NCBI GenBank assembly: GCA_965240325.2
Contig: OZ251246.1
Span: 992,001 to 1,056,000, forward strand
Source: Rebecca billardiae RCC1528
Taxonomy: Eukaryota > Protista > Haptophyta
DNA: 64,000 nt
Direction: 5' to 3'
In this document: piece after piece, positions 1 through 64,000 of the stretch
Layout of the letters: every line of letters begins with the position of its first letter
Position numbering within the stretch: position 1 is the first letter of the stretch
The notes under the pieces: model-generated
What the model saw: the letters and a program-made list of their open reading frames with translations, nothing else
Told to the model about the DNA's origin: nothing
Databases searched by the model: none
Made by a program: the position numbers and the translations under genes

Positions 1-3000
1 GAAGGACAGCCCAAGCTCCGAGCCCGCCGCGCGCTGTAGAGCGTGCGCCGCCGCCGCGGCGGTCGTCGGCTCGTCGGCCGCGCCCGGCGCGGTGGGCAGT
101 GCGGCGGCGAGCTGCGGCAGCGCGAGCACCGCCGCCTCGACGAAGCGCCGGTCCTTCTCCGCCAGCGCGCGCAGCGCGCGGCGCAGCCCCTCGATGTGCC
201 GCGTCGCGCGCTGCAGCGGCGTCGCGTCCGCCGCGGCCGCGTACGCCGCGAGCTGCTCCTCCAGCAGATGCAGCATCTCAAGCCCGCCGCCGCCGTCGTG
301 CGCTGCCGCGAAGCTGGCCAGGTCGTCGGAGAGGCGCGCGATCATGCCGCGGCCGACGCGCGTGCGCGCGAGCGGCTGCGCCGAGAGGTCGAACGGCAGG
401 CGCGACGGCGTCGTGCCCGCCGGCTTGGCCGGCCGTCGGCCGACGTACGTGGCCAGCCCGATCGGCGCGAGCGGCAGCGTGGAGAAGGCGCGGGCGTCCG
501 CCTCGGAGACCGCGAGCGTGGCGGCGTGGACGGAGCCCGACGCGATGGAGGAGGCGGGCTGCACCGCGCGCAGCGTGGCGAGCGGGGGCTCCGAGCCCGC
601 CGTCGCCAGCTCGGCGGCGAGCGTCGTCGGCGCGAGCCAGCGCCGCTCGCGCGCCGAGAGCGGAGGCGGCGCGCCGTCGAGCAGGTCGGCAGCCGAGCCG
701 CCGCCGCCGCCGGCCGCGCCGGCCGTGCCGCCGCCCACGCGCGCGAGCGCCGCGAGCGTCGCGGCGGAGACGCGCACCGAGTCCGGCGGCGAGTAGAGCG
801 AGGGCACCTGCGGCCAGTGCAGCTGGCCCGACTTGGTCGAGAGCGCGCCGCGCACCTGGCGCGCGCGCGGCGCGTGCGCGCAGAGAGGGGCGGGCAGGCG
901 CGGGCGCGCGCGCAGCGCGGTCGGCGGCGGCGTCGGCGTCGGCGTCGGCGGCGCGGCACGGCGTCGCGTGCGCGGTCGGCGCGCGCGGCGGCGGCGCGGC
1001 GGCCCACCTGCGCGAGCAGGTCCTTCACGATGTCCTGCCCCTTGAAGATGGTCGAGATCTTGAACTTGCGCGTGTCCTCGAACCTCGGCATGGTGGGCGC
1101 CACGTGCGGGTTGGCCGCCAGCACTCGCAGGATGGAGATGAGCGCGCCCTCCTTGTTGGTCTCGGCGGGCGGGAGCATGCGGAGGAGGGCGCAGCCCCAC
1201 GCGTACCCCGTGTCCGTCGGCAGCACGCGCAGCGCGAGCGAGCCCGTCATCAGCTCGTACAGGAAGAGGAAGCCCAGCGAGTCGCGCCCGCCGCCCAGCT
1301 CGAGCCCGTGAGCCAGCCAGCGGCGCAGCGCGCCCACCGCGGCGCTGCCCTCGAGCGAGTCGGGCTCGGGGCGGGTGTACGAGAGCGTGCCGAAGCCGGA
1401 GGCCCAGGAGGACTTCTCGGCGAGCAGGCAGGTGCGGTCGACCACCAGGTCGAACGCGCTCGAGACGCTCGCGCCCGCCTCGGGCTGCGCGGGCGGGCGC
1501 ACGCGCACGGCAAACGAGCGTGCGCCGTGCCCCGCCGCCGCGCCCGCCGTGAGCGCTCGCAGCAGCGCGAGTCGGTTGCCGATCTCGGTGGGGACGGAGG
1601 CGCCGGCGGCCTGCCGCGCGTACCGCTCGAGCAGCCGCGTCTCCTCCAGCGGCGACAGCCGGCACGCCGCCGAGAGCAGCGAGTGCTGCACCACGTACGG
1701 CTCGAGATCCAATCTCGTGTCCCACGGAAACGCCACGCCCGCCGCGCTGCCGCCCAGCCACTCGCCCAGCCGCAGCCGGACGGCGCGGAGGTCGGGCGGG
1801 CAGGTGGGCGTGGGCGCGAGCAGCCGGCAGAGGCGCGCGAAGAGCTGCGACGCGTCGGCGCCGTACGGCGTGTCGTCGCCGCACGCGGGCACCAGCTCCA
1901 CCGCGCGCGTGTACTCCGCGCGCAGCAGCCGCACGGTGAGCAAGTAGAGCGCCGCTGCGGCCGAGGGCGGGGTGAGCATCGCGCGCGACGGGTGGACGGA
2001 GAAGAGGAAGGAGGACGAGGCGGGGCCGAGGTTGGACACCCACGCGGAGCCGCCGGGGACGAAGGTGCACAGCGGCGCGGAGGCGGGCGCGGCGTGCGGC
2101 CGCGCCACGGGCACCATCGCCCCCGACACCAGCGCCGCCAACCGCCCCTCCGAAGACTCAAGCAGCACATGCGGTACGCCCGCGAGCAGCCGAGCGACGC
2201 GCGCGCACCGCGTCGCGCTCGCGTTCGCGCCCGAGATGAACATGCCCGTGTGCTCGTCGGACCAGAGGCGCATGCGCCCGGCCGCGCCGCCGCCGCCGCC
2301 GCCCTCGTCCGCGCCGCCCGCCGCCGCCGCGCGCGCGCGGAACCGCAGCCGCAGCCTCGGCAGCTCGACCATCTCAGCGCGCGCCGCGTCGGCTGCCGCC
2401 CCCACCGGCGCAGACGTCCAGAGGAGGACGTGGGAGAGGGCCTCGAGCGGGGCGAGGGCGAGGGCGAGGGCGCCGGCGGGCGTCTGCGGCGAGGCGGTGA
2501 GCGTGTGCAGCAGCGTGAGCGTCGGCCGCCCCTCGTCCACCTCCGCGCGCAGCAGGTCCGCTCCTTTGAGCGGCACGCGCTGCACGAGCGCGCGCGGCCC
2601 GGCGCCGACCGCGCACGCGGCCGCCTCGTCCGCGCCGCCGCCGCCGCCGCCGCCGCCGCCGGTCGCGCAGCCGGCGGCGAGCGTGACGCGCAGGATGTGC
2701 ACGTCGTCCGCCGCCTCGGCCTCCGCCTCCGCCGCCGCCGCGATCGCGGCGGCCGCCGCGTTTGCGTTTGCCGTCGCCTGGTCGACCGCCGCGGCGGCGG
2801 CGCCGCCCTCCTTGCCGCCGCCGCCGCCGCCGCCGCCGCCCTTGGCGCCGCCGCCGAGCATGGCGCGCGCGCCCAGCGCGGTCGCGCCGGCGGCGCTCGG
2901 CTTGCGCGGCTTGCGCGGGTAGCCCACCAGGTCGAAGCTCCTCGCCGTGCGCCAGAACACGTAGCGCGTGAGCAGCCCGTCCGGCAGCACGCCGCGCAGC

Positions 3001-4023
3001 AGCTCGGGCGGTACGTACTCCTGCACGCCACACGCGGCGCTCAGCTCGCGGACGATGACGAGGGAGGCGGCGGGCGGCGGCGGCGCGGGCGCGCGGCGTG
3101 GCGAGGAGGGGCCGAGGTCGGCGAGGCACCACTGCGCGGAGGACGACCACACCAGCTGGCGGTACGTCCGCCGGCCGTGCGAGACGAGGTCGAAGGCCAT
3201 CACGACACGCGTCGCGCGCACCAGCAGCGCCTCGCGCACAGCTGTCTTCACGCCGCCGCCGCCGCCGCCGAGCGCGGAGCCCTCCGAGGGCGCGGTGGGC
3301 AGCTCGATGGCGAGGATGGCGTACGGCGCGGCGGACGTGTCCGCCGGCGGCAGCGTCACCACCGCGCCCGGCGGCGCGATCGCCTCGCGCGCGCGCTCGA
3401 ACGCCGTGTGCACCCAGCCCTCCGACGAGCGTAGCCCTCGCGGGTACGCGCGCCCGCGCCCGTCGAAGGGCGCGGGCGGCGGCGTGCGCGAGGGCGCGTG
3501 GTAGCGGATGTCGTGCCGCAGCCCCGGCAGCCGCACCCAGCGCGCGGTGGCCGAGGTGGCCACCTCGATGCACTGGATCACCTCGTCGGTCGGCATCCGT
3601 CCCATCGCGTCCTGCAGATGCGGGTGGCCGCGGATGTACGGCGGCAGCGGCGAGAGGTGGTGTCTCTGAAGCGTGAGCTGGCCCAGCTGCACGTTGATCT
3701 CGGTGCGCACGTCGCGCTCGGCCGCGCGGCGCAGCCACGAGGCGTACGACTCGCCCGGCTCGGGCGTGGGCTCGTCGAGCAGCGGCGACTCCGCCTTGGG
3801 CACGAAGCGGCCCGCGCCGCCCGGCCCGCGCAGGCACGCCCAGTCGCGCGGCTCCAGCTTGATGGCGAGGGCGCTCGCGGCCGCGGTGTTGGCGCGGCCG
3901 ACGTTGGCCACGGTCGCCTCCATGATGCGCCCCGCCTCGGCGGGGTGCGCGCTCAGCCACGCGAGCACGCCGTTGCGCTGCGCCTGGAAGAGCGCCATCA
4001 GCTCGGTGACTGGGACGCCGAGC

Positions 4024-4088
<65 letters not shown>

Positions 4089-7000
4089 GGCGCCGCCGCC
4101 CGCCGAGCCCTCGGCGTCGACGGCGTGGCGGCGCGAGACGCGCGCCGCGCCCGCGCCGTCCGCGCCCGCCGCCGCGCCGCCGCCAGCCCCGCCGAACGGC
4201 GCGGCGCCGCCCACGTCGAGCCCGAACTCATGGTTACTCATCAAAAAGACCTGCGCTGTCACGAGCGTCTTCACGCACCCAAAGTCGAGCGAGTCCGGGC
4301 CGGTGGTCCGGTGCACGATGGCCAGGTGCGCGTGCAGCATGCAGCACGTGCGCTGGTCGGCGTCCTTGAAGGCGCGCGTGAGCCAGCCGCTGAGCATCGG
4401 CACGACGGAGCTCCGGATCGCCTCGCGCAGCGCGGCCGTGCGCTCGCGCAGCACGCCGAGCGTGCGCGCATCCGGCACGTGCACAAACGCCGCGCGCCCC
4501 GCCGTGCCGTCGCCGCCGCACGCGTCCAGCGCCACGGCTGCGTACGACTCGACGCGCACGGCCAGGCGCACGACGTACAGCGCGGCGCCCACGTGCGCGG
4601 CGGTGTGGTGCCCCGTGTCCAGCTCGGTGACCAGCGTGAGCAGCGTCAGCAGCGGCGCGAGCGTGCCTTCCGGGCAGTGCAGCAGCTCGTTGAACAGGAG
4701 ACCGGCCGGCGTGGCGAGGTGCGCGCGCGCCGCGGCGATCGCGGCGGAGGCGGCGCCGCGCGCCGCGGCCGCGCCCTCGGCGCCGCCGCCGCCGCGCGCC
4801 TCCTTGGCCGACGGCAGCTGCACCGGCGGCGGGATCAGCTCGGGCAGCGGCCGCGCCGATCCCTCCTGCCACAGCCCGGGCTCGAAGAGCGCGCCGTCCA
4901 GCGCGCCCTGCAGCTCGTCGACCCCCAGCGAGAGCACGCGCTCCGCGTGCGCGAAGAAGCTGCGCTCGGCGGCACGGCGGGCGGGGCGGAGGCGGGGAGG
5001 GGGGCGGCGCCACGGGCGGGGCGGGTCGGGCGCCGAGCGCGCGCGGCGCGGGGGCGGCGGCGGCGGCGGCGGCGCTCGCGCGCCGCGCGCGCGCGCGCGC
5101 GCCGCACCGCAGCAGCAGCGGCAGCCGCAGGTACGGCGCCGTGAGGTAGCACAGCAGCAGCTCGACCTCGCGCGCGCGCAGCAGCCCGCCGCACTCCGGA
5201 AGCGCCTTCAGCCCGAGCACGTCGTCCTCCGACTGGACGAGCTGGCCACACAGCGTCGACGGGTCCGCTCCCGAGGGTGGAGCGCGCGGCTTCGCCAGGC
5301 CGAGGAAATGCGCCACGCGCCCGAGCATCGACGACGAGCCCGACGCGCCGCCCGCCGCGGCGCGCTCCTCCGCGTCGCGCGAGGCCTGCGTGCGCGCGCG
5401 CGCGCGAGTTGAGAGCGCGAGCGTGCGGCCGCCGCGGCCGCACGCGCCGGGCGCGCGCGCAGGGCGCGCCCATCGCCCTCGGCGCGGAGGCGGGATCGCG
5501 CGCGCGCGCGCGCGCGCGCGGTGGGGGTGCGCCGAGGCGCACCTTCGCCATCTCCGCGCAGTCGAGCGCGCGCCGGAAGCCCGACACCTCGAGCGCGTGC
5601 GCCGTCGCCGGCGCGGTCGCCGCGCCGGACGAGCCGCCCGCGGGCGCGCGCACGCTCCAGCGCAGTAGCGCGTCCGCGGGCGACCACGCGCGCACCTCGG
5701 GCAGGCTGTCGGACGTCGGCACCATGAGCAGCTTGAGGAAGAAGACGATGTCGCGGCACAGCGCGAGCTCCGGGTAGTTGCGCACCAGCGCGGGCCGCTC
5801 GCCCGTCAGGTAGCCGGGCAGCACGTCGCCGCCGCGCGGGAAGCCCGCGGCCAGGCACAGCTGGTCGAGCAGCGCCGCGTCCCCGGCGCACACGCGCATT
5901 CGGTCCTCGAGCTGCAGGATGGTGTTCTGCGGCGGGACGACGTGGTCGCGCAGCGCGGCGAAGTAGCGCAGCACGCGCGCGCGGCACAGCGTCAGCTGCG
6001 GCGAGCTCAGCTCGAGGTTCTCCGACTCGATCGCGTAGCGCCCCAGCTCGAAGCCGAACGGCGCGGTCGGCCCGCCCGCCACGCCGGCGTAGTGCGTGCA
6101 GAACAGCGATGGTGTGTCGTGCACGCGCGCGCGGAGGACGGCGTCGGCGATGGCGGCGATGCACGCCATCGTGGTGAGGCGCTCGCCGTCGAACGAGCGC
6201 GTCACCTTGAGCGAGAAGCACGCGCACGCGTAGTGCTCGCACGCCAGCTGCAGCAGCCGCAGCAGCTGCGACTGCACCGCGCCGCGCATCACGCCCGCCG
6301 ACCAGAAACAGCCCGGCGCGGGCGCGCCGCCGCGCGCGGGCGGGAGCGGCAGCGGGAGGACGCGCGTGAAGAGGTGGCCGATCAGCGCCGCGCGCCGCGC
6401 GTACGTGTGCTGCACCGCCGCCTGCTGGTTCGCCAGCAGGTTGCACAGGTGCACCGCGTCGTGCAGCGCGGCCGCGGCGGCATCAAACGTGGAGACGGAA
6501 TCTGGTACCCTCGAGAGGTCGACTGGCAGCAGGATGGGGGCGTCGGTGGCCTTGCCGCCGTCGGCCTCGGCGGCGGGCGGCTCGCGCAGCCGCTCGAGCA
6601 GCGGGTGCGCGCACGCGCCGCCGCGCGCCGCCGCCAGGTCGATCTCGTCCATCGACGGCCGCTGCAGATGCTCGGGCTCGTCGTCCGACGCCGAGATTGA
6701 ATCTGCCGAGAGCGCGCCGCCGCCGCCGCCGCCGGTGCCGCCGCCGTCCGAGCCGCCGAGGCTGTCGGCGAAGGCGGCCTCCGCGGAGCCGCCGCCGCCG
6801 CCTGCCTGCCCCCCCTCCGCCCCGCCGCCGCCGCCGCCGCCGCCGGGCAGCGCGCCCACCGCCGCGTCGAGCCCGATGGCGGACGCCACGTCGTCCGCCT
6901 CCGCGGGCAGCGCTCCCAGCAGCGAGACGACCGTCTCGTGCACGGCGAGGAGCTGGGAGGAGGGCGGCGCCGCGCCGTGCGGGGCGGCGCTGTGCACGTC

Positions 7001-8365
7001 GCCCAGCGCGCGGCACGTCGCGTGCGCCGCGGCGCGCAGCACCGCCGCGTCCGCCGCGGTGAGCACGCCGCCCGCGCCCGCGCCGCCCGGCGCGGCGCTC
7101 AGCCGCCGCTGCAGTCCTCCCAGCAGCCCGCCGCCGCCGCCGCCGCCGCCGTGCACGCCGAGGCGGTCGGCGTGCGTCTCGAGCTGCGCCTTCGCGGCCA
7201 TGAGCAGCGCCCACCGCCCCAGCGCCGCCGCGTGCGCCGCCTCGTGCGCCGCCAGCCCGTGCGCGCGCAGCAGCGCCACCGCCGTCTCCTCTGCGAGCGC
7301 GGCGCGGCTCGCCGGCCGCGGCGGGCGGCGCGCCGGCTCGAGCGGAAGCTCCAAGTCTGTGCGCCAGTCGGCGTCGGCGGGGTTGACGTTCGCGAGCGCG
7401 GGGCGCTCGTTCGCGAAGGGCAGCAGCACCGCGTACACGTCGCGCGGCCCCAGCCGCCCCTCGGGCATCAGCAGCAGCCGGTAGAGCAGCACCCAGAACG
7501 GAGACTCCACCAGCCGAGCGCGAGGCACGCCGCGCTGCCGCAGCGCGGGCGCGTACTGCGTGCGGCCGGAGGAGGGGTCGACGGAGAGGCCGTGGTACTC
7601 GCGGCCGCGCTCGGTGTTCACCGTCGTCAGCGTGAACGAGCCGTCGTGCTCGTACGTCACCACGTGCACCAGCAGCTGCAGGCCGACGGCGCCCGCGGCC
7701 GCGCCGCCGGCCGCGCCGTCCGCGCCGCCACCCTCGGGCGGCGCCCACCAGCCTCCCGGGACCGCGAGCGACTCGCCCTGGCGCAGCCCGTTGAGCCGGC
7801 TCACCACGTCGGCGACGAAGGAGAGGAACGCCGAGTCGTCCTTCCGCGCGCCGAGCAGCGTGCGCAGCAGCGACGACAGCCCGCCCAGCGCGTCGGCCGC
7901 GCGCGCGAGCTCGAGCGAGCCCGCCTCGGCGTGCAGTGCGAGCAGAGCGCCACGCTGCAGCTCGCACGCGCCGCGCAGCGCCTCGACCTCCTCCTCCGCG
8001 CTGCTCGGCGGGCGCTCGGGCGCGCCGTCGACGCCCGCCGGGCCGAACGGCTTCGCCCCGCCGCTCGCCGACGCGTAGAACCCGCAGAACGACGGCTGCC
8101 GCCAGAGATAGGCGCTGCCGGACGCGGCGGCCGCACGCGAGGCGGCGCCCATCGCGCGCACGCGCCGCAGCGCGTCGCCCGCGGACGAGGCGCCGCCCGC
8201 CCAGCCGCCGCCGCCGCCGCCGCCGCCGCCGAACGCGGCGTGCTGCTGCGCCGGCTGCGCGTACGAGCTCGACGCCGCGGGCTGCAGGCTGTCCGCGAAC
8301 GCGCTCAGCTGCTGCTGCGGCGGCGGCTGCTGCTGCGGCTGCGGCCGCGGCTGCGGCTGCGGCTG

Positions 8366-8398
<33 letters not shown>

Positions 8399-9028
8399 GA
8401 AGGCATCAAAGCCGGCGAACGAGCCGCCGCCGCCGCCGACAGTGCCACCGGCAGAGCCCAGCTGCTTCGCCGGCTCGGGGAACGCCGCGAACGAGCCGCC
8501 GCCCAGCTGCGGCGGCGGCTGCGGCAGTGACTGCGCGGCCGTGCGCGCCGCCGCCGCGCCGCCTGCCGCCGCGGCCGACGGCTGCAAGGGCGGGAGGGCG
8601 GGCAGCGGCTGGCGGGCGGGCTGCGCCTGGGGCTGCTGCTGCGGCGCGCGGGCTGACGCGCCCGCTGCCGCCGCCGTCGGCATCAGCGGGCTCTGCCCGC
8701 ACGCGCTGCCGGCGCCCGTCAGGTGCGCGGCGCCGGCCGCGCGCGCCGTGTGCGAGCCGGCGGCGCCGGCCCCCACGGGCGAGGGGGTGGGCGCGGGCGC
8801 GCGCGCGCTGGCGGGCGGTGTCGTCGCGCCCGGCTGCGCCGCGCCGCCCGCGCGCGGCAGCTTGCGCACGTACGAGGACGGGAACCAGCCGGTGCGGCCG
8901 TTCAGCCGGCCGAGTGCCCACGGCTCCTGGTCGCGCAGGACCTCGATGGTGACGCCCGGCTTGAACGGGAGGTGCGTCGAGTCGTTCGAGGCGTACTCGT
9001 ACAGCGTGGTCGCGAGGAGCGTCGACAT
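1..9028 (-). CDS. Giant multi-exon protein: N-terminal SH3 domain, Pro/Gln/Ala linker, then a conserved body resembling the large DUF3638/DUF3645-type protist proteins; 3' end lies beyond position 1
   Basis: ATG at 9028 gives MSTLLATTLYEYASNDSTHLPFKPGVTIEVLRDQEPWALGRLNGRTGWFPSSYV (SH3 signatures LYEY, W-x-G, GWFPSSYV). Frame-consistent GT-AG introns at 5542-5386, 5107-4960 and 1007-856 join the ORFs 4835..9208, 4234..5328, 342..4937 and an open frame running to position 1. Blocks such as LTAPYLRLPLLLRFF, ALFEPGLW and LGFLFLYEL are recalled from that family. The DUF domains themselves are not seen in the window. Confidence 0.75.
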
Positions 9029-9262
9029 CGCTCGCCGCCGCGCCGCGCGCACGAGGGGACGGCGGCGGACGCTGCGTTCGGCCAAATCACGCGCAGGCGA
9101 CGACTGCTGGCTGTGCGCCTGCCGCCGCGCTCTCGCGCACGCGGACGGCTGCATCAGCATGGGGGCTGCCGGGCTGGTCTGATTTTCCATTTTCCGATAT
9201 TTTCGCACGCGCGCGGCCGCGGCGAGACCGAGTAACCACTGGCCGTCAAGGACTCGAGGGCC

Positions 9263-12200
9263 ATGGCGGCCGCCCTCTCGCCGACCCGGGCGGCGATGGC
9301 GGCGCGCGGCGCGCGCGCGGCGCAGAGCCCTGTCTCGTTCGCGCCGCAGGACGAGCTCGACGACCTCGTCTTCGCGCGCCAGCAGTCGAGCGCGGCCTCG
9401 CGCGTCGCGGCCGCGTGGAAGGGGCGAACTGTGCGCAGGCGGCAGCCGAAGCGGCGCGTGCCCGTCGCGGCGCTGGTCACCTCGATCCGCGTGTCGAAGG
9501 GGCTGCGCGAGGGCCTCGCCTCCTTCCTCGCGTACGTCGCCTTCATGGCGATCACCGCCGTCTTCGTCTCGTCGCTCTCCGACCAGGACGCCGCGTTCAC
9601 CGTCGAGCGCCAGCTGCTAGACGTGTTTGACTGGCGGCTGCTGCACCCGCGCCGGGAGGACGTGCGCACGGTGGACACGCTGTGGGAGTACATCGGCGCG
9701 CTGCAGCGCGAGCTGTGGGACGGCGTCGACGACGTGCACGACCACGACGACCACGACGACGACGACGGCGCGAACGCCGCCGCGGCGCCGCCTCCGCCGC
9801 CGCCCGCGCCGCCGCCGTGCGCGTGGCTCGCCGAGCTGCCGAGCTCGCCGTGCTCCAACGCGGTGTGCGACCGCTTCTTCGACGAGCCGGCGTACGCGCT
9901 CGGCGGCGCGGACGAGGCGGCGTGCGACGCCGTGATCGACGCGCACTGCGCGCGCGCGCCCTCCGAGCCGATGTGCGCGCTCGTCGCGCGCGCGCGCGCG
10001 CGCGCGGCCGCGGGCTGCCTCTTTGGCGCGGCCGCGCCGACCAACCCGTGTCACAACGCCGTGTGCGCGGGCGTTGAGATCGCCAACGGCACCGTCGGCG
10101 CGCCGAACGGCTCGGCGGCCGCGTCGGCCGCGCCGCCGCTCGGCGCGTGCGCCGCAGTCGTGGCCGCGCACTGCGAGGCGCACCCGACTGAGCCGGGCTG
10201 CACGGAGCTGCCGCCCGCGGCCGGCGCGGCGGCGGCCGACAACAGCAGCGCGGCGGCGCAGGGCGGCGCGGCGCGGCGGGCGCTCGGCGACGCGCTCGGC
10301 GACGCGAGCGGCTTGGGAGCGGGCGTGGCGGCGGCGGCGTCTGCGGAGGGCTACTGGCGCGCGTATCGCGCGCTGCGCGCGCAGCTCCGCACCGACGCGC
10401 CCGCCGCGCCCGCGCCCAGTGCCGCCATCGCTGCCGCCGCCGCCGCCGCAGCGCCGTCACCCTCCGGCGGCGGCGCCGGGTCGTCGTCTGCCGCTGAGCG
10501 GTGGGCGCGGCCGGCCACGCGCGCCACGCGCGGGCGCGTGCTGCGCGCGGGCGCCGAGCCGGACCGCGTGGGCATGGTGGACTCGTCCAACCGCGCGATC
10601 GGCGCGCTGATGGTCTGGCAGGGCCGCTACCCGACGCAGCCGTGCACCAAGTTTCGGCACTACATACGCGAGTGCGTGCGGCCGCGCGGCGGGAGGGGTG
10701 GCGGGGAGAGCGAGGGCTCGGTCGAGCCGTTCGTGGGCCGCGTGTCGGGGCGGGAGTACCGGCCCGGGGTGTACAGCGCGGGGAACGAGAGCAACGCGAC
10801 CGAGCTGCAGACGGCAATGCGGATCCGCTCGGCGCTCGGCGCGGTGCCGCGCATCTCCGGCCGCGCCGTCGCCTCGCTCTGGTTCCTCGCGCTCTCCACG
10901 GGGAACTTTGCGGACGTGGGGCGCGCGGAGGCGGCCGCGCTGCTGGAGGAGAGGCGCGCGGACGGCTGGCTCGGCCACGCGACGGAGGAGGTCATCGTTG
11001 CGCTGGTGCGCGCGCGCCGCGCGCGCCGCGCGGCGGAGGCGGCCTGCTGGCCGGCCGCGCAGCCACGCGTTGCGTGTGCGCGCCCATCCACGGCCTCGCC
11101 CGGACTGGCCCCCCTAACCCTAGCCCTAACCCTATCCACATCCACGGCCTCGCCCGGACTGACCGCCGGGCGCGCGCATGCCATGTGCGCGCGATCGCAC
11201 GCGTGCTGCGCGCGTGCTGCGCGCGTGCTGTGTGCGTGCTGTGCGCGCGCGCGCGTGACTGCCTGCCTGACGCCCGCTCCCAGAACGTGTACAACGGCAA
11301 CCTGCTGCGCTTCGGCACGGTGCGCGCGCACTTCCGCTTCGAGGCGGGCGGCGTGGTGACGCGCACCCTGCAGGTCGCCTCCGTCCCCGCCAACTTTGGG
11401 CTGCAGGAGGTGAGCATCGCGCTCACCGTCGCAGTGCTGGTGCTGCTGAGCGCCGACTCGCTGCTGGTTGGCCGGCGCGTGCTGCTGCGCTGGTTCAGGT
11501 GGCAGGAGTCGCAGGCGCGCGAGTTCGAGGAGGAGAAACAGCGCCACCGCGCGCTGCTGCGCGCCGCGGCGGCGCGGCCCTCGCCCGAGGCGCGCCGCCG
11601 CGCGTTCGCCTCCACCCGCTCGCGTACCGGCACCCGACGCAAGCTGGCGGAGGTGGGCACGCTGCACGGGCACGAGGGCGCGCGCAGGCTGCGCGAGGCG
11701 GACGCCAAGGCGCGCCACCCGGTGTGGCTGGCGATCGAGGTGCTCGCCTCCGCCTCGCAGTGGGCGTACATGTACGTGCTGCTTCTGCTGGACGCGCAGA
11801 CGGCAGAGGCCAGCCTGGCGTTCCACCGCGTCGACGAGACGCTCGCCGACTCGCCGCGCGTGCCGTCCACCGACCTCGGCTTCGTGGCGGACAGCCTCCG
11901 CCTCACGTACAACGTGATGGACGCGGCGACGCTCTCGAACTACCTGGCCGCGGTCGCGAGCGTCACGATGGTGCTGGTGCGCGCGCGCACTGCGCGGGGC
12001 CCCGGTGCTGGTGCGCGCGCACACTGCGGTGCGCACTGCGCAGGGCGGGGCCCGTTGAGTGCGGCAGGCAGGCGGGGACGGGAGCGGGGGGTGGCAGGGG
12101 CGCGGCAGCTCAGCGCTCACCTCCGCGCGCCCGCCCGCGCCATGTCCGCGGTCCGCTGTCCGCGCCGCACGCGCCCGCCCCTCCCTTCCTCGCGACCCGC

Positions 12201-13694
12201 CGCCTCGCCGCCGCGCCCGCGCCCGCCGCGCCCGCCGCACGCGCGCGCGCGCCCCGCGCTGCCCGCGCGCAGCTGCTGGGGCGTCTCTTCAAGTACTGCC
12301 TCTTCCACCGGCGGCTGTCCACCATCTCGTCGATCGTGTTCAACGCGCGCAACGACCTCGTCTACTTCTTCATCCTCTTCTCGCTGATCTCGCTCGCGTT
12401 CGGCGTGGCGGGGACGATGCTCTTCGGCTCGACGAACGCGAACTTCCGCACGCTCGGTGCGTCGGTGCGCACGCTGCTGCTCGTACTGCTCGGAGAGTTC
12501 GACCCGACCGAGTACGGCGCCCAGCCCGAGCTGCCGCAGCTGGGCTTGGCCTTCTTCTGGCTGTACATCATCATCTCCTTCCTGCTGCTGCTCAACGTGC
12601 TGCTCGCCGTCGTGATCGACGCGTTCATCCTGGCCAAGGCTGAGGCGGGCGACGAGCCCGCGCTCGCGGAGGTGGCGCGCGACCTCGCCGTCAACGCGGC
12701 GCACGACATGAGCGCAGCGCTGCGCGCGGTGCGCAGGCCGGCGCGCGCGCTGGCGCGCAAGGGGCTCGCGCGCGTGCGCCCCGCTGCCGCCGCCGCCGCC
12801 GCCGCGTCGTCGGCGCAGCCCGCCCCGCGGCCGCTCGGCGCCCAGACCGGCTCGGAGGCCAACCTGTGGAGCAGCCACCGGCGCCGCCGCTCCCTCGCGC
12901 CCCGCTGCCAGCCGCTCACAGAGGAGAGACAGTCCGAGCTGATCGCAAAGCTCGCGGACGAGGCGGGCACCTCAATCGACGACGCGCAGATCGCGCGGCT
13001 GCTGCTGAGCGAGCACGACGCGCTGCTCACCAAGGGGACGCACCTCACGCTCGCCGACCTGACCGAGCTGTTCGGCGCCGTCACCGCCACCAAGGTGATG
13101 AGCAAGTACGGCCAGCTCTCCGCGCCCGGCACGGCGGGCGCCGAGGGCGGCGTGCTGCCTGAGCTGGGCGGCGGCGCGACGCAGCTGCCGTTCGAGCTGT
13201 CGGTCTCGCGTGCGCTCGTGCGGATTGGCCGAGGCGTCGAGCGCGTGAACGACGCGCAGCACCGGCTGCTGCAGTCGCCAGCCATCAGCGCTTCGCCCGA
13301 GCACTGGAGTGGCGTCTTCACGCGCTGGCTGGCCACGCGTGCCCTGCTGCCCGCAGAGCCCGGAGGCGCGGGCGGCGCCGCGCCGGGCGGCCCGCGCGCG
13401 CCGGCGGTCGAGCAGACGCACCACGCCTTCCTCGGTGCGCTGGCCGCGGCCGGGGGCGCGGATGTGCTGCGCGCCGCCGGAGGTGCCGGGCCACGCCCGT
13501 ACCGTCGACCGTCGTCCGCCACGGCGCGCGTCGGCGGCGGCGGCGGCGGGCCGGGCGGAGCGATCTGCGATCTGGCGGCCGCGTGTGCGGCGTCGCCGCC
13601 GCCGCGGCGGCCGCCACCATCCGCAGCACCGGCGCTGGCGGCGGCACCGCGGGCTGGCGGCACCGCCGGCCCGCCTGCTGATGCGAGTATATAA
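9263..13694 (+). CDS. Polycystin-2 (PKD2/TRPP)-like cation channel, 3 exons
   Basis: Exons 9263-11005, 11284-11976 and 12273-13694 (GT-AG, in frame). TM1 is FLAYVAFMAITAVFV. TOP-domain-like stretches are GALMVWQGR and DGWLGHATEEVIVALNVYNGN. The S5-pore-S6 region is DLVYFFILFSLISLAFGVAGTMLFG..FRTL..LLLVLLGEFD..FFWLYIIISFLLLLNVLLAVVIDAF. Confidence 0.85.
11085..11161 (+). repeat. Interstitial telomere-like repeat (CCCTAA CCCTAG CCCTAA CCCTA) between two perfect 23-bp direct repeats, inside PKD2 intron 1
   Basis: CATCCACGGCCTCGCCCGGACTG occurs at 11085-11107 and 11139-11161, with telomeric hexamers at about 11112-11134. Confidence 0.9.
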
Positions 13695-13835
13695 TATTGG
13701 CGCTGACGATCGATGACGCGCGATGCGACGACGGCGCATTGTCGCCTTGTCGTCGTCATCAATGATTCGCGTCGTCATCATCACGACTCAGCTGTCAGCA
13801 CGTTCACGACTACGACTCGTGAGTCGTGACTTCAT

Positions 13836-14421
13836 CTAGAGGGGTCAGAGCCCCACTGGGCCGGGTGCGTGGCCCAAAATCCAACTTCGGCTGTCGTCTT
13901 GAGATGAGGCTCGATCTATCTCGTCAATAAACTTCGCGGCGGGATGGGCAATATTAATTCGCCTGAAATGCAAGCAGCTAGGGTACTCATATACGCTGAT
14001 GACAGCAAGTTTTGCGAAAAATTAAATGTCGTCACGCATATATCATACTGGCGCGGCGGAGATATACGACCTCAATCGGCTCGACGCGATCTCGGCAACA
14101 TTAGTAGGGGCGGACCGCGGAGATACACGACTCTCCAAGGTGATCTCGCTGCTATTTCAGTATTTGCACCGCCAGAATCCGGCACTGCTCAGTCTAGATC
14201 ATCACATTTTGATGGCGGCAGTCTGAAATTGGCACAGGCGGATTCTACACCCTGGTGAATTAAGCCATATATTAACTAACGCCTGTTAACTAGTTCGTCC
14301 AAGTAAATACCCATGTGACATCAGTTCATATGCTATAAGAGATATATATATATATATATTTCGGGAGATTGTGGCACCCGAAATAAGTGTCGTAACGGTC
14401 GGAGCCGTCTGACCCCACTGA
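13836..14421. mobile_element. AT-rich putative non-autonomous TIR element or TE relic (about 586 bp)
   Basis: Sharp drop in GC. Imperfect terminal inverted repeats CTAGAGGGGTCAGA (13836-13849) and TCTGACCCCACTGA (14408-14421). Flanking 8-mers GACTTCAT and GACATCAT match at 7 of 8 positions. Internal (TA)n and an ORF with a YADD motif. Confidence 0.4.
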
Positions 14422-14902
14422 GACATCATCATCCACGGTGACTCCCGTGAGTCCCGACTCGTGAGTCGTCAGTCGTCACGACTGACTGGCACCGTTGATG
14501 CGCTGCGCGATAGTTTAGTAGTACTTAACGATATGCGCGCTCATAAGTCATAGATCGAGTCAGAGCGAGTAGAGATGAGATAGCCAGAGCGAGAGGGCTC
14601 CGGCTCCGGTCCACCCCCCCCAGCTCCGTTACGTCTTGGCCCCGAGCCGAAGTCAACCAAGCGGACCATGCAAGGGGCTTACAAAATACCACTGGGCCTG
14701 GGGGCGACACACAGCTGTTGGATGCGAGGCTCCTGCGCATGAGCCGTTACGTCGCTCATGCGCAGCAGCGCCGCTCCTGCTGGCAGCGGCATAGCGGCTC
14801 ATGCTGCGGCGCGGCGCGTAGCGAGCAGCGGCGCGATGCCGATGTGTACACTGCCAGCGAGCGCCGCCGAGCTCGGCGGCGCCGCCGCAGGCCCGCGCGC
14901 GC

Positions 14903-16269
14903 TCAGGCCGCCTCCGCCTTGACTGAGGCGTACGCCCACTCGAGCCACGCGCACAGCGCGCGCAGGTCTGACTCCTCCACCGTGGCACCGCACCAGATGC
15001 GCAGCCCGGGCGGCGCCGATCGGTACGAGCCGATGTCGTACGCGACACCCTCTGCCTCCAGAAGCTTCTGCAGCTTCTTCACGCCTGCCGGCCGGCCGGC
15101 GTGGCGCGCGGATGGGCGCGGCGCGGCGCGCGGCGGGGGCGCTGCCGTCAGCCCTGCTGCTCGGCGCGCGGTGCGGTGCGCGGCCGCCGCGAGGCTCGGG
15201 CACCGCGCGGTGGTGCGCGCGCGCGCACCGTCTGCCGGCAGGTCGAGCGTGAGGCAGACCGACGTGTTCGAGCGGTGCGCCGGCTCGTCGCACAGGAAGT
15301 GCGCCCACTCGTTGGCCGCCACGAACTCCTCCACCGCCTTGAAGTTGGCCAGGGACTTGGCCACGAGCGCGCCCAGCCCGCCGAGGCCGCGCGCCCACTT
15401 GAGCGCGTCGAGGTAGTCCTCGACGCAGAGCATCGAGGGCGTGTTGATCGTCGCGCCGTCGAACATGTCGCGGATCAGCTTCCCGTCCTTCGTCAGCCGG
15501 AAGATCTTGGGCAGCGGCACGGTCGGCGTGTACGACTCGAGCCGCTGCACGGCGCGCGGGCCGAGGATCAGCATGCCGTGCGCGCCCTCGCCGCCGAGCA
15601 CCTTCTGCCACGAGAAGGTGATCACGTCCATCTTGCGCCACGGCAGCATGTCCATCGCGAAGATCGCGCTCGTCGCGTCGCAGATCGTCAGCCCCTCGCG
15701 ATCGTCCGAGATCCAGTCGAGGTTGGGCACGCGCACGCCCGAGGTGGTGCCGTTGTACGTGAAGATGATGTCGTGCGACGGGTCGGTCTTGCTCAGGTCG
15801 GGGAGCAGGCCGTAGCGCTCGGAGGTGATGTTCGTCACGTCCTTGAGCTTGAGCTGCTTCACCGCGTCCGTGTACCACTCCTGCCGCGCGCGCGCGCGCC
15901 GAGCGAAGCAGCGTGAGGGCATGCGCGCCGCGCCGCGCGCGCCGCGCGCATGCGCGCCGCACTGCGCACCCCGCCGAAGGTCTCCCAGTGGCAGATGTCG
16001 ACGGGCCGCGGGCCGAGCATGCTCCACATCGCCATCTCCACCGCGCCCGTGTCCGACGCCGGCACGATCGCCACCAGGTAGTCCTCAGGCAGCCCGAGCA
16101 GCTCGTGTGTCTCCTTGATCGCCTGCGAGAGCTTGCCCTTGCCGAGAGTGGAGCGGTGCGAGCGGCCGGTCGCCGCGTCGCCAAGGGCGGCGAGGGTCCA
16201 ACCGGGCCGCTTCGGGCACGGGCCGGAGCCGAAGCTGGGGTTCGCGGGCTTGGCGGCAGGCTTCTGCAT
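14903..16269 (-). CDS. serC: Phosphoserine aminotransferase (Methanosarcina/alphaproteobacterial-type SerC), 3 exons
   Basis: [68 protein letters not shown]-lysine [40 protein letters not shown]. Introns at 15969-15881 and 15228-15085. Confidence 0.93.
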
Positions 16270-16446
16270 CGCGTGTCCAGGGACGCCCTCCGCTCGGCGA
16301 GGTGACGAACGATCGGCCGCGGCTGCGTCAAATGCAAAGCACGTGGACGCGAATTTCGGGTTTATTCTTCGCCCTCTGCGTTCGTGGTTGCCACGAGAGC
16401 TGGCGCGCTACAGTGGTTCAAGGAGGCAGCTGGACCACCCCTCGAC

Positions 16447-16564
16447 AGCTACGGCCATAGGTGCACGAAAACACCGGATCCCATCCGAACTCCGAAGTTA
16501 AGCGTGTAACCGGGAAGGTAGTAGTCCGGTGGGGGACCACGGGCGAAGTCTTCCTGCTGTAGTT
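16447..16564 (+). rRNA. 5S ribosomal RNA (single copy in this window)
   Basis: 5' AGCTACGGC pairs with 3' GCTGTAGTT. It contains CCGGATCCCATCCGAACTCCGAAGTTAAGC (box A region) and GTAGTA..GGTGGGGGACCAC (box C region). About 118 nt, followed by a T-run. Confidence 0.95.
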
Positions 16565-16575
16565 TTGTCACTTTT
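16563..16575 (+). terminator. RNA polymerase III terminator T-runs of the 5S gene
   Basis: TTTT at 16563-16566 and again at 16572-16575, directly after the 5S 3' end. Confidence 0.6.
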
Positions 16576-16855
16576 GGCCGTGCGTGATACATACCCATAC
16601 CCTACATACTTTACCACAATCACTTAATTAATCTCGCCTGCCTGAGCTGTGTGCGTCTCTTATTCTTAGTAACTGTACCCCAGGCCCAGCGCCACCTGCT
16701 CACTCACCTGCTGCACTCATCAGTGTTCTGTGTTCACGTCGTAGAGTGCACGTGCTCGCTGCCCCCAGTGCCCCCCACTGTAGTACATCGTGCTGCAGGT
16801 GCCGCGTGATCACCACGGCGGGCAGCTCAGCAGCACTGGCGTCTACTGTCGTCGA

Positions 16856-17875
16856 CTAGAATTCAGAGCCGTCATCGATCAACTCCGGGTCGACTGCCAC
16901 AGCGACCGCAATCTCATTGCGGCGCACGTGCGGCAGCGTGTACGGCGGGTTGTACTGCAGCACCACCACCTCGGCGTCGTCCGCCGCGACGGGCGCGGCG
17001 GAGGGCTCGGTCGTAGGCTGGGCGAGCCGCACGCCATCGGCGGCCAGCGCATCGAGGAGGCGCGTGCGTGCGCGCGACACCGCCCCCTTGGTCGCCACGC
17101 CAGGGAAGCGCGCGACCGCGCATACGCGCGCGCCGACGGTGCGCAGGCGCACGTCCGCGCTGTTCGGCGCGGGCAGGCCCGTCAGCGCCTCGCTGCGCCC
17201 GACGTAGAAGGCCATCGTCTCGCCCTCGGCCGAGGAGCGCGTCTCGACCGGCATAGTCATCGCCATGGCCTCGCCTGCCGAGTTCCCGCCGAAGAGGTAG
17301 GAAGCCAGCCGCCCAAACCCGCCGGCGTCGCCAGAAAACTCGGTCTCCGACGAGGCGGCGGTCTCGCCGCCGTCGCGCATGGTGGTCTCGGCGACGGCGT
17401 ACGGCTCGTACCGCCGCAGCTCGTACGCGATGGGCCGATCCGGCCCCGCCGCCACCGTGCGCACCACCTCGTACGCCGGCTGCTCCAGCCCCGGGTCCTC
17501 GCGGAAGACGTTGCTCAGCTCGGAGAGCAGCTCCTCGGGCGAGGGCAGGCTGGTGGGCGGCGGCATGCTCGCGGGCGTGGTGGTGGCGGGGCTCGGCCGG
17601 CTGGACGTCAGCGCGGCGCGCAGCGCGGGGAGCGCCTCGGGCAGCAGGTCCTCCGTCACCTGCCGCCGCATCTCGCGCACGCTGTCCACGTCCGTGCGGA
17701 GGGCGTCGCTCACAAAGCGATCGCCCTCGTCCGGCAGCGCCTTGAGCGTGTCGAGCAGGAGGATCTCGCGCAGCGCGGGCGTGGTCGTGGGGCTGAGGAT
17801 CTGCGACACCCGCTGCTGGAGGGTGAGGGGCTGCTGCGTCGCGCCGAGGGCCGCCACCGCCGTGAGCGCGAGCAT
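16856..17875 (-). CDS. SOUL heme-binding family protein with N-terminal signal peptide (probably plastid-targeted)
   Basis: LEQPAYEVV, YELRRYEPYAVAET, GFGRLASYLFGGN, MAMTMPV, VARFPG, LQYNPPYTLPHVRRNEIAV. Hydrophobic N-terminus MLALTAVAALGA. Confidence 0.9.
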   Translation of the reverse strand: MLALTAVAALGATQQPLTLQQRVSQILSPTTTPALREILLLDTLKALPDEGDRFVSDALRTDVDSVREMRRQVTEDLLPEALPALRAALTSSRPSPATTTPASMPPPTSLPSPEELLSELSNVFREDPGLEQPAYEVVRTVAAGPDRPIAYELRRYEPYAVAETTMRDGGETAASSETEFSGDAGGFGRLASYLFGGNSAGEAMAMTMPVETRSSAEGETMAFYVGRSEALTGLPAPNSADVRLRTVGARVCAVARFPGVATKGAVSRARTRLLDALAADGVRLAQPTTEPSAAPVAADDAEVVVLQYNPPYTLPHVRRNEIAVAVAVDPELIDDGSEF

Positions 17876-18058
17876 GATTCACGTCCGTGGTCAGACGCCC
17901 TGGCCCCGTCTGTCGTCGGCTGAGGCTTCCAGAGCCTTCGGCCGTTGGCACTCGGAAGTCAAGTGGGCTCGCGCGGCACAGGGGGCGCAAGCACTGCATC
18001 CCATCGCTGCGCACTCGGCGGGCTCCGGCCGCGGGCGACATCACCGGCCATCTCTGCC

Positions 18059-18553
18059 ATGCGCGACAGCGAGCTTCGGCGGCACACGTTCTCGCCGGTG
18101 AGATGGGCTGCCACCATCGTGGCGATGACGGCGAGTGCCGACGCTTTCGCTCCGATGCGGATCACTCGCGCGCATCGGCCAAGCCCCGACCGCGCGACCC
18201 AGCGCAGCGCCTTCTCAGCTCCGGGACGGCAAAGCGTCATCGCTTCATCGAGCGCGCCGGATGTGGAGATAATCGTCTGTACCGACTCGCTGTGTGACTC
18301 GCTGGGCGCGGAGCAAGTGCTGCAGCAGCTGCGCGAGCGCTCGCCCGTTCGCGTGTGCAGCTCAGGCTGCCTGGGACGGTGCGGCATGGGCGTGCAGATC
18401 TGCGTGGAGAATATGGCCACCGGCGGCAGCGCGCTGGTGGAGTCGGTGGATGACGCACTTGGCGTGGTGGAGGAGTGCTTGCAGGCCTCTCAGGCTCAGC
18501 CCGTGGCCACCGCCGCGGCCACCGCCGCGGGCGGCGATGACCGCCACAGTTGA
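18059..18553 (+). CDS. Thioredoxin-like [2Fe-2S] ferredoxin domain protein with bipartite plastid-type leader
   Basis: IIVCTDSLCDSLGA...SGCLGRCGMG has the Cx4C...Cx3C pattern. The leader WAATIVAMTASADAFAP resembles the ASAFAP cleavage motif. The start codon is chosen by inference. Confidence 0.75.
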   Translation: MRDSELRRHTFSPVRWAATIVAMTASADAFAPMRITRAHRPSPDRATQRSAFSAPGRQSVIASSSAPDVEIIVCTDSLCDSLGAEQVLQQLRERSPVRVCSSGCLGRCGMGVQICVENMATGGSALVESVDDALGVVEECLQASQAQPVATAAATAAGGDDRHS

Positions 18554-18867
18554 CTGCATCCTGATCCGCTCACGTCGATCATCGTCAGTCATCCTTGCCT
18601 TTGATCATGATGAGAGTCGTCTTCCGCAAATCGCCTCTGCGTCGCGGAATGATTGATGCAACACTTGCAGCAACTAATCGCTACTGGGTATTGTACTCAC
18701 ATGTTTTACTCCCATGACTCCATGAGCAACCGCCCACCGAAGAAGCCATGTCGATGATCAATCGCCAAATTAAAGTTGTGCACTTGTGCTCAGGCAAACG
18801 CGCCAAACGGGAGGAATCGGTGCCGCCCGGGCCGGTCGTCACACGTCAGAGGGCGCGCGCGGGCACA

Positions 18868-19656
18868 ATGTCGGCCGCCGCCAGCTCGGCGACGCCGCTC
18901 TTGGCTGGATTTATTGCAGGAACCGTCGTGGCCTCGCTGGTGGCATGGCTCATCGTGCGCCCGCCGCGCAGACGTCAAGCTTGGCTGGCCTCCTCGGTGC
19001 CGGCCGCAACGTCGCCGCCGGTCCCGGCCGCGCAGTCGACGGGCGAGCTCGCGGCTCTCACAGACCGCGTGCTACGGCCGCCTCTCCCAGATGTCGTCGC
19101 GCGCATGCTCGAATCAGCCTCGCTCGCGTACCTCACCACATCAACCATCGACCCGGGCGGTGAGTCCAGCCCGCACGTCTCGCTCATGCGCTTCTCCTAC
19201 CTCTCCGACGAATCGGTGATTGTGATCTCGACGGCCAAGAAGACCAAAAAGTACCTGCAGATGAAGCGGTCGCCGCAGGTGGCGATGCTCGTGCACGACT
19301 TCCCCAACGCCGGGCGAGGCGCTGAGCCCGTCGAGCCGGGCGAACGCCCCGCCGCCAGCGGCGCCACCGTCTCCATCACCCTGAACGGCCTGGCTGTGAT
19401 CGAGGAGGGGCCAGAGGCGGAGCGGCACCGCGCGCTGCACCTGCAGGCGAACCCGGGGTACGAGCAGTTCATCGTGGGCGAGAACATCGCGATCGTCGCC
19501 ATCTTCGTGCACACAGCGCGCATCTGCAACGTGCGCGACGAGGTGCAGCACTGGTACGCGGGGCAGGGCGACAGCACGGCAGCCTCGCCACGCGCGACTC
19601 CGACAAGCGCCAGGCGCCTGCCTGGCAGCGCGCCGCCTGGCAATGTGACGCGATGA
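18868..19656 (+). CDS. Pyridoxamine 5'-phosphate oxidase-like FMN-binding protein with N-terminal TM anchor
   Basis: LAYLTT..PHVSLMRFSY..IVIST.KKTKKY..M..SPQVAMLVHDF..SITLNG.A is a split-barrel pattern. TM segment LLAGFIAGTVVASLVAWLIV. Confidence 0.8.
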   Translation: MSAAASSATPLLAGFIAGTVVASLVAWLIVRPPRRRQAWLASSVPAATSPPVPAAQSTGELAALTDRVLRPPLPDVVARMLESASLAYLTTSTIDPGGESSPHVSLMRFSYLSDESVIVISTAKKTKKYLQMKRSPQVAMLVHDFPNAGRGAEPVEPGERPAASGATVSITLNGLAVIEEGPEAERHRALHLQANPGYEQFIVGENIAIVAIFVHTARICNVRDEVQHWYAGQGDSTAASPRATPTSARRLPGSAPPGNVTR

Positions 19657-19786
19657 TTAGAGGCGGACCGGCACATATAAATAATGCTATATACTGTCAG
19701 GTGCCAGCAGCAGCATATTATTCAGGACGACTGCTGCTCATCATTATTATATATATATAGTCTACCGTCGCCGCCGCGTGCCCCAG

Positions 19787-20431
19787 GCCGAGGCGGTGCT
19801 CCATCCCGGCCCCGCTCCCGTAGGGGGGCAGGGCTGCGGGTGGCGCACTGTCTGACCTGGACGGAAGGCGCGGACGCATTCTATGTGTCTGTTGCACTCT
19901 GAGCCTGACGCTTGTCCGATGCTGCCACGTCGTTAAATATAGTCTAACGTATGATATATTCGGGCACTATAGACTGATTGCCACGCCCAGATCAGCATTA
20001 TCACAGATTATTGCCTTCATGCCATCGCCGCTGCGCCTGCCCCAGCCCCATTTGCCATTGGCATTAGGGCCAGGGTCAGGCCGCCGAGGCGGTGCTCCGT
20101 CCCACTTCCAGCCCCACGGGGCAGGGCTGCGGGTGGCGCACTGCCTAACCTGGTCCGTGGGATCCCGGGAAGGCGCGGACGCATTCTATGTATGTGTCTG
20201 CTGCACTCGCCTCGGACGCCAGGGCCCGTTGCATGCCACGTCGTTAATTATAATGAATGAGTATGTAGTCTAATATTAGTGTCATCTGTCTGCCGGATAA
20301 AACATATATATATATATATATAACGACGTGGCATGCAACGGGCAAGCGCCCACGGGCTCAGAGTGAAGCAGACACATAGAAAGCGTCCGCCGCCTTCCGA
20401 CCAGGTCAGGCAGTGCGCCACCCGCAGCCCT
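19787..20431. repeat. Three diverged copies of a ~110-165 bp unit (two direct, one inverted) associated with TA tracts
   Basis: The core GGGCTGCGGGTGGCGCACTG..ACCTGG..GGAAGGCGCGGACGCATTCTATG..GCCACGTCGTTAA occurs at 19787-19936 and 20083-20247, with a reverse-complement copy at 20321-20431. Confidence 0.85.
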
Positions 20432-20847
20432 AGTATATGTAAAAATCCATAGCTGCTAAATAATGTTTGCCCCGGCGTATGGCGCCTTTATTCCCAGTGC
20501 TGATGAGCATGAGTCTCAGATGATGACGCCGCCGCCGCCGCCGACGACGACGACTTTGAACTTCGCGACTCCGAGAGGCGAGAGCGCTGCCGGGCGACGT
20601 GTGGCCTGTGCACCCGGACGCACGCACGGGGACAGCCATGCACAGCTTTGGACTCTCCTGATATGTCAAGGTTTCCAAAAAGAATAACACTGCAGGGCGC
20701 CTTTCGGCCTTTCGCGTCCGCATCATTTTATCGTCACACACCGATATTTTCGTTTCCGAAACAGAACGCGGTCTTTTCGTCGCTGCTGCCGAAGCACTTT
20801 TGATGCCAGCCCCGCACCGGGCTGACGTGCGCCAACTTCGCTGCACG

Positions 20848-21483
20848 ATGCCGATGGGCTGGGTTCCGAAGGATCGGCTGTCGTCTCCGGCCCGCGAGAA
20901 GAAGCGCGCGACGACGCCAAGCACGAGCACGAGCACCAAGACGAAGTCACCGAAGCGCCCAAAGCTCGCCGACGGCCTCTACCCAAAGCCCCCCGGTCGT
21001 GTGCCGAAGGGCAAGACATGGGACGCGACTGCAGGCGAATGGGTCCAGGCGCCGGAAGACAGCGCGCGAAAGCCTCCTGTCAAGGCCGCCGCACCCAACG
21101 GCAAGGTGAAGCGGCCGCCAGGTCGGGCTCCGAAGGGCAAGGTGTGGGACGGCGCCGAAGGCAAATGGGTGGACGACGAGCAGCCGCGGGCGGAGACCCC
21201 GCCAAAGCCAGCGGCACATCAGAAGGCGCCCAAGAAGGGCAGCACGGCTGCCAAGTCGGCTGCCGAGGGCAAGCCGAGCCCCAAGGCGCCAGCGCACGGC
21301 GGCACCACGGGCAAAGGGCCGACGCCAAGCGCGAAGCAGACGGGGGCATCTTCGGCCGATCTGGCCGCCGCCAATCTTGCGAATTGGAGGGCAGTGTGGG
21401 GCAAGGCGGCCATCGGCGCCGGGGCGTGCACTGCAGTCGGCATTGCCGCCATCGCCGCTGTCACTGCCGTCTCCCGCATGTAA
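20848..21483 (+). CDS. Lys/Pro-rich protein with two (K/R)PPGRxPKGKxWDxxxGxWV repeats and a C-terminal hydrophobic tail
   Basis: Repeats PKPPGRVPKGKTWDATAGEWV and KRPPGRAPKGKVWDGAEGKWV. C-terminus AAIGAGACTAVGIAAIAAVTAV. Coding-like codon use. The start is uncertain. Confidence 0.7.
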   Translation: MPMGWVPKDRLSSPAREKKRATTPSTSTSTKTKSPKRPKLADGLYPKPPGRVPKGKTWDATAGEWVQAPEDSARKPPVKAAAPNGKVKRPPGRAPKGKVWDGAEGKWVDDEQPRAETPPKPAAHQKAPKKGSTAAKSAAEGKPSPKAPAHGGTTGKGPTPSAKQTGASSADLAAANLANWRAVWGKAAIGAGACTAVGIAAIAAVTAVSRM

Positions 21484-21859
21484 TATTGTAACCGTCGCAT
21501 ATCGCCCAATATATGGCGCGGATGCATGATATGCTGTAGTGCTTATTACAGCGACGACGTATACTACGACGATATACTATAGCTATACGTCCGTCTCTTG
21601 ACTCTTAGCTGATGCCAGTCGATCAGGGCTCAGCGCAGTCATCACTGTCTGAGTGAGTAGTGTCTGTCACTAGCTAGTTGAGTGACTAGTTCTGCGCCGT
21701 AGACGTAGTGGTCTAGTAAGTGCGCAGTCGCACCGCACCTGAGATCGCGGTCCGCGATGAGCACCATGCACCACTCGCCATCGCGCCAGGCTGCCATGGT
21801 CTGGCATCTCGCAGTGGGCAGAGGCCATCCCCGGCCACAGGTGACAGGCCAGCGGCTCC

Positions 21860-23746
21860 TCAGCGCGGCTCGAGGACGCTGATGCCCACGCGCGGCCCCG
21901 CGCCGGCCGGCGCCGCGCCGCCGATCTCAGACGCAGGCCCGCCCACCCTGCGGCCGCGTCCCGACGGGTAGCGCTGCGCAGTGCCCGCGCCCGGCAGCCG
22001 CGTCGCAGGCGGCAGCGTCGGCGGCTCGGGCAGGCCCGGCGCGTGCGCGACCGCGCAGCCCGCCTTGCCGCAGCCCGACGCCGCTGCCAGCACCGCAGCG
22101 GCCCCCAGGTCCGCCGCCGCCCCGACGCGTGCGAGCGCGGCTGCGGCAGGCGGGCCTCCGCCGCGCGCCGCCAGTGCGTCCGCGCGCGGCGGCACGGTGG
22201 GAAGCAGGCCGCTGTCAGCGCCACCGCGCGCGGACGGAGGCAGCGAGCCACGCCTGGGGCTGAGCTGCGGGTGCCACGTCGGCAGTGGCGCGCGCAGCGT
22301 CGCGCGTGGGCTTGCCGGCGCGCCGCGCCGGCAGCCCGTGCGCGCGCCGCCGCCTGGCTCGGGCCGCTGCGGCGGTGCGCTGAGCGCCGCAGGCATCGAG
22401 CCTCGCCTGACGACGCCGCGCGCGTCCGCACCACGCCACGCGCCCTCGGCCGGCCAGTGCGCGCCGCCGTGCACCACTGCCGCGCCCGCCGCCCCGCCAC
22501 ACGGGTCCGCTCCGTAGTGCTCCGCCGCCCACTCACGCAGCGCGCCCGCGATCGCGTCACAAAAGTCCGGCCACCGGAACGGGTTGGCGCTGATCCGGAT
22601 GGGCATCTCGAGCTGCACCGCGTCGGCGCCGGAGCCGACGGCGCGGGCGAGCGTGTGCGACGAGCGGCCGAAGAAGTAGCGCGTGAGCTGCACCTGCGCG
22701 CCCTGACACGCCTGCGCGCCGCCCTCACACGTCTCGGCCGCAGCCGCGCCGGCGGCGGGAGCGGGCTGCCCGCCGCCGCTGGGCGCACCGTCGTCGCCGC
22801 CGAGCGCGGCGGGCACGCCGGCGCGCGGGACGGCGAGCACGCTGCGCGCGCGCAGCAGCTCGCCGAGGCTCTTCTTGCCCGCGAGCAGCTCGGAGAGCCG
22901 CGCGCCGCCCTCGCCCTCCGCGCGCGCTCGCTCGTCGAGCTGCGCCCACAGCCGGTGCAGCGTGCAGCGCGCGCGCGCGGCCGCGCCGTCCGCAGTCGGC
23001 GCGTCCAGCAGCGCCGCGCCCTGCGCGAGGGCGGAGAGCGGCAGCAGGTAGCCCAGCTCGATCGAGTCGTGCCCGCCGTTCGCGCGGAAGTGCGACTGCG
23101 CGTGGAAGTCGACGAAGAGCTCGCGCCCGGGGAAGGCACGGCCGGCGGCGCTCAGCGCACGCTGCAACAGCTGGTGGTACGCGCCGTGCACCGCCGCGCC
23201 GCGCGCGCACGCGCAGCCCGTGGCGGGCTCGCGGTTGACGTCGACGACGCCGCGCGAGACGTGGCAGAGGAGCAGGTGCGGCATGAGCGCCTCGCGCGCC
23301 TCACGCGCGCCGGCGACCAGCCGCAGCGCCACGGCGCACGCGACGGCCGAGGCGCCCTTGTCACGGACTGTCACGGTCTCCGATGCGCGCCGCGCGGCCC
23401 AGCGAGGCGCGAGCCGGCCGTCGTGCGGCGAGGCGAGGACGAGCGGCGAGGTCCCTTCGAAGTACTCGATCCACGCCACCTCCGGGCTCTCCGACTCCAC
23501 CCACATCGGCGCGTCGTGGCCGTCGACGCCGGGCGCGCCGGCACGGGCCGCGGGCCGCGGATCGTCCGCCTTCTCGGTCGCGAGCAGCGTGCGCTGCAGC
23601 CGCTCGAGCGCGCGCGAGAGCGCCGTCGAGCGCTCGACGAGGTCCGACGTCGCCGGGTGCACTGTCACCGGTACGCGAAACGAGCCATCCACCCTCTTCC
23701 GCGGCGGCGGCGCCGCGCGGGGTTCGGGCGGACTCGGCTCCGGCAT
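21860..23746 (-). CDS. N-formylglutamate amidohydrolase-like zinc hydrolase with low-complexity C-terminal tail
   Basis: LVLASPHDG, VSRGVVDVNRE, YHQLLQRAL, FVDFHAQSH, IELGY, DAVQLEMP. No intron detected. Confidence 0.7.
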   Translation of the reverse strand: MPEPSPPEPRAAPPPRKRVDGSFRVPVTVHPATSDLVERSTALSRALERLQRTLLATEKADDPRPAARAGAPGVDGHDAPMWVESESPEVAWIEYFEGTSPLVLASPHDGRLAPRWAARRASETVTVRDKGASAVACAVALRLVAGAREAREALMPHLLLCHVSRGVVDVNREPATGCACARGAAVHGAYHQLLQRALSAAGRAFPGRELFVDFHAQSHFRANGGHDSIELGYLLPLSALAQGAALLDAPTADGAAARARCTLHRLWAQLDERARAEGEGGARLSELLAGKKSLGELLRARSVLAVPRAGVPAALGGDDGAPSGGGQPAPAAGAAAAETCEGGAQACQGAQVQLTRYFFGRSSHTLARAVGSGADAVQLEMPIRISANPFRWPDFCDAIAGALREWAAEHYGADPCGGAAGAAVVHGGAHWPAEGAWRGADARGVVRRGSMPAALSAPPQRPEPGGGARTGCRRGAPASPRATLRAPLPTWHPQLSPRRGSLPPSARGGADSGLLPTVPPRADALAARGGGPPAAAALARVGAAADLGAAAVLAAASGCGKAGCAVAHAPGLPEPPTLPPATRLPGAGTAQRYPSGRGRRVGGPASEIGGAAPAGAGPRVGISVLEPR

Positions 23747-23987
23747 CCTGGGCCGGATCAAGCAACGGCGGATGAGCAAAACGCTCCTCGTCATCACACG
23801 GTACAGTTTATTTGTTTTAAAGACCTGGAAACTGAAAACTGGGGGTAGTCACGAACGACTCGGAACTCACGACCGGCCCGGGTACAATTCCGCAAGGAAG
23901 ATTTTAGATTTTGGTACAAAGCCGCAGCGGGCCGCGGGCGCGCGGCCGCGCGCGGGCCGGCCGGGCGTGGCGAATCGTGAGCGCGGC

Positions 23988-25974
23988 ATGGGGGCGTGCG
24001 GCTCCGCTCGGCTCGCCGACGACGACGGGGCTCGGATTGCGCCCGCGCCGCAAGGCGTCGCGGCGAGCGGCGACGTGCCAACGACGGCGGACGAGCCCAG
24101 GCCCGCCCTGCCCCCGCCCTTCTCCGTCGTGTGGCACAAGGGCTATCAGGCCTTCATGTTTGTCAGTGTGATCGCGCTCTCGATGCTCCCGACCACCTTC
24201 TATTCTATCGGCGTGTACACGAGCAAGAGCGTGGAGTACTACGGGTGCATGAGCGCCGACGGGCGCGCCCATCTCTCCTTCTCCGTCAAGAACAACCGCA
24301 TCGGCGCGTGGCCTGTGGCCGAGCCGTTCTCGACCGCCACCAACTTGAGCTACGCGCTCGCTGGTGCGACTGTGTTCCTCATCGGCTATCTCTTCGGCAC
24401 GGACACGTACCCGTCGATGTACGGGCTGGCCGTCCTACTGGTGATGATGGGCACCGGCTCGGCGGCCTTCCACGCCACGGGCTCCCTCGTCGAGGTGCAC
24501 CTGCCCGCTTGGGCGTCGGTGTGGCAGCACGACATGGACCGGTGAGAGCGCGCACCGCTCCGCTGTGCGCTGGCTGCGGCCGGCACGCCACGGGCGCCGA
24601 GCCGTCGCCGAGGGGGCTTCACTACGCGCCCTCGACACCCGTGCTGCCTGGCTCTCGCCGCTGCGCTCCTCAGCGCACGCCGCACGGCTCTCACCGCCCG
24701 CGCCGCGCACTTGCCACACCGCCGTGCTGCGCCCGCACGCCGCGCCTGCCGATGCCGCGCGCGCGCGGCGCGCCTCCTCAGGTTCATGATGTTCGCCCTG
24801 TTCATCTTCACCGCATGCCTCAGCGTCAACGGCCTTGTGAAGGCGGCCACGGGCATCCCCGACAACCCGCGCTCGACCGTCAGCCTGATCGCGAATCTGT
24901 GCGGGCTGGCAGGCGTGGCGGGCGTGATCCTCATGCAGGGGAGCATCAGCGACGGCCGCATGCTGGGCGGCTGCGGCGCCGTCATCATCATCGCCAACGC
25001 CATCTCGCGCGGGATCCTCGAGGTGCGCGCGCACGGGATCCACTTCGAGCCGCTCGCGCTCCGCGGCGCCGATGGCGGGAGCGCGCGCGGCTGGCTGTGG
25101 CCGTTCCTCAGGGCCGCGCTGGGCAGCGCGCTGCAGCGTGTCTTCCTCCTCGCCGTCGCCTTCTGGATGAACGGCGTCTCGATGGGGTGCAACACCGCGG
25201 CGACCGGCTACGTGTGGAACCCGCCCAAGGTGTGCCCCGTCGACCAGGCGGTTGGGGTCGAGCTGCAGAAGTGCCATGTGCGCGCACGCGCGAGCGCTTG
25301 CTCGGGCCGCGGCGCGCCGCCGATCGTCGCCGTCGCCCCTGCCGGCTGACGCTGCGCCCAGCGGTGGCGTGCGCCCTCGCCCACCGGTCCCGCCGCAGGA
25401 CTTTTACCACGGCGCGTGGCACCTGCTCTCGGGGATCGTGATCCTGACGATGGGCTTTGACGCGCAGCAGGCGCTGAGCGCGAGGCTGCCGCCGCCCCTG
25501 TACGCGATGCCGGGGGGACCGCTCTGGAGCGTGCTCGGCGCGCGGCACGAGGAGGCGGCGGTGGTGGACAAGCTCGTGATCGACTGGGCCGCGCAGGCGG
25601 CGGCTGTCCTCATCAGCGCCACGCTGCTGATCGTCTCCTGGATCGACTTCTCGGGCTCAGAGGGCAGCGGCTTCCCCGTCAAGATCGGTGGCGCGTTCAC
25701 GCTGTACTGGACAGGCCGCTCGTTCGAGGGCTGGCTGTGGGTGTGGCTCGTGCTCGTCCTCGTGGTGATCTTGCCGCTCGCCGTGCTCTTCGCGTACGCG
25801 CTGCATCAGTATGCGCCGCTGCTGCGCGCAGCCGGCCCGGGCGGGCATGGCTATGCGAGAGTGCCAGGTGGCCAAACGCGCGGCCGGTCTCCTCACGCCG
25901 AGGGCGGCGGGCCCGGCGGCGATGGGGAGCCACGCGGGGGTGGAGACATTGAGCTCGCACGGCGTGGCAACTAG
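23988..25974 (+). CDS. Multi-pass membrane protein of the CREST (alkaline ceramidase-like) superfamily, 3 exons
   Basis: Introns 24542-24781 and 25278-25398. Motifs EPFSTATNLSY, GSAAFHA (SxxxH), HDMDR (D) and YHGAWH (HxxxH). N-terminus MGACGS. Confidence 0.7.
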
Positions 25975-26289
25975 GCCTTCAGGCTGCCCCTGACGCCCAC
26001 GCCTAGCGGCGGAGGGCTGGTGTGGTGCCAGGCCACGGCGCACTGCGCAGATGAGCATCGCGTGATTCTGATGACTGATGCTCTCCTGGCGGTGTCGGGG
26101 CGAAGCCAAAGGAGATCAAACCTCGGTCGTCTGGGCCCCGGGCTGCATATTCAGCGGAATCTTCCCTTTCAGCTCCGCCCCGAACCGGCGCAAGAAGTTG
26201 AAAGCGGGTGGAGCCGCGAGGTCTCATCAAAGCGGCGGCCAAAACGTGGGCGGACCAGGGTGAGGGGCGAGGGGCCATCAAGCAGCATC

Positions 26290-28242
26290 ATGGCAGCCGC
26301 GCAGCTCGACGAGGTGGTGCGCGCCGTCCTCGCCGAGTGCGCCACGGACGAGGCGCCCGGCGCGCGCCTGAAGTCGAGCGCCGTGCCGGAGGAAGTGCGC
26401 CGCCGCGCCGCCGCCGCCTCCGCCGCCGCCGCCGCGGCTCTCTCGCCGCACCTCGACGCGGCGTGGGAGCGTGCGTGTGCCACTGTGCTCGACTCGAGCG
26501 CAGTGTTACGCGTCGACCTCGAGGAGGCGTGGGCGCGGGCGATGCAGCTGTGCGACGGCGCGACTCTCGCCGAGCAGCGCTTCGCCATCGTGGGCAAGCT
26601 CGGCGCGGGCATGTTCGCCACGGTGCACCTCGCGTTTGACCGCGAGCTGCGCAAGAACGTGGCGCTCAAGATCTACGAGGGGAAGCACGTGCCCAAGGCG
26701 ACGCAGGAGCTGGCGATCTGGCGGGCGTGCACGCACCCGAACGTCGTGCGGCTGTACGACTCGATCGTCGCGCCCGACCGCGTCTACGCCGTCATCGAGC
26801 TCGCGCCCGGCGGCGAGCTGCTCGCCAAGCTGAGCGAGGTGGACCGCTTCGATGAGCGCGCGGCGAGGCAGATCTTCAGGCAGTGCGCCGAGGCGCTGGC
26901 GTACCTGCACGACGAGGCGGGCGTGGCGCACCGGGACATCAAGCCCGAGAACCTGCTGTGCACCTCGCCCGAGCCCGGCGAGATCGGCGCGCTCAAGCTC
27001 GGCGACTTTGGCTTTGCGGCGCGCATCAGCGCGCCTGAGCTGCTGGCCGGCTTCGGCGGCGGCGGCGGCGGCGCGGCGCCCAGGCCGGCGGCGGCGGCGG
27101 GCTCGGCGCAGGGTGGCCCGCCGCCGCCGTCGCAGCCCGAGTCGCCGATGCTGTCCCCCACCGCCCCGACCACGCCGCCCACCCCCGCGCCCGGCTGGAC
27201 CTCTCGACGAAACTCGCGCTCGAACGCGCGGCTGACGCGGCTGGTGGGCACGCCCGACTATATGGCGCCCGAGCAGATACTGATCTGGCGCAGGCGCGAG
27301 CGGGAGCGGCGGCGGCGGGCGGCGGCGCAGAGGCAGGGCGGCGCGGACGGCGGCGCCGCGCTCGGCGGCGGCGCGAGGCCGCCGCCCATCTCCACCGCCG
27401 CCGAGCAGTCCGGGCCGGACGCCGACGGCCCGGACTTTTATGACGAGTCGGTCGACTGCTGGGCGCTCGGCTGCATCGCGTATGAGCTGCTCTCGGGCTC
27501 GCCGCCGTTCGTCGACGAGGACGACGAGAGGCTGCACACGCTGATCTGCTGCGCGCCGGTCAGCTTCGACGACGAGGCCGTGTGGGGCGGCGTGAGCGAG
27601 CACGCAAAGGATCTGATCGTGCGGCTGCTCGAGCGAGACCCGTCCAAGCGGCTGCGCGCGGCAGAGGCCCTCAACCACCCGTGGCTCGCGGCCGCGTCGC
27701 CGCACGCGTCAGCGCGCGCGCCCGCGCGCGTGTCGCCCGACGCGGCCGAGGCGGCGCGGCTCTCCTCCGTGCAGCGCAACCGCGAGCACGTGCGCGAGGT
27801 GCGGCGCAACCGCCGCTTCCGCGTCGGAGGCATCGCGGTCGGCTCGATCGTGCGCATGGAGATGCTTGCCCATGCCACGATGGCACGCGCGCTGCCACGC
27901 ACGCCGTCGCCTCCGCCTCGCGGGCTGCGCGCGGTCAGCGAGCAAGCGGCCGGGGCGGGCGCCGCGCCGCACGCTCCCGCCGCAGCGGCCTCAGCCGAGC
28001 TCGCCGGGCCGAGCGCGTCCGCGCCGATGGGCGCCGCGACTGCCGAGCCGCCCCTCGAGAGCCACGCGCAGACGGGCCAAGACTCGCCGGCGGACGAAGC
28101 GCGTACCGATGGGGCTGGGCCTGGGGCTGGCAGCGGGGGTGGGCTGCTGGCGCTCCGCGCGCTCACGTGCACCGGGGTCGTGCTGGCAGCGTCCGTGCTC
28201 GGCGAGGGCTACCGCTCCAGCAGAGCATCAGGCGGCCCATAG
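26290..28242 (+). CDS. Ser/Thr protein kinase, CAMK group
   Basis: LGAGMFATV, VALK, HPNVVRL, GGEL, HRDIKPENLL, DFG, GTPDYMAPE, DCWALG, GSPPF, VSEHAKDLI..LL..DP.KR...EALNHPW. Confidence 0.92.
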   Translation: MAAAQLDEVVRAVLAECATDEAPGARLKSSAVPEEVRRRAAAASAAAAAALSPHLDAAWERACATVLDSSAVLRVDLEEAWARAMQLCDGATLAEQRFAIVGKLGAGMFATVHLAFDRELRKNVALKIYEGKHVPKATQELAIWRACTHPNVVRLYDSIVAPDRVYAVIELAPGGELLAKLSEVDRFDERAARQIFRQCAEALAYLHDEAGVAHRDIKPENLLCTSPEPGEIGALKLGDFGFAARISAPELLAGFGGGGGGAAPRPAAAAGSAQGGPPPPSQPESPMLSPTAPTTPPTPAPGWTSRRNSRSNARLTRLVGTPDYMAPEQILIWRRRERERRRRAAAQRQGGADGGAALGGGARPPPISTAAEQSGPDADGPDFYDESVDCWALGCIAYELLSGSPPFVDEDDERLHTLICCAPVSFDDEAVWGGVSEHAKDLIVRLLERDPSKRLRAAEALNHPWLAAASPHASARAPARVSPDAAEAARLSSVQRNREHVREVRRNRRFRVGGIAVGSIVRMEMLAHATMARALPRTPSPPPRGLRAVSEQAAGAGAAPHAPAAAASAELAGPSASAPMGAATAEPPLESHAQTGQDSPADEARTDGAGPGAGSGGGLLALRALTCTGVVLAASVLGEGYRSSRASGGP

Positions 28243-28377
28243 CTGGCCACTTAGGCGGCGCCAGCGTCGCGCGTGGCCACTCTGAGCCGCTGCGAGACAT
28301 GCAGGCTGCACGACAGCTCTCGATATGCTGATGAGTTAAGACGATGACGACGACTCGGACGAGTAACGACGACGACT

Positions 28378-30265
28378 GGGAATCCGCGGTTTCGCACTAT
28401 TCAGAGCACGAGGCCGCGGCATAGCAACGCAGATTTATTCTTCCGCTTGCTCTATCAGACCACTTGAACGATCTAATCGAGGTTTCCAATTGAAAATGAC
28501 GAAAGTACATCCATCCATTAGAGAACCCAAATCCCGAGCGCGGCAAAGCCGTGGAACGCAGTAATCAGCCTCGTCAGCGATAGTCCGCTCACGAAATCGA
28601 GGCGCTGGAAATGAGTTCTTCGCGTGCAACCGCGGAGGCGGGAGCCCTCCCGCGGGTGCGGAGCACCGATTCTGACCCGCCCCCTGCGCCTGCGGCCGGG
28701 CGGCGAGTGCGATGCAGCTGGCCCGGCGCTGGGGGGCGCGGATGTGCTTGCGGAGCCGGCGTGCGTGGACGGGCTGTTGCGGGAGAGTATCTGCCGCCCT
28801 CCTGCGCCGCGCGACTTGCGCCACGCCTCTTTCGCCTCGGCTCAGGGCAGCGCGCACGCGCGCGCCGCCTCCGGGGCCAGCCTTCGGCCTGCGCCGCAGG
28901 CCGACCGCGCGCGCGCCGTGCGCGGCGTGGTCGGGAAGGAACGGGCGCGGCTGCCGGGCGAGATGGCGATATCATGTGCGCACGCCATGCCGCCCCGCCA
29001 CGCCTTGCCGAGCGTGTCGCTGGTCCATTTGCACGCCTCTTCGAGTTGTCACAAATGGTGTGCACGCGGCCTCGCGGTCCGGTGACCGCTGGGGGCCGCG
29101 CCCGGGCCAGGGCGCTGCGGGCGCGGATGTGCTTGCGGAGCCGGCGTGCGTGGACGGGCTGTTGTGGGAGAGTATCTGCCGCCCTCCTGCACCGCGCGAC
29201 TTGCGCCACGCCTCTTTCGCCTCGGCTCAGGGCAGCGCGCACGCGGCGCGTCGCCTCAAGGCCAGCCTTGCCTGCGCCGCAGCCGACCGCGTGCGCGCCG
29301 TGCGCGGCGTGGTCGGGAAGGAACGGGCACGGCTGCCGGGCGAGATGGCGATATCATGTGCGCACGCCATGCCGCCCCGCCACGCCTTGCCGAGCGTGTC
29401 GCTGGTCCGTTTGCACGCCTCTTCGAGTTGTCACACTATGAATGGTGTGCCACGGCCTCGCGGTCGTGACCCTTGCCGGGACGATCATTGAGACACAGAA
29501 CAGTGCCAAGCGGGCACGCGGGATACTCTTACATGAATGTTCATCACCACGTGGTCGTGTAGAAGTGCTGGGTGCGACGCTTTCCTCGCGCGGATGCACT
29601 TTCATCATCTTCTTCGAGCTCCGAGGTCTGGCTTCAGGCACGACAAGAAATCAGCACTCGTCAACAGCTGTGCGGATCCGTTATCGTGCCCTTTCGCGGC
29701 GCCGCGGGGCGGCATGGCGTGCGCACATGATGTCGTCATCTCGCCCGGCAGCACCCCCCGTTCCTTCCCGACCACGCCGCGCACGGCGCGCGCGCGGTTG
29801 CGGCTGCGGCGCGGGCACGGTGCGGCCCTGGCCTCCGAGGCGGCGCGCGCGTGCGCGCTGCCCTGAGCCGCGGCGAAAAGAGGCGTGGCGCGAGACGCGC
29901 GGCGCAGGAGGGCGCCATATACTCTCCCGCAACAGCCTGTCCACGCAAGCCGGCTCCGCGAGCACATCCGCGCCCGCAGCGCCGTGCCCCGGGCGCGCCG
30001 GCCGCCAACGGCGCTCGGCCGCCTTCGCCTGCCCGCCCTGCCGCCGAGGGCAAAGGTCAAGATTTGGTCGGCCCTCGCCTGCCGAGCCGCCACCGGCCGG
30101 GGGCTCCCTGCACCATCTATCTCATTGCGGCTCAATTTTGGGATTGCGAGACCAGCTCATCGATTGACGCACATCCGCACCCGCGAGACCTGAAAATCTT
30201 ATTCGCGGGTAGCGACGGGTGCGTCCTGCGGCTGTTTTTCTCGTATGTCCAAACCGCGGATTCCC
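28378..30265. mobile_element. Non-autonomous foldback-like TIR element (about 1.9 kb) with tandem and inverted ~345-bp internal units
   Basis: Perfect TIR GGGAATCCGCGGTTT (28378-28392) and AAACCGCGGATTCCC (30251-30265). Tandem units at 28736-29079 and 29121-29465, with an inverted partial copy at 29706-29983. No transposase ORF and no clean TSD (GACT vs AGTG). Confidence 0.75.
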
Positions 30266-30292
30266 AGTGCAGGGGGAACGACCTGGTATAGC

Positions 30293-30313
30293 TATATATA
30301 TAATTAAGCTAAC

Positions 30314-30357
<44 letters not shown>

Positions 30358-30359
30358 TA
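30293..30359. repeat. (TA)n microsatellite, interrupted
   Basis: Directly visible. Confidence 0.95.
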
Positions 30360-30626
30360 TCGCATGTCTGCTACTTCTCAATCATCTGCCCATGGCGATC
30401 CGAAGACAGCGGTCTGACACTCTGACAGACTGTCACCGCCGGGCCCGGCGGGCCGGGGCCCCGCCGGCGGCGCACTGTCACTGAGCTGCCTGCCGCCCCG
30501 CGCCACAGTGTCGCGGCCCACAGGCCCGCGGCGCGGCCCGCGGCCCGCCCGGCCCAGCAAACGCAGTGCTTGGTGCGAGTGGATGGCGAGATGCTGATGA
30601 CGCTGATGACACGCGACGAACGAACG

Positions 30627-31466
30627 CTATGGCCGCCACGCACCGCCAGGTGGCGCCGTCGGCGTCGGTGCACGGTTGCCACCGCCAGGCCTGCTCCTGC
30701 GGCGAGGTGACAGCTGGGCCGGGTGGGGCGGCAGCCGCCCGGCCTGGGCAGTCGGCCCCGAGCCTCGGCCCGCTGACGGCCGGGATGCGCGCATGGCGAA
30801 AGGGAGAAACCCGGCCGGTCCGGCCCTTGGCGCACCATCCGGGGCCCTGTTTGGGATGCTGCCGCGAGGGCTTGGGCCGCCCGCGCTGCGCCCCGCGCCC
30901 AGGCCGGCATGAGCTCCGAGCGCGCCGGGAGGGCGAGGTGGCACGGAGCGAGAGCGAGCCAGTGCTCGAGGTGGCGCGGCGGCGCGATGCGGCGCGCCAG
31001 ACGAGAAGCGCAGCGTCTCGCGGCACTTGGGGCAGACCGAGCACTTCTCGAGCCACGGCTTGATGCAGCGAGCATGGAACGGGTGCCGCGCCGCGCACGG
31101 CAGCTGGACGATCGGGTGTGCTCGCACGGCGTCGAGGCAGATCTCGCAGCACTCGTCCGCGCTGGCTGTGCGAGACACGTACGCGGTGGCAAGGAACGCG
31201 CGCAGCTGCCCCGCACTGATCGGTGTCGACACGTACTTGCCCTCGGGGTCAGCAGCGACGCGATTGTCCCGCCACGGGCGCGCCTCATTGCTGTGGTCGG
31301 GAGCACGCCTGCGAGCGTGCGTCGGGCTCGCTTCCGCCAGCAGCCGGCGGAATCGCGAGTCAAAGTCCGAGTAGAGAGCGCGCGCTTCGGGCTGCGACGA
31401 CCTCCGCGCGACGTGCCTTCGCACCCCCGGCGGTGTCGCCCAAGGGGGCGTGTTGGCAGCCGCCAT
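30627..31466 (-). CDS. RING-H2 zinc-finger protein (putative E3 ligase), intronless
   Basis: CEICLD...LPCAARHPFHARCIKPWLEKCSVCPKCR fits C3H2C3 with the conserved W. ATG at 31466. The C-terminal extent is uncertain. Confidence 0.75.
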   Translation of the reverse strand: MAAANTPPWATPPGVRRHVARRSSQPEARALYSDFDSRFRRLLAEASPTHARRRAPDHSNEARPWRDNRVAADPEGKYVSTPISAGQLRAFLATAYVSRTASADECCEICLDAVRAHPIVQLPCAARHPFHARCIKPWLEKCSVCPKCRETLRFSSGAPHRAAAPPRALARSRSVPPRPPGALGAHAGLGAGRSAGGPSPRGSIPNRAPDGAPRAGPAGFLPFAMRASRPSAGRGSGPTAQAGRLPPHPAQLSPRRRSRPGGGNRAPTPTAPPGGAWRP

Positions 31467-31935
31467 GCGTGGTTTTGGCAAGGCCAGGCTGTCAACGGCC
31501 AGGGCCAGTTCTGGTCTTCTGGAAGAAGGAGTTCGACTAGTCGAAGTTCGAGTGCAGCGCTGGAGAGCTCCCAGTAAACAAGGTTGACGCTTAGTTGACG
31601 CGGGTGCAGTGGAGTGGTGTCAAGGCACTTGGTGTCTCGGTCAGTGGTTTGAGGTTGGGTGAGGGTGGTCGGGTTGGTTGGGGGCTGGCCAGGGTAGCCG
31701 GCTGGAGGCTTCGGCCGCCAGTCTGATCACCCGGAGCCCGTTATAAAGGGGAATTTTTAAACGGTGCTGACCACTGCCAAGCTGAAAGCAGCCAAGACGA
31801 TGATGGAGTCGCGGCGCTGCCGAACAGGCGGGGAGCCGGGCCACACCGCGGGCGCACGGACCCGGACTCAGAAGCATCAGTTTAATATATATATATACCG
31901 TTATCGGCTCTCGATATCTATAACGCCGCATATAA

Positions 31936-31938
<3 letters not shown>

Positions 31939-32002
<64 letters not shown>
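31939..32002. repeat. (AT)n microsatellite, about 32 units
   Basis: Directly visible. A shorter tract lies at about 31885-31897. Confidence 0.95.
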
Positions 32003-32004
<2 letters not shown>

Positions 32005-32523
32005 GACTATTACGATACTGCTACTATCGCTAAGACTGCTATAACTACTACGAGTGGCGGAGTGACGCGGGGGGGCGTGAGTCCCGTGATGAGACTCTCA
32101 GACTCGGTCTCATCGGCCATCGGGAGGCCGGGCGGGCCGCCGCAACTGCTGCCAGGCACGGTCACGCACACGGTCACACGCCATGTGCGACGGGTCACGT
32201 GCTGCACTGCCTGCAGGGCCGATAGGCGCAGGGCGGCGGTTGCCAGCATGCACTGCAGCATCGCATGTCCGAGACATGCTGATACAGCAAGTACTGCGCG
32301 GCAGCGGCGCTTCTTGTCGCGCAGGCCCGGCGGTGCACGCGCAGCGGCCGCGCGGCTGCCCGCACGGCACACGCCGCGCGGAGCTTGCCACGGCACGCCT
32401 CACTCATCCTCATCCGTGCCGTTCGGTACGACTGCAAAGTCGTGGGGGGGGCGCTCGGCCAGAGCCCGCCAGCCTAGGGCACGCGCCGCCGTGCGCGCGC
32501 AGGTGCCGCCGCGCCGAGCTCAG

Positions 32524-34697
32524 TCAGGCATACCGCAGCAGGAGCACTTCGCCCGCTGCCGTGCCCAGCGCGAGCTCGTGCGTCGAGTTCTGCCGCTTCT
32601 TGGTCGTGCGTGTCTCAGGCGCCTCCGGAGTGACCACTGCGGTGATGTGCGTGCCCGCTCGGAAGCCGCTGCGGAGGCGGCGCGGGCCGCGCGCAGCGTG
32701 CGCAGAGCGAGCGTGCGCGGTGGGGCGTGTGGCGCGTGAGAGGGCGGGCGGGCGGCAGCAGCACGCGCACGCGCACGCGCACGCGCGCGCGGCGCACGCC
32801 GCGCGCACCACTCCCAGAGCGAGCACTTCTTGAGCATGCGCAGCCCCGCGCACGCGAGCAGCAACACCTGGTCCGCGCGCGGCTGCGAGATGGAGCCTGC
32901 CACCACGACCATGTCGTCTCGGTTGTTGCGGTGGTCGTTGCCGCAGAGCAGGGTGGCGGCGGTCACGAGCGCGAGCGCGCGCGAGGCGTCGGAGATCGAC
33001 GCGTCGGCCGTCGCGCGGATCCGCACCTCGCGCGTGCTCGCGATCAGCACGGCGTTGCCGAGCGCGTGCAGCCGCACCGCCACCGTCTCCGCGGGGTCGA
33101 GGTCGAGCTGCATCGAGCGCGTCGGAACGTCGTACACACGGCCGGGCCACTGCGGGTCGTGTGAGAGGCGCCACCAGCGCATCACGTCGGCTGACTGCGT
33201 GACGCAGAAGGACCAGCTGCCCAGCGTGCCCTTGAAGTACCAGATGTTCTCCACCGGCCGCTGGTGGAAGCCGCGCAGCGACTGGATCGTCGCGCCGCGC
33301 ACCGTGTACACCTGCAGCGTGTGCGCGCTCGGCGTCTCTGCGTAGCCCACCACGAAGACGTTGTTGTCCGCCGGGTAGAACTGCAGGGCGGTCACGTGCG
33401 CGGGCATCTCGAAGGAGAGCGCGACGGGGTCCGGGCCCCAGTCGCGGTGGAACAGCGCGTAGTACAGCCGCACCACGCCGTTGCGCAGCAGCATGAAGTA
33501 GCTGCCCGCGTTGTTCACGACCGCCTGCGGGTCTGAGGGCTGCCGCCCCATGTTCCGCGCGAGTGGAGCGAACGCGCCGCCTCCGGGCCGCGCGCGCGGC
33601 GAGGGCTCGGCGGCTGCGGGCGCGCCCGCGCCGCCGACGTGGGGCAGGTGCGCCCAGATCCGCGCCCACTCGACCGCGCGCGTCTCCTCCTCGCCCGCGC
33701 CACCGCCGCCATCGCCGCCGCCCGCCGAGCCCGCGGGGCTCAGCCCAGCGCTCGCATCGTCGTGCTCCGCGCCCGCGCCGTGCGCGCTGTCGGCGCCGCT
33801 GCTCCCGCCGCCGTCGCCGTCGCCGCTGCCGCCGCCGTCGCCGCTACCGCCCGGGTCCCCCCTGTCGCGCCTGCCCTGCGGCACGTTCCACACCGCCGAC
33901 TGCGTGACGCCGCCGCCCTCGTCGCACACCAGCTTGCACACGCCGCATCGCTTCGACAGCGCCTGCAGCCGCCGAGGGGGGCGGGCGGGTTGCACGCGGG
34001 TGGCGACGGCGCGCGCGCGCGCGGTGAGGGGAGATCGCGCGGGCTGGCGCGCGCGCGCGCGCACGCGAGCGTCTGCGCCGCCTCCGCGCCCGCCCGCTCC
34101 CAGCGCCCCGCGCGCGAAGCATGCGCGCGCGCGCGCGCTCGCGCGCACGAGCACGTGCGCGCGCGACGAGCGCGAGAAGAAGCCGAGCTGAATGATCGGG
34201 GCGCCCATCGTGATCAGCCGGGAGACGCGGACGGTGCGCGAGGTGTGCTTGTCCTCGTCCTCGCAGTCGCGGAGCACCTTCTTCGACCACGAGACGCACA
34301 CCAGCGCGCACGTGCGCCGGTGCCTGAGCGGCAGCAGCGTGAAGATCCGCACGGCCAGATCAGCAACGTCCAGCACGTCTCTGAGGCTGACGGGCGTGCT
34401 GGCGGTCTGGCGCTGCATGAGCTTGAGGTCGAAGCAGCGCACGAGCTCGGCGCGCACGAGCGCGCGGCCCTGCGCGTCGAGCAGCGGCAGCTCGCTCGAC
34501 GCCATGCTCGTGCGGCGCGCAAAGCCCTCGAGCTCATCAAGCGCGAGCTCCGACCAGACGCTCGCGCGCCGGCCGGTGAGGTCCGTGGCGTGGGGCTGCT
34601 CGGGGGCGGGGTGCGAAGCGTCGGCGCCTTCGGGCGCGGAGGCCGACCCGTCGCCCGCCGCGCGCGAGCGCTTTCGCGAGCTTGCGCTGGGCAGCAT
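32524..34697 (-). CDS. F-box protein with probable divergent WD40/beta-propeller C-terminus, 3 exons
   Basis: F-box LDVADLAVRIFTLLPLRHRRTCALVCVSW. WD-like HVTALQFYP, LRGFHQRPVENI and ELALGTAAGEVLL. Introns 34148-33963 and 32808-32669. Confidence 0.7.
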
Positions 34698-34926
34698 CGC
34701 CGCCCCGCCGGCGCCGTCGAGGCCACCGCGGCGCGATGGGTACTACTGGTACCTCGCGGTTGCGCTCGCCGCGCCGCCGCCGCCGCCCCGCCGGCGCAAG
34801 CTTTGCGCAGCGACTCGTCGGGGGGACGCCGGTTCAAGCAAGGGACTCCCCTTGGTTCAAGGGCCGGTTGATGAGCAACCTCACCAGGCACCTACTTTAT
34901 CTAGATACTGTAGTCCGGAGTCCCTG

Positions 34927-35757
34927 TCATACCTTAGATACTGACGTACATATAGAGCGGTTTCGAACGGGATTCGTTGCAGCGTTCCGACCAATTCTCG
35001 ACCGGAACTTGCAGAATTCCGCGCGCATCGTCACCACGGACAAGGCGACAATAACAAAACTGTGCCCTGGCGGGCGGGGGGGTCGGCGGGCCGTGCCAGT
35101 GCTGTCGCAATGTTTCCTCTGCGGGTTCGCGTCTTTCCACAGCATTCGCTCGTGGTCGTGGGTGACGGACAGTCGGACCAGTGACACCTGTGACGGTGTG
35201 CCAGTTCTCCCGAACGCGGTGCCGCAGTACGCGTCCGTGTGCATCAGCGAGGCCCACACCCACGAGGGAATGTGCAGCACGCGGGGCGGGGCGGGTAGCC
35301 CGTTGCTCCGCGCGAGCGCGGGTACGCGATGTATGTGCCGCATCTCGACCGCGATGGCGTAATCGAGCGCCTCGCCACCGACAAAGCCGCCAGAGTAGAT
35401 CATGTGCATGTCCTCCTTCCGCCAGCCGAGAGCGGTCGTCGCGAGGACGCTTGCCGATGTCCGCTCTGGGCATGATGGGCTCGGCGCAGGTCGCGTTGAC
35501 ATCGTACACGGCCGCCACGCTGAGCACCAGCGCGTTGACGTTCACGCGGTCGTCGCTCTTCGCCTCTTCGACAGGTCTGGCACCCGCGTGTTTGGCGTCA
35601 CGAGGAGCTGTTGGTTGTGCGCGCGCGCGCGCACAGCGACAGCGTGTGCCACTCGCGATCGAGAGTAGGCACGAGCTGCTCACGCAGGCACACGAATCGC
35701 AGCGCATCCGTCACCGGCGTGACGACGTCGGCCTCGTCCCGCAGCGCCTGCGCCATG
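34927..35757 (-). pseudogene. Frameshifted coding relic with weak Ulp1/SUMO-protease N-terminal resemblance, possibly TE cargo
   Basis: KEDMHMIYSGGFVGGEALDYAIAV...RVLHIPSWVWASL loosely matches the DLxxLxxxxWLxDEVIxFY...FxSxF block. Protein-like text is split over three frames. No catalytic triad recognised. Confidence 0.25.
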
Positions 35758-36729
35758 GACGAGGATGGCGCGTCGATGTTGCATGCTCGACGATTCATCT
35801 CTCTGCGGATGGCATCACGGGCTTGTCTGTGTCGCGCTGCGGCGAGGGTCGCCAACTCGCGAAGACGCGGTTGCTGCTACGGCGACAGACCCGGGAGGTC
35901 CGTCCGCTGCGCGTCGTACGCCGTTGGCGCTGCGCTTCCGTCGCATTGGTCACCGTCGACGCCATGCACGCCGGACGTGGGCTTCGGCTGAGGGACCGCG
36001 ACAGACAGTCCGGACTGTCCGGTGCGCGGATTCCGGCGATCGAGTTCGGAAGGCCGCGCCAAATCTTGCGTCGCGTGCGATGGCGCTTCCCGCCCGCGAG
36101 ACACCTCGTGATGAGGGCCTTTCCGCACCGAGCCCGACGCGCGGCGGTGGATCGCGCGAGGTGGCTGTCGTGCGCAGCGCTTGATGCTATGGCCGGTGCG
36201 AGCGCTCGACGTGCACGTCGGGCGAGGACCGCCCCAGGTCGCACGATCGTGTCGACGCGCCGAGCGTACCGCTCCAAACGCGTCGATTTAGCCCCCGTTC
36301 GACCTGCACGCGAGACGACGAGGGCAGCAATCGCGAATCGGGCGAAAACCCCCCTCGGGAGTCCTCGCGCGATGTCCGCGCCGGCGTTGGATTTGGCGCG
36401 CGCGGCCCACGCGCTCCGCGCCACCCGGTACTGTGTTTTCGGCCGAGCGTCCCCAGTGGGAGCTGCGAGGGCGCCCGGTAGTGAGCGAAGCGATTTTCTT
36501 TTCTTGGCGGACGATTTTCTTTTTTATTTTTCTTTTTCTTTTCTTTTTCCCGGGCACTACAAGGGGCGGACCTACGGCCCGCCATTCAAAAGACCGCCAT
36601 TGTGCTTCCTCTGACACTGGCTTGATGAATCATTTCGCCGCAGCACGGCAGGGCCATTTCTTTGGCAGGGCCGCGCAGCACGTGGACCGCCCGGCTTGGC
36701 CGCGCGCGCCGCGCACGGCGCTCGTCAGC

Positions 36730-38800
36730 ATGTCAGCTCGCCCGCTGCCGTTCCGGCTACGCGTGCCGCTGGCGAAGATCCTGCATGCGAAGCGCGGCGC
36801 GCCCGCGCAGGCGCCCAGCGTGTCTGGTTTCGGCGAGGAGATGTGGGACTACACCTCCAAGCCGGACTACCTCCGGCTCACGCTCACGTCGCGCGTGTAC
36901 GACGTGGCCAACGAGTCGCCCATGCTGCCGGCGAGCAAGCTGAGCGAGCGGCTGGGCAACGCGGTCTACTTCAAGCGCGAGGACCTGCAGCCGGGGTACT
37001 CGTTCAAAGTGCGCGGCGCGTACAACAAGCTCGCGCACATGAAGCCGGAAGACGTGCGCGGCGGCGTGCTCGCGCACGCGGTCGGCGCGCATGCAGAGGG
37101 CGTCGCGATCGCCGCGCACAAGCTCGGCGTGCCCGTGACGGTGGTGCTGCCCGAGAAGACGTCTGCGTGGAAGCAGCGCAACCTGGAGCGCCTCGGCGCG
37201 ACGCTCGTGCTCCACGGCCGCACGCACGAGGACGCCGTCGCCGAGTGCGCGCGCCTCTCACTCGAGAGCGGCCGGCCGGTGATCCCATCGTTCGACGACC
37301 CGCTCGTGATCGCCGGCCAGGGCACGGTGGGGCTGGAGGTGCTGCGCCAGCTGTCCGAGAGCCCGCCGCACGCCGTGTTCGTCTGCGTCGGCGGCGGCGG
37401 CCTGCTCGCCGGCGTCAGCGCGTGCATCAAGGCGGTCAACCCCGCCGTGAAGGTGATTGGCGTCGAGGCGACTGGCGCGGACGCGATGGGGCGCTCGCTG
37501 CGCCAAGGGTACAGGCTCACGCTCGAGCACGTGGAGCAGTTCGCCGAGGGCGCCGCCGTCGCGCGCGTGGGCGAGGAGACGTTCCGGTGCGCACGCGCCT
37601 CGCCGCGTCCCGCCGCCGCCGCCGCCGCCGCGTGCGCGCCGCCCGCGGTCGGCTGCGATTGACCGCGCCGCCGTGCGCCGCCGTGCGCCGCCGTGCGCTG
37701 CCGCGCGGCGTGCGGCGCAGCATCTGCGACGAGCTCGTGGACGACATGATCACGGTGACTCCGGACGAGATCTGCGCGTCGGTGCAGGACGGCTTCGAAG
37801 ACACGCGCGCGATGCTCGAGCCGGCGGGCGCGATCGCGATCGCGGGCCTCAAGAAGTGGGCCAAGCACGCGGGCGTGTCGGGCGAGACGCTGGTCGCCGT
37901 CACGTCCGGCGCCAACCTCACCTTCAACCGACTGCGGATGATCGCGGAGCGCGCGCTGATCGGGCAGCGCACGGAGGCGCTGCTCGCCGTGCGCATGCCC
38001 GACAGGCCCGGCGCGATGCTCAAGCTCTACGGCGCCATCGCCCCGCGCAACGTCACCGAGATGCTCTACCGCTCCTCCATGTCCGAGTCGAACAGCGAGG
38101 CGACCATCTTCCTCTCGATCGAGGTGAACGAGCAGGGCGCGGCCGCGGCGGGCGAGGTGGACCGGATGGACGAGGAGGTGGCGGAGATCGTGAAGGGGCT
38201 GGCGGTGGAGGGCATCCGCGCGGACGACATGTCGGAGAACGAGCTCGCCAAGAGCCACATGCGCTACCTCGCCGGCGGCACCAAGGTAAGGGCGCGAGCG
38301 CTGCTCGGCCGCGCGGCCGGGCGCAGCGCTCGCACTCAAAGTCGCTGCCAGGCTGCCAGGCGCTCACGCACGCGCCTTCCCGCGTGCCGCGCGCGCGCGC
38401 GCACGCGCGTTGCAGCCCAAGGGGGGCGAGATGCTCTATCGCTTCGAGTTCCCGGAGCAGCCGGGCGCGCTCAACAAGTTCCTCACCATGTGCGCGTGCG
38501 GCGTCGCGCGCAGCTGCGCAGGCGCCCCCCTCCGTGCTCACGCGCGCTCACCCACGGGAGCGCCGCACGCCGCCCCTCTCGCGCGCCGGCGCACGCAGGT
38601 TCAACGATCACGCGGGTGGAACGAGCTGGAACCTGACCTTGCTGCACTACAGGTACCGCGGTGCAGAGGTGTCGCGCGTGCTCACGGGCATCCAGGTGCC
38701 GCCCGCGGAGATGGCGCAGTTCCAGGAGTTCCTCGACAAGCTCGGCTACTACTACGTGGACGAGAGCAGCAACGTTGTGTATTCGACGTACTGCGACTGA
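36730..38800 (+). CDS. ilvA: Threonine dehydratase, biosynthetic type, with C-terminal regulatory domains, 4 exons
   Basis: VYDVANESP, FKREDLQPGYSFKVRGAYNK, FDDPLVIAGQGTVG, VGGGGL, LEPAGA, SGAN, PDRPG, ELAKSHMRYLAGG, YRFEFPEQPGAL, WNLTLLHYR. Introns 37587-37720, 38286-38415 and 38490-38598. Confidence 0.92.
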
Positions 38801-39379
38801 CTGAGGGCGGCGGCTCACTCAGCGGCGCGCGTCCGACGAGCGTGACGCCGGGCGCAGCCGGCTCGATGGCGGGCGGCGCACAGGCTCGACTAGCGCTTCC
38901 GTTCGCGTAGTGTGCTGGGCAGCCCGGCGCCCTAAGCCGCTGCTGGCCGCGGCTGGCGCGCCTGCTAACTTAAGCTACAGCGCTAGTGCTTGTTGCGGGG
39001 CGTCGCGGCCGTGCGGCGCAGTCGGGCCGTGCGGGCGCCAGCTCAGCAGCTGTACATGTATACTGTATACTCAGCTGTGCTCAAGTCAGCATCAGATTCC
39101 GAGCACCCGCTGCTGACGATTGCTGGTCCGGGACCGGATGTGATAGTCTAGCAGCATGACTCCATGTGATGACGACTGAATAAGCAGCAGGCATTGCGTC
39201 AGCGCAGTATCCCGGACCCGACCGAGCGAGTCATCGCGACGCCATTCGACGCGGAATCCGGGACGAATCGCGGTCCGCGCCAGCTGCCTGCTGATGCTCC
39301 AGCAGTCCAGCGCGGCGCCGCCGCGGACGGTGCGCAGCAGCAGCAGGGCCGATGAACGACCACGACCGCGCACCCGCGG

Positions 39380-41755
39380 TCAGCGGCCAGCCGCGCCCGA
39401 CGGCGGGCGCTCGCACATGTACGCGAGCAACGTCGACGACGTCGACTCGGGCGCGTTGCACTGCGTGGTCGACCATCCCTGCCCGCGCTCCTGCCCGACG
39501 ACCGCGCACTCGCCGCGCTCCAGCACCGGCTCGCCCTGCGCCCACTCGACGTAGTCTGCCCTCCCGCCCACCGGCGCTCCGCCCGCCCACGCCCAGCCCT
39601 CCCTGCCCTGGCGCGAGTAGCCGATCCACGTGCCCATCGACGCGTAGCGCTGCATGCAGTACACAAACCGGCCCTCGGCCTCGCTGCCGATGGCGACGAG
39701 CGCGCCGCCCTCCGCGCGGCACATCGCGAGCGCTCCGCCCCACGAGCTCTGGCCCGGGCGCGCGCCGATGCCGCCCAGGCCCGAGAAGAGGTACTCCGAC
39801 GTGCCGTTGGCGAACGCCGGCGCGAGCCACTCGCCCGCGCGCTCACCGCCGGAGGGCAGCTGCTCGCGCAGCAGCCGCTCGCACGCGCGGCAGTCCGCCT
39901 CGGCGGGCGCGGCGCCCCACGCGAGCAGGCCGGTCAGCACGAGCGCGTACGCGAGCACAAGCGCGAGCCTGCCCGCCGCACGGCTGGCGCGGCGAGCGCG
40001 CGACGCCCCGCATGGGAGGAGGCCCGGCATCGCGTGCAGCGCGGCGCGCTGCCGTCCCGCGGGCGGCGGCGGCGCTGCAGGCACCGCGTGACCCGCGTGC
40101 TGCGCGGCGCCATCGGCCGGCCCCCTCCAGTCGTCGCGTGCGGGCACGGCCTCGTCAGGCGGCGGCACCGCCTCGACCTCAGCCTGAAACCTCACGATGG
40201 TGTCGATGGAGTCGGGCGAGCGCAGGCCCGGGGTGATCTGCGCGGTGTTGTTCGCCGGCAGGCGCAGCGGCGGGATCGCGCTCGCGGGGACGACGGACAC
40301 GCTCGCCAGGCGGTGCGGCGGCAGCGCTTGCCCCCCGGGCGCGGCACCACCCTCGAGCCCAAAGCCGCGCCGTGTCGGCACGGAGCTGAGCAGCGAGCGC
40401 ATCGCGCCGTTGAACGCGTCGAGCCCGCCGTCGCACGCGGACTCGATGCAGGCGAGCAGGCGGAAGTAGTCGGCGCGGTTCATCGAGGCGCACGCGCGCA
40501 CGTCGTACGTCTCGATCGCGAGCTCGCGGTTGTACCCAGGCAGCTCAAACAGCGTGAGCCTCTCCTGGGCCACACCCAGCCCGATGTGTGTCCACACACA
40601 GACCTCGACTGTCTGCCACAGCCGGCCGACGAACGTCGGGCCGGCGAGGAGGACGAACTCGTTGCACCCGGCGATGTAGCACGGCAGGTTGCCCACGTCG
40701 AGCGCCGGGCTCGTCGTGTCGATGCAGCACGTGTCGATCCACACCGTCGGCTCCCGGCCGAACGAACTCACAAACTCGCGGCGCCACGCCTGCAGCGCCG
40801 CCCAGCGCGCGGCAGGGTCGTCGTGGTGCGAGTGCGAGATGAACGCGTCCACGTCCGCAAAGCGCGCGGGGAGCGTGGTCTCGTAGAGCTGGTGCGCGTC
40901 CGTCGCCCAGCGGAAGACGGCGGGCGTGAGCTTATCCAACCGCACGCCGCGAAACCGCTCCGCTGCGCTCTGTAGTACTGAGTCGATCCGTGAGCTGTGC
41001 AGCATGGCAGCGATCCCGGTCGCCGACGACATCAGCTCGCCGCTCGCGGCGAGCCAGCCGTGCACGCGCGCGCGCACGTCGGTGGTGAGCTCGAGCACGC
41101 CGATCGCGCAGGCGAGCGCGCAGAGGGCTACAATCCCCCCGAAGTGCACGGTGCCGAAGATTGGCGGCGAGCGCGTGACCAGCATCGCTGTGCTGCTCAG
41201 CAGCACCGCGCCGGTTGCGAGGTAGCAAAGCGCGAGCGTGCGGTGGAGGCGCAGCAGCAGCACGCTGGGCCAGATGCGGCCTCGGAGCGCCTGCACGAGC
41301 CCGTGCGCACTGTACGAGCCCGCGACGAGCCAAGCGACCGTGAGCGCCTGCCAGGTCAAGACGCCCGCGTACATGTAGTCGGTCGCGCTGCACGTGGGCA
41401 CGCCCCAGCCGATCAGCGAGTTTGCGACCGTGCGGTCCAGGGCATAGAGCGCGACGGCGAGGGAGATGGCGGAGATGGCGACGCCCGTGATCTTGATGGA
41501 GCGGCTATCCGACGGCAGCAGCGCCAGGAGCATGAGAGGCTGCCCGGTGGCAATCATCAGCGTGCTCGCCACCCACGACCTCCCCCCAATGGGCGACATC
41601 CCGAGGGTGACGCCGCCCGCGGCGAGCAAAAGAAGGCCACACACGAGCGGCGGCCCGGAGAGCACAAGCCGACGTTTCCGCGCGGCGAGGCGCGACGCCT
41701 CGAGCTGGTCGCGGATCGTCAGCCATTGCGGCTCGTGTGCCTCGCTCTGCGGCAT
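39380..41755 (-). CDS. Intronless multi-TM / TIR-HET-like domain / TM / C-type lectin-like domain protein
   Basis: About 6-7 N-terminal hydrophobic helices. DAFISHSHHDD..W..L..W...F...PTVWIDTCCID...LPCYIAGC..F.LLAGPTFVGRLWQTVE. TM LALVLAYALVLTGLLAWG. CTLD SWGGALAMC...GALVAI.SEAE..FV...WIG....W.W..G....YVEWAQGEP...EC.......W....C......YMCE. Confidence 0.8.
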   Translation of the reverse strand: MPQSEAHEPQWLTIRDQLEASRLAARKRRLVLSGPPLVCGLLLLAAGGVTLGMSPIGGRSWVASTLMIATGQPLMLLALLPSDSRSIKITGVAISAISLAVALYALDRTVANSLIGWGVPTCSATDYMYAGVLTWQALTVAWLVAGSYSAHGLVQALRGRIWPSVLLLRLHRTLALCYLATGAVLLSSTAMLVTRSPPIFGTVHFGGIVALCALACAIGVLELTTDVRARVHGWLAASGELMSSATGIAAMLHSSRIDSVLQSAAERFRGVRLDKLTPAVFRWATDAHQLYETTLPARFADVDAFISHSHHDDPAARWAALQAWRREFVSSFGREPTVWIDTCCIDTTSPALDVGNLPCYIAGCNEFVLLAGPTFVGRLWQTVEVCVWTHIGLGVAQERLTLFELPGYNRELAIETYDVRACASMNRADYFRLLACIESACDGGLDAFNGAMRSLLSSVPTRRGFGLEGGAAPGGQALPPHRLASVSVVPASAIPPLRLPANNTAQITPGLRSPDSIDTIVRFQAEVEAVPPPDEAVPARDDWRGPADGAAQHAGHAVPAAPPPPAGRQRAALHAMPGLLPCGASRARRASRAAGRLALVLAYALVLTGLLAWGAAPAEADCRACERLLREQLPSGGERAGEWLAPAFANGTSEYLFSGLGGIGARPGQSSWGGALAMCRAEGGALVAIGSEAEGRFVYCMQRYASMGTWIGYSRQGREGWAWAGGAPVGGRADYVEWAQGEPVLERGECAVVGQERGQGWSTTQCNAPESTSSTLLAYMCERPPSGAAGR

Positions 41756-41811
41756 GGACGGGCGCTCGCGGGAGAGCACGCGGGGGGCGCAAAATGCTGC
41801 GCAGTGTATTT

Positions 41812-43964
41812 CATAAGCCTATTTCTGCGAGCGTTACTCTCTCTAAGAGCCGCGCGTCCTGAACAGTCTGAATACGGAAACTCGTGAAGGCAAGTCGCCT
41901 TCGGCTGGGGACACCCGGTCCGCAGTGGCCGAGCCCGTGGCAGCCACGGACAGCTCGCACGGGCGCCGCGGCGTGAGGTCCTGCGGCCGTGGCGGTGCCT
42001 ATAGCAGGCGGCGCGGTGCTCGCGCGGCTGCAAAGGCGTGATGTACTCCACTCTGCGCTGCGCGCCTGCCCGCCCTCGTCACCTCCTTCGCGCCTGAGGC
42101 TGGCGCGCACACGTGCGCCGCGCCGCTCGTGCGAGCAGTGGCCGTGCCGCTTGTGGACGAGAGCTTGCACCCGCGCACGACGAGGTCGGTGCGGAGCGCG
42201 AGCAGACGAGGTCGGTGCGGAGCGCGAGCAGACATGCAGTGGGCCGTTTGCGTGCCCTACGCTCGCCGTGCAACATCACGCCTTGCGCGTGCGCACAGCC
42301 AGCGATCTCAGCGCAGGCCGTTGAGTGCATGCATACCGCAGGCGCGTGAGATCTGGTCGGCTCAGCGTGTAGGCTGCCGTTGTTGGAGACATCAGCATTG
42401 CGAGTGCGCTGGGACACTGCTAGTACGCGTGTTCGCACACTGACGTGAGCCCGCACACGCATCCAAACTGAGTGAAGACTGGGCCCCGTGCACACTACGG
42501 TACAGGCACGGCAGCGTGACGTCACATCACGTAACGTCATGTCATGACGTCATGACATGACGCTAGGAATGGCGTCACGTGACGGCCGGGCAGTGCTCTG
42601 CCCACGCCTGGCACACCCGGACCCACGTAGTCAGTGCACGCGGGGCTGACCGCGGCGGCGCGGCGCGGCGAGTGGCGGGACGCACCGGCGCCGCTGCCCG
42701 CCCCTGCTGATGCCGGGCCCGCTGCCCCGGGCTCATGAGAGAGCGGCTACTATCAGCGGGAGTCGATGCGGATGGCTACAACAGCACCACTGCGTCCCGT
42801 AGCAGCGGCACGCCAGCCCCCGCCGGACCAACACCGGTAGCACAGTCCGTGCACGTTACGTCTGTTACTTGGCGACCCGGCCTCCGTGCCGGGCGTGCGC
42901 GGCATGTCGTGACATAAAGGCTTCACCGACATGTAACCGACGAAACGGTCCCCACAAGAGTGTATGTCGGCATAACGCGTAAATAATTGCGCGTAAAACG
43001 CGTTACGTCATGACGTGACGACAGAAGAACTGCACGGGCATGACGCGTAGTGGGGCGCCCAGCTCGTTGGCTGTGCCGCTCAAGTTGCCAAGGGGTGAGG
43101 CAGTCTGGGACGAGGGCTGGCTGCACGTATTCAACACCTTTCCAAGGCATGGTGCGGCATGTACACCAGTAGCGTGGGGCGTCCATTGCAAACCAGTCGA
43201 CTTCTTCTTCTATAAGTACCAGGTCCAGGGCGGAGACCGCTCTCGCCGCCTGCAGAGACTCAGCAGGCGCGGCGCGGTGCGTAGCGGGCGTAGTCGCTGC
43301 TATACGTAGTAGAACTGAAGGTTTCCAAGCGGCCCGATCACGCGCATCAGCCGCCCGTGACCACGGTGTTCTACGTACATACATTTCCAACATTGCCACA
43401 CACATGCCCGCCAGAGTCACAGGCTTATCCTTGTCTCATCAGTCGCGGTTTCACCGACTCCGAGCCGACAACAGTTGAATGACTTTCTGTGGTCGGTCGC
43501 TGGCTGTGCGCACGCGCAAGGCGTGATGTTGCACGGCGAGCGTAGGGCACGCAAACGGCCCACTGCATGTCTGCTCGCGCTCCGCACCGACCTCGTCGTG
43601 CGCGGGTGCAAGCTCTCGTTCACAAGCGGCACGGCCACTGCTCGCACGAGCGGCGCGGCGCGCGTGTGCGCGCCAGCCTCAGGCGCGAAGGAGGTGACGA
43701 GGGCGGGCAGGCGCGCAGCGCAGAGTGGAGTACATCACGCCTTTGCAGCCGCGCGAGCACCGCGCCGCCTGCTATAGGCACCGCCACGGCCGCAGGACCT
43801 CACGCCGCGGCGCCCGTGCGAGCTGTCCATGGCTGCCACGGGCTCGGCCACTGCGGACCGGGTGTCCCCAGCCGAAGGCGACTTGCCTTCACGAGTTTCC
43901 GTATTCAGACTGTTCAGGACGCGCGGCTCTTAGAGAGAGTAACGCTCGCAGAAATAGGCTTATG
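41812..43964. mobile_element. Long near-perfect inverted repeat (arms about 470-490 bp) enclosing a 1.2-kb spacer; putative long-TIR element
   Basis: Arm 41812-42305 is the reverse complement of 43497-43964. By eye I found two substitutions plus a 26-bp tandem duplication in the left arm (42180-42231). Termini are CATAAG..CTTATG. No TSD seen. Confidence 0.85.
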
Positions 43965-44260
43965 CTGTACCAATACATCAGCGGTGCCTTCGTCAAGCTG
44001 GCGACGATTGTACATTCCCCTGCCGGGTAAACATTCGTCAAGAATAGATACTCGGTAGTGTAGTAGTACCACCGGGAAGGGTGAGACTGTACGACGACTA
44101 CGCCATTCGTCACGGAAGCTGATTATTGTCCGCCGAAAAAATGGCCGATCCACCGTGGTCCCCGGCCAGTAGTGGCCTCGGCCCGAGTCGGCCAATAAAA
44201 TGCGCACCCTATTCACCGACGATACATCACAAGCGCGGATCCGACCCAACCGCCGTCATC

Positions 44261-44920
44261 ATGGCGGACGCCCCCGCCGAGCAGCCGGAGCAAAAGTCGC
44301 TGCTGCCGCCCTTCTCGGTCCTCAACTACAAGTACACGCTCCTCGGCCTCGCGGCATGGACCGCAATCCTGGTCGTCGCCATCGTCGCCGTCGTCGTGAC
44401 GCCGCCGCCACCTTCTGCGGGCGCGGGCTTTGCCACGCTTGGGCCGATCGGCGTCCTGGATTCTTTCTTTGCGTCTGCCAGCGTGGGCATCACGGTCTGG
44501 TACTTCTTCTTGCAGTCGCCCCACCTCTTCATGCAGCTCGGCTTCAAGAAGTTCGTGCCCCTCATGATGACGATCATGGTGCTCTACATGGACGTGCAGT
44601 TCAACCTCGGCATGCTTGTGCTCGTGCTCTCGATCGCGCGCGTGGGGGGCGCGCTGGAGACCATCCTCGCGGCCGTCGCGGCGGGCGCCGCGCTCTTCAA
44701 CCGCTTCGTCCTCACTCCGCGCGCGCTCATCGCGGGCCGTGCGTCGCGCCCGAAGCGGAACGCCGCGGAGGACAGCCGCGAGGCAGCAGACGCAGCCAAG
44801 TTTGCCAGCCTTGGCGCCGACGCCGCTGGGGACTCCGACACGGCGCTCTGGCACCGTCTGGTTGTCATCTTCGTCCTCATGCACACGGGGGCGATGTTGA
44901 CGCACGTCGTGCTGCTTTGA
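44261..44920 (+). CDS. Small multi-pass membrane protein (possibly TMEM205/DUF4149-like)
   Basis: Five hydrophobic segments, GITVWYFFLQSPHLF..LGFKKFVP, LFNRFVLTP, ALWHRL. Strong coding codon bias. Confidence 0.7.
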   Translation: MADAPAEQPEQKSLLPPFSVLNYKYTLLGLAAWTAILVVAIVAVVVTPPPPSAGAGFATLGPIGVLDSFFASASVGITVWYFFLQSPHLFMQLGFKKFVPLMMTIMVLYMDVQFNLGMLVLVLSIARVGGALETILAAVAAGAALFNRFVLTPRALIAGRASRPKRNAAEDSREAADAAKFASLGADAAGDSDTALWHRLVVIFVLMHTGAMLTHVVLL

Positions 44921-45886
44921 CGAGCATCGGCGCTCGTCGCAGTGCGCGCAGCATCCATTGGGCAGCGCAACCTGTGACGGGCAGCGCCCGGCTCATGCCC
45001 GGCTCATCGGCGTCAGCATCAGCCATCACTGCCCATCACACGCCACACGGGGACTACATTTGATTCATTCTTGGAATCACTTCAATGAATCAGCGGCAAC
45101 GGTAAGCTAGGCTCCACGGGCGCCTAAAGTGCCAGCATTGAGTGCACTCAGACTCAGTGAGATGAACGAGTGTGCATCATGTTGCCAAAGCACACCAGCG
45201 CTGCAATTGTCATATCATCAGCACAGCATTGGGCCGCACGGCCAGTGCGCGGCGACCGCCGCGACCGGGGCTGACTGCCTGACTAGTGACTGGTACTCGA
45301 GTAGCATGACGACCGCACGATTCGGCGCCCACCTCACACCTGCGCCCGCGTGCCCGATTCGGCAGACTGCCGACCGCGTATGGACCTTTTCCAATGGGTC
45401 TGTACTGCTGCGTTCAGGTACCTCACTGCTCTTCGGGACGAGAGTTTGGCACCTGGCGGGGGGGTCTGAAACCCGTCCGACCGTGGCTGGTCGTCCGAGA
45501 CCGCGTGCTGGAGTGCCGTGGCCCGATTCCAGATCCGCTTCGAGGAATCGAGCCCTAGCCGTGCACGCTTGCGTCGTGTCGCCGCCATATTGACCTATTT
45601 CTCGGCGTAGAGCCACTACAGCCGCTTCCGCATCGCCACGCCACCGCGGCCTGCGTCGCCATCTCGCCTTGTCAGCATGCGCTCGTCGGCGGTCGGCCAT
45701 CATGGACGAAAGTGACCAACCGTCGCCACTGCCGCCGACGACAAACGACCGGTCGCTCTTGGAGTGGCGGGTGGGGCGGGTTGCTCATCACCCGGACCCG
45801 AAGCTCGTTGGCGGTGGAAGCTCGTTGGACAGCGCGCGACCGACGGGCAGTGGCAGCGTGCAAGCGGCGCGGCGGAGAGGCGACCG

Positions 45887-46568
45887 ATGGCGTGCGTGAA
45901 CGTGACCGGGGTCGAGGTGCTGGACAACCCGGCGCGCTTTGACAGCGAGCTGAAGTTCAGCATCGCCTTCGAGTGCCTCTCGGCCATCCCGGACGGTGCG
46001 TGTGCCACGCGCGCAAAGCCGCCGGCTGCGCTGCGCCCGTCGCTCACGCGCCAGCCCCGCGCCGCGCGCGTGCAGACATCGAATGGAAGTGCACATACGT
46101 CGGCTCGGCGGAGAGCGAGACATTCGACCAGGAGCTCGATTCCGTCCTCGTCGGCCCCATCAGCGTGGGCTCGTATAAGATTGAGTTCACAGTGCGCGCG
46201 CGCGCTCCACAACCTTTGGCCCGCGCTCGCGCGGCGGCGCGCGCGCCAGATGGAGTGGGGAGGGGACAGCGTGGGGGGCGCATGGCGCTCAGGCTCGGAT
46301 TCGACCCCCGCCCCTCGCCGTTCGCCAGGCCCCCGCGCCCGACGCGGGGAAGATCCCGCCCGAGGACCTGCTCGGCGTGACCGTGGTGATCCTCTCGTGC
46401 TATTACCGTGAGAAGGAGTTCGTGCGCATCGGCTACTATGTGAGTAACGAGTACGACGAGCAGGAGCTCCGAGACAACCCGCCGGAACAGCCCGAGCTGG
46501 GGCGGATCGCGCGCAACATCCTTGCGGACAAGCCGCGCGTCACCCGCTACCCCATCGAATGGAGCTGA
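45887..46568 (+). CDS. ASF1: Histone H3-H4 chaperone ASF1, 3 exons
   Basis: [32 protein letters not shown]...[55 protein letters not shown]. Introns 45996-46075 and 46192-46328. Confidence 0.97.
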
Positions 46569-47156
46569 TGGGCTCGGCGTTGCAGCCGCCGCCAAACAGC
46601 CGTCGCGGCGGCGGCTTTGCGACCTGCCCTGCCTGCGGCCTCGGCGCAGTCGTATGCGCCCTTGGCCGGAGCATCGCCTGGCCCGACCCGCCAGCGACCA
46701 TGCTCGGCAGGTGCCGTCCCCGCGACTTTCAGAGGCTTAATCCCATATGACCATCCCGGCGCACGCACAACGTCACTGCGACGCCGGCGGCGGCGCCGCG
46801 TCAGACTAGTCCGACTACTAGTAGTCTGAGTCAGAGTCGGCGTCACACGCGCATCCTCTCTCTCCGCCGCCTACTGGTATGCTGCTATATACAATAATAT
46901 GATGCATGCGCGCAGCAGCAGAGATATGTTCGATGTACATATATATGCGCGCTGGCAACTCGACTGATGACGACGCGGCGCGCGTCAGCTGAGTAGCAGC
47001 AGCCGATGGAAGTCGGGAAGACGAAGGCGCGACGACAAACATCACTGATAGGTGTACATGATGATATGATGATAGTATATGCAGCACCACCGCCAGTCGT
47101 ATACATGCCGCTGTGCCAGCCGGCGCGGCAAAAGGGCGCGTGAGCACAGGTCGCGC

Positions 47157-49687
47157 TCAGACGCTGGTCGCCGTGGCGAAGGAGTCAAACGCGCTCAGGC
47201 TGGGCGGCTGCGGCCGCTTGTGGAACACGAGGTAGCCGTGCTTGTGCGCGAGTTGCACCGACTCGCACGCGTAGCACGCCGGCACGCCGCCCCACTTGAC
47301 GGCCGTGGGCAGCCCGATGGACGACTGCTCGGCCGCCTCGAGCTCGGTGAGCGCGACCGCGCTCGTGAACGGGCTGCACGGCATCCGACCGCGCGTGCCG
47401 TCGCCCTCGCCCGCGCCGTCCGCCGCGGCCACCGCCGCGATCGTCTCCTTGGCGATGCCGCCCTCCCACAGCTGGCCGCCCCACACGAACACCTCGCCGC
47501 ACGCGGTCGTGGCCGCGCCGTTGGTGTACGAGACGGACGCGTGCGCCACCGGCTGGCCCGCGAGCGCGCTGATCGGCATCGGCGTGTGGCAGCTGCGCTC
47601 GTCGTGCCCGAGCGCGCACCCGTCCGAGTCGCCCCACGAGAAGACGCGGCCGTCGGTCGTGACGGCGACCGAGCAGTAGGTCGAGGCGGCGACCTCCGCC
47701 ACCGCGCTCGGCACGTCGACGACGCGGCGCGGCGGGCGCACGCCGCGGCCGAGCGCGGCGTGCTCGACGCGCTGCCCGAGCAGGTTGCCGTTGGACACGT
47801 CGCGGCCGATCTGCGGGCAGCCGGGTCGGGGCGGCGCGTCCGGCGCGGCGGCGGCGGCGTGGCGCGCGTGAGCGTGGGCGCGCGGCGCGCGCGCGGCGCG
47901 GCGGCCGCAGCGCGGCGGCGCGTCTCGGCGGGTGTGCAGTGTGCAGGCGCGGGGTGTGCGGCGCGCACCTGGTCGCCAAAGGTGAGCAGCTGCCCCGCGA
48001 CGGTGACGACGGCGGCGTGGAACGCGCCCGCGCACAGCTGGCGCACGGGCACGTTGCTCAGCTCCTCCCACCCCTGCAGCTTGTGCCGGCCCTCGGTGCA
48101 CCAACGGCCGGCCGTCTCAACCGACAGCGTAGACGCTACCAGCACCCCACCCGCGCGCAGCTCGACGACGGCGCCGTCGGGCGTGAGCAGCGCGGCGGGG
48201 CGCGCGCGCGGCGGGAGCCCGCCCTCCGCCTCGCTGCCGAGCAGCCGGCGCCACTGCGCCGGCTGCGTCGCGCACGTCGGCTGCACCCGCTTCGGCCCGC
48301 CGTGCAGCGGCCAGTCCAGAGGCCGCCCCGTCAGAAGCGCGAGCAGGCTCTGGGCGCCGTCTGAGTCCGGCGCGCGCGCGGCCGCCGGGGCGTCGCCGCT
48401 CGGCCGCCGCGCAGGGCTCGGCGCGGCGTCGGCGGCGGCGCACGCCGCCGCCTCCGCCTCCTCCGCGCCGCGCGCCGCCGCCGCCATCTCAGCCTCCAGC
48501 GTCGCACTCGCCGCCGCGGGCGCGCCGCCCGCCTCGTCCGCGTTGGCGCCCGGCGCGCGCTCGTCGACGACGCGCTCGGTGTGCACGTGCAGCCCCGTCC
48601 AGTGCATGCCGCACGCCACGCTGAGCACGCGGCGCGCGAGCGGCGGGCCGGCCGCGCCCGCGCGCCCAGGCGCGGCGCGCAGGGCCACCGGCTCCGCGCC
48701 GCCCACGCCGAAACTTGAAGGGCGCGAGAGCGACGGCGGTGCGCCACCAAACCCGGAGACGCGCGCCGGGAAGCGGACCCAGCTGGCGCGGCTGTCGGCG
48801 GCGGCGGCGGCGGCGGCGGTTGCGTTCTCGTCGGCGGAGCTGCCCTCCTCGCCGCTGCCGCTCGACGCCGAGCTCGCACCGGACTCCGCCTCCGCCATCA
48901 CCAGCTCGCCGCCGCCGCCGTCGCCGCCGACCAGCTGGCCCACATCGGCGTTACCCCACGTGTACAGGCCCCCGTCCCGGGTGACCGCGGCGCAGTCTGT
49001 GCGTGCGCGCGCGCGCGGGGGCGAGGCGGCGGGTGGGCGCGCGCGCGGGGGTGAGCGGCGGGCGCTCCGATACACGGGGCGTCCACGCCGCATGGCCGGG
49101 CGCGCGGGCCACCGCGCGACCAGGCACGCAGCGAGGGGAGGGCAGAGGGCGGGCGCGCGCGCACATGCGCGCGCGCGCGCGCGCGCGCGCGAGGTTGCGC
49201 GCGCGCAGCGCGCACGGTAGAGGTGCTCGTAGTGGATGCGCGAGTGGTAGTAGCCCGGCGTAGAGCACGCAATGGCTACCACGTCCGTCAGCCCGGGCAC
49301 GCGCGTCGGCGCCTCGTGCACGACGGCGACGCGCCGGCGGACGCCCGGCTTCATGCACCAGAGCCCCCAGTGCCACACGGTGCCGTCGGTGGTGAGGGCG
49401 AGCGTGGCCGAGTTGGCGCAGGCGATCTGGGCGATGGGGTTGGCGAGGGAGAACTCGAGCAGCATCGGCCGCCGCGCGTCGGTCTCGAGCCCGGACACCT
49501 GGCGGCTCCCCCACGCGTACACGACGCGCTCAGGCTTCCAGTGAGGCGACGCCGCGACGACCGACCAGCGGCGGCAGACGAGCGAGACGACGCCCATCAG
49601 GCGGAAGGGGAGCTTGGCGAAGATGCACGCGAGGAGGTCATCGTCGATCTCGCTCCAGTCGACGAGCGCGCTGCGCTTGGCGTCCAT
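47157..49687 (-). CDS. F-box plus RCC1-repeat protein, 3 exons
   Basis: F-box WSEIDDDLLACIFAKLP..SLVCRRW. RCC1 repeats VYAWG, ALTTDGTVWHWG, AVTRDGGLYTWGN..GQL, CAGAFHAAVVT.AGQLLTFG, VTTDGRVFSWGD....LGH. Introns 49215-48997 and 47968-47811. Confidence 0.85.
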
Positions 49688-50139
49688 CGGTGCTGGACGG
49701 GCGCGTGCACCGCCAGTTCGTCCGTGTGCTGCGCGTGCCCCTTCAGGGACGGAATCCCGCGCGGAGGCAAACTGAGAGCAAACGCCCTGGCGCTTGATGA
49801 AGCAGAGATGCGAGCTCATCGCGCTCGCCCGGCACCGGCCCACCGTTCGTCATGACGGTTCCGGCAGCAAGGGGTGGTCCCGGCAGCACGTTTGCACCCG
49901 GATGACGGATCCACCAGGTTCGCTGCGCTTCTCAGTACCTTGGCAGTGGGGTGTTCATGAGCAGGGGGGGTGGGCAGACCGCAGACGTCCGTCCCTCCGG
50001 GGTCCGGGCTTGCGCCTCGAGCGCGGACCGGACGAAAGCGGCCTGATGCTCCAGTAATGAAGTCCACGTCCACGCCGCCAGCGGGGCACCACGGCAGGCC
50101 GGCCAAGCAAGCGCGCGCGTCTCGCACGGCGGGCGTAGC

Positions 50140-50500
50140 CTACAGACTCGTTATGCAGTAGATTGCCCCTACCCCTCGGTGAGTCTGCACGGCAGCCTGA
50201 TCAAGACTCGCCCATCTGCCGTGTGCCGTGTGCTCGTCGACCACTGCAGATTGGAGCTGCCATTCTACGTGTTGGCACTCGCGGCTGCACACGCACGGGC
50301 GCTGCGCGCCAATCAAGGGATGCTCAGATCGGTGTGCGCAAGGGTATGCGATGAATGCACGGCCACCGATGCAGAGTCGTGCACGCACAGAGTCGCGCAT
50401 GCACGCACACGCAGAGTGGACGGCGCGCACCTGCAGTGGCGCAGGAGCTCGCAGCTCGCACACTTTGCAACATCAGGCCGGGCGCATGCGAGAGGCAAGC
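50140..50500 (-). pseudogene. Degenerate 3' remnant of a fourth MYND-finger paralogue
   Basis: Spliced read (intron 50430-50285, same position as in the paralogues) gives AKCASCELLRHCSRECQHVEWQLQS. The final His/Cys ligands are lost and there is no recognisable 5' body. Confidence 0.6.
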
Positions 50501-51039
50501 GCCATCGATCAGCCTAGCGCTGTATTGTCGCCGGACCACCTTGACCAGGTAGACGCTAGACGCACTCCTCATCATCTTACCGCTATACCTGCGCGGTGCG
50601 CCTAGTGGCTTGGCCGTCGTTGGCGACCACACTGTCGGCAGACCTTGCCTGCGCAACCGCGCAACGGCCCCAGCGACGACATAATTTCACATATGGACGC
50701 GGATACGAGCAGCGCACTTTGGTAGCAACTTGATTTCCTTCGCGCGCACAGATGGAATGATGCACATAGCGAGGGCTGGCGCGTGCATGGTCGATCCGTC
50801 GATCTGACGAATACGCGCATGCGTGATGCGATCGCCCGTCCGATCTGATGATCACGATCAGACTCAGTGCGAGTGACATCATGCGACGATGAACATATAA
50901 ATATGTATACTTGATAAGCGCAGATGAATGATGACTATACATGCATATGCCGTACATCCTACGACCATCAGCACCCTGAGCATTCATATTCTCAATACTG
51001 CGCGCCCGCATGGCGCATGCCCGTGTTCAATGACCATGG

Positions 51040-52573
51040 TTACAGGGCTCGGCAAATGAAGATGGTGTGCAGCTGATCGCGCGCAGCGCGGAACGCCTTG
51101 CAGGCGGGCTTGTGCGAGTGCCAATCTGCGCGCTGGCACTCGCAACTGGGCGGGGAGGGATGGCGCGAGCGGAACGGTTGCCACCCAGTCAGCTCGACCA
51201 CATCACAACCGCGATGTATGGGCGGTGTGCGCGCACATGACAGCGCGCGTGTCGCACCTGCAGTAGCGCCGGATGCCACAGCCGCCGCACTTGGCCAGAA
51301 GAGCCTCCGCGCGGCTCTGACCGCACGCCGGGTTCGCGCAGTGCGCGCCGCGCTGCCCGTCCTCCGCCAGCTGGCTGATCGCCTCGCGCATCTGTGTCAG
51401 CAGCCGCTGCACTTGAGGTGAGTCCGCGCAGGCGGTGAGCGCGGTGGTCGCGGCCGAGATGAGGCTGCACGTGCGCTGGTCGGTGCCGTACTTCTGCCAG
51501 CCGGACACGTCGCAGAAGGCGCGAAGGAGTACGTTCTCGGCGATGTGCTTCGTCTGCAAGGCAGAGCTCTGCGGTAGCTTGAGGAGCACCTGCGCGACCG
51601 CGCCCGCCCTCCACAGCGCGCGCGCGCCGCTTTTGAGCGGCACCTCAGGGCTGCACATGAGCGCGCAGATCCCCACGGCGCAGTCGGACAGCAGCAGCCC
51701 GTCGCTCGGTTGGAGTTGGAACTTCTCGTCATTCAGCCGCTCGAACACGTCCACGACGAGCTCGGCGGCGCCACCCTTGGCGAGGGCGGTGCAAAGCTGC
51801 GCCATGACATTGTCGGCGGGCACGAGCTGCTTGGCGCGGAGGGCGAAGTCCAGAATGAGCGTGTTCATGGAGAACTGCGCAGCTTCTGAGTCGTCGTCGA
51901 GTGCAGAGCGTGTGAGCGCCAGCATGCCGCGACAGCAGGTCGGATCGGCGACCATCATCCTGATCGTGCTCTCAGGCGCGCCCTTGAGCAGATGGCGTGT
52001 CGCCCCACGCACCGCGTCACGGATGGTCTTGAAAGAGGTGGGGTCACAGGTTAAGAGCCGACAGCCGGAGAGCCGACAGCCGAAGCTGGCGATGGCGCAC
52101 AGCAGGTCCGGGAACGCGGCCCAGATGGCGTCGATCGAGTCCATCTTCGTTGCAGCCACCAGCAGCGCTACTTTTGGCGGCACGCTGACATGGATGGGAA
52201 ACAGCTTCTCTGCACCTTCTTCTTCCAGCAGCAGCGCGGGCAGGCGTGCGTTCAGCGCCTCGAGGAACAGAACCATCACCTCTCGGAACAGCGCGAGCTT
52301 GGTTGAGTCCGGGCGAGACTTCAGAGAACTCCACGCTTCCACCATGCGGCTAAGCCCAAGGGACCAGCTCTCCGCTTCTAGCAGCCCGTCATGCCGAGGT
52401 TTGCCCGCCTCGCCGAGGAACGCCGAGGTCAGCGCGCGCACGGCGGCCTCGGGGTCGATCTGATCGCCGCCAGTCGCGCGCTCACCTACGGGCTCGGTTG
52501 GGAAGATGTGGTCGCCCAGGTCCAAGATCGCATGTAGATCGCCCTCGCTCACCCGGCGCAACAGCGCGCTCAT
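51040..52573 (-). CDS. MYND zinc-finger protein, paralogue A (helical N-terminal body), 2 exons
   Basis: ATG 52573. Intron 51257-51146 yields CANPAC..AKCGGC...YCSCECQRADWHSHKPAC. Confidence 0.85.
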
Positions 52574-52715
52574 CTTCCGCCCGCGTGAACAAGGTGCGGA
52601 GGTGGCGCGCGGGTCGATGTCGATCAGATCGCGTCCGACGACGGTGGCAGGCGCGCTCGTGAGGAGCGGCGGGTGCGCAAGCTTGAACGCATCACGCACT
52701 GGCGTTGGTGCGGCT

Positions 52716-52735
52716 TTGTCCAACCGTCAGCACGG
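52716..52735. promoter_or_regulatory. Conserved upstream motif of the MYND paralogues (copy A)
   Basis: TTGTCCAACCGTCAGCACGG is identical at 58600-58619, and a variant lies at 56405-56422. Confidence 0.55.
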
Positions 52736-52984
52736 TCCTGTGCAGCTCTGGAGCTCACCGGACGCCGCCGCACGGCTGAGCGACTCTGAACCTACAGAGC
52801 AGCTTGTTAGAAGCAACGTGCACTAACTGCAATCTGACTGTCTACTGTACTCCCTTGGCATAGAGATGAGAGAGAGAGCAAAACGTCTATTGGCAGTGCG
52901 ACTACGAGGACGACGCCTCTCCCTCGTGGCTCGTCTCTTTCTCTCTCTCTCTCTCTCCGTCTCTCTCTCTGACTCTCTATGACT

Positions 52985-54322
52985 GGGTGGAATTCCCATT
53001 TTCTGGCGCACTTCCGCACTGGGGAGGCGGAAAAGCGGCATTTAATACGCGAATAAGGGGAAAAATAATAATAATGGGAGTAAAGCGCACGCAGTGCGAA
53101 GAAATTTTTTCGGGTTAGTATCAGCGTAGTTATTCGATGCGAAGCACCATCTGCTGCGAGGCGGCCTGCTTGCGCACGCGGCGTCCCGAGCACCCTCGGG
53201 CCTCAGCTGCGGCTCGGCCTGCGCACGCTCAGCAAGCTCGCGTGCGGCCTGCACCTTGCCCGCCGCCTCGACTCTCGAGCAAGAGGATCGACGTATGAGT
53301 GAGCGTGTGCCGCCGAGCTGCTGTCCGGCAGCCACCCGCGACTGCAGCCGCTGGCCGCGGTGCCTGGCCTCGGCGCGGCCCCACAGGCTCAGCGCTGGGA
53401 GCTCCTCCTCCTCCTGCGCTCCTCCTCCAGGCGTTTGAGCCGCCGCCGCCTTGGCCGCCTCGTCCTCGTCGATCAGCTGAACGGCGGGAGTGATGTCTCT
53501 GCTCAGCTGAGTGTGACGTGACAAGCGAGGCGACGAGCGACAGCAGCCCGATGACCAAGCCGACGAGCTCATCGTACGAGCCGTCACGCGTGCGCTCGTG
53601 CCGTGTCTGAGCTGGCTCGCGCTCGTACGCCGACCAGGCTTTGCTCGGACTGAACGCGTGTGCTCAGGCGTCCTTGCGTGTGCGCTTGGACGGCCGCGGG
53701 CCGTCATCTGGTCCGACCGCGCGCAGCTCGATCTCGGAAGCGTTGAGCTGCTCCGCGGTTGACTCAGCCTCTGCCCCAGGCTCGACCACGGCAGCAGGCC
53801 CCGCAGCAGCCGCCAGGTAGCATCGGCAGGAGCCCCTGCGCCACCCGACGCCGTCCGCACATCGGCCAGCTCAGTGGCGCACACGCGCTGGACCACGGCC
53901 TCGCCGCGCTTGACGCGGATGTGGTGCCAGGTCGTCGTGCCAATCGTTTGGCTATCGACAACGGGCACGGGCACCTCGATCACGACAACGCCTGTCGCGT
54001 AGGCTGTGTAGCGATGTCCGTCCACGACTCCGTCGTGGGTGGACGGCGCACGCCATCGCGGCCGTGGGCGCAAGTGTCTCGTGAATTGTTTTTTATTCAC
54101 TAATAATTCGCCCAGCCGCTACATCGAACTCGACAACGGTTGCTTTTACACCCGCGGTCTTTTGACTGTGCAAATGGGGCGCCGCCCCATGCTCAAATCC
54201 GAAGAGAACGAAGATGTAAAAGTGTCTGGTCCCTAGATACTGTGCTGTCCGGGTCCCGGTCCGGTCAGATCTGAGCAGCCGGATTTTCCACCCGGACAGG
54301 CCAGAAAATGGGATTTTCACCC
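52985..54322. mobile_element. Non-autonomous DNA transposon, 1338 bp, 23-bp TIR, 4-bp TSD GACT (Sola2-like termini)
   Basis: GGGTGGAATTCCCATTTTCTGGC (52985-53007) vs GCCAGAAAATGGGATTTTCACCC (54300-54322) match at 21 of 23 positions. GACT lies directly on both sides. Subterminal regions are AT-rich. Confidence 0.8.
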
Positions 54323-54328
54323 GACTGA

Positions 54329-56244
54329 CTACTCAGACCGTCCAGGACTTGTCGGAGATGGCGCGCAGCTGATCACGCGCGGCGCGGAACGCCTTGCAGG
54401 CGGGCTTGTGCAAGTGCCAATCTGCGCGCTGGCACTCGCAACTGGGCGGGGAGGGATGGCGCGAGCGGACCGGTTGCCACCTAGCCAGCTCGACCACAGC
54501 CGCGATAGATAGGCGGTGTGCGCACACATGCGACATGACAGCGCGCGCGTGTGCGTTGCACGCACCTGCAGTAGAGCCGGATGCCACAGCCAGCGCACTT
54601 GGCCAGATGAGCCTCTGCGCGGTTCTGTCCGCACGCCGGGTTCGCGCAGTGCGCGCCGCGCGGCCCGTCATCCGGCAGCTGGCTGATCGCCTCGCGCATC
54701 TGTGTCAGCAGCCGCTGCACTTGAGGTGAGTCCGCGCAGGCGGTGAGCGCGGTGGTCGCGGCCGAGATGAGGCTGCACGTGCGCTGGTCGGTGCCGTACT
54801 TCTGCCAGCCGGACACGTCGCAGAAGGCGCGAAGGAGTACGTTCTCGGCGATTTCCTTCGTCTGCAAGGCGGAGCTCTGCGTCAGTTTGAGCAACACCTG
54901 CGAGACCGCGCCCGCCCTCCACAGCGCGCGCGCGCCACAGTTGAGCGGCACCTCCGAGGCGCACATGAGCGTGCAGATCAGCACGGCGCAGCTGGACAGC
55001 AGCGGCGCGTCGCTCGGTTGGAACTTCTCGTCGTTCAGCCGCTCGAACACGTCCACGACGAGCTCGACGGCGCCACCCTTGGCGAGGGCGATGCCAAGCT
55101 GCGCCATGACCTTGTCAGCGGGCGCGAGCTGCGTGGCGCGCAGGGCGAAGTCCAGCGCGAGCGTGCGCATGGAGAACTGCGCAGCTTGCGAGTCGTCGAG
55201 TGCAGAGCGCGTGAGCGCCAGCATGCCGCGACAGCAGGTCGGATCGGCGACCATCTTCCTGATCGTGCTGTCAGGTGCACCGTTGATCAGATGGCGTGTC
55301 ACGTCACTCACCATGGCATGGAATTTCTTAAAAAGGGTGGGGTCCTGGTCTGAGAGCCAGGGGCAAGAGCGCGAGAGCCGACAGCCGAAGCTGGCGATGG
55401 CGCACAGCAGGTCCGGGAACGCGGCCCAGATGGCGTCGATCGAGTCCATCTGGGTTGCACCCACCAGCAGCGCCACGGCTAGCGGCAGCGGGAAGCGACC
55501 ATAAAGACTGGCCGCAGCAGAGAGCCTCGATGGAGGCCGTTTTGAACGCGCTCGCGCGCGGCGAGGTGATCTGTGTAGGGTCGTTCGGCGCTGTGGGCGC
55601 CTCGAGGGCGTCAAGGTAGACCGCGCCCAAGCGGCTGTCGCCCCCTGGATCGGCCTCTCCGCGCCGTGCGAGGCCGCGGCGCGCGGGCGGTAGACGACCT
55701 CCTGTCTGACGGCCGAAGGTCCGAGTGGTCAAGCCCCAGTGCGTTTCGCCAGCGGCGCACGCCAGCCTGACGGGCGGCCGGGCCCCGCGTTTCCGCAAAT
55801 GCGCGAAAATCTTTTTTTGCGTCGATTTCACGGTAGGCGACCACTCGGACCTGGCGCAGTCAGGAACAAGCTATGAGAGAGCCGCCGAAGCGGCCAGTCT
55901 TTATGCTTCCCTGCAGCCTCTTCTTCCAGCAGCAGCGCGGGCAGGCGTGCGTTCAGCGCCTCGAGGTACGGAACCATCACCTCCCGGAACAGCGCAAGCT
56001 TGGTTGAGTCCGGACGAGACTTCAGAGAACTCCACGCATTCGCCAATTGGCCAACCCCGATGGACCATCCCTCCAGCCCGTCATGCCCAGGTTTGACCGC
56101 CTCGCCGAGGAACGCCGAGGTCATCACGCGCACGGCGGCCTCGGGGTCGATCTGATCGCCGCCGGTCGGACGCTCACCCAGGAAGTCCAGGTCCAGGAAT
56201 GCATCCAGATCGCCGTCGCGCACGCGGCGCAACAGCGCGCTCAT
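54329..56244 (-). pseudogene. MYND zinc-finger paralogue B, interrupted by a MITE in exon 1
   Basis: Near-collinear with paralogue A, including the 5' flank. Intron 54565-54442. The reading frame runs into the insertion and stops at 55828. Confidence 0.75.
55500..55905. mobile_element. 406-bp MITE with perfect 16-bp TIR
   Basis: CATAAAGACTGGCCGC (55500-55515) and GCGGCCAGTCTTTATG (55890-55905). Absent from paralogue A. Internal 14-bp inverted repeat at 55717-55730 / 55839-55852. Confidence 0.88.
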
Positions 56245-56918
56245 CTTCCGCCCGCGTGAACAAGCGGCGCGAAGGTGGCGCGCGGGTCGATGTCGATCAG
56301 ATCGCGTCCGACGACGGTGGCAGGCGCGCTCGTGAGAGGAGCGGCGGGTGCGCAAGCTTTGCTGCTCACGAACGCGCGGCGCTGCGCGGCTTGAGCTTGG
56401 CCATTTGCCAACCGTCGTCACGATCCGGCTGTTCTCGCCGGACGCACGGCACGGCTCAGCAGCAGACAAGCAGCTTGCATGACTGTCTAGTACTCGACTA
56501 CTCCCGTGGCTTAGCCAAAGACTGCCGACGCTGCGGCGCTGCGCACCCGCAGGGGCCACACCTCTTGATGACAGTTGATAGACTTCATGATCATCATCAG
56601 TCTCAGCCCCTCCCTCTCACCATGTGGCATGTGACACTTGGCGTCTGTCCCGCCGGTCTGCGCCGGGGCCAGGACGCCGTAGACGTACGGTCACAGCTCA
56701 CTCAAGCTGACGCCACGAGTACGCCTGTGTGCGCGCGTGACAGCCGGAACAAGACGCCCGAGTCGATAGAGTGCCCGCAGGCGCTCCTAGCACGGCGCAC
56801 GTGCAGTCCACGGATCCCCGCAGGGATGTGCTTACGCGTGGATCGCACGGAGAATGTGGAGAATGTGCTCAACTTCCGGAGCCGGGCACTCGCAGGCGCG
56901 GCGGTCGGAGATGTCGTC

Positions 56919-58501
56919 TCAGGCAGTGCCGACGGCGCTCGGCCCATCACGCGCAGTGCTCAACACCTTGCAGGCCTGCTTGTGCAAGGGCCAATCTGCG
57001 CGTTGGCACTCGCGGCTGCGCGCATGGACGCGCGGGTTGGGCCGCCCAGCGAACGGAACTCAGGATGCGATGGTGTGGCGATGCCGCCCCTGCGCGCGTG
57101 TCTGCTGGCCCGCAGGCAGAGCCCGGCCTGCCAGCGCGACCGCAGCTGACAGCAGCGCACAAGCCGGCGTGCACGCAGCGCACGTGCGCGCGGCGCGCAC
57201 CTGCAGTAGCGCCAGATCCTGCAGCCAGCGCACTTGGCCAGGCGAGCCTCCGCGCGGCGCCAACCGCACGCCGGGTTCGCGCAGCGCGCGCCGCGCTGCC
57301 CGCCCGCGTGCAGCTGGCTGATTGCCGCGCGCAGCGTTGTCAGCAGCCGCTGCACTTCTGGGGAATCCGGGCGGGCGGCGAGCGCGGTGGTCGCGGCCAA
57401 GATGAGAATGCACGTGGGCTCGTCGGCGCCGTACTGCTGCAAGCCGGGCACGTCGCAGAAGGCGTGCACAAGCACGTCCTCGACCATCCCCTTCATCGCT
57501 GGGTCTGCGCGCTGCGCCAGCTCGAGCAGCTCAGGGACCGCGCCCGCCCTCCACAGCGCGCGCGCCCCGCAGCTGAGCGGTATGTCAGGGCGGCACATGA
57601 AGCGGCAGAGAATCAGGGCGGCGCTGTGCGAGTGCACTTGGACGCCGAATATGGCAGACGGAGCAGCAAAAAGAGAAGAGGACTGCTTCTTCTGCCGCCC
57701 GAGCAAATCCACGACCAGGTTTGCGGCGCCGCCCCTGGCGAGGGCGATGCCGAGCTGCGCTTGGCAGCCAGCACGCGTGAGCTGCAAAGCACGCTCGCAG
57801 AGGCACATAAGCATCGGCATGGCAAAGCCGTGACCTATCGAGAGGTCTGCGAGAGCCATCATGCCGCGCAAGCAAGTAGGATCGTCGAGCAGGCCCGTGA
57901 TCGACCGCTCATCTGCCTTCTGGATCAGGTGAGACAACGCCATCGAGAGTTGACAAGCGTGGAGACCCGCGAGCGGACGGCAGCTGATCTTGGACACTTC
58001 CGAACCAAAGCGCAGGAGGGTGAACGTTACTTCCGGGAAGTCCGCGAAGATATCTGCACCCATGTGAGCGGTGCAGACACGGATCAGAGGAGCCAGAGCT
58101 GTTTCCATGGAATCCTCGATCAGTTCGGCCGTCCCATGAGTGCCTTCTACCAGCTCCGGCAGACGCGCGTGGAGCGCCTCGAAGAACGGGACCATCAACT
58201 CGCGGCAGAGCGTAGGGCGAGTGCGCCGCTTGCTCTCGGGGATACAGTTCAACGCATACACGAGAGCGTGCATCCCTTCTGCCCACATCTTCGGTCCGAG
58301 CTCCAGGCCGCGTCGAGGGCTCATGACTAAGAACGTGGTGACCAGCAGGCGCACGACAGCCTCGCCGTCGATTCCACCGCCATTGGTCGTACCCGAGATC
58401 ACGTATTGGCCGTTTTGAAGGCCAAGACGCAGCTCGCGAAGTGCGTCGTAATCGCCATGGCCCACGCGGCGCAACAGCGAGCGAAGCGACCGCGAGGTCA
58501 T
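56919..58501 (-). CDS. MYND zinc-finger protein, paralogue C (more diverged), 2 exons
   Basis: ATG 58501. Intron 57200-57016 yields CANPAC..AKCAGC...YCSRECQRADWPLHKQAC. Shares LGIALARGGA, PLSCGARALWRAGAV and AFCDV blocks with A and B. Confidence 0.85.
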
Positions 58502-58599
58502 CTCCTTCTCCTGCGCCGAGGCAGGCGACGAGCGGAGCGAGCCCAGAGCAAAGAGGCCGGCGCGCAGCGAGCCTGCCGAGCCAGTCAGTCCATTTCACA

Positions 58600-58619
58600 T
58601 TGTCCAACCGTCAGCACGG
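58600..58619. promoter_or_regulatory. Conserved upstream motif of the MYND paralogues (copy C), in the divergent promoter shared with the cupredoxin gene
   Basis: 20/20 identity to 52716-52735. Confidence 0.55.
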
Positions 58620-58837
58620 CCGGTTGGTAGACGCTGGCAGTGTAGTCCGGCTCCGCTTCTCATGAACTCGCGCGAAGCGGCTGCCGTCGTCGGCGCGGCG
58701 CGGCGGCGCCTGGGCAGGCATCCATAACTGCCGCCATGCTCGGAGTGCACTCTCGGCCGCCGGGGCGGGAGCGCGGCGAGCGGGCGACGGAGGCGGCGGT
58801 GTCGAGCGACCGCGCGGCGCTCGCACGCGCCGCGCGC

Positions 58838-61800
58838 ATGGGCGCCGCCCTCGCCGACGCCGAGCGCCCGCTGCCCCCGGCGAGCGCGCGCGTGGTCGTC
58901 TCAGACCGCGGCTTCCGGCCGGAGCGCGTGCACGTGCGCGCGGGCGGCGCGGTGCGCTGGGAGGTGCAGGGCCGGCTGGCGCACGTGATCTGCGGGACCG
59001 ACGCGGCTGGCGTGCCGCACGCCGCGGACGACGCCGCGGACGACGGCGCCTTCGAGTCCGGGCTGCTGCCGCCGGGCGCGTCGTTCACACACGTGTACGC
59101 GCACGCGGGCGAGCATCGGTTCGGCTGCGCAATCTACTCGCGCATGGTGGGCCACGCGTGCGTCGAGCCCCCAGCCGGCGCCTTGGGCGCGGTCGATCGC
59201 GAGCCGCCGCCCGCCGCCGCCTCCGCCGCGGCCGCCGCCGCGGGCAGCCCCGACGCGGCGCATGCCGGCGCGGGCGCGGGCGCGGCGCCCGCGCCCGCCG
59301 CCGCGCCGCGCGGCAGCCCCGCGCGCGGCACGCGGCCGACGCCGCCGCACCAGCCGCCGCCCGCGACGCTGACCGCGGCCGCGCTCAACGGGTACGCCCT
59401 GGCCGTGCTCGCCGCGCACTCGCACCACGCCGGGCTGGACGACGACGAGCGCGGCGGCGGCGCGGACGCGCCTTCAGACTCGGACGACGCGCGCTCCGAC
59501 GCGCGCTCGAGCAGCACGCACCGCTCGTCGGCGTCGGCGGCGCTCTCGGCGGGCGGCGGGCTGTCCGGCGCGGCTGCGCGCGGCGTCTCGGCCATGCTCA
59601 CCCCGCCGCGCGCCGGCACCGCCTCGAGCGCCGCCGCGCGGGCGTCGGGCGGCTCGGCGGGCGCCGAGGGCCCGGCGCCGCCCCCGCCCGTGCACGCGCA
59701 CGCGACCTCGGCCGCACAGGCGCGCGAGCTGCTGCTGTCGGTGCTCCCGCGCGTGCCCGTGGACAGCCCGGGCGCGCGCGAGCACGGCGCGAGCGCCGCC
59801 GCCGGCCGCCACGGCGTGGGCGCGCGCTCGCGGCTGCAGCAGCCGCTCAGCTCGACGCCCGAGGGCGAGGGCCCCTCGGCAGAACGGGCGCACGAGCCCG
59901 CGGCGCGCGCGCGCGCGCGCGCGCTCGGCGGCGTGCGCGGCGCGGGCGGCGAGAGGGCCGGGCAGCCGCGCTGGCCGGGCGAGGCGGACGCGCGCTCGCC
60001 CGACGCCGCGGTAGCGCATGCGGAGCGCGCCGCGGGCTCTGGCGACGAGTCCTCGGCCGCCTCCGCGGCGGGCGACGGCGCGTGCGAGGGCGAGGGCGCG
60101 CACGCGGCGCGTGCGTCGACGCACTGGGCGGCTCTCAGCCCGGCGCAGGTGCGGCTGCAGGTGAGGCACGACTTCCAGGAGCTCGCCGACATGCACGAGC
60201 AGCTGCAGCAGCGCGCGGGGCGCGCCGCGCCGCCCGACACCGCCGCGCGCGCCGAGCCGCCCCCAGCCGCGCGCGGCGCCGCCGGCGCCGACGCGCCGCC
60301 GCTCGCGGCGGCCGCGGCCGCGGCAGCGCTGGCGGCGCCACCGCGGGTGGTGGCGGCCGTCGACGGCACGAGCGGCCGGCGGCTCAAGGCGCGCAGCCGG
60401 AAGAAGCGGCAGCGGCGCGCCGCGGCGCGCGAGCCGCCGCCCGACGCGCACGCCTCGCTCGCCGCCGCGCCAGCCCACGCCGACCCCGGCGCTCGCGCCG
60501 GTGCCGATACCGGCCGTGCAGGCGCGGGGCACGCCGAGGGCGCGGCGCGCGCGGCGGGCGCGGCGGCCGAGGCGGCGGTGGCCGACGCGAGCGCTGCGGC
60601 GCGTGCGGCGGCCGCGAGCCAGGCGAGCTCCGCCATGGGCAGCCCGGGCTCCGAGCTGTGCGACGGCGCCCCTGCCGCGCGCAAGGGCGCCCTTCCACCG
60701 CAAGACGCCAGGGCGGCCCCCGACCGGCTGGCGCGCGCCGCGCCGCGGCCGGGCTCGGCGGGCGCGGCGGCCATGCTGCAGAGCGAGGGCGACGACGACG
60801 ACGACGGCGCGGAGAGCGTGAGCCTGGTGGGCAGCGAGGAGCTGCTGCCCGGCGCGGCGTGGCGCGGCACGGGCAGCGACGCGGCGAGCTCGCTCCGCCT
60901 CGACACCGACGACGAGCCCACGGACGAGGAGGAGGAGGCCGAGCGGCGCGCGCTGTCGGCTGACGAGGGGCGCTGGGCGGTACGGCTGGGAGCAGAGCGG
61001 GCACCATGGCGCAGCGCTGCGCCGGGCGGTCGCGGCGCGGGCGCGGGCGGCGCGCGCGGCGGCGGCAGCGACGCGGGGAGCGGCTCTCGCAGCCCGTGCG
61101 CGGGCGGGCGCGCGGTGCCCGCCTCGACCACCGCCGCCAGCCTCCTGCTCGAGGCGCAGGGCGACAGCGGCCGCTCCACGCGCCAAGCAACCCCGCTGCC
61201 CTCGCCGCCCGCGCCCTCCGCCGAGCAGGGGGGCGAGGGCGCGCCCTGGCTGGGAGCGCACGCGGCGGCGGAGGGCGCGGCTGGCGCGCCGTCGCCGCCG
61301 CCGCTGCTCGCAGGGCCGTGCGCGCCCGACGCGCCGTCGGCGGAGCACGCCGCGCCGGGCGACGCGCCGGGCGCTCAGCACGCGCCGGACACGGCAGCCG
61401 CGCGCGCGCTTGGCTGGCGCTGCGCCGGGGGCGCCAGCCCACCGCGGCAGGGCGCAGCGGCAGGGCCGGACCCGGGCCTCGCCGCCGCCGCGCCGCCCGC
61501 GCAGCAGCGGTGCGTGGCAAGCGCCGCGCTGCACGGGCCGCCGTGCGTGGCGCTGGCCAGCCAGGCGCGGCTGTGCACGGACGGCCGCTGCGCCGTGTGC
61601 GCGGCCGCGCGGCTGAGCGCACAGCGCAACCCGCTGTGTGTCGTGCGCCGCCCGCAGCCGCAGCCCGCGCGGCCGGTGCCGCAGCGCGCGGCGCAAGAAG
61701 CCGGGGGCGAGGGCGAGGGCGCGGCGGCTGTGCCACGCACGGCGGCGGCGCCGCCGCCGCCGGTGCTCGGCGAGGCCGTCTCCGCCCTCATCTCGCGCCA

Positions 61801-61987
61801 CGCGCCCGCCGCGCCCGCCGTGCCGCAGCCGACGGCCGCGCCGTGCGCGCCCGTGAGCGTGGGCGTGCAGACGGACCCTCCGACTGAGCGCGAGGCGGCG
61901 CGCGTGCGCGAGGCGGACGCGCTTGCCGGCTTCCTGCAGGCGCGCTGGCTGGCGAGCTGCGCGCGCCATCGCATCCAGCAGGCGTGA
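58838..61987 (+). CDS. Protein with N-terminal cupredoxin (plastocyanin-like) domain and long Ala/Pro/Gly low-complexity region
   Basis: GFRPERVHVRAGGAVRW....HVI....FESGLLPPGASFTHVY..AGEHRFGCAIYSRMVG. An alternative in-frame ATG lies at 58736. Confidence 0.7.
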   Translation: MGAALADAERPLPPASARVVVSDRGFRPERVHVRAGGAVRWEVQGRLAHVICGTDAAGVPHAADDAADDGAFESGLLPPGASFTHVYAHAGEHRFGCAIYSRMVGHACVEPPAGALGAVDREPPPAAASAAAAAAGSPDAAHAGAGAGAAPAPAAAPRGSPARGTRPTPPHQPPPATLTAAALNGYALAVLAAHSHHAGLDDDERGGGADAPSDSDDARSDARSSSTHRSSASAALSAGGGLSGAAARGVSAMLTPPRAGTASSAAARASGGSAGAEGPAPPPPVHAHATSAAQARELLLSVLPRVPVDSPGAREHGASAAAGRHGVGARSRLQQPLSSTPEGEGPSAERAHEPAARARARALGGVRGAGGERAGQPRWPGEADARSPDAAVAHAERAAGSGDESSAASAAGDGACEGEGAHAARASTHWAALSPAQVRLQVRHDFQELADMHEQLQQRAGRAAPPDTAARAEPPPAARGAAGADAPPLAAAAAAAALAAPPRVVAAVDGTSGRRLKARSRKKRQRRAAAREPPPDAHASLAAAPAHADPGARAGADTGRAGAGHAEGAARAAGAAAEAAVADASAAARAAAASQASSAMGSPGSELCDGAPAARKGALPPQDARAAPDRLARAAPRPGSAGAAAMLQSEGDDDDDGAESVSLVGSEELLPGAAWRGTGSDAASSLRLDTDDEPTDEEEEAERRALSADEGRWAVRLGAERAPWRSAAPGGRGAGAGGARGGGSDAGSGSRSPCAGGRAVPASTTAASLLLEAQGDSGRSTRQATPLPSPPAPSAEQGGEGAPWLGAHAAAEGAAGAPSPPPLLAGPCAPDAPSAEHAAPGDAPGAQHAPDTAAARALGWRCAGGASPPRQGAAAGPDPGLAAAAPPAQQRCVASAALHGPPCVALASQARLCTDGRCAVCAAARLSAQRNPLCVVRRPQPQPARPVPQRAAQEAGGEGEGAAAVPRTAAAPPPPVLGEAVSALISRHAPAAPAVPQPTAAPCAPVSVGVQTDPPTEREAARVREADALAGFLQARWLASCARHRIQQA

Positions 61988-62343
61988 GGCGTGCGCGGCG
62001 CGACCAGGCCCGGAGATTCTGCTCAAGCACAGCAGCGCAGGCTGCAGGGTCGCGGAGCGGCGCGCGCGGATGAGCCGCGGTGATGATTGGCGGACTCGCA
62101 AAGTGGCGCGCACGACAACGCGCGCGCACCCTATATGCGCGAAGATTATGATGTACGTACTATTGTCAAGTATAGAGTCTATATATACTACTACATATAT
62201 ATATATTTAATATATATATATATGCATGTGATGTGTGCTGTGTGTATATAGCGTCGTCGCGCGCTGGCATCGCAACCAGCAGTGGCCTACTGCGCCGCCC
62301 AGTCTCAGCGGGCCTCGTCAATCGTCATCAGACGATCAGGCAG

Positions 62344-63320
62344 TCAGATGTGGATGCTCGCTCGCGGCTTTCCGCCGCCCTTCTCCTTGATGTCGCTGGC
62401 GATCACGGCTCTGGCTGGCGGCCACTGATTCGGCTTGGAGTAGGCGGACGCCTTTCCCGGTGGGGGAAGCGTGGCCTCACTGCGGCTCGCCGTAACCACC
62501 TGCACGGAGGACAGCGGCTCGTCCGAGGCTTCCGCGCGCATCTTCTCGGTGGGCGAGCTGCGGCACGCGCGCGCCCAAGGGGGGCGCGCGGACGCGTGAG
62601 CGCGTGCCCGGTCGGCGCGCGCCACGCGGCGGGGCGGCCGGGCGGGCGGCAGGCGCACCGTGGCGCGAAGCGCAGGTACACGATGCACGCGAAGCTCGAG
62701 AAGAACGCCGGCACGTACAGCCCGCCGCCAGCCAGGATGCCGACCGCGGCGGAGAGCCACACGCTGGTCGCGGTCGTGAGGCCATGCACCTCGGGCGTCT
62801 CGGTGCCGTCCTTGAGCTTGGTGGTGCCCTTCCAGATGGACGCGGCGCCAAGGAAGCCGACGCCCGAGGGGATCGCCGCGGACACGCGCGACGCGTCCCA
62901 GTTCATCGGCCCGTCCCAGAACGCGTACACCGAGTCGATCGTGAAGACGCACGAGCCCATGCACACCATCGCCATCGTGCGGATGCCGGCCGCTCTGTCG
63001 GCGCGCCGCCGCTCCCAGCCGATGAACGAGCCGAGCACGATCGACGCGATCACCCGCACGCACATCTCGCACTCCCACTTGTTCAACCCGCCGAGCACCA
63101 CGTACCGGTGGAATTTGCATGCGTCCTTGAGGTAGTCTATGTTCTTGTACTCGATGCCGGAGCGCGCGCGGTACGAGTGGTGTGTGAGCGCCTCGGTGCA
63201 CGGCGGCGCGGTCAGCGGCGCGAGTAGCGAGATGATGCTGTACACGAAGAGGCCGGTGACCGCCAGTGCGTACATCAGCAACGTCCACCGCGAGACCTCA
63301 TCGGAGAAGTACGCCACCAT
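62344..63320 (-). CDS. MgtC/SapB family membrane protein, copy 1, 2 exons
   Basis: SIVLGSFIGWERR..DRAAGIRTM..VCMGSCVFTI, DASRVSAAIPSGVGFLGAASI, VHGLTTATSVWLSAAVGILAGGG. Intron 62658-62558. Confidence 0.9.
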
Positions 63321-63651
63321 GCTGGCCGTCGCCGTGCTTCGCCCGCTCGCACGCCCGAGCGCGGCCAACCGGACCGGCATTTCGCGGCTGACGAACGGCC
63401 TGTGATTCGTCGGCGTTCAGCCGTCGAACATCACTGATCTCCGATCAACGTGTGACAGTGTAATCGTCACTGCCAGTGTCATCACTAGGATCCACATTGA
63501 CAATGGTGGCAATGGACTGAATGACTTTCTGGGTTAAAGTGACTTGTGAGCTCGCCTCCCGCTGCGCGCACATGCAGCTTACACGGGACTACGTCGACTG
63601 GGCAACGACACAGGCGGCCTTCCGGTGCCGCAGATGTCATTCTGCTGCTCA

Positions 63652-64000
63652 TCACACGTGGATGGACGGCCGCCTCTCGCCCAGCCGCGCCGGTGCCGCG
63701 CTGGATTTGCCATGCGCAGACGCCCCGCTCCGCGGCAGCAGCTGCTTGCGCAGCGGGTCACCCGCCAGCGGAGAGGGCTTCGCATCATCCTTCTTTGACT
63801 GCGACGCCCTGGGGGTCACCGCGCCGCGGGGGCCAGGCGGGCGGGGGCGTCGTGCCGCGGCGCGTGTCAGCAGACGCGCGCGCGAGCCGCGCGGCGCCGG
63901 CGCGCGCAGGGCGCACGTACCGCGGTGCGAAGCGCAGGTACATGATGCTGGCGACGGTGGAGAAGACGGCCGGGAAGTACATCGCGCCGCCCATCATGAT
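63652..64000 (-). CDS. MgtC/SapB family tandem paralogue, copy 2 (3' part only; continues beyond window)
   Basis: MMGGAMYFPAVFSTVASIMYLRFAPR aligns with LAGGGLYVPAFFSSFACIVYLRFAPR. Intron at the identical position (63920-63809). Stop at 63652. Confidence 0.8.

What the first reader, a model, noticed from the sequence alone, without database searches (positions are those of the whole stretch)
39380..41755. Candidate algal pattern-recognition receptor: multi-TM + cytosolic TIR/HET-like domain + TM + extracellular C-type lectin in one ORF
Seen: one uninterrupted 791-codon frame with 6-7 hydrophobic helices and then a domain carrying DAFISHS, VWID..CID and GRLWQTVE (about 40400-40860). After that come a Pro-rich linker, an Arg-rich stretch, one more TM helix (about 39915-39985) and a complete C-type lectin-like domain (about 39400-39800). 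Known: TIR domains start with D(V/A)FISY/H and carry the NADase glutamate in the WCxxE helix, and fungal HET domains share WID.LCI and R.W..QE motifs. CTLDs are extracellular glycan or protein sensors. Inference: the positive-inside rule puts the TIR-like domain in the cytosol, tethered at both ends, with the lectin outside. That would couple glycan sensing directly to a possible NAD+-consuming signalling enzyme, in reverse order to Toll-like receptors. The putative catalytic Glu is retained, but the nearby Cys is Gln and the lectin has EPV instead of EPN/QPD. I do not know of this architecture being described.
Basis: partly seen in the sequence, partly recalled or inferred. Interest (0 to 1): 0.8.

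Follow-up and report, generated by a model that had tools for sequence, protein, structure and literature searches.

The report
Algal membrane TIR/HET protein with lectin
This is a real, intact gene of a GC-rich haptophyte-type alga whose protein joins six membrane helices, an internal TIR/HET-type (immune and cell-death type) domain, a seventh helix and an outward-facing C-type lectin domain; it looks like a surface sensor from a large, unstudied algal family, but no ligand, enzyme activity or transcript has been shown.

Summary
One open frame (ATG 41755 to stop 39380, minus strand, 791 aa) encodes four parts:
- six predicted membrane helices;
- a domain that folds as a TIR domain (model pLDDT 92; Z 10.7 to the RUN1 TIR domain; all 50 listed matches are TIR domains);
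- a disordered linker and a seventh helix;
- a C-type lectin domain (Pfam E 2e-9; fold Z 11.6).

The fusion is not a chance read-through. Six other public proteins carry the same order of parts, with a conserved 'ADCxxC' motif after helix 7. All seven TIR domains form one clade (support 96). In Pavlovales sp. CCMP2436 a spliced mRNA contig carries TIR, helix 7 and lectin together.

The TIR-like domain belongs to a family of about 1,900 representative proteins, mostly haptophyte, that sits between Pfam TIR_2 and HET. The glutamate at the TIR catalytic position is invariant, and this gene keeps it. This gene differs at 11 of 45 highly conserved positions (W to H, Q to T, C to Q among them). Its lectin lacks the canonical sugar and calcium residues (EPV and WST).

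Charge distribution puts the TIR domain inside and the lectin outside. Function is inferred only.

Multi-helix TIR genes were noted in Gephyrocapsa in 2025; I found no paper on the lectin fusion. Earlier notes of this scan report two more such genes on other pieces of this genome.

The parts
39380..41755 (-). Whole coding frame, 791 codons plus stop, from the first ATG. The frame is open from 41779/41818.
   Evidence: GC at third codon positions is 0.8-1.0 across the frame and drops to 0.57-0.72 upstream and 0.6 downstream.
41090..41659 (-). Six predicted membrane helices (residues 33-53, 59-79, 88-108, 126-148, 170-192 and 202-222, numbered from the ATG), preceded by a basic N-terminal segment (RKRR).
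   Evidence: Hydropathy. Full-length AF2 model with block-mean pLDDT mostly 79-95, dipping to about 62 in the TM3-TM4 loop. This region is homologous to the N-terminal regions of about 44 family members, with E down to 2e-14.
40955..41083 (-). Conserved helices next to the membrane, between helix 6 and the TIR domain (family consensus VHAWLA..G...SAAAGIA.L).
   Evidence: Alignments A1 and A3; helices 225-267 in the model.
40370..40870 (-). TIR/HET-like domain (residues 296-462 from the ATG; 304-470 in the 799-codon numbering).
   Evidence: 1,901 representative proteins match at E<=0.001. Of 101 aligned members, 71 hit Pfam TIR_2 and 60 hit HET at E<=1. AF2 model pLDDT 92.1. Foldseek and VIA-align top hits are TIR domains, Z 10.7 to RUN1.
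40604..40606 (-). GAG codon for the glutamate (E384 from the ATG; E392 in the 799 numbering) at the position of the TIR catalytic glutamate, within RLWQTVE.
   Evidence: Invariant in 101 family members. HMMER aligns the family's 'RLWCivEl' to SNC1 'TWCLNEL' and TLR15 'CWCQYEL'.
40001..40369 (-). Pro/Ala/Arg-rich linker, predicted disordered. It contains a possible in-frame 96-nt intron (GTGAGG at 40195 to CAG at 40100) that I could not test.
   Evidence: pLDDT under 50 for residues 469-516 and 527-582. The linker varies in length among homologues. Splice-site scan.
39908..39976 (-). Seventh membrane helix (residues 594-616), preceded by a basic stretch (SRARRASRAAGR).
   Evidence: Hydropathy 2.12; helix 583-632 in the model. 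A single helix at the same place occurs in P0004, P0018, P0035, P0045, P0059 and P0084.
39881..39898 (-). Motif A-D-C-x-x-C just outside helix 7; both Cys are invariant in all seven lectin-bearing members.
   Evidence: Alignment A1, invariant C630 and C633 in the 799 numbering.
39401..39808 (-). C-type lectin-like domain. It has an N-G-T sequon at its start, WIGY, and four core Cys. EPV replaces EPN and WST replaces WND.
   Evidence: Pfam Lectin_C E 2e-9 and 1.8e-10 on the piece alone. PDB sequence hits to PLA2R, DEC-205 and DC-SIGN. Fold Z 11.6 to LLT1 and 11.1 to langerin.

Best explanation
This is a genuine single gene for a seven-pass membrane protein of a haptophyte (Pavlovales-type) alga. 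The N-terminus is cytosolic. Six helices form a conserved bundle, and a TIR/HET-type domain follows in the cytosol. A disordered linker leads to a seventh helix that crosses the membrane once more, so a disulfide-rich C-type lectin-like domain faces outside (or into a lumen).

The most likely mode of action is a surface sensor. Binding of a ligand to the lectin-like domain would cluster or re-orient the protein, bringing the cytosolic TIR/HET domains together. A multivalent ligand on a virus, bacterium, grazer or another algal cell is one possibility. The TIR/HET domains would then signal either by cleaving NAD+ into a nucleotide signal through the conserved glutamate or by recruiting partners.

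Shown: the gene, its parts, their folds, and conservation of the architecture in relatives. Inferred: topology (strongly), ligand-driven clustering, NAD+ chemistry and a role in defence.

The outer half (basic tail, one helix, C-terminal lectin outside) has the same orientation as animal type II C-type lectin receptors. In those receptors the cytoplasmic tail carries a short signalling motif; here a whole 6TM-TIR module takes its place.
For: The frame is one gene:
- The frame is uninterrupted, with coding-type third-position GC throughout.
- Six other proteins carry 6TM, TIR-like domain, linker, one helix, ADCxxC and Lectin_C in the same order.
- All seven TIR domains fall in one clade of ten rows, SH-aLRT 96.
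- In Pavlovales sp. CCMP2436 the contig L003 lacks two GT..AG introns of the genomic locus L002. It carries TIR, helix and lectin in one reading frame.

The middle domain is a TIR fold: pLDDT 92.1; Z 10.7, rmsd 3.4 over 134 residues to RUN1. All 50 listed matches are TIR domains, including SARM1, MyD88, SPARTA and AbTir.

The family shows TIR and HET signatures: 71 of 101 members hit TIR_2 and 60 of 101 hit HET.

The glutamate is invariant and aligns with the 'WC..E' glutamate of SNC1 and TLR15.

Topology: about 20 Lys/Arg lie on the predicted inner loops and tails against 1-2 on the short outer loops. An Arg-rich stretch precedes helix 7, and an N-G-T sequon and conserved Cys follow it. The model has six helices before the TIR domain.

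The lectin domain is confirmed by sequence and fold.

Literature: haptophyte HET-like domains are related to TIR (PMC4986451). In G. huxleyi, TIR genes with multiple N-terminal membrane helices respond early to virus infection (PMC12489294).
Against: - No transcript of this locus could be examined; no RNA run was listed.
- The query's TIR-like domain does not reach any Pfam TIR or HET threshold itself. It departs from the family consensus at 11 of 45 highly conserved positions, among them W318H, Q355T and C389Q, each at least 98% conserved elsewhere. It also sits on a long branch (1.18). It may therefore be catalytically altered or inactive.
- The lectin domain lacks the Asn of EPN and the Asn-Asp of WND, so Ca2+-dependent sugar binding of the classical kind is unlikely.
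- Most family members (median 35 residues after the domain) have no ectodomain. The 6TM-TIR core must therefore work without a lectin, and its own input is unknown.
- Topology rests on hydropathy, charge and a model, not on a dedicated predictor or an experiment.
Confidence: 0.6

Rival explanations
1. The architecture is real, but the TIR/HET domain is a non-enzymatic scaffold, as classically described for Toll-like receptors and proposed for fungal HET. It would recruit other TIR/HET proteins of this genome, which are very numerous, and not cleave NAD+.
For: The family is as close to HET as to TIR_2, and the enzymatic activity of HET is not established (PMC10197012). This copy has lost three residues that are nearly invariant in the family. 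The family is very large in haptophytes (1,901 representatives), which leaves many possible partners.
Against: The glutamate, the Arg and Trp of 'R.W...E' and the Asp of 'W.D' are invariant in 101 diverse members. Such conservation is more typical of an active site than of an interface. A 2026 preprint reports that many TIR domains formerly considered adaptors make cADPR isomers (10.64898/2026.04.20.719644).
Confidence: 0.25
2. This copy is a degenerate paralogue, a decoy or regulator. It keeps the fold and the lectin but has lost catalysis or signalling, and it modulates the intact paralogues by mixed oligomers.
For: It has 11 of 45 departures at highly conserved positions, and the C389Q change is unique among the seven lectin-bearing members. 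It has the longest linker of the subfamily and a long terminal branch. Earlier scan notes report two more genes of this architecture elsewhere in the genome (unchecked by me).
Against: The frame is intact over 791 codons with strong codon bias. All nine invariant family residues are kept. AF2 models the domain with high confidence.
Confidence: 0.1
3. These are two adjacent genes that happen to share a frame: a 6TM-TIR gene ending near residue 470, and a secreted lectin starting at Met584, whose following stretch looks like a signal peptide.
For: Most family members end about 35 residues after the domain. Met584 is followed by a basic stretch, a hydrophobic core and A-P-A-E-A. In DNA this GC-rich, a 125-codon stop-free spacer in the same frame has a chance of roughly 0.1 (my estimate from base composition). 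The stretch of codons 531-600 has the weakest coding periodicity.
Against: There is no stop codon for the upstream gene. The query's TIR domain lies inside the clade whose members all carry the helix, ADCxxC and lectin. A spliced mRNA of a relative carries the parts together. Third-position GC stays at 0.8 or above through the spacer.
Confidence: 0.03

Closest known systems
Haptophyte 'several N-terminal membrane helices + TIR' genes noted in Gephyrocapsa huxleyi (New Phytol 2025, PMC12489294)
   Same: Several N-terminal membrane helices are followed by a cytosolic TIR-type domain with the conserved glutamate, in a haptophyte. I did not compare sequences, but the family found here is mostly haptophyte and has this core.
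   Different: That paper reports no further domains in those genes. Here a second membrane crossing and a C-type lectin domain follow the TIR domain. Expression during infection is known there and unknown here.
Fungal HET domain (Pfam PF06985) and its non-fungal homologues
   Same: The three sequence blocks correspond: DAFxSHSW; VWxDxxCIDQ, which is like HET's W-I-D..C-I-.-Q; and RLWC..E, which is like HET's R.W..QE. 60 of 101 family members hit the HET model. Dyrka et al. 2014 already listed haptophyte HET-like sequences and linked HET to TIR.
   Different: The query itself gives no HET hit. The best HET E-value in the family is only 3.3e-4. Fungal HET proteins are soluble or NLR-linked, not membrane proteins with lectins.
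Toll-like receptors and IL-1 receptor family
   Same: A membrane receptor with an outward binding domain and a cytosolic TIR-fold domain.
   Different: The order is reversed, with the TIR domain before the ectodomain. There are seven membrane helices instead of one, a lectin instead of LRR or Ig domains, and the TIR domain is tethered at both ends.
Animal type II C-type lectin receptors (DC-SIGN, Dectin-1, langerin, NK receptors)
   Same: Basic cytosolic stretch, one helix, then a C-terminal CTLD outside. The CTLD sequence and fold match these proteins.
   Different: The cytosolic part is a 6TM-TIR module rather than a short tail with an ITAM-type motif. The EPN and WND residues are absent, as in the non-sugar-binding NK-type CTLDs.
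Enzymatic TIR domains (plant RUN1/RPS4/RPP1, SARM1, bacterial AbTir, SPARTA, ThsB)
   Same: These are the best structural matches, Z 8.9-10.7. The glutamate sits at the same place in helix alpha-C.
   Different: Sequence identity is 9-16% only. The family has an extra C-terminal helical part (about 180 residues against 135-165). No activity has been shown.

Membership tests
TIR domain superfamily (Pfam clan STIR: TIR, TIR_2, HET and others) | Flavodoxin-like alpha/beta fold with a parallel sheet, matching solved TIR domains | tested here: met
   AF2 pLDDT 92.1. VIA-align Z 10.7, rmsd 3.4, 134 residues aligned to RUN1 TIR; all 50 listed matches are TIR domains and 86 chains reach Z>=8. In Foldseek, 48 of the top 50 are TIR domains; the best E is only 9.5e-4 with TM 0.45-0.52.
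TIR domain superfamily (Pfam clan STIR: TIR, TIR_2, HET and others) | Score above the curated threshold of a Pfam TIR-type model | tested here: not met
   The query has no TIR, TIR_2 or HET hit even at E<=10. Among 101 relatives, 71 hit TIR_2 (best 8.6e-7), 60 hit HET (best 3.3e-4) and 12 hit TIR at E<=1. A family profile against PDB sequences gives only weak TIR hits (E 0.15-0.35).
Enzymatic (NADase) TIR domains | Glutamate in helix alpha-C ('WC..E') at the catalytic position | tested here: met
   E392 (799 numbering) is invariant in 101 members. It aligns to the Glu of SNC1 'WCLNEL' and TLR15 'WCQYEL'. That this Glu is catalytic in plant TIRs and SARM1 is established knowledge, not tested here.
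Enzymatic (NADase) TIR domains | NAD+ cleavage or cyclisation activity | not testable with these tools
   This needs recombinant protein and LC-MS.
Fungal HET domain (PF06985) | Three conserved blocks, including W-I-D..C-I-.-Q and R.W..QE | tested here: inconclusive
   The family consensus VWxDKCCIDQ and RLWCIxE resembles blocks 2 and 3, and 60 of 101 members give weak HET hits. The query has CIDT and RLWQTVE and gives no HET hit.
C-type lectin-like domain (PF00059) | Pfam score above threshold and the CTLD fold | tested here: met
   38.6 bits against a cut-off of 22.6, E 2e-9. Z 11.6 to LLT1, 11.1 to langerin and 10.9 to ASGPR.
C-type lectin-like domain (PF00059) | Core cysteines and the WIGL-type motif | tested here: met
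   C687, C758, C774 and C789, plus WIGY. All these Cys are invariant in the seven-member alignment.
Ca2+-dependent carbohydrate-recognition domains (the classical C-type lectins) | EPN or QPD motif together with WND | tested here: not met
   The query has EPV and WST where Endo180 CTLD2 has EPN and WND in the HMMER alignment. Two relatives have EPN (P0004) or QPD (P0084), but none of the seven has WND.
Toll-like receptors | LRR ectodomain, one membrane helix, C-terminal TIR domain | tested here: not met
   No LRR was found. The TIR domain precedes the ectodomain, and there are seven helices.

The most novel reading that the evidence does not exclude
A class of eukaryotic surface receptor not described in the papers searched. 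An extracellular lectin-like domain would control a cytosolic TIR/HET enzyme that is clamped to the membrane at both ends by its own six-helix bundle. In this algal lineage, recognition at the cell surface would then be converted directly into an NAD+-derived signal or into cell death. The gene would be one member of a modular toolkit in which the same TIR/HET effector is wired to lectins, haem NO sensors and other inputs.
Probability: 0.3. Interest if true: 0.8.

Novelty: new variant of a known kind. Interest (0 to 1): 0.55.

Why it matters
Almost nothing is known about how marine microalgae sense viruses, bacteria, grazers or each other. TIR domains are the shared currency of immune signalling in bacteria, plants and animals, and fungal HET domains execute non-self cell death.

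This work shows that one algal lineage (Pavlovales-type haptophytes) has a conserved, transcribed gene type that wires an outward-facing lectin-like domain to a membrane-clamped TIR/HET domain. That gives concrete receptor candidates with a testable output: NAD+ consumption or cADPR-type products.

The subfamily is small and defined: one clade with a conserved ADCxxC motif. Some members carry EPN or QPD. It therefore offers a natural series for ligand and activity tests. This copy also carries natural substitutions at near-invariant family positions, which could show which residues matter.

Tried and rejected
- RNA evidence: the look-up of sequencing runs listed no run for 39200-42000.
- Direct Pfam scans of the middle domain and of the membrane part gave nothing, even at E 10.
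- The word-based protein search with the whole protein returned a single hit, Diacronema lutheri KFE25_001982 at 43% over the domain. It was probably swamped by low-complexity words.
- The membrane bundle has no informative structural or Atlas match: Z 8.9 to a pentameric channel and to a designed six-helix barrel, which is within the noise for helical proteins.
- The window holds no second copy of the domain.
- One search was sent one base out of frame and found nothing; one search repeats it in frame.
- The careful tree search did not finish in 300 s, so the tree quoted is the quick IQ-TREE one with SH-aLRT support only.
- The two-gene reading was considered and rejected on the evidence given under rival explanations.
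- I ran no further search on the lectin half, because the recurrence of the architecture was already shown.
Full report
**What is there**

The minus strand carries one open frame from 41779 (GTG) or 41755 (first ATG) to the stop at 39380-39382, which is 799 or 791 codons. The DNA is about 70% G+C, and frames of 250 codons or more are common in all six frames: 83 in 64 kb. Length alone therefore proves little.

GC at third codon positions is 0.82-1.0 along the whole frame. It falls to 0.57-0.72 just upstream and to 0.6 downstream. In the Pro/Ala/Arg-rich spacer it stays at 0.8 or above, but between codons 531 and 600 first-position GC is as high, so the periodicity is weakest there.

The gene next door (36433-38800, plus strand) is a threonine dehydratase whose Pfam matches are spread over three reading frames. 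It therefore has introns, and the genome is eukaryotic.

**The parts**

- **Lectin domain.** Pfam finds Lectin_C at residues 677-777 (E 2e-9, 38.6 bits against a cut-off of 22.6). The piece alone matches PLA2R, DEC-205, Endo180 and DC-SIGN in the PDB.
- **Middle domain.** It gives no Pfam hit by itself. An exhaustive HMMER search of 1.84 billion representative proteins finds 1,901 relatives at E<=0.001 and 1,112 at E<=1e-10. In an alignment of 101 of them (A2), F, S, W, D, P, G, R, W and E are invariant, with the consensus DAFxSHSWHDD ... VWxDKCCIDQ ... GPTYLxRLWCIxEL.
- **Family signature.** Scanned one by one, 71 of the 101 hit TIR_2 (best 8.6e-7), 60 hit HET (best 3.3e-4) and 12 hit TIR. 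The family profile against PDB sequences gives only weak hits, and four of the top five are TIR domains. The family's 'RLWCivEl' is laid on SNC1 'TWCLNEL' and TLR15 'CWCQYEL'.
- **Fold of the middle domain.** An AlphaFold2 model made with A2 has mean pLDDT 92.1. In Foldseek against the PDB, 48 of the top 50 matches are TIR domains, with modest scores (E from 9.5e-4, TM 0.45-0.52). VIA-align gives Z 10.7 (rmsd 3.4, 134 residues) to the RUN1 TIR domain, 10.5 to SARM1 and 10.3 to AbTir. All 50 listed rows are TIR domains.
- **Atlas matches.** A search of the ESM Atlas by shape finds unnamed haptophyte clusters. One has Lectin_C in 22% of its members and one has the haem NO-binding domain in 99%.

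The middle domain is therefore a TIR-fold domain of a large, mostly haptophyte family that lies between Pfam's TIR_2 and HET models. This agrees with Dyrka et al. 2014, who linked HET to TIR and listed a haptophyte HET-like sequence (PMC4986451).

**One gene or two?**

This was the main risk. Most family members end about 35 residues after the domain. Met584 is followed by a stretch that could pass for a signal peptide. I estimate that a stop-free 125-codon spacer in the same frame has a chance of about 0.1 in DNA of this composition.

Four results argue against two genes:

1. Six other proteins have Lectin_C at the C-terminus: P0004, P0018, P0035, P0045, P0084, and P0059 with its cluster mate P0153 (KAJ1627824.1 of Pavlovales sp. 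CCMP2436). Each has exactly one hydrophobic helix between the TIR-like domain and the lectin.
2. In the seven-way alignment the whole order of parts lines up. Two cysteines just after helix 7 (A-D-C-x-x-C) and the lectin's core cysteines are invariant.
3. In a tree of 139 TIR-like domains, the seven lectin-bearing proteins fall in one clade of ten rows (SH-aLRT 96), so the fusion is an inherited trait of a subfamily to which this gene belongs. This is a quick tree without bootstrap.
4. The JGI contig L003 that encodes P0059 matches the genomic locus L002 of CCMP2436 in blocks separated by gaps. The 3' blocks are 99.5-100% identical. Two of the gaps are GT..AG introns of 143 and 91 nt. L003 is therefore a spliced mRNA, and it carries most of the TIR domain, helix 7 and the lectin in one frame. 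Its 5' 1.1 kb is only 81-86% identical to that locus, so the contig may be a chimera of alleles or paralogues at that end.

No RNA run was listed for this window, so the transcript of this locus itself remains unseen. A possible in-frame 96-nt intron in the spacer (40195-40100) cannot be excluded. It would remove 32 disordered residues and change nothing else.

**Topology**

The full-length model (69-sequence alignment A3; mean pLDDT 76, pTM 0.72) has six long helices before the TIR domain, a disordered spacer (residues 469-582), one long helix (583-632) and the lectin domain. Structure search confirms the lectin domain at Z 11.6.

The charge distribution points one way:

- six Lys/Arg in the N-terminal segment, with RKRR next to helix 1;
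- none to one on the loops 1-2, 3-4 and 5-6;
- two to five on the loops 2-3 and 4-5;
- RAR after helix 6;
- five Arg in the 25 residues before helix 7;
- after helix 7, a net-acidic stretch with conserved cysteines and an N-G-T sequon.

It is an inference from sequence and a model, not a measurement.

**How this copy differs from its family**

Of 45 positions that are at least 85% conserved in the other 100 aligned domains, this copy differs at 11. These include W318H (W in 99%), Q355T (Q in 98%), C389Q (C in 99%) and C432S (C in 97%). It keeps D311, F313, S317, W347, D349, P366, G380, R386, W388 and E392 (799-codon numbering). C389Q is unique among the seven lectin-bearing members. The frame is intact and codon bias is strong, so this is not a decaying gene, but altered or lost activity is possible.

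In the lectin, EPV stands for EPN and WST for WND. Three of the five classical Ca2+/sugar ligands are missing, as in non-sugar-binding CTLDs. Relatives P0004 (EPN) and P0084 (QPD) keep the first motif, but none of the seven has WND.

**Mechanism**

I think the most likely reading is a surface sensor. Ligand binding to the outer domain would cluster the protein and bring the cytosolic TIR/HET domains together. That is how TIR domains are activated in the systems studied so far (established knowledge). The output would be an NAD+-derived signal through the invariant glutamate, or the recruitment of partners.

Most family members have no ectodomain, and other subfamilies carry other sensor domains. 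This suggests a modular system in which the 6TM-TIR core is the effector and the lectin is one of several inputs. The role of the six-helix bundle is unknown, since no informative structural match was found.

**Comparison with what is known**

[quoted passage not shown] It states that no further domains were found (PMC12489294).
- A 2026 preprint finds cADPR-type products for many eukaryotic TIR domains. It places haptophyte TIRs in a clade with a Chlamydomonas enzyme that makes 3'cADPR.
- My searches found no paper describing a TIR or HET domain joined to a C-type lectin in algae. The library is incomplete, so this is not proof of absence.
- Proteins of this architecture exist unnamed in public databases.

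I therefore class it as a new variant of a known kind.

**Earlier notes of this scan**

These are AI notes that I did not check. They report two more genes of the same 6TM-TIR-TM-lectin architecture on other pieces of this genome, and many other TIR/HET fusions with H-NOX, a nucleoside hydrolase or a PA-7TM module. My own Atlas result for the H-NOX cluster is consistent with these notes.

Noticed in passing
window 41812-42305 and 43497-43964: Near-perfect inverted repeat: arms of 396 nt at 99% and 101 nt at 100% complementarity, about 495 nt in all and about 1.2 kb apart. It begins only 57 nt upstream of this gene's ATG, so the gene's likely promoter or 5' UTR lies in one arm. The other arm faces a DUF4149 membrane-protein frame at 44126-44920.
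   Followed up: partly
window 36433-38800 (+): Threonine dehydratase gene (PALP plus two Thr_dehydrat_C matches) spread over three reading frames, so it has introns. It is convergent with the gene studied here; the 3' ends lie about 580 nt apart.
   Followed up: partly
L003:2464-3249 (-) and L003:99-1096: The CCMP2436 mRNA-like contig carries a second called gene on the opposite strand at its 3' end. Its first 1.1 kb is only 81-86% identical to the genomic locus, while the rest is 99.5-100% identical. The contig may merge overlapping convergent transcripts, and alleles or paralogues.
   Followed up: no
P0002 (1110 aa, ENA): One family member holds two complete membrane-plus-TIR/HET modules in tandem (domains at about 290-460 and 800-964), which is an internal duplication of the whole core.
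   Followed up: no
P0006, P0050, P0014 in the lectin clade: Three rows inside the lectin-bearing clade show no Lectin_C. P0006 and P0050 have helices after the domain but short or unassigned tails, and P0014 is short. They may be truncated models or may have lost the lectin.
   Followed up: no
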